20,000 nucleotides of DNA from IMG/VR virus record IMGVR_UViG_3300023184_009054. One strand, given 5' to 3'. This document shows positions 1-20,000 of the stretch, one piece after another. The notes below the pieces were generated by a model. It did not search any database, was not told where the DNA came from, and saw only the letters and a program-made list of their open reading frames with translations. Numbering within the stretch: position 1 is the first letter of the stretch; every line of letters starts with the position of its first letter. Made by a program: the position numbers and the translations under genes. This stretch comes from an uncultured virus (IMG/VR IMGVR_UViG_3300023184_009054). Taxonomy: Duplodnaviria > Heunggongvirae > Uroviricota > Caudoviricetes.

Positions 1-253
1 TTACCTTTTTTTCATATTTGTATTTAGCATAATCCATAATTTTGCAAAGTGGAGGATTAGCATTTGGAATAACTTCCACTAAATCAAAATTAGATTCTTC
101 TGCAAGCCTTCTTGCATTTTCAGTTGACATAATTCCAAGCTGCTCTTCATTTCTTACGACTCTTACAGTAAGAACTCTAATTTGATAATTTATTCTAAGT
201 TCGCTAGGTTTTTTTGGATCTTTATCATAATTCCGATAATTCTGATGATGCAT
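1..253 (-). CDS. infC: Translation initiation factor IF-3, N-terminal part (runs off the left edge)
   Basis: Manual translation from ATG at 253: MHHQNYRNYDKDPKKPSELRINYQIRVLTVRVVRNEEQLGIMSTENARRLAEESNFDLVEVIPNANPPLCKIMDYAKYKYEKKV. Matches the IF3-N signature (RIN..IR...VR....EQLG......A...A.....DLVEV.P.A.PP.C.IMDY.K.KYE). The ATG overlaps the upstream stop (TAATG) and has AAGGA upstream. Confidence 0.96.
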   Translation of the reverse strand, partial: MHHQNYRNYDKDPKKPSELRINYQIRVLTVRVVRNEEQLGIMSTENARRLAEESNFDLVEVIPNANPPLCKIMDYAKYKYEKKV

Positions 254-1800
254 TAAATACTTTCCTTGGTAAATGTCACATTTATAAGACTAATTTCTTT
301 AGATTTCAGAGATGTAGATATAACGCTGTCTAATTCATCTTTGTTAGATACAATAAATCCATTGCCGAAATTAAAAAATTGCTTAAACTTTTCAATATTA
401 TAAAATTTATTCATGTTATTACTTAGTATAAAAATTATAGGATTAAGTTTATTTTGAAACAAAGTGTGCAATTCGATCATGGAAATATTAAATGAATTTT
501 CACTCAACAATACAATTGGTCTAAGTTCTGGCCTTGATAGTTGTAAGCCCAAAGACCCCGGAATTGCAAATCCTGTAGAGTAATGAAATGCAGGGCTAAA
601 AAATCTATTTTCATAAACCCTCAATCTGGAAGCACTTGTGAGGAAATCGCCAGCATCAGCTATTATTGCCAAATTATTATCTTTGCATATAAGATCATTG
701 ATTTTATTGAAAAAATATTTTTCAGAAATGTATTCGTTATTTTTACAATCATCAAAATATTCATTATTTTTATAATTTTCAATTTTTGACTTAGAAAGAA
801 AATTTATTTCAAATAAAGAATTACAAAAATCAGAAAATGTTACATTATTGTAAACATGATTCTTTATATAAAGACCTTCAGTAGAGCAAAAAACAACATG
901 CCTTTTAGTAAATCTTGGAGATTGAAATCCAAGAGTCACATCTGATAAACATTCTCCAAAAACCAACAGACAGTCAGATTGATCTATGATTGCATTCACA
1001 TTTTCATCAGATGTTTTAGATCCGCAATAAACCCCACGAAACAAATGATTGTTCTCATCAACTGAACTTTTTCCAAGCAATGTTGTCATAAATGGAATAT
1101 TGTGCTTTTCTGCAAATCTAACAATCTTTTTGCTTAGTCCATATCTTATAATTTGAACGCCTATTAATATCACAGGGCTTTTACTTTCGGCAATCCAATC
1201 TGAAGTTTCTTTTATTGAATCCTGTAATGTTTCTTTGTCACTTGTTTTGCTATTTGGAGTTCCATCACGATAAACATCATATCTGATTGGTGTATTAGCT
1301 ACATCTATAGGAAGCTCTAAATAAATAGGCTGCTTGTTTTTCACAAGTGCCTCCAATCCCTCATCGATAGCCAGACCTGCTTTTGTAGCATCATTTAAAA
1401 TAGTCGAATAACAAGTAATGTTTTTAAATATTTTCTGTTGGTTGTCAAAACTTCTCACGACATGATGTAATAAAAAATCTTCATTCCTTGATTTTATAGG
1501 AGGTGACATGGATATCACAATGACTGGTGATTTCTCTGAGTATGCACCCGCAATTGAATTACAAAGCTTTAAAGCTCCAGCATTGTAATTCGCACAAACG
1601 CAACCAGTTCCTTGAATCCTAGCGTAAATGTCAGCAGCAAATCCAGAACTGTTTTCATCTTTATTGGCAATAAATTTTATTTTAGAATTATTATTTATAT
1701 TTTCTATGAAATTATTATTGTGACCACCAACAACTCCAAAAATGTGTTTAACACCAATGTTTTCAAGCCTTTCAATCAAAAAATTTGAAACTAGTGACAT
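253..1800 (-). CDS. Thiamine diphosphate-dependent 2-oxoacid decarboxylase family protein (pyruvate/indolepyruvate decarboxylase-like), degenerate cofactor motif
   Basis: L.ERL..IGVKHIFGV.G, DE...GFAADIYAR, GAYSEKSPVI, LLHH, KQPIYLELPID, TTLLGKS, GFAIPGSLG. The GDG motif is replaced by SEN. Confidence 0.9.
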   Translation of the reverse strand: MSLVSNFLIERLENIGVKHIFGVVGGHNNNFIENINNNSKIKFIANKDENSSGFAADIYARIQGTGCVCANYNAGALKLCNSIAGAYSEKSPVIVISMSPPIKSRNEDFLLHHVVRSFDNQQKIFKNITCYSTILNDATKAGLAIDEGLEALVKNKQPIYLELPIDVANTPIRYDVYRDGTPNSKTSDKETLQDSIKETSDWIAESKSPVILIGVQIIRYGLSKKIVRFAEKHNIPFMTTLLGKSSVDENNHLFRGVYCGSKTSDENVNAIIDQSDCLLVFGECLSDVTLGFQSPRFTKRHVVFCSTEGLYIKNHVYNNVTFSDFCNSLFEINFLSKSKIENYKNNEYFDDCKNNEYISEKYFFNKINDLICKDNNLAIIADAGDFLTSASRLRVYENRFFSPAFHYSTGFAIPGSLGLQLSRPELRPIVLLSENSFNISMIELHTLFQNKLNPIIFILSNNMNKFYNIEKFKQFFNFGNGFIVSNKDELDSVISTSLKSKEISLINVTFTKESI

Positions 1801-1807
1801 AATTTTC

Positions 1808-2575
1808 TCATATCTCTGATGTTGGACTATCTGAAATTTTTAAAATATAGCCTTCGGCATCTACTGGGAATCTTCTAATCCATTCGATGTTGGGAGGTAT
1901 GTTGCAGTGATAGTCAATATTGCTAGGATCTATAAAACTTGGAGTTACCGATAATGATTCTAAGTTTAGTGGCACAACCATTTTCATGAGTTTAAATTCT
2001 AAAAAGTAACAACCTGGAAAACAGGTGTCTCCATTTTTCCATGGATATACGAAATAACTTTCTTGTAAAACATCTTTAGTTGTCATTCCATCAACGCCAA
2101 TCACATCTTGGTAGACCATTTCTGTTTGGGCAGAAGAATTCATAAACTTTATAATTTTTATAGGTTGACCTTTTTTCCAATTTTGAACAATTGTTCCATG
2201 ATAACCTCTTTGTACTTGAATGTAATAATTAGATTCATCAAAGGCGGTTACCAACAAATGCTCCGTCTGTCTTGGTCTATCAACTATTATAACATCACCA
2301 ATCATAATCTGATTAAATCCAATATTGTCAGCAAGGGAAAAATATGTATCTGTGCTGCTGACTGCAAATTTGAATTTCCCATTTGACCACATCGAAGCTT
2401 CTAACACGAGATCGGTAAGATCTAAAGGACCATCACAATCTTCAATCTTTACTTTAAAATCAGGCTTTGTATCGTTTCTTCTCAGAGTGAAGTCGGGGCA
2501 TACACCACTTTTACAACCATATTGGTCAATGCATCCGCTACTCTGACCCGTGTATTTGTTTGAATTGCAACTCAT
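1808..2575 (-). CDS. Hypothetical protein, possible virion/baseplate (BppU-N-like) structural protein
   Basis: FTLRRNDTKPDFKVKIEDCDGPLDLT and Y.W..GDT...G.Y.LEF resemble phage baseplate upper-protein N-terminal domains. ATG at 2575 is preferred over TTG at 2590. Confidence 0.5.
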   Translation of the reverse strand: MSCNSNKYTGQSSGCIDQYGCKSGVCPDFTLRRNDTKPDFKVKIEDCDGPLDLTDLVLEASMWSNGKFKFAVSSTDTYFSLADNIGFNQIMIGDVIIVDRPRQTEHLLVTAFDESNYYIQVQRGYHGTIVQNWKKGQPIKIIKFMNSSAQTEMVYQDVIGVDGMTTKDVLQESYFVYPWKNGDTCFPGCYFLEFKLMKMVVPLNLESLSVTPSFIDPSNIDYHCNIPPNIEWIRRFPVDAEGYILKISDSPTSEI

Positions 2576-2594
2576 ATAATATTTATCCAATCCC

Positions 2595-3032
2595 TTAAAA
2601 TATCTCAGCTTGTTGTATTAAAAATATGTAATCCTTTATCCAATGAAGGTTTCCATCGTATTTTTGCAAATCTATATTTGCACTTAAACACAACTGCTCG
2701 ACTTCATTATTTATCACTTCTGTTTCAATATAAACAATTTTTTTCACCAAAGAATTAGCTAAAATTATCAAAGATTCAAATAATGGCGTGTAAGTTAAAT
2801 AAAGAATACCAGAAACATCAAAAATTTTAAGATTAGTAAACAAATATATTTCTGGCTCTAAAACAAATATACCTTGCTCAGAACTAATGCCTTTGGGCTT
2901 ATTCTCAGAACTAATATAAATTATATTATTTGTGTCACAAAATAACGCTATTTTTCTTTGCTTAGATTTAACTGATGATAGAAGAGCAATTCCAATATGA
3001 TAATCATCATTTTTCAATCTCTGAACTTCCAT
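2595..3032 (-). CDS. dCMP/cytidine deaminase-fold protein lacking zinc ligands
   Basis: DDYHIGIALLSS.KS ... LYLTYTP ... LVKKIVY follows the dCMP deaminase pattern, but HAE reads EPE and PCxxC reads PLFES. Confidence 0.65.
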   Translation of the reverse strand: MEVQRLKNDDYHIGIALLSSVKSKQRKIALFCDTNNIIYISSENKPKGISSEQGIFVLEPEIYLFTNLKIFDVSGILYLTYTPLFESLIILANSLVKKIVYIETEVINNEVEQLCLSANIDLQKYDGNLHWIKDYIFLIQQAEIF

Positions 3033-3443
3033 TTAATCACCAACCATTTGAAGAAATTCAACGGATAAATTGTCATAGTCATTAATATTTATAAAATCTT
3101 TCAACAATTTCTTTTGTGTTCTGTCCATGAGTTTCATACAAATTTTTGAAGAAAGTGGAATTTTTATTTCCCATGAATTATGAATATGCAAACAAGCCAC
3201 TCCTTGGATGCTTCCCAATCTATAATAATCAACACATTCTTTTACATAAAAATCAGATGCACAATCGTATGAATAGCCACTAATAGCTATTCCTTTTTCG
3301 CATGGTATATTTAACAATTTGTTTTTGCATGGATTGATATTATCTATAAAAACCGCAACAAGATATGTTGTTTGACTTACATCCAAAGAAATATTTAATT
3401 CTTTTTTTTGCAATTTACACAATGAATTTAAATTCGTAGCCAT
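3033..3443 (-). CDS. Hypothetical protein (136 aa)
   Basis: The ORF stop directly abuts the next ATG. A consensus-like promoter lies immediately upstream. Confidence 0.75.
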   Translation of the reverse strand: MATNLNSLCKLQKKELNISLDVSQTTYLVAVFIDNINPCKNKLLNIPCEKGIAISGYSYDCASDFYVKECVDYYRLGSIQGVACLHIHNSWEIKIPLSSKICMKLMDRTQKKLLKDFININDYDNLSVEFLQMVGD

Positions 3444-3448
3444 AACCT

Positions 3449-3477
3449 ATTCTAATGCTGATTTAAATCTATTTCAA
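3449..3477 (-). promoter_or_regulatory. Sigma70-type promoter TTGAAA-N17-TAGAAT
   Basis: Minus strand reads TTGAAA tagatttaaatcagcat TAGAAT aggtt ATG. Both boxes match 5/6 and the spacer is 17 nt. Confidence 0.7.
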
Positions 3478-3491
3478 TTATAAATTTAGCC

Positions 3492-4034
3492 TTATTTTTT
3501 AATTACTTTTTTAATTACTTTCTTAATTACTTTTTTAATTACCTTCTTATCATCCTTCTCAACCACCTTCTTATCATCTTTTTTAGCTACTTTCTTATCG
3601 TCTTTCTTAGCTACTTTCTTATCGTCTTTCTTGTCATCTTTTTCAGCTTCTTTGCTTTCATCATCCTCTACGCTAACACCATGTTTTTTCATGATTTCTT
3701 TCATTTTATCTTGTGTTTCTTTTTTATTTTTCAACAGCTTTAATTCCCAAATATCTTTAGCCAAAAACTCAATCGAAGACATAAACTTGTCAAAATTCAA
3801 ATCTCTTGGCATAGGCTTTTTAGCCTCTCCAATCATATGGCTTTTCTTTTTGTGTCTTTTCTTTTTGTGACTTTTCTTTAATGCCTTTTTCAATCTTGTG
3901 ACTTGCCAAGGAGGTGGAGTTCCATGGCCAAATATGTCCGCAACAGGGGGAGCCAAGCCTAATGCAGCTTGTGTTTTAATCCTTGTTGCTGAACTTGATT
4001 CTTTTACTTTCAAAAAATTAGAAAATGTTATCAT
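3492..4034 (-). CDS. Lys-rich hypothetical protein with C-terminal repeats, possible head-internal/DNA-binding protein
   Basis: N-terminus MITFSNFLKVKE; basic tract KKSHKKKRHKKK; tail of KDDKKV(A/V) and VIKK repeats. Confidence 0.75.
   Translation of the reverse strand: MITFSNFLKVKESSSATRIKTQAALGLAPPVADIFGHGTPPPWQVTRLKKALKKSHKKKRHKKKSHMIGEAKKPMPRDLNFDKFMSSIEFLAKDIWELKLLKNKKETQDKMKEIMKKHGVSVEDDESKEAEKDDKKDDKKVAKKDDKKVAKKDDKKVVEKDDKKVIKKVIKKVIKKVIKK
3495..3640 (-). repeat. Coding tandem repeats (24-nt KKDDKKVA-type units and 12-nt VIKK units)
   Basis: Imperfect in-frame tandem units are visible in both DNA and protein. Confidence 0.85.
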
Positions 4035-4041
4035 GCCATAT

Positions 4042-4359
4042 TTATGCTTCGGGAAATGAGTTTAATGAGAATTTTCCACTTTCTATTTCAGAAAGAAATT
4101 CTAAATTCATTTCCTTTTTAGCCTTACGATGTGAGTCTTCTATCAATTTGAATCTAGAATACATAAATTGCATATATCTTTTTTTACAAAAAATACCAGT
4201 ATGATCTACAAAGTTATCATAATTTCCAAATACCAAAAGATATGAAATAAAATTTTCTTGTATTCCAGTAGAAAAATACTTCATAAGATACCTCTTATCT
4301 TTTGGTATCTTGTAATCAAAAAATTCACCTGAGATAAACAAAGCATCATTATTAGACAT
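4042..4359 (-). CDS. Hypothetical protein (105 aa)
   Basis: Overlaps the upstream gene by 8 nt on the same strand. Confidence 0.75.
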   Translation of the reverse strand: MSNNDALFISGEFFDYKIPKDKRYLMKYFSTGIQENFISYLLVFGNYDNFVDHTGIFCKKRYMQFMYSRFKLIEDSHRKAKKEMNLEFLSEIESGKFSLNSFPEA

Positions 4360-4756
4360 TAATCTTTATACCTTTAACATATTTCAAATATATAAGCATC
4401 ATTCCGCCAGCAAATTTTTGAGGTATTCCACTTTTGCATAATAAATTTAATGTCTCATTAACAATTTTAATATCTTCCGTTATATCTCCTATTTTTTTTA
4501 ATTCAACAAAATTTGAATCTTTCATAGAATCATAAGCAATCTTTACACCATCGATTAAAGTGGTTGAAGATACCATTGAGATTTTTCTAGGGTCTGTTAA
4601 TATATATTTTGGAACTTTTCCACCACAATGCATGATTTTATCAGCAAAAAATCTATCAATACAAGACTTTAAAAAGTCTTTTGAATTCTCCGAAATTGCA
4701 TTTGCACTATCATTTATATCATTTTCAAAATCATCATCAAAATCTTCATTTTGCAC
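4352..4756 (-). CDS. Hypothetical protein (134 aa), acidic N-terminus
   Basis: GTG start preceded by AAGGAG. Confidence 0.8.
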   Translation of the reverse strand: MQNEDFDDDFENDINDSANAISENSKDFLKSCIDRFFADKIMHCGGKVPKYILTDPRKISMVSSTTLIDGVKIAYDSMKDSNFVELKKIGDITEDIKIVNETLNLLCKSGIPQKFAGGMMLIYLKYVKGIKINV

Positions 4757-4823
4757 AGTAAACTCCTTTTCAACTTAAACAAAATTACAAAGAATAATCT
4801 ACATACTTAAAACAGGAGGTCAA

Positions 4824-5330
4824 ATGAAAAAAACACTTTTCATCATTATTTTTATAATTTTTATTTCTGGCTGTGGTAATTTCAATCCTCGTCTTCAAAA
4901 TAGGATAGCTAACGAGAATGGTAAAATTGAAGACATTAGAAATAATCAAAATGGATTTATGCTTGAGTTAGGAAAACTTCGTAACGAAGCACAAATACAA
5001 AACTCACAACTCAAAGAGGTGCAGCAGGGAATGTTGAACATGAACAATGCCTTATCTCGCAATGAAAACAGTGGAATACAAATACTTCAAGGAGATGGAT
5101 CGCTTATGCTTATATTCGCTTTGGCATCAATCGGTATGTTGCTTTTTTACTATAGAAATAAAGCAAATAATAATGAAAAAATTGCCAATATGCTTGCTGT
5201 AGAAGTGGCTAGATTCAATGACCCAAATTTAAATGATAACATTTTAAGAACTTCCATGTTTACCTCGGTTGAATCAAAAGTGTTCAAACTATTGAACACG
5301 CATGCAAAGAAGATATCACCGAAATCTTAA
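4824..5330 (+). CDS. Predicted lipoprotein with coiled coil and internal transmembrane helix
   Basis: MKK + hydrophobic stretch + lipobox ISG/C; Gln/Asn-rich heptad region; TM segment LMLIFALASIGMLLFYY followed by RNK; strong SD AGGAGG. Confidence 0.8.
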   Translation: MKKTLFIIIFIIFISGCGNFNPRLQNRIANENGKIEDIRNNQNGFMLELGKLRNEAQIQNSQLKEVQQGMLNMNNALSRNENSGIQILQGDGSLMLIFALASIGMLLFYYRNKANNNEKIANMLAVEVARFNDPNLNDNILRTSMFTSVESKVFKLLNTHAKKISPKS

Positions 5331-5339
5331 AAGTAAAGT

Positions 5340-5621
5340 CTAAAGAATATCATATCCTTGAACAATGTTTTTAAGCTTAATATATCCTGAGCAATTGTCA
5401 CCCAAAGGAACTTTTTGCGAATGTGGATTTTTGCCTTTATTTTTCGACTCTTTTAAAAATTCCACAACTCGCTTGTCAATAATTGCTTTTTTTTCTGCAA
5501 TTAATTTGAGGCAGTAATGTTTAGATGGATCGAGATCATCCTTCTCCAAGTACTTACACATACCACTAGGACTTGAGATGGAGCCAGAACAAACATTTTT
5601 TATTTGCTTTAAACTTAACAC
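5340..5621 (-). CDS. Hypothetical Cys-containing protein (about 93 aa)
   Basis: Likely GTG start at 5621 just after the def stop, with AGGA upstream; four spaced Cys residues. Confidence 0.65.
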   Translation of the reverse strand: MLSLKQIKNVCSGSISSPSGMCKYLEKDDLDPSKHYCLKLIAEKKAIIDKRVVEFLKESKNKGKNPHSQKVPLGDNCSGYIKLKNIVQGYDIL

Positions 5622-5622
5622 A

Positions 5623-6123
5623 TTAATTCCTATGAATGTAAATTGGCTTACCAATTTGTGAAATTAAAATTCCATTTTGATGATCTATTTCATGTTGATA
5701 AATAATAGAATTGAAATTATCAACATCTTCCTCAAATTCACTAATTACGAGCATTGGATTATTGTCAGAAACCAATAGCCTTTTACCTTTTATCTTAATT
5801 TTTTCAAATCTGTCAACTTCGTACCTTTGAAGATTTCCATTAGAATCTTTCAAAGACAGACACCCCTCAATGGATTTAACCTTTTCTCCAACACCTTCAT
5901 AACTACAATGAAAAAAATATTCATTTTTTTTTAAATTAATGATAACAAAAAAATCATATGGAATTCCAACTTGGACTGCTGACAATCCGACCCCATTGTT
6001 ATCAAGGCAAATTTGCTCCATATGCATCCCAAGCTTGTATAAATCCAAAAGATTATCAGTTGGAGTTATACATGCTAAAGGAATATCTTTGGTGTCTACT
6101 AATCGCAAAGACTTAAAGTCCAT
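5623..6123 (-). CDS. def: Peptide deformylase
   Basis: All three motifs present: GVGLSAVQ, EGCLS, QHEIDHQNG. Confidence 0.96.
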   Translation of the reverse strand: MDFKSLRLVDTKDIPLACITPTDNLLDLYKLGMHMEQICLDNNGVGLSAVQVGIPYDFFVIINLKKNEYFFHCSYEGVGEKVKSIEGCLSLKDSNGNLQRYEVDRFEKIKIKGKRLLVSDNNPMLVISEFEEDVDNFNSIIYQHEIDHQNGILISQIGKPIYIHRN

Positions 6124-6124
6124 A

Positions 6125-6388
6125 TTAGTCCTTTAAAGATGATAAAGTTTTTACGATTAGCTCTACCCTTTGGTCAATCCAACTCTTCAACATGACTTTT
6201 TCTTTGCGAAGGTCTTTTGGAATCTTCAAAACAACCATGTCAACATTATCTTCTTCATTTAAGAATTTGTCTGCTAAATCACGAATCAATTTAGAAACAG
6301 ACACATCCCTTTTCTTTGCTACAATCTTTAGCCTGTCTTGAATATCCAAATCCATAGACAAGCTCATGATATTAACTTTCTTAGCCAT
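6125..6388 (-). CDS. Ribbon-helix-helix (CopG-like) DNA-binding protein
   Basis: IMSLSMD (strand), LDIQDRLKIVAKKRD (helix), VSVSKLIRDLADKFL (helix); SD AGGAG. Confidence 0.7.
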   Translation of the reverse strand: MAKKVNIMSLSMDLDIQDRLKIVAKKRDVSVSKLIRDLADKFLNEEDNVDMVVLKIPKDLRKEKVMLKSWIDQRVELIVKTLSSLKD

Positions 6389-6396
6389 AAAATCTC

Positions 6397-6687
6397 CTAT
6401 ACTTTTTTGTTTCTACGAAAAGGCTTATTATCTTTCTTTTCAGTTTTTCGATTAGGAAAATTTTCTCGCAACTTCATTTTAAGTCTTTGAAGTTCTGCAT
6501 CTCTTTTCTTTTTTCTCTTTTTCTTAGATTCGCTTTCATAGAACTCATGCTCTTTATAATCATGCAGCACTCCAGCATCTGTTACTGCTTTTTTAAAAGT
6601 TGCAAACATTCTTCTAAATGCAATTTCCCTTTCATCTCTAGAACAATTTGGATGCATATCCCTTAGTTCCACTCTTACATTTCTCAT
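6397..6687 (-). CDS. rpsU: Ribosomal protein bS21-like, divergent
   Basis: N-terminal VRVEL, then F..FKKAVTDAGVLHDYKEHEFYESESKKKRKKKRDA, matching the bS21 pattern RRFK+....G+L.E.+.REFYEKPS..R+RK..A. Confidence 0.85.
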   Translation of the reverse strand: MRNVRVELRDMHPNCSRDEREIAFRRMFATFKKAVTDAGVLHDYKEHEFYESESKKKRKKKRDAELQRLKMKLRENFPNRKTEKKDNKPFRRNKKV

Positions 6688-6696
6688 AAAAACACC

Positions 6697-7833
6697 TTAA
6701 TCCCTATTTATTTTAAATAATTTTTTACCCAACTTTATGGTTTCTATAGTTCTAACGCTTTCTTTATAAGAAACCTTTTTCCAACTTTCAGAAGTTGTTG
6801 GCCATAATTCACGATCTAATTCTGGTAGGAATTTGTTTAATCGATTGACTATGTTCTGCAAAATATCACCATTCCAACTTTGAATATTTCCATCTTTTAT
6901 AATAGTAGAAAATGTAAAAATATATTGCTTTGGTAATTCTAAAGCACACATATCATCAGATTCGTATTCTTTAAGATTGTTAAATCTCGATCTTTCATCA
7001 ATACATAAAAATGGAGTTCTAGCCATTATTGCAAATCGTGATATGCCATTAAAAACATCAAGAACACATCCACTTAATCTCATGGCAGAAAGAATCTTAC
7101 TTATATCTTTATCGTTTATAAAAAGACAAGAATCTAAAAGTTCAGAAGAAATGTCGTATGTGAAATTATTTTGCCATATTATTGGAACAAAATTTTCACT
7201 TATTAGCTTTTTAGCAAGCTGTATATAAAAATCTTTAGTTGATTTGAAATTTCTAGATTTGCCATTATGCCACTGTTTGCAATAAATAGTGGGAGAAAAC
7301 AAAACTTTAAATCCAGCCATCAAATTTGCTTGTTTTGTAAATTCTTTTCCCAATATAGAAGATGAAGGAACAAAGGGTAAAAATGTTTCTATTGGATTGC
7401 TAGAAAATTCTTTTTTAAATCCTTTATTGCAAGGTAAAAAAACATCTTTAATATCAATTACACTTCTAAAAAACTCATTCAAATTTCTTGTATAAATGCT
7501 TGCAATGTCTGATGTGTTCTGAAACCCATCAGATTTCTCATACATTCTTGATAATTGAGATTCATCTGAAAAACCCCAATACTCATCAACATAAGGAAAC
7601 AAACTTGCATTACCAGGCCAAGAACATAAAATGAAATATCTACTAGATTTAAATTGTTTCTTGTAATTGTGCAAAAGAAAAGAAGATAACAAAAATGTAT
7701 TTCTATAATCGCCAAAAAAAGGAAGGACACAAATGTCACTAAATTCTGTAGGAATGTTATTTTCATGGTATCTTTCTCTTTCATAGCCGTTTCTATGGGA
7801 GGCTCTTTTTAAGAAATCTGATACTGAGTTCAA
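6697..7833 (-). CDS. GT-B fold glycosyltransferase-like protein (GT9/heptosyltransferase-like)
   Basis: SLFPYVDEYW near the N-terminus; C-terminal ILSAMRLSGCVLDVFNGISRFAIMARTPFLCI resembles the GT9 segment. TTG start overlaps the upstream stop. Confidence 0.6.
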   Translation of the reverse strand: MNSVSDFLKRASHRNGYERERYHENNIPTEFSDICVLPFFGDYRNTFLLSSFLLHNYKKQFKSSRYFILCSWPGNASLFPYVDEYWGFSDESQLSRMYEKSDGFQNTSDIASIYTRNLNEFFRSVIDIKDVFLPCNKGFKKEFSSNPIETFLPFVPSSSILGKEFTKQANLMAGFKVLFSPTIYCKQWHNGKSRNFKSTKDFYIQLAKKLISENFVPIIWQNNFTYDISSELLDSCLFINDKDISKILSAMRLSGCVLDVFNGISRFAIMARTPFLCIDERSRFNNLKEYESDDMCALELPKQYIFTFSTIIKDGNIQSWNGDILQNIVNRLNKFLPELDRELWPTTSESWKKVSYKESVRTIETIKLGKKLFKINRD

Positions 7834-8960
7834 TTTTTACCCCACCAATAATTTAACTTCTTCATATTTCCCTCTACAACAGGTTTGTTGTCTACCATAC
7901 CTACTATAGTTTCAAAATTTTTATTTATAATTTCATTTATAGATTGTTCACAATATAAAATGCCAGTTTCTTCGTTTTCTGATAAATTTTGGAAGTTGGC
8001 AATTACTATTTTCTTTTTATCATAATCGGTTGTTAGAACAATTCTCATTCCTTCTTGGCCATTTCCGACAAGCTGATCTGCACTCTCGAATAATATCCAT
8101 GGGGTTTTCACCATGGATGCCAAACGAGTAGAGGCTGTATAAAATTGTATTGTAAAAATGCACTGAGAAATAATAGCAAGCGTTAATTCCAAATCTCTTG
8201 ATTCATCACGAGTAGTAAAATCAAGAATTGTTGGATCTGGACACTTGTGAACGCTTTGCTTTTCTCCCATCCAAATTGGGTTATATCCCATTCTTCTCAA
8301 TAAATTTATAAGCTTTACATAAAAATTAATTGACAAATTTCTGCCGTATCTAGTTCTATTTCTTGCGAATATAGCAACTGTATTTTCCTTCAACAATGAC
8401 TTAGCATAATTTTTCTTTTCTTGTGTAGGGTCTGGGATTTTCCATAATCTCTTCTTACTTCCTTCCAAATCCCCAAAAAGTGGCCTCACAAGATTACTAC
8501 TTTTGCACTTATCACAAACTGTATTTATATGTTCCTTTGTAGAAAAAAAACTATTGCATGAGACACAATAATATTCAACGCATAACCTAGACATCATCCC
8601 CGCACAAACGACTTTTCCTTGTTGTCCAAGCTTTATTTCTAGGTTTGATAAATTTCTACTCTCGGTTCTAAAAGCATCTGCATATTCTCTCAACCATTGA
8701 TATTCTTCTTTTAATTCCCAATATTCATCAGCAATTTTACTGTATAAAAAAGATCTTCCGTACCAACCAACAACTATCACATAACAATCAGGATTGCGAT
8801 GTATTATTTGAGGAATGCAATATGTTATTCCTATAGTCTCTACGCCAAATTCATAAAATGCTGGTATGAATATTATTTTTCTGTTGTCGTTTGGTTTTTT
8901 TCTATTGTTAAAATTATGAACATGAAATGTGAGTTCATCTATTTTTTTCTCTGGGAGCAT
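7830..8960 (-). CDS. GT-B fold glycosyltransferase-like protein (GT9-like) with inserted CxxC..CxxC
   Basis: FLYSKIADEYW; FYVKLINLLRRMGYNPIWMGE; LAIISQCIFTIQFYTASTRLASMVKTPWILF; CVSC...CDKC. Start uncertain: the frame is open to 9077 but overlaps the Zn-ribbon gene there. Confidence 0.6.
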   Translation of the reverse strand: MLPEKKIDELTFHVHNFNNRKKPNDNRKIIFIPAFYEFGVETIGITYCIPQIIHRNPDCYVIVVGWYGRSFLYSKIADEYWELKEEYQWLREYADAFRTESRNLSNLEIKLGQQGKVVCAGMMSRLCVEYYCVSCNSFFSTKEHINTVCDKCKSSNLVRPLFGDLEGSKKRLWKIPDPTQEKKNYAKSLLKENTVAIFARNRTRYGRNLSINFYVKLINLLRRMGYNPIWMGEKQSVHKCPDPTILDFTTRDESRDLELTLAIISQCIFTIQFYTASTRLASMVKTPWILFESADQLVGNGQEGMRIVLTTDYDKKKIVIANFQNLSENEETGILYCEQSINEIINKNFETIVGMVDNKPVVEGNMKKLNYWWGKN

Positions 8961-8998
8961 TTTACTTCTGCTTCCAGTCGCATAAGCATAAGGCTTAA

Positions 8999-9181
8999 CT
9001 AAGATAAGTTTCTTATTGGCATTTGTTTTGCAGTGTAACCGCATTTTGGACATCTGAATTTCCTGAACTGTTTGCATTTAGCACATGATTTATATTCAAA
9101 TAAATCCTTAGTGTCGTCAGGATTTACTACAACTCTTGACCAACTACATTTGACACATTTTACTATATTTGTATTAGCCAT
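8999..9181 (-). CDS. Small zinc-ribbon protein
   Basis: Three CxxC pairs (CVKC, CAKC, CPKC) in 60 aa; start overlaps the upstream stop. Confidence 0.75.
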   Translation of the reverse strand: MANTNIVKCVKCSWSRVVVNPDDTKDLFEYKSCAKCKQFRKFRCPKCGYTAKQMPIRNLS

Positions 9182-9575
9182 AGATCAACTTATTATACTT
9201 TAGCCATTCTGAAAATTTAATGTCTTTTCCATTTTGTTTAAAAATAATTTCAATTGTATAATCAAAACCATTCTTATCAACTATCAACAACATAGGAGAT
9301 TCTATGCTGTTTAATAGATTTATAATTTTGTTTTTTGAATCTGATTTTATTTTATAATTTAAATGGCCATCTATACAAACTGATTCACCTTTCGACAAAA
9401 ATGTAACTTCGTATCTATCGGTAGAAATTATTTTAATTTGTTTTATAATATGCATCGTTTTAGGATGCATATTATTTTTGTCTTGATGCGAAAATTGATT
9501 TCTAATAAATAAAAATGAAAAAATAAATAAAATAAACAAAAATACAAAACAAAGTGTTATGTTTTTCTTAGTCAT
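9174..9575 (-). CDS. Hypothetical protein with N-terminal membrane anchor
   Basis: Hydrophobic segment ITLCFVFLFILFIFSFLFI; 8-nt overlaps with both neighbours. Confidence 0.75.
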   Translation of the reverse strand: MTKKNITLCFVFLFILFIFSFLFIRNQFSHQDKNNMHPKTMHIIKQIKIISTDRYEVTFLSKGESVCIDGHLNYKIKSDSKNKIINLLNSIESPMLLIVDKNGFDYTIEIIFKQNGKDIKFSEWLKYNKLIYG

Positions 9576-10146
9576 TTTTTTTTAATTTTTTTCCATCACT
9601 CAATTTATTTCCATTTAACATATCACTTAATTTATCAATTTCATTTGTGATATTTTCAATTGACTTTTCAATTTTACTTACATTTTTACCAAAAGCCTCA
9701 TCCCCCAACATCTTGTCTTGAAGATCATGAAGTTGTTTTTTCAATTTATCCAAAGAATCAAGTTCTTTTCCAGAACTGAAATTGTTAACTGGCTTCAACT
9801 CGGTATCTTTGCCGATTGAATCTGGATAAACAGGGTTTTGAGCATTAGCTGATTTTTTTACATTATCTTTTATTTTTTTTTTTGAGGGATTATTCTCTTC
9901 GTTTAAAACCCTTTGATTTCTAGGATCAAAATGATCATTCATGGTTCTCATGACATCATTCCATTGACCCATATCATCTTGATTAATCTCAGTGTCAAAA
10001 ACATTTGGCATTTGGCCAAAGAAATTAACTTGTTTGCTGTCTCTTTCAGAAGCAGCTTGAGCATCAGACTTCCCAAAAATATTTTGAGCTTGAGCTTTAT
10101 CCCATATTTTGGTTAACCTAGCTAGATCGTCACGCATATCAGACAT
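9568..10146 (-). CDS. Hypothetical protein with C-terminal coiled coil
   Basis: ATG at 10146 has GGAG upstream and overlaps the end of the small upstream ORF; heptad pattern in the C-terminal third. Confidence 0.75.
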   Translation of the reverse strand: MSDMRDDLARLTKIWDKAQAQNIFGKSDAQAASERDSKQVNFFGQMPNVFDTEINQDDMGQWNDVMRTMNDHFDPRNQRVLNEENNPSKKKIKDNVKKSANAQNPVYPDSIGKDTELKPVNNFSSGKELDSLDKLKKQLHDLQDKMLGDEAFGKNVSKIEKSIENITNEIDKLSDMLNGNKLSDGKKLKKND

Positions 10147-10270
10147 TTTTATTTTCTCCATTAGTTTGACCAAATAATTTCTGTACTAAATTTTTTACCC
10201 ATATTGGTTGTGGTAAAAAGTTCCAGCCTATAATTAGGCCAGCAACAAAAAATAAAGCATATATCAACAT
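10139..10270 (-). CDS. Small membrane protein (43 aa), below the ORF-track cutoff
   Basis: MLIYALFFVAGLIIGWNFLPQPIWVKNLVQKLFGQTNGENKNV*; GAGGAAGG upstream; overlaps the next start by 8 nt. Confidence 0.75.
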   Translation of the reverse strand: MLIYALFFVAGLIIGWNFLPQPIWVKNLVQKLFGQTNGENKNV

Positions 10271-10353
10271 TAAAAATACCTTCCTCTTATTTCACTTATA
10301 TATCTAGTTTTTTTCAAGTAATTCTGATAAAATAAAGAAATAAGGAGAAAAAT

Positions 10354-11313
10354 ATGCCTCATCCATACATGGCTTTTAGTATTGAAGAATGTGAAAGATT
10401 AAGTTTACTTCCCCAAAAAAACACTTTAATCATGGCGACATCACAAAGTTCCATGGATATATTTATGCTTTCTGTTTTTAGCATACTCCTAAGAAGCAAC
10501 CCAAAAAAACTCGAACATCTAATGGTATGCATAAACGGAGCAGACAAAAGATGTGGAGACCCAACACTTCAAGATATAAAACAAAATTTCTTAGAAGAAT
10601 TGAGAAATATGAAATGGAACGGAAGGGATATGCCACTTACTGTAATTCGTGCTTGGAGTCGTGTTGGACACTCTCACTCTCTAGAAATGGCAATCCCTTG
10701 GGTTCATACTGAATTTTATACAATTATCCATGATGATGTAATTATCTTGCGTAAAGAATGGTGCGAAGAAGCAATTGAAAATTTAAATGATCCAAAAGCT
10801 GCGATCTGCTATTTTCCACCTTTACTAAATGGTGGAGTTTTAAAAAAAATACACAACAACAAATGGTTCTTAGACCTCCCTCATCTAAATAGTACATTTA
10901 TAGTTTGTAGAAAATCTTCTTTAGCCAAAATCGGAGCAAGATGGATCGGATATCATTTTGAACATGAATTTAATCTTTATGATCGTGTAAATATCAAAAA
11001 ATTCTTAGATCATCATTACGAATTGAATAATATCGAAAGCTTTCCGGTAATTGAAAAGCCATATTCTGGGATTGGTATGGATGTTGGAGCTTGGGTTTAT
11101 AACAATCTATTAGAGAATAAATATGAATTTATTCCAATGAAAAAAAATACAGCCATCCATCTTGTGGGCATGAGTTGGCATGATGACGATACAAAAGAAA
11201 AAACACTGACAATAAACAAAGATGAAATCAATTCGATTTACGAAGAGATAAAGAAAAACGAAAATTATATTTCACTTTTCGAGAAATACAAAAATGCCAA
11301 ATCCAATACTTAA
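10354..11313 (+). CDS. GT-A fold (GT2-like) glycosyltransferase
   Basis: GHSHSLEMAIPWVHTEFYTIIHDDVII (DxD-equivalent), late DVG motif, IHLVGMSW; SD AAGGAG. Confidence 0.75.
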   Translation: MPHPYMAFSIEECERLSLLPQKNTLIMATSQSSMDIFMLSVFSILLRSNPKKLEHLMVCINGADKRCGDPTLQDIKQNFLEELRNMKWNGRDMPLTVIRAWSRVGHSHSLEMAIPWVHTEFYTIIHDDVIILRKEWCEEAIENLNDPKAAICYFPPLLNGGVLKKIHNNKWFLDLPHLNSTFIVCRKSSLAKIGARWIGYHFEHEFNLYDRVNIKKFLDHHYELNNIESFPVIEKPYSGIGMDVGAWVYNNLLENKYEFIPMKKNTAIHLVGMSWHDDDTKEKTLTINKDEINSIYEEIKKNENYISLFEKYKNAKSNT

Positions 11314-12103
11314 CATAATTACCGCTGTAAGTCGTGAATTGAATATTTATTTAATTGACCACGAACTTAGAAAAATAAAGAATTTAGATGTAAGATGGTA
11401 TCTTATATACGATGGAATTTCAATGACATCAATTAAAATACCAGAAGATATAAAATATTATCATGCAGAAATCTCTAATCCAATAAAAAGAGATTCTAGT
11501 GGTGCTGTGCAAAAAAATATAGCATTATCCAAAATAACAGAAGGATGGATTTATGTATTGGATGATGATAATTCTATACATCCAAATTTCGAAAAAGAAT
11601 TTTTAAATGCTATAAAAAAATACCCCAATAAAAAAGCCTTTGTTTTTTCACAAGTGAATTATAAAAATAAAATTATGATCAGCAGCAAAGCGGTAAGAGA
11701 AACAACAACAAAAATGCCATTTGAAAATTGGGCAGTTGATGCTGGTGGCTATGTGATTCATTACGATCTTGTGAAAAAAACAAATGCAAGATATCTTGAA
11801 TTTAAACATGAATCAGACAGATACTTTTGGAAATATATAATAGAAAATTGCCTTAATGAAATAGAGTTCATTGACAAACCATGTTTTTTGTACAACGCCT
11901 TAAGATACGAAAGACACAAGGAAGGACACATGAGTCACAATCCATATAGCCAAGAAGAACAAAGAGCTTTTTTGCATGTAAAAAAAAATAGAATAAATTA
12001 CAAATTTAAAATAACGAAAAATATTATAAAAACAATTAAAATAAGAATAAAAAATATGATTAAAAAAAGGATCGAAAATTCTATAAAACAAATTAAGATT
12101 TAA
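11294..12103 (+). CDS. GT-A fold (GT2-like) glycosyltransferase
   Basis: LNIITAVSR, W.LIYDG, QKNIALSKI.EGWIYVLDDDN, ESDRYFW. Confidence 0.82.
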   Translation: MPNPILNIITAVSRELNIYLIDHELRKIKNLDVRWYLIYDGISMTSIKIPEDIKYYHAEISNPIKRDSSGAVQKNIALSKITEGWIYVLDDDNSIHPNFEKEFLNAIKKYPNKKAFVFSQVNYKNKIMISSKAVRETTTKMPFENWAVDAGGYVIHYDLVKKTNARYLEFKHESDRYFWKYIIENCLNEIEFIDKPCFLYNALRYERHKEGHMSHNPYSQEEQRAFLHVKKNRINYKFKITKNIIKTIKIRIKNMIKKRIENSIKQIKI

Positions 12104-12671
12104 CAATTTTTTTTATCTCTGGCACAAGTAATTGGTTTAGAATAAGATCATCAGATTCTTGTAATAAGCCAAATTGTTTATACCAACCTCTTTTCTTGCC
12201 AGTATAAACAGTATTTCCATTTAAAAAGTAATCGATAGCTGCTTTGCTTTTAAGGGCATAAGAATCACTAAATAAAGCTTCTTTAAAATTGTTTAGGCTA
12301 ATGTCGAAAGAGCATGATGATCTCATTAAAATCGTAAATAACGACCTTCTCATGGCGTAACGCAACCACCACTTGGAAGGCTTAACATATAAAATGGATT
12401 TTTTTTGCGTTGGCCCAAATGTCGTTCTTTTATCGAGATTAAGTTTCTCTTCGATTTTATCAAAAAAAACTGAGATTGATTTATTTCTTGCTACGGGATG
12501 AGAATAAAAAAATATCTTGGCATTGTGCATCTGATTGTGCCATATCTCACGACAATTATACCAAGTCGCCACAACATATCTTCCATTATTATATGATCTT
12601 GGCTTACCAAAAGATCCAATAGCTGGCTGATATATGGAATCTACATAAATCATATCACCAAAATTATTCAT
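12093..12671 (-). CDS. Hypothetical protein
   Basis: ATG at 12671 overlaps the upstream stop; aromatic/basic-rich; 3' end overlaps the convergent GT gene by 11 nt. Confidence 0.75.
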   Translation of the reverse strand: MNNFGDMIYVDSIYQPAIGSFGKPRSYNNGRYVVATWYNCREIWHNQMHNAKIFFYSHPVARNKSISVFFDKIEEKLNLDKRTTFGPTQKKSILYVKPSKWWLRYAMRRSLFTILMRSSCSFDISLNNFKEALFSDSYALKSKAAIDYFLNGNTVYTGKKRGWYKQFGLLQESDDLILNQLLVPEIKKIVKS

Positions 12672-13140
12672 TTTGCTTTTTCTCATCAAGACTATCTACA
12701 ACCTTTGTGGTCATTTTGCATCTGTTTTTATCAGCATCTAAAAATTCGTCTAAATTTTTAACACTTATAAGCGACCAATGCGGATCATCCAATGGAACAT
12801 GTTCTTTTTTTGTGTAATAAAATGATTCCATTGTATACCTATAAACTTTATTCTCAACTTCTTCATCAGTCATACCGCCAATTAAATCTTCACAAACTTC
12901 TTTGCAAATTTTAATCGCATCTTGGTCTGTCGCACATCCCAACTTTCTCATGACTTGAACAGCAGCAACAGCTTTATCTTTTTGCAAAAGGTCTATAATA
13001 TTTTTTTTCATCATACCATCAATGAAATCTGCTTTGGCCATAAAACGAGCCATAATTTGACCTCTCTTTGGAGCAAATCTCCTCACATCAAAAAAATACT
13101 GCTCAAAGTTTTTTTCATCAATAATCAATTCTTCAGACAT
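12664..13140 (-). CDS. Hypothetical protein (158 aa), coupled to the polymerase gene
   Basis: 8-nt overlap with the dnaE 3' end; GAGGA upstream. Confidence 0.8.
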   Translation of the reverse strand: MSEELIIDEKNFEQYFFDVRRFAPKRGQIMARFMAKADFIDGMMKKNIIDLLQKDKAVAAVQVMRKLGCATDQDAIKICKEVCEDLIGGMTDEEVENKVYRYTMESFYYTKKEHVPLDDPHWSLISVKNLDEFLDADKNRCKMTTKVVDSLDEKKQNE

Positions 13141-15874
13141 TTTTTTCCTCTTTTTCGTAATTTGAAAACTGTTCTAAAATTTCTTCTTCAGATAAATATT
13201 TATCTTTTTCAACCTCAGCAGATTTCATCAGATATACCCTACAATCAGTTTCCTTCGTTGGAAACTTATATACCCATCTTTGGTTAGGCAATTTTTTATT
13301 TTGCTCTAATGTATATGTTGGAAATCCTTTATCTGGTGCCTGTAATCTCAATCTAACTAAGTTACCTTTTTTTAATTCTGAATCCCATCTTTTAAAATCA
13401 TCTTCCCAAATGTTTATTTTATTTTTTTCCCCCAGAGCATCTTCTACCTCTAATTGACAATAAGTCGTTCCTTTTTTACTTTTACACATTTTTCTAACAA
13501 CTATTTCTACTTCAACTGGACAAATACAACCGATGTTTTCTTTGAATGCTTCAAATGTGTATCCTTTGAAATCCTTACTCTTTTCCAAATTATGAGTCCA
13601 AGCAAATCCATAATATTTTATTTCACAAGCTACAATACTTTTAAGTTCCTTTTTAAAAATTCGATCAATTTCATAATCATTAGGATTAAATGTTTCGATA
13701 GTAGGTAATGATAATTTTTTAGAATCTTCAAGTCTTTCAATGCTTTTTAAATTTCTAACCCAAAGCTTTTTTAGTTCCTTTAACCTATTAAACACTTTGT
13801 TCGTCTTTGTGATTTTATAATATCTTGTTTTTTGAACTTCAATAAAATCTTCAGTTCCTTCAATTGAAACATAATTGATTTCCAATTTAGGTTCGCCCTC
13901 ACCCTTTTCGCACTCGAATTTTCTTTCTGATTCTACCATTTCATTTACATCATATTTTTTCCACTCATCACCATCAAATGGATTAGCTCCATGAAAACTA
14001 TTCAACAATCTTATATCGTCAGGAAAAAGCTCTTTAAATTCTTCTTCGTATTGCGACATACTAACAGCAAATCTTTTCTTTTTATCTTCTATCTTTCTCG
14101 CACATTCTTTATAGTGTTCGTAAAATTTCCACAATGTGATTGGATCAGATTCATTAAAACACCTCAATCCAATCAAGCATTTTATAACACTAGCATCTGT
14201 ACCAAACTTAAAAAGAAAATCTCCAAATCCATTATATGGTTGACCAGAAACAATTTTTTCCGCTGGTGCTTCTCCAACACCCTTTATATTTGACAGGCCA
14301 TAATAAATAACATCATCTATAAGCTCAAAATTTTTCTTAGACTTATTGATGTCAATCTTGTGCATCTCTATGTTGTGTCTTTTTGCTTCCATTTTATAGT
14401 CTTTAATCTTTTCGCTTAATGTTTCACAACTTAAAACAGCAGCATAAAACTCGTGAGGGTAATGAGCCTTTAAATATAATAGACGAGAAGATACATAAGT
14501 ATAAGCTACGGAATGACTTAAGTTAAATCCATATTCCGCAAATGATTTTATCTGGTCAAATAAATTGATTGCCTCTTTTTCAGATATGTTAAGATTTTTT
14601 TGACCTTTCTCTATGAACATAATTTCATATTTCTTAAAGGCCTCCGCTTTCTTTTTTGAAATAGCCTTTCTAACAATTTCACAATCTCTGAATGGTATTT
14701 CTCCAACAACATTCAAAATTTTCATAATTTGTTCTTGGAAAACCATAACTCCATAAGTTTTTCCAAGAATAGGTTCAACAAGAGGATGCAAACTATATTC
14801 TTCGTTGCCCTTCTTCCTCTCAATATATCTTTCATGCATTTTCATGTTCAAAGGGCCAGGCCTATAAAGAGCAGTGTATGCAACCAAATCCTCAAATGAA
14901 TCAACTCCACCAGACCTAACTAATTTTCTAATACCTTCTGAATCAAACTGAAAAATACATTTTAAATCACCTTCGTTTGCCATCTCTAAGGCTTTAGAAT
15001 CATTACGCCATTTGATGATATCTGTCCAATCAGATTGGTTTGGCATGGCACAAATACTATCAATTGACTTTCTTCTTTTTACCAATTCACAACATTTACT
15101 GATTTGCATTAAATTAGAAATTACAAGTAAATCAAACTTGACCAATCCTACTGGTTGTAAATCTTGACCATTAAGGCCTTCTACCCATGCAGATGCTTGT
15201 GGATTGTCTTTTCTCTTAACCAATGGAACAAGATCATGCAATGGAATCGAGCTTATGATCAAACCACCAGCATGTTGCCCCATACCTCTATTTCTATTTA
15301 TAAGTCTTTTGGCTGCGTTTGATACATCTGGATACTTTTCACAATAATCTTTCAATTTTGGATATTGCGATAGTGCTACATCCCAAGTCAATGGCTTTCC
15401 CTCATCATCTTTTGCTTCAAGCTCTTTTGTAAGCTCAAGTATTTCTCCTCTTGCCTCTCCATGAACCCTAGCCATATCAATCAAAGCACTCTTCATGCCA
15501 AATGTTGTGTAATTGCCGATATTGCAAACATATTCCTTGCCAAATGTTTCAGAAGCCCACTTGTTTTTCAAATAATCTCTAACTTCAGAAAGGTAATCGA
15601 CATCAATATCTGGCATATCTCCTTGAACAAACTTGGGATCTTTGTTGATGTCAAAATCATCCACTATGCCCAAAATATAGGGAACTAAAATATTATTTTC
15701 ATTCTTGGGGAATTTTTTCTTTTCTTTAAATAAATTCAAAAAATATTCTGACTTTCCTTGAATCTCAATTTCTTTGATTTCCCACTCAAGTCTTTTTTTA
15801 TGCTTTTCACATAATTGTTTTCTTTCAAAAATATACCACAAAAGCTGTTCGATTTTTTGAACTGTCGTTAACAT
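13133..15874 (-). CDS. dnaE: DNA polymerase III alpha subunit-like (family C), lacking PHP domain
   Basis: MPDIDVD, GQHAGGLII, GLVKFDLL, IFQFDSEG, ALYRPGP, TYGVMVFQEQIM, FAEYGFNLSHSVAY, YLKAHYPHEFYAA, GLSNIKGVG, C-terminal OB-like region. ATG at 15874 has AAGGTG upstream. Confidence 0.95.
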   Translation of the reverse strand: MLTTVQKIEQLLWYIFERKQLCEKHKKRLEWEIKEIEIQGKSEYFLNLFKEKKKFPKNENNILVPYILGIVDDFDINKDPKFVQGDMPDIDVDYLSEVRDYLKNKWASETFGKEYVCNIGNYTTFGMKSALIDMARVHGEARGEILELTKELEAKDDEGKPLTWDVALSQYPKLKDYCEKYPDVSNAAKRLINRNRGMGQHAGGLIISSIPLHDLVPLVKRKDNPQASAWVEGLNGQDLQPVGLVKFDLLVISNLMQISKCCELVKRRKSIDSICAMPNQSDWTDIIKWRNDSKALEMANEGDLKCIFQFDSEGIRKLVRSGGVDSFEDLVAYTALYRPGPLNMKMHERYIERKKGNEEYSLHPLVEPILGKTYGVMVFQEQIMKILNVVGEIPFRDCEIVRKAISKKKAEAFKKYEIMFIEKGQKNLNISEKEAINLFDQIKSFAEYGFNLSHSVAYTYVSSRLLYLKAHYPHEFYAAVLSCETLSEKIKDYKMEAKRHNIEMHKIDINKSKKNFELIDDVIYYGLSNIKGVGEAPAEKIVSGQPYNGFGDFLFKFGTDASVIKCLIGLRCFNESDPITLWKFYEHYKECARKIEDKKKRFAVSMSQYEEEFKELFPDDIRLLNSFHGANPFDGDEWKKYDVNEMVESERKFECEKGEGEPKLEINYVSIEGTEDFIEVQKTRYYKITKTNKVFNRLKELKKLWVRNLKSIERLEDSKKLSLPTIETFNPNDYEIDRIFKKELKSIVACEIKYYGFAWTHNLEKSKDFKGYTFEAFKENIGCICPVEVEIVVRKMCKSKKGTTYCQLEVEDALGEKNKINIWEDDFKRWDSELKKGNLVRLRLQAPDKGFPTYTLEQNKKLPNQRWVYKFPTKETDCRVYLMKSAEVEKDKYLSEEEILEQFSNYEKEEKNV

Positions 15875-15899
15875 ATTGATCACCTTAAAATGAAAAGTT

Positions 15900-15908
15900 A
15901 TTATATCA
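15900..15908 (-). promoter_or_regulatory. Extended -10 promoter element TGaTATAAT upstream of dnaE
   Basis: Perfect TGnTATAAT on the minus strand, 25 nt before the ATG at 15874. Confidence 0.65.
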
Positions 15909-15945
15909 CAATGCACTATATATAACACAACGCAAAAGGAGAAAA

Positions 15946-16317
15946 ATGAACAACGAAATTGAAGAAATATTAAAATTGTCTGGTCTATTTGTCGAACAAA
16001 AAACTGAAATTACTTTAGATGAGTTTGCTAAAAAAAGACATGATGGTGCAGAAAAAATAGCCAACAATGCCAAGGAAAAAGGTGGCATAGCACTTCTTAC
16101 ATATAGCCACTTTATTGTAAAACTTCCATACTACAAGGAAGCTTCAAAAGGAAAATTTGATTTTAAAAAAGTAAAAAAAGAATATGAAAGCTTATGTTCT
16201 GAGTTACATTCTTATATGAATAAAATTGAAAATATTGATCCGACAAAATTTCAAAAGCTTGTCGGGAAAATTGAAGTCTTAGGCGAATTGCTAATTAGAT
16301 ACAAAGACACAAAATAA
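15946..16317 (+). CDS. Hypothetical protein (123 aa)
   Basis: SD AAGGAG; divergent from dnaE. Confidence 0.8.
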   Translation: MNNEIEEILKLSGLFVEQKTEITLDEFAKKRHDGAEKIANNAKEKGGIALLTYSHFIVKLPYYKEASKGKFDFKKVKKEYESLCSELHSYMNKIENIDPTKFQKLVGKIEVLGELLIRYKDTK

Positions 16318-16350
16318 AAAATGGAATATCAAATTTAATTGATATTCCAT
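16311..16350 (-). terminator. Intrinsic terminator between convergent genes
   Basis: Perfect 12-bp stem ATGGAATATCAA-atttaa-TTGATATTCCAT (16321-16350), followed on the minus strand by TTTTTATTTT. Confidence 0.8.
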
Positions 16351-16376
16351 CTAACTTCAACCTAATTAAAAACTAT

Positions 16377-16886
16377 CTATTTGGAAATTGGCTTAGAAGG
16401 CTTTTCTTCAGTTGGCTTTTCTTCAGTTGGCTTTTCTTCAGTTGGCTTAGTTGGATTAACACTTGGAATTTTATCCAACATTAACTTCTTGTTTACATTT
16501 GTACCAGAGCCAACAGGACAAGAAATATCTTCACAAGCACGATGGTATCCGTCTTCGTAAGAAGTCAATCTTACATATTCAACTTGATCCATACCACGAT
16601 AATAACCGCTATGCCAAATCGCAGAAATATCATTGCTTTCTGGCTTAATATTATTCACAACACTAATAATGCCTTCAATCTTTCCTTGATTTTTAGCAAG
16701 CTCCATATTTTCATTTTTCACACTGTTGACATGACCATAAAGAATTTCATTAAATCCACTTTGTGTTAACGAATCTTTTTGTATCAACAAATCTTGAATG
16801 CTTTTCATGTTATCAATTCTGTATATTTGATAACCATTTGTAAGAACAGAACATGCTAAAATAGCATAAACAACATAATTAATCAT
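16377..16886 (-). CDS. Hypothetical protein with N-terminal hydrophobic anchor, GxxxG-type helical motifs and PTEEK repeats
   Basis: YVVYAILACSVL; WHSGYYRG and YEDGYHRA; SD AAGGAG. Confidence 0.8.
   Translation of the reverse strand: MINYVVYAILACSVLTNGYQIYRIDNMKSIQDLLIQKDSLTQSGFNEILYGHVNSVKNENMELAKNQGKIEGIISVVNNIKPESNDISAIWHSGYYRGMDQVEYVRLTSYEDGYHRACEDISCPVGSGTNVNKKLMLDKIPSVNPTKPTEEKPTEEKPTEEKPSKPISK
16399..16443 (-). repeat. 15-nt coding tandem repeat x3 (PTEEK)
   Basis: GGCTTTTCTTCAGTT three times exactly on the + strand. Confidence 0.92.
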
Positions 16887-16922
16887 AATAACTCCTTGAC
16901 CATATTTTAAAACTTGAACAAC

Positions 16923-16959
16923 AAGATATTAGACTAACAAATATCTTTGAAAAAATCAA
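16923..16959 (-). promoter_or_regulatory. Sigma70-like promoter TTGATT-N17-TAGTCT overlapped by an 8-bp inverted repeat
   Basis: Extended -10 TGtTAGTCT; AAGATATT-N9-AATATCTT (16923-16947) brackets the -10 box. Confidence 0.5.
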
Positions 16960-17043
16960 TAAGTAAAATTGAAATAATTTCAACTCATTTAAGCCTATAT
17001 ACAAACAGTCGTATTTTGCAAAAATTTATACTATGGAGATGAT

Positions 17044-18015
17044 ATGTCATTCAAGAGCTTTCAAGAATATTTAAACGATACTGGCAAAATGGTTGAAAAG
17101 CCAGAAGTTAAAGTGGTTGCTGGATATGAAGGAGAAACCCCAACCTCTCCAGAAAAAACCAAAAAAGACCCAAATGCTGGTGGAGCTAAAGATTCTAAAT
17201 CTACCAACAAGCCATATAAAGCTGGCACTGATGCTAAAAATCCCAATAAAGCAGAAAAAGGATTTGCTCATGAAGGAGATTCAGATCTTAAGTATGAGCC
17301 AACCACAAATGTAAAAAAGAGCAACTATGGTGGCGATGAAGTTAAATCTTGGCTTGATTCTTCAAGCGTAACAGAATGGCTCAATAAAACTCGCAATCTT
17401 TCTGGTGCAAAATTTGTAAGTCAGATGCGAAATGAAACAATTGGAACTTCAATCGGACAAATCAAAGAAACAGTAAATTTGTGCGAAAATAATTCCAAAA
17501 ATATTCAACAACTTATTTTTGAATTAAAACGCCACAAATTATTAGGAAAATTCATTACAGAAGCTTGCAAACATGGAACTGGCATCAAGGCAATCATAGC
17601 AGAAATCAAGAAAAATACTCTTTTTCAAAAAGCAATTAATGAAATGAGCTATATGTCTTCAGATAATGAAGATGGTATGTCGGATGATGAATACAAACCA
17701 GATATGTCAAATGATCATAGTGACGAAGAAGAAAATGATATATCAGATGAAGATGAATATAGTGATGAAGACGAAGATAGCGATGAAGATGAATATAGTG
17801 ATGAAGACGAAGATAGCGATGAAGATAGCGATGAAGATGAAATGTCAGACGAAGATGAAGATGAAATGTCAGACGAAGATGAAGATGAAATGTCAGATGA
17901 AGATAATTCCCATAAAGATGACGACTCTGCATTATCTGATCCTTTTAGTAGGGGTCATGCCTCTCATGCCCTTAGAAAAATGGGGCCAAGACCAGAACCA
18001 TCTGATGAATTTTAA
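17044..18015 (+). CDS. Hypothetical protein with long Asp/Glu-rich repeat tail, possible prohead core/scaffold-type protein
   Basis: N-terminus MSFKSFQEYLND; SD GGAG; about 90-residue D/E/S tract. Confidence 0.8.
   Translation: MSFKSFQEYLNDTGKMVEKPEVKVVAGYEGETPTSPEKTKKDPNAGGAKDSKSTNKPYKAGTDAKNPNKAEKGFAHEGDSDLKYEPTTNVKKSNYGGDEVKSWLDSSSVTEWLNKTRNLSGAKFVSQMRNETIGTSIGQIKETVNLCENNSKNIQQLIFELKRHKLLGKFITEACKHGTGIKAIIAEIKKNTLFQKAINEMSYMSSDNEDGMSDDEYKPDMSNDHSDEEENDISDEDEYSDEDEDSDEDEYSDEDEDSDEDSDEDEMSDEDEDEMSDEDEDEMSDEDNSHKDDDSALSDPFSRGHASHALRKMGPRPEPSDEF
17746..17901 (+). repeat. Coding tandem repeats: 36-nt x2, a 12-nt unit, 24-nt x3
   Basis: 17746-17817 is two identical 36-mers (DEDEYSDEDEDS); 17830-17901 is three 24-mers (DEDEMSDE) with one mismatch. 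Confidence 0.92.
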
Positions 18016-18018
18016 ACA

Positions 18019-18048
18019 ATAAAAACCTTCTACTAAGAAGGTTTTTAT
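18019..18048. terminator. Intrinsic terminator-like hairpin, potentially bidirectional
   Basis: ATAAAAACCTTCT-acta-AGAAGGTTTTTAT, a perfect 13-bp inverted repeat just after the stop at 18015. Confidence 0.8.
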
Positions 18049-18060
18049 ATGTGAGGTCAT

Positions 18061-18750
18061 CTGAGAAAGTGCGAAAAAGATAAAATATTAATATGCATGC
18101 CAACATACCACTCACCAATAGAATGGCTAGAGAGATCTACCAATTCTATAAAATCACAAACTTATACAAATTTTGATTGTTATGTTGTGAAAGATGGATG
18201 TTGTGAGTCTTGTACAATAGACATAACAAATAAAACATGTATTGAATGTGAAAACTGCAAATTAACAAAAAAGTTTTTTAAAAAAATTGCAAAAAACGAC
18301 AAAAGATTTAAATTTCATATTTTGCCAATTCATCTAAGTGGTGCTGGTTGGGGTCCAAGAAATTTTGCCATCATGAATACACATCATAATTATATCGCAT
18401 ATCTTGACGATGATAATTGGTACGAAAAAAATCATATAGAATCACTTTATAAAACAATTACTTCTGGTGATTACAATCTAGCCTACACTGGCACTAGATT
18501 GCATGATTCTAATAAAAATATAATTGGAGAAAGAATTCACAATTCTATTCCAAAAGCTGGATATATAGATACTTCTGAGATCATGCACACTAGATATCTA
18601 ATAGATAAACATGGCGGATGGCGTTATGTTAAAAAATGCAATGATTGGGATTTAATATCAAGATGGATTCCCGATGTGAAATGGAGTCACACCAACAAGG
18701 TAACACTTAATTTCTTTATAAGGGATGGATGCGGAATACACAGGAAATAA
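18061..18750 (+). CDS. GT2 family glycosyltransferase (start uncertain: CTG 18061 or ATG 18097)
   Basis: KILICMPTY, SIKSQTYTNF..YVVKDG, PRNFAI, YIAYLDDDNWY, IDTSEIMH, NDWDLISR. Confidence 0.88.
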   Translation: MRKCEKDKILICMPTYHSPIEWLERSTNSIKSQTYTNFDCYVVKDGCCESCTIDITNKTCIECENCKLTKKFFKKIAKNDKRFKFHILPIHLSGAGWGPRNFAIMNTHHNYIAYLDDDNWYEKNHIESLYKTITSGDYNLAYTGTRLHDSNKNIIGERIHNSIPKAGYIDTSEIMHTRYLIDKHGGWRYVKKCNDWDLISRWIPDVKWSHTNKVTLNFFIRDGCGIHRK

Positions 18751-20000
18751 AACAGTTCATCCAGAAGTGGAAAAACTTCACCGATCCCTCCACGCAAATT
18801 CCCTACGACTACAAGCCAATATGCAAAGACTTACTTCTACACGATGAAGAACTCGTTGTCGAAACAATAGACATACTGAAAAGAAACATATCATCTTGGG
18901 CGGAAAAAAATTCCGAAGCTTACGCAAACAAAAAAGACCTTCCTTTTTTGGGTAAAAATGATCTCATAAACAAAGACAAGTGGTATGTGAAATCCTTGGA
19001 AAAGGAATCCATGCCGATGAGAAGCAGCGGAAGCACCAGTGGCGAAAGATTTGAATACTTGCGGTGGGAACCTTTCCTTTATTTCATCGAAGGAGAAAAC
19101 CACTATGATCTAATTCTGGATGAGTATGAAATACCACAGAATCCAGACATCATGTACTTCTTTAATTCTTCATTCGGAAGTGGCTTAAAACACATAAACA
19201 ATACATCTAAAAGCAAAAACTTCATGGAACATCACGGAACAAAAAGAACCGCAATGGTTCATTACGCAAACACGAAACTCCAAAAAGAAAAAGAAGAAGT
19301 ATTCCAAAAATACCTTTTCAGATATTTGAATGTAAAAAAAATGGATGTAATTTTTGCCCCAGGCCCACAAATAAAAAAACTATGCTCTTATATAAAAAAA
19401 GAAAACTATAAAGGAAAACTGTGCAACTTGTTGAGCAATAGCAATGAGAAACTTTTAGATGAAGATGCTAAGTTCCTTCTCGAGAACAACTATGTGTCGC
19501 ATATATGCGACCATATGCGATGTTGGGATGGTGGTGCTTCCTTCTTCACATGCAAAGACAAGAACTATCACTTGATGGACAACCTTTCTTGGTGTGTCGA
19601 AAACGAGGAAAGGCTCATATCAACCGACTACTTCTCCTTGGCTTGTCCTTTCGTCAAGTTCTGGAATGGAGACAGATGCAAGATAGGCGAGAAATACCAG
19701 AGGTGTTCGTGCGGAAGGTTGTACAGGGAATTCAAGTTCTTGGAAAATCGACCATTCGCCATAAAAGGGCATTCGATCAACGAATACAAGAAGAAGCTCA
19801 TAGAGACTGGTCTGACGGAGATAAAACAAGTGAATTGCGGGAATGATTTCATAGAGATCGTTTCGAACAAGGAGATAGATCCTGTCAGAAAAGATGAAGT
19901 GATTGAAATATTCAAGTCACACAAATTGAAGTTCAAGGTTGTTCCAGACCAAATATTGGCATCGAAAAAAGTACAGAACAGAACTCCATCTGAAAAGGTG
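18729..20000 (+). CDS. Phenylacetate-CoA ligase/CapK-like adenylate-forming enzyme (runs off the right edge)
   Basis: Manual translation from ATG 18729 is open for 424 codons: LPFLGKNDL, RSSGSTSGERF (P-loop-like), LISTDYFSLACPFVKFWNGD, RCSCGR. Confidence 0.8.
   Translation, partial: MRNTQEIKQFIQKWKNFTDPSTQIPYDYKPICKDLLLHDEELVVETIDILKRNISSWAEKNSEAYANKKDLPFLGKNDLINKDKWYVKSLEKESMPMRSSGSTSGERFEYLRWEPFLYFIEGENHYDLILDEYEIPQNPDIMYFFNSSFGSGLKHINNTSKSKNFMEHHGTKRTAMVHYANTKLQKEKEEVFQKYLFRYLNVKKMDVIFAPGPQIKKLCSYIKKENYKGKLCNLLSNSNEKLLDEDAKFLLENNYVSHICDHMRCWDGGASFFTCKDKNYHLMDNLSWCVENEERLISTDYFSLACPFVKFWNGDRCKIGEKYQRCSCGRLYREFKFLENRPFAIKGHSINEYKKKLIETGLTEIKQVNCGNDFIEIVSNKEIDPVRKDEVIEIFKSHKLKFKVVPDQILASKKVQNRTPSEKV

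Follow-up and report, generated by a model that had tools for sequence, protein, structure and literature searches.

Bacteria replicate their DNA with DnaE, an enzyme whose lobe for triphosphate binding and strand for metal binding are regarded as a single folding unit; in the E. coli enzyme, S364, R390 and R396 contact the triphosphate. Intein-free splitting of enzymes is known from T4-like phages, as in the gp43A/gp43B family B polymerase, the Aeh1 NrdA and the topoisomerase gp39/gp60.

For DnaE itself, a split minimal Pol III alpha was reported beside PolB in the T4-like group 2.2 jumbo phages (Iyer 2021, PMC7824862). According to the part of that paper available, the family C core lies on distant separate genes, one for an N-terminal NTP-binding and one for a C-terminal Mg2+/template-binding part, which were proposed to reconstitute one enzyme, with no intein mentioned there. 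In cyanobacteria and in phage-like 'fractured genes', dnaE is likewise carried by two genes that each have separate signals for expression, and protein trans-splicing ligates the products into one chain, as far as the available text of Dassa 2009 (PMC2677866) describes. A full-size split DnaE was not described in the literature searched, a search to which subscription papers and supplements were largely out of scope: Al-Shayeb 2020 (PMC7162821) mentions dnaE once, as a marker, the text of a 2026 jumbo-phage review holds no 'split', 'DnaE' or 'polymerase III', and the accessible part of PMC12926913 leaves such a form undescribed.

The C-chain gene and its duplicate lobe

The gene studied here, located in a window of 20,000 nt (the whole stretch of DNA that was analysed), encodes the rear half of a replicative DNA polymerase of the bacterial kind, and its source is a very large phage. 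Its 913-aa ORF corresponds to DnaE from about E. coli residue 285 on, with D-x-D, the third Asp, fingers, HhH and OB present and with the PHP domain and the GRGS/FxRF segment both missing. The features, all on the minus strand, are as follows.

13133..15874, minus strand: C-chain gene of a two-gene DnaE, 913 aa, with duplicate lobe, palm sheet, thumb, fingers, HhH and OB
15623..15874, minus strand: residues 1-84, conserved duplicate of the palm GS lobe (about E. coli 285-398), from hhalign, structure and dN/dS
15692..15703, minus strand: N58-E-N60-N61, invariant Asn motif where the GS helix would begin, from alignment
15596..15613, minus strand: PDIDVD, residues 88-93, with catalytic D89 and D91, from sequence alignment
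15131..15139, minus strand: KFD, residues 246-248, with the third catalytic Asp D248, from sequence alignment
14594..15112, minus strand: fingers domain PF17657, residues 255-427, with R402-K403, from Pfam and alignment
14153..14371, minus strand: HhH motif PF14579, residues 502-574, from Pfam
13217..13573, minus strand: OB-fold domain, residues 768-886, from a predicted model compared with the PDB
15881..15886, minus strand: Shine-Dalgarno-like AAGGTG, 6 nt ahead of the ATG, from sequence
15900..15908, minus strand: extended -10-like TG-A-TATAAT, candidate promoter, read by eye from sequence

The Pfam profile search of the 913-aa protein found no PHP domain and returned solely positions 100-259 of PF07733, followed by the finger and HHH_6 profiles. 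The match to E. coli alpha begins at query residue 61, equivalent to residue 367 (PDB E 4e-72), and the structural range equates window protein residues 1..593 with E. coli 285..910. In the alignment to E. coli alpha, NILVPYILGIVDDFDINKDPKFVQG faces GSLVAYALKITD...FERFLNPERVS, so that GRGS and FERF/ER are absent from the window protein, as the preliminary description had proposed. Their absence is not a sequencing accident, since RGS or RF[LMI] ahead of D-x-D was found in 0/70 split-type clusters, formed at 50% identity among the classified rows. The aspartates of PDID and KFD are intact, again as first described: D89 and D91, which we take to be E. coli D401 and D403 in numbering, and D248 are each conserved in 94/94 aligned C-chain homologs. 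Because all catalytic Asp are invariant, the inactive enzyme once offered as an alternative is unlikely. The predicted OB-fold superposes on PDB structures with Z ~9 and rmsd 2.3-2.9 across ~90 residues. Compared with family C enzymes of the DnaE type, the window chain thus has the Pol-beta-like palm with D-x-D and third Asp, together with fingers, HhH and OB; the GS motif and the triphosphate arginines, expected on the same chain as D-x-D, are not in the C-chain and are carried by a separate N-chain.

The first 84 residues of the C-chain are a copy of the lobe that holds those motifs, matching the last 140 residues of the N-chain (hhalign P 86%, E 4.8e-6) and lacking GS, R362, R390 and R396. 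The GS motif and a 40-residue bundle are placed ahead of strand 2 in PMC11646218, from the part available. An ESM Atlas search with residues 1-95 returned PF07733-bearing viral clusters at 0.91, to be read as a lead only. The lobe had been regarded as a decayed copy of the GS segment, a view now rejected: it is a diverged duplicate under purifying selection (dN/dS 0.11 versus 0.10 for the core), an N.NN-type motif recurs in 66/70 clusters, and E35, N58, N60, N61, P80 and G85 are invariant in 94/94 aligned homologs.

An own promoter and SD had also been claimed for the gene. The SD-like AAGGTG is in place, and the gene upstream is divergently oriented; the promoter is a plausible candidate read from the extended -10-like element, at which a sigma-70 scan listed no -35/-10 pair. 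An alternative GTG start would give 931 aa, and a relative with a 97% identical protein uses the same ATG as the 913-aa ORF.

The N-chain gene of related phages and the junction

A standalone ORF running from PHP through GRGS to F.RFL was sought in related phages, as the preliminary description had suggested, and a separate PHP+GRGS+FSRF gene was present in 58 of 63 records with the split C-gene, always upstream of it on the same strand. These records include near-duplicates, and 36 distinct junction pairs were counted among the loci holding both genes. The spacing between the two genes is 0.6-20.9 kb with a median of 6.8 kb (45 of 58 pairs). Seen from the other side, 23 of 41 N-gene loci have the C-gene on the record, 15 end less than ~10.5 kb downstream and three are cut inside the gene. 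The N-gene lies outside the 20,000-nt window, and its existence in the window's genome is therefore inferred from relatives: one N-gene-bearing record has a C-protein 97% identical to the window protein, and record G001 shares 92.8% DNA identity with the window across 8.8 kb.

The idea that the missing part is supplied in trans accordingly gains its separate gene, and the supply itself would follow from the genomics of relatives. The lack of a complementary fragment in complete related genomes had been named as evidence against that idea; among the five records without the N-gene, four are contigs cut short and one is a real gap. That record (G057, 430 kb, CheckV 97%, classed as a provirus) has an intact C-gene with N-gene and PHP both missing, and also lacks a SpoVR-like gene present in 4/4 other large records and an acidic gene present in 3/4, which would suit a missing block without proving one.

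The motifs absent from the C-chain are strictly kept in the N-chain, where the equivalents of R, G, S, R390 and R396 are each found in 86/86 sequences. The active PHP motif HHDHEH[C/H]DH, as defined in the part of PMC12926913 available, is likewise carried by the relatives' N-chain and not by the window chain; its last six positions are conserved in 86/86, its Asp in 83 and its two N-terminal His in 70-71, and the N-chains missing the Asp or N-terminal His are frameshifted or truncated. PDxD was found in 0/123 N-chains, whose ends repeat the D-x-D strand in a conserved form devoid of Asp, with the tail RGG-[RK]-[SQ]-h-x-L-x-F. In the closest relatives, a stop and a frame change after HxH interrupt the N-gene so that recoding is needed; the N-chain would then be made only if the ribosome hopped across a gap of 7 nt that contains the stop, a possible control point for the assembly of the replicase. 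In record G002, by comparison, the natural pair is uninterrupted, with chains of 462 and 875 aa.

The point where one half stops and the other takes over is precisely E. coli R396|M399. On a profile built from 10 single-chain relatives, the match of intein-free N-chains runs as far as position 432, and that of most C-chains begins at 433; the corresponding ranges are 2-98 and 100-259 in Pfam, and 43-440 and 441-1090 in PHROG 405. Single-chain relatives of ~50-59% identity join at this very point (FSRFLS.AR..h-PDxDxDF), and both parts are therefore compatible as one enzyme. The N-tail is typically 10-25 residues, and was short and DnaE-derived in 223/243 sequences examined.

No IntC-like sequence had been seen at the N-terminus of the window protein, and this reading held: the C-chain start aligns to the palm lobe and not to a C-intein, and no intein model matched, a test of limited sensitivity since the same models missed the intein-like junction seen by eye at the distant locus L135. 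Neither an N-intein of about 90-105 aa that begins with Cys/Ser, at the end of the first gene, nor a C-intein with its final Asn ahead of Cys/Ser/Thr, at the start of the second, was found. In other parts of their sequence, split dnaE genes are host to many cis inteins and to some group I introns. Covariation between tail and duplicate lobe was noted by eye in one clade (L108/L112/L113), which changes both RGG and G85, a single, uncounted event.

On sequence-based trees, split forms and near single-chain forms stand together as one clade (support 100). A FastTree tree of 130 rows nested 17 near single-chain proteins within split forms, as did a 56-row tree from an unfinished search. A re-fusion origin of the single-chain relatives was considered from this nesting, which is offset by an AU test of 40 chosen rows (23 split, 8 near single-chain, 9 outgroup): a single split clade was not rejected (p 0.57), and the tree constrained to one scored higher, so that either direction, splitting or re-fusion, may apply.

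A probable two-chain polymerase and its alternatives

The best explanation, given a probability of about 0.8, is a replicase made of two chains in a non-covalent heterodimer, its active site being composite. The C-chain would be part of an intein-free two-gene family C polymerase in a clade of very large phages. From the N-chain would come the PHP domain, its proofreading motif complete, and a palm lobe with R-G-S and the two triphosphate arginines, up to the R396 equivalent; from the C-chain, the three aspartates that bind metal, along with thumb, fingers, HhH and OB. The two would associate non-covalently to form one active site. The split would have originated from duplication of ~110-120 codons across the junction and subsequent reciprocal loss, with the aspartates gone from the N-chain copy and GS and the arginines gone from the C-chain copy. 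AlphaFold2 models of the single chains have low confidence at 84-94, 119-125, 197-205 and 212-244 of the C-chain and at 393-396 and 427-439 of the N-chain, a weak hint from the shared centre towards a two-chain active site; shallow alignments may also account for it. Against the heterodimer stand the record without an N-gene and the interrupted N-gene of the closest relatives, and the duplicate lobe could occupy the binding place of the N-chain lobe. The near-duplicates among the 63 records, the position of the N-gene outside the window and the lack of any beta clamp or clamp-loader match in 5/5 large records count on the same side.

The duplicate lobe and the leftover strand of the N-chain probably serve folding or assembly. 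A tentative, somewhat doubtful elaboration is a domain-swapped heterodimer, in which the true GS lobe and the true aspartate strand would make the active site, while the leftovers, namely the Asn-rich lobe of the C-chain and the RGG-x-x-h-x-L-x-F strand of the N-chain, would pair as a second copy of the module and act as a non-catalytic clasp. If so, a route of duplication, degeneration and complementation would have divided an enzyme across its catalytic centre with no intein involved, perhaps reversibly; deletion between the repeats could restore single-chain forms.

It is unlikely that the C-chain is a rewired, self-sufficient enzyme whose duplicate lobe fills the GS-lobe site, the N-chain being merely a PHP proofreading subunit. 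Asn58 at the place of the GS serine, the invariance of the Asn residues, a lobe constrained like the core and modelled confidently on its own, and the C-gene without N-gene in G057 are all in line with this proposal, which leaves the 86/86 conservation of R-G-S, R390 and R396 in the N-chain unexplained. Moreover, the duplicate lobe contains acidic residues, D-F-D-I, and lacks a conserved Arg at the R390/R396 places. Structural alignments to DnaE gave rmsd 18-19 A with residues 1-121 and ~6.5 A without them, so that the lobe is out of its native place in the model. More improbable still is a pair that assembles but serves in repair, in an accessory function or as a scaffold without catalysis while a PolA-like protein or a host polymerase copies the genome; Iyer 2021 (PMC7824862), in the part available, suggests an accessory role for the minimal, split Pol III found in other jumbo phages. 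A PolA-like ORF of 408-441 aa occurs in 5/5 large records, of which four reach a completeness of 90% or more, and neither beta clamp nor clamp loader (PF13177, TIGR00663) was recognised in any of the five, where divergent phage versions are possible. That ORF is short, however, with a polymerase-domain match only and HD[AG] at motif C; family B polymerase (PF00136) was found in 0/5 of the same records (control positive in 6/14 genomes; a very divergent PolB is possible), and the split enzyme has the full-size domain set, intact proofreading motif and OB fold, and invariant catalytic residues. The least probable reading restores an ordinary single-chain DnaE by covalent joining, through RNA trans-splicing, recombination between the duplicates or an unrecognised split intein. 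The frequent cis inteins and the group I introns in other parts of the split genes, the single-chain relatives with their junction at the same point, and the limited sensitivity of the intein models, as at L135, would suit it. However, both junction segments are DnaE-derived and conserved as protein, a conservation that RNA removal would make pointless; the N-tail of 10-25 residues is too short for an N-intein (88-105 residues in the available part of PMC2677866), and no Asn|Cys/Ser/Thr junction precedes PDxD in the window protein (FVQGDMPD), the loose pattern occurring in 1/120 homologs.

Comparison with described systems

With the two-chain polymerase as the preferred reading, the likeness to T4-like split enzymes is that an essential enzyme would be made from two separately translated, non-covalent pieces; to our knowledge, those enzymes have other folds and were simply cut, with no duplicated module conserved on the two sides of the break. 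The summed chains have the domain order and catalytic residues of single-chain DnaE1 (E. coli 2hnh, Taq 2hpi, mycobacterial 5lew/7pu7, phage group 3.2 type) and of same-clade single-chain relatives such as LR756511.1, and differ from them in two genes 0.6-21 kb apart, ~85 extra residues of duplicate lobe and an extra tail of 10-25 residues. In contrast to split-intein DnaE, as described in the part of PMC2677866 available, the overlap consists of the polymerase's own duplicate and not of intein halves.

The division into NTP-binding and Mg2+/template-binding genes at a distance, described for the Iyer 2021 system, recurs here. The two are set apart by their descriptions, as far as that paper's available text goes: that enzyme is minimal, has none of the remaining Pol III domains and is found beside a family B replicase, whereas the present one is full-size with PHP, thumb, fingers, HhH and OB, PF00136 is absent from the 5 large records, and close single-chain relatives and a reciprocal junction duplication, undescribed there, are found.

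A widespread phage clade thus keeps lobe and strand on separate genes, and the proposed composite active site is therefore directly testable by mixing two proteins. Duplicating the junction and losing opposite motifs would be a plausible path to cut an essential enzyme without a non-functional intermediate, and the pair would offer a natural AND-gated, proofreading polymerase scaffold. The arrangement also explains why pipelines label such genes as truncated DnaE or stand-alone PHP proteins.

The window C-gene and the separate N-gene

The window's C-gene encodes the back half of DnaE, from about E. coli residue 285.

Window 15874-13133, minus strand: C-gene, 913 residues (ORF reading)

Pfam matched PF07733 positions 100-259 as well as the finger and HhH domains in this ORF and returned no PHP domain, the NCBIfam DnaE models match it mostly from about position 330-400 onward, and its alignment with E. 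coli alpha begins at E. coli residue 367, with NILVPYILGIVDDFDINKDPKFVQG opposite E. coli GSLVAYALKITD...FERFLNPERVS. By these comparisons, the preliminary description of a DnaE without PHP and without the GRGS/FERF segment was accurate. As to the promoter and SD of its own ascribed to the gene, an SD-like AAGGTG and an extended -10-like TG-A-TATAAT can be read upstream, but a consensus promoter scan did not list the site.

The largest related records reach 572 kb, and together with the IF3 N-domain, peptide deformylase, bS21 and TPP-dependent enzyme encoded nearby (Pfam; window 2-253, 5623-6123, 6397-6687 and 253-1800, respectively), translation and metabolism genes of a kind typical of very large phages, they point to such a phage as the source of the window. 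A very acidic 323-aa protein with repeats in its tail (window 17044-18015, plus strand) gave no match in a family search; its gene lies between both polymerase genes in the related records G001-G004, and a match occurs in 3 of the 4 further large records that contain both of them.

The first four related contigs each hold two PF07733 matches: the window-type ORF covers positions 100-259, and a frame of its own, 452-468 aa long and with PHP as well, covers 2-98. These N-genes close with ...GPGRGSACGSL..YCLGITDVDP...LLFSRF(M/L)SE.RGGRS..., then a stop. In total, 70 records behind C-type loci were searched (63 with a split C-gene, 5 single-chain, 1 without match and 1 in which the contig begins inside the C-gene), and the N-gene was found upstream on the same strand in 58 of the 63 split-C records, which bears out the proposal that the missing PHP and GRGS part is a separate gene elsewhere. 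The gap between the genes has a median of 6.8 kb and a range of 0.6-20.9 kb (45 of 58 pairs, near-duplicates removed by hand), and 4 of the 5 records lacking an N-gene offer at most about 6.2 kb upstream, less than that median. In G057 (430 kb, CheckV 97%), the C-gene is intact and neither an N-gene nor PHP was found across the record; since two further genes of the same block (SpoVR-like and acidic-protein genes) are also absent, this record may be incomplete, yet it counts as an exception to the co-occurrence. Conversely, of the 41 N-gene loci, the record also includes the C-gene in 23, stops no more than about 10.5 kb downstream in 15 and breaks off within the gene in 3. These records are not independent of one another, and loci with both genes give 36 distinct junction pairs. 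The window is colinear with G001 up to the window end (92.8% over 8.8 kb). In G001, the N-gene lies upstream of the C-gene and ends about 9.3 kb from it, and by this colinearity the N-gene of the window's genome would lie about 5 kb past the window edge.

Several loci show further features. The two genes are convergent on opposite strands at L168 (G069), the only such case seen, a SpoVR-like gene precedes the N-gene by a few kb (L044:8132-9736, G016, G062, G063, G066), and a tmRNA gene lies between the two polymerase genes at L117:7763-8121. A second, PHP-less DnaE of 571 aa with RGS, RF and PDIDID in one chain (L169:1391-3106) accompanies the split pair in G022. At about 10370 of L084 (G023), an in-frame TAA at a conserved Thr position interrupts an otherwise intact C-gene, either an error or a pseudogene.

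Fit of the two halves and the duplicated junction

The N-chain aligns with E. coli alpha up to R396 and its structural model spans E. coli 14-398 (Z 29). Against a profile of 10 single-chain relatives, which join the two parts at the same point, intein-free N-chains match to position 432 and most C-chains from 433; the two chains are thus complementary to the residue. The GS motif and the following arginines are triphosphate-binding residues. R-G-S and both arginines are kept in 86/86 aligned N-chains (a selection out of 123 that omits mostly intein-bearing and strongly truncated rows), and all three catalytic aspartates, already described as intact in the window, in 94/94 aligned C-chains (93 of 120 homologs plus the G002 protein, intein-bearing and near-identical rows omitted). 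PDxD occurs in none of 123 N-chains, and RGS or RF[LMI] in none of 70 split C-chain clusters by motif patterns, which left 23 of 153 rows unclassifiable. The N-chain PHP bears the motif defined and classed as active in the available text of PMC12926913.

Residues 1-95 of the C-chain align with the C-terminal 140 residues of the N-chain (hhalign local, P 86%, E 4.8e-6), global alignment sets RSICFDL of the N-chain tail opposite PDIDVDY, and the C-chain model aligned residues 1..593 to E. coli 285..910. E35, N58, N60, N61, P80 and G85 are invariant in this N-terminal segment, and the pooled dN/dS, from 8 close, non-independent pairs among 49 sequences, is 0.11 over 66 codons before PDxD and 0.10 over 170 codons after it (window vs G001: pS 0.24, pN 0.006). 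The earlier notion of a decayed copy finds no support in these ratios and the six invariant residues; the segment is a conserved duplicate rather than a remnant in decay. In the N-tail, the three positions of R-G-G are kept in 222, 222 and 219 of the 223 tails that 243 sequences yielded; an alternating hydrophobic pattern comes next, with a final F in 182/223. It follows from the hhalign match and the conservation of both segments that a duplication took in both the GS lobe and the D-x-D strand and that its two copies went on to lose opposite motifs.

Split and near single-chain forms constitute one clade against 43 outgroup rows, and the single-chain forms looked nested within it, which would hint at re-fusion, but a single clade of the split forms was compatible with an AU test on 40 rows (p 0.57). 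In a distant phage DnaE (L135:2336-6240, about 30% identity), a break at this same junction gives two overlapping ORFs, whose ends look intein-like by eye and gave no match to intein HMMs.

Inserts at the start of the N-gene

The N-gene of G001, G003 and G004 runs through ...EHLHLH into a stop, and the coding sequence takes up again 7 nt later. Among 52 distinct N-gene contexts, 14 carry 7-8-nt inserts, 6 carry 40-47-nt inserts, 30 have none and 4 are longer or unresolved.

Inserts and adjacent ORFs of N-genes
7-8-nt inserts, directly after the second His of PHP HxH: L022/L034 (G001), L020, L021, L030, L035-L038, L046, L049; further L073, L074, L092, L102, L104, L112, L113
40-47-nt inserts, past HxH and its following Asp codon: L047, L048, L056-L059, L066, L071, L100, L148
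Group I introns (RF00028), PHP motif-I region: L117:3827-4052, L155:757-982, L149:2722-2984
HNH-like ORF just upstream, ending HIFP.KAF...NCLENL.P: L030, L036, L038, L049, L056, L100, L148, L067

All listed 7-8-nt inserts begin with TAG or TGA, and their last triplet, usually N-A-Y, agrees with a His codon at at least two positions in 10/11 distinct short inserts (chance about 0.25), related, non-independent lineages included; the sister loci L041/L042 have no insert. These short gaps are candidates for a ribosomal hop, resembling the bypassing demonstrated in T4 gene 60 and phage Hau3 (PMC10732093). The 40-47-nt inserts are candidate bypass elements; an inverted repeat rich in G+C is evident in most, and some contain an in-frame stop. 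As Rfam group I introns occupy 3 of the 4 longer or unresolved sites in the same PHP motif-I region, this region is a hotspot for mobile inserts. An ORF with an HNH-like end, so labelled by eye and without a Pfam match, lies directly upstream of the N-gene in 7/20 insert contexts versus 1/32 insert-free ones.

A probable composite polymerase and known split systems

Because neither chain holds a whole active site, each share is fully conserved and single-chain relatives join at the same point as the split, the simplest reading (probability about 0.8) is that N-chain and C-chain would associate non-covalently into a heterodimer with an active centre composed of both and proofreading by PHP. AlphaFold2 confidence for each chain alone drops exactly at the shared centre, which is weakly consistent with such a heterodimer. 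The degenerate copies at the junction ends may, more tentatively, pair as a clasp, given their mutual homology and conservation. A self-sufficient, rewired C-chain is improbable beside the full conservation of the N-chain share. Covalent joining of the two parts is the least probable alternative. Neither intein models nor alignments gave an intein at either junction end (N-chain tail, C-chain start), although other parts of the N-genes and C-genes often carry cis inteins and group I introns. The C-chain start aligns with the N-chain palm lobe instead, in agreement with the intein-free N-terminus described before.

No family B polymerase was found in five large records, the only polymerase besides DnaE being a short PolA-like ORF, so the split DnaE, taken as this heterodimer, is probably the phage replicase; a merely accessory role is very unlikely, scarcely more credible than covalent joining. 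No clamp or clamp loader was recognised in these five records. The PolA-like ORF, in frames of 408-441 aa, is present in 5/5 (L159, L160 and L161 in G057, G062 and G016; G063; G066), with HD[AG] as motif C in the three read.

According to the available text of Iyer et al. 2021 (PMC7824862), T4-like jumbo phages have a minimal Pol III alpha divided into NTP-binding and Mg2+-binding proteins, alongside PolB and without other Pol III domains. The way of working is alike, but the present split DnaE is kept outside that class since these two defining features are not found in it. Nor does it belong to the split-intein DnaE described in the available text of PMC2677866, having no intein at either end. 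No description of a full-size split DnaE was found in the literature searched.
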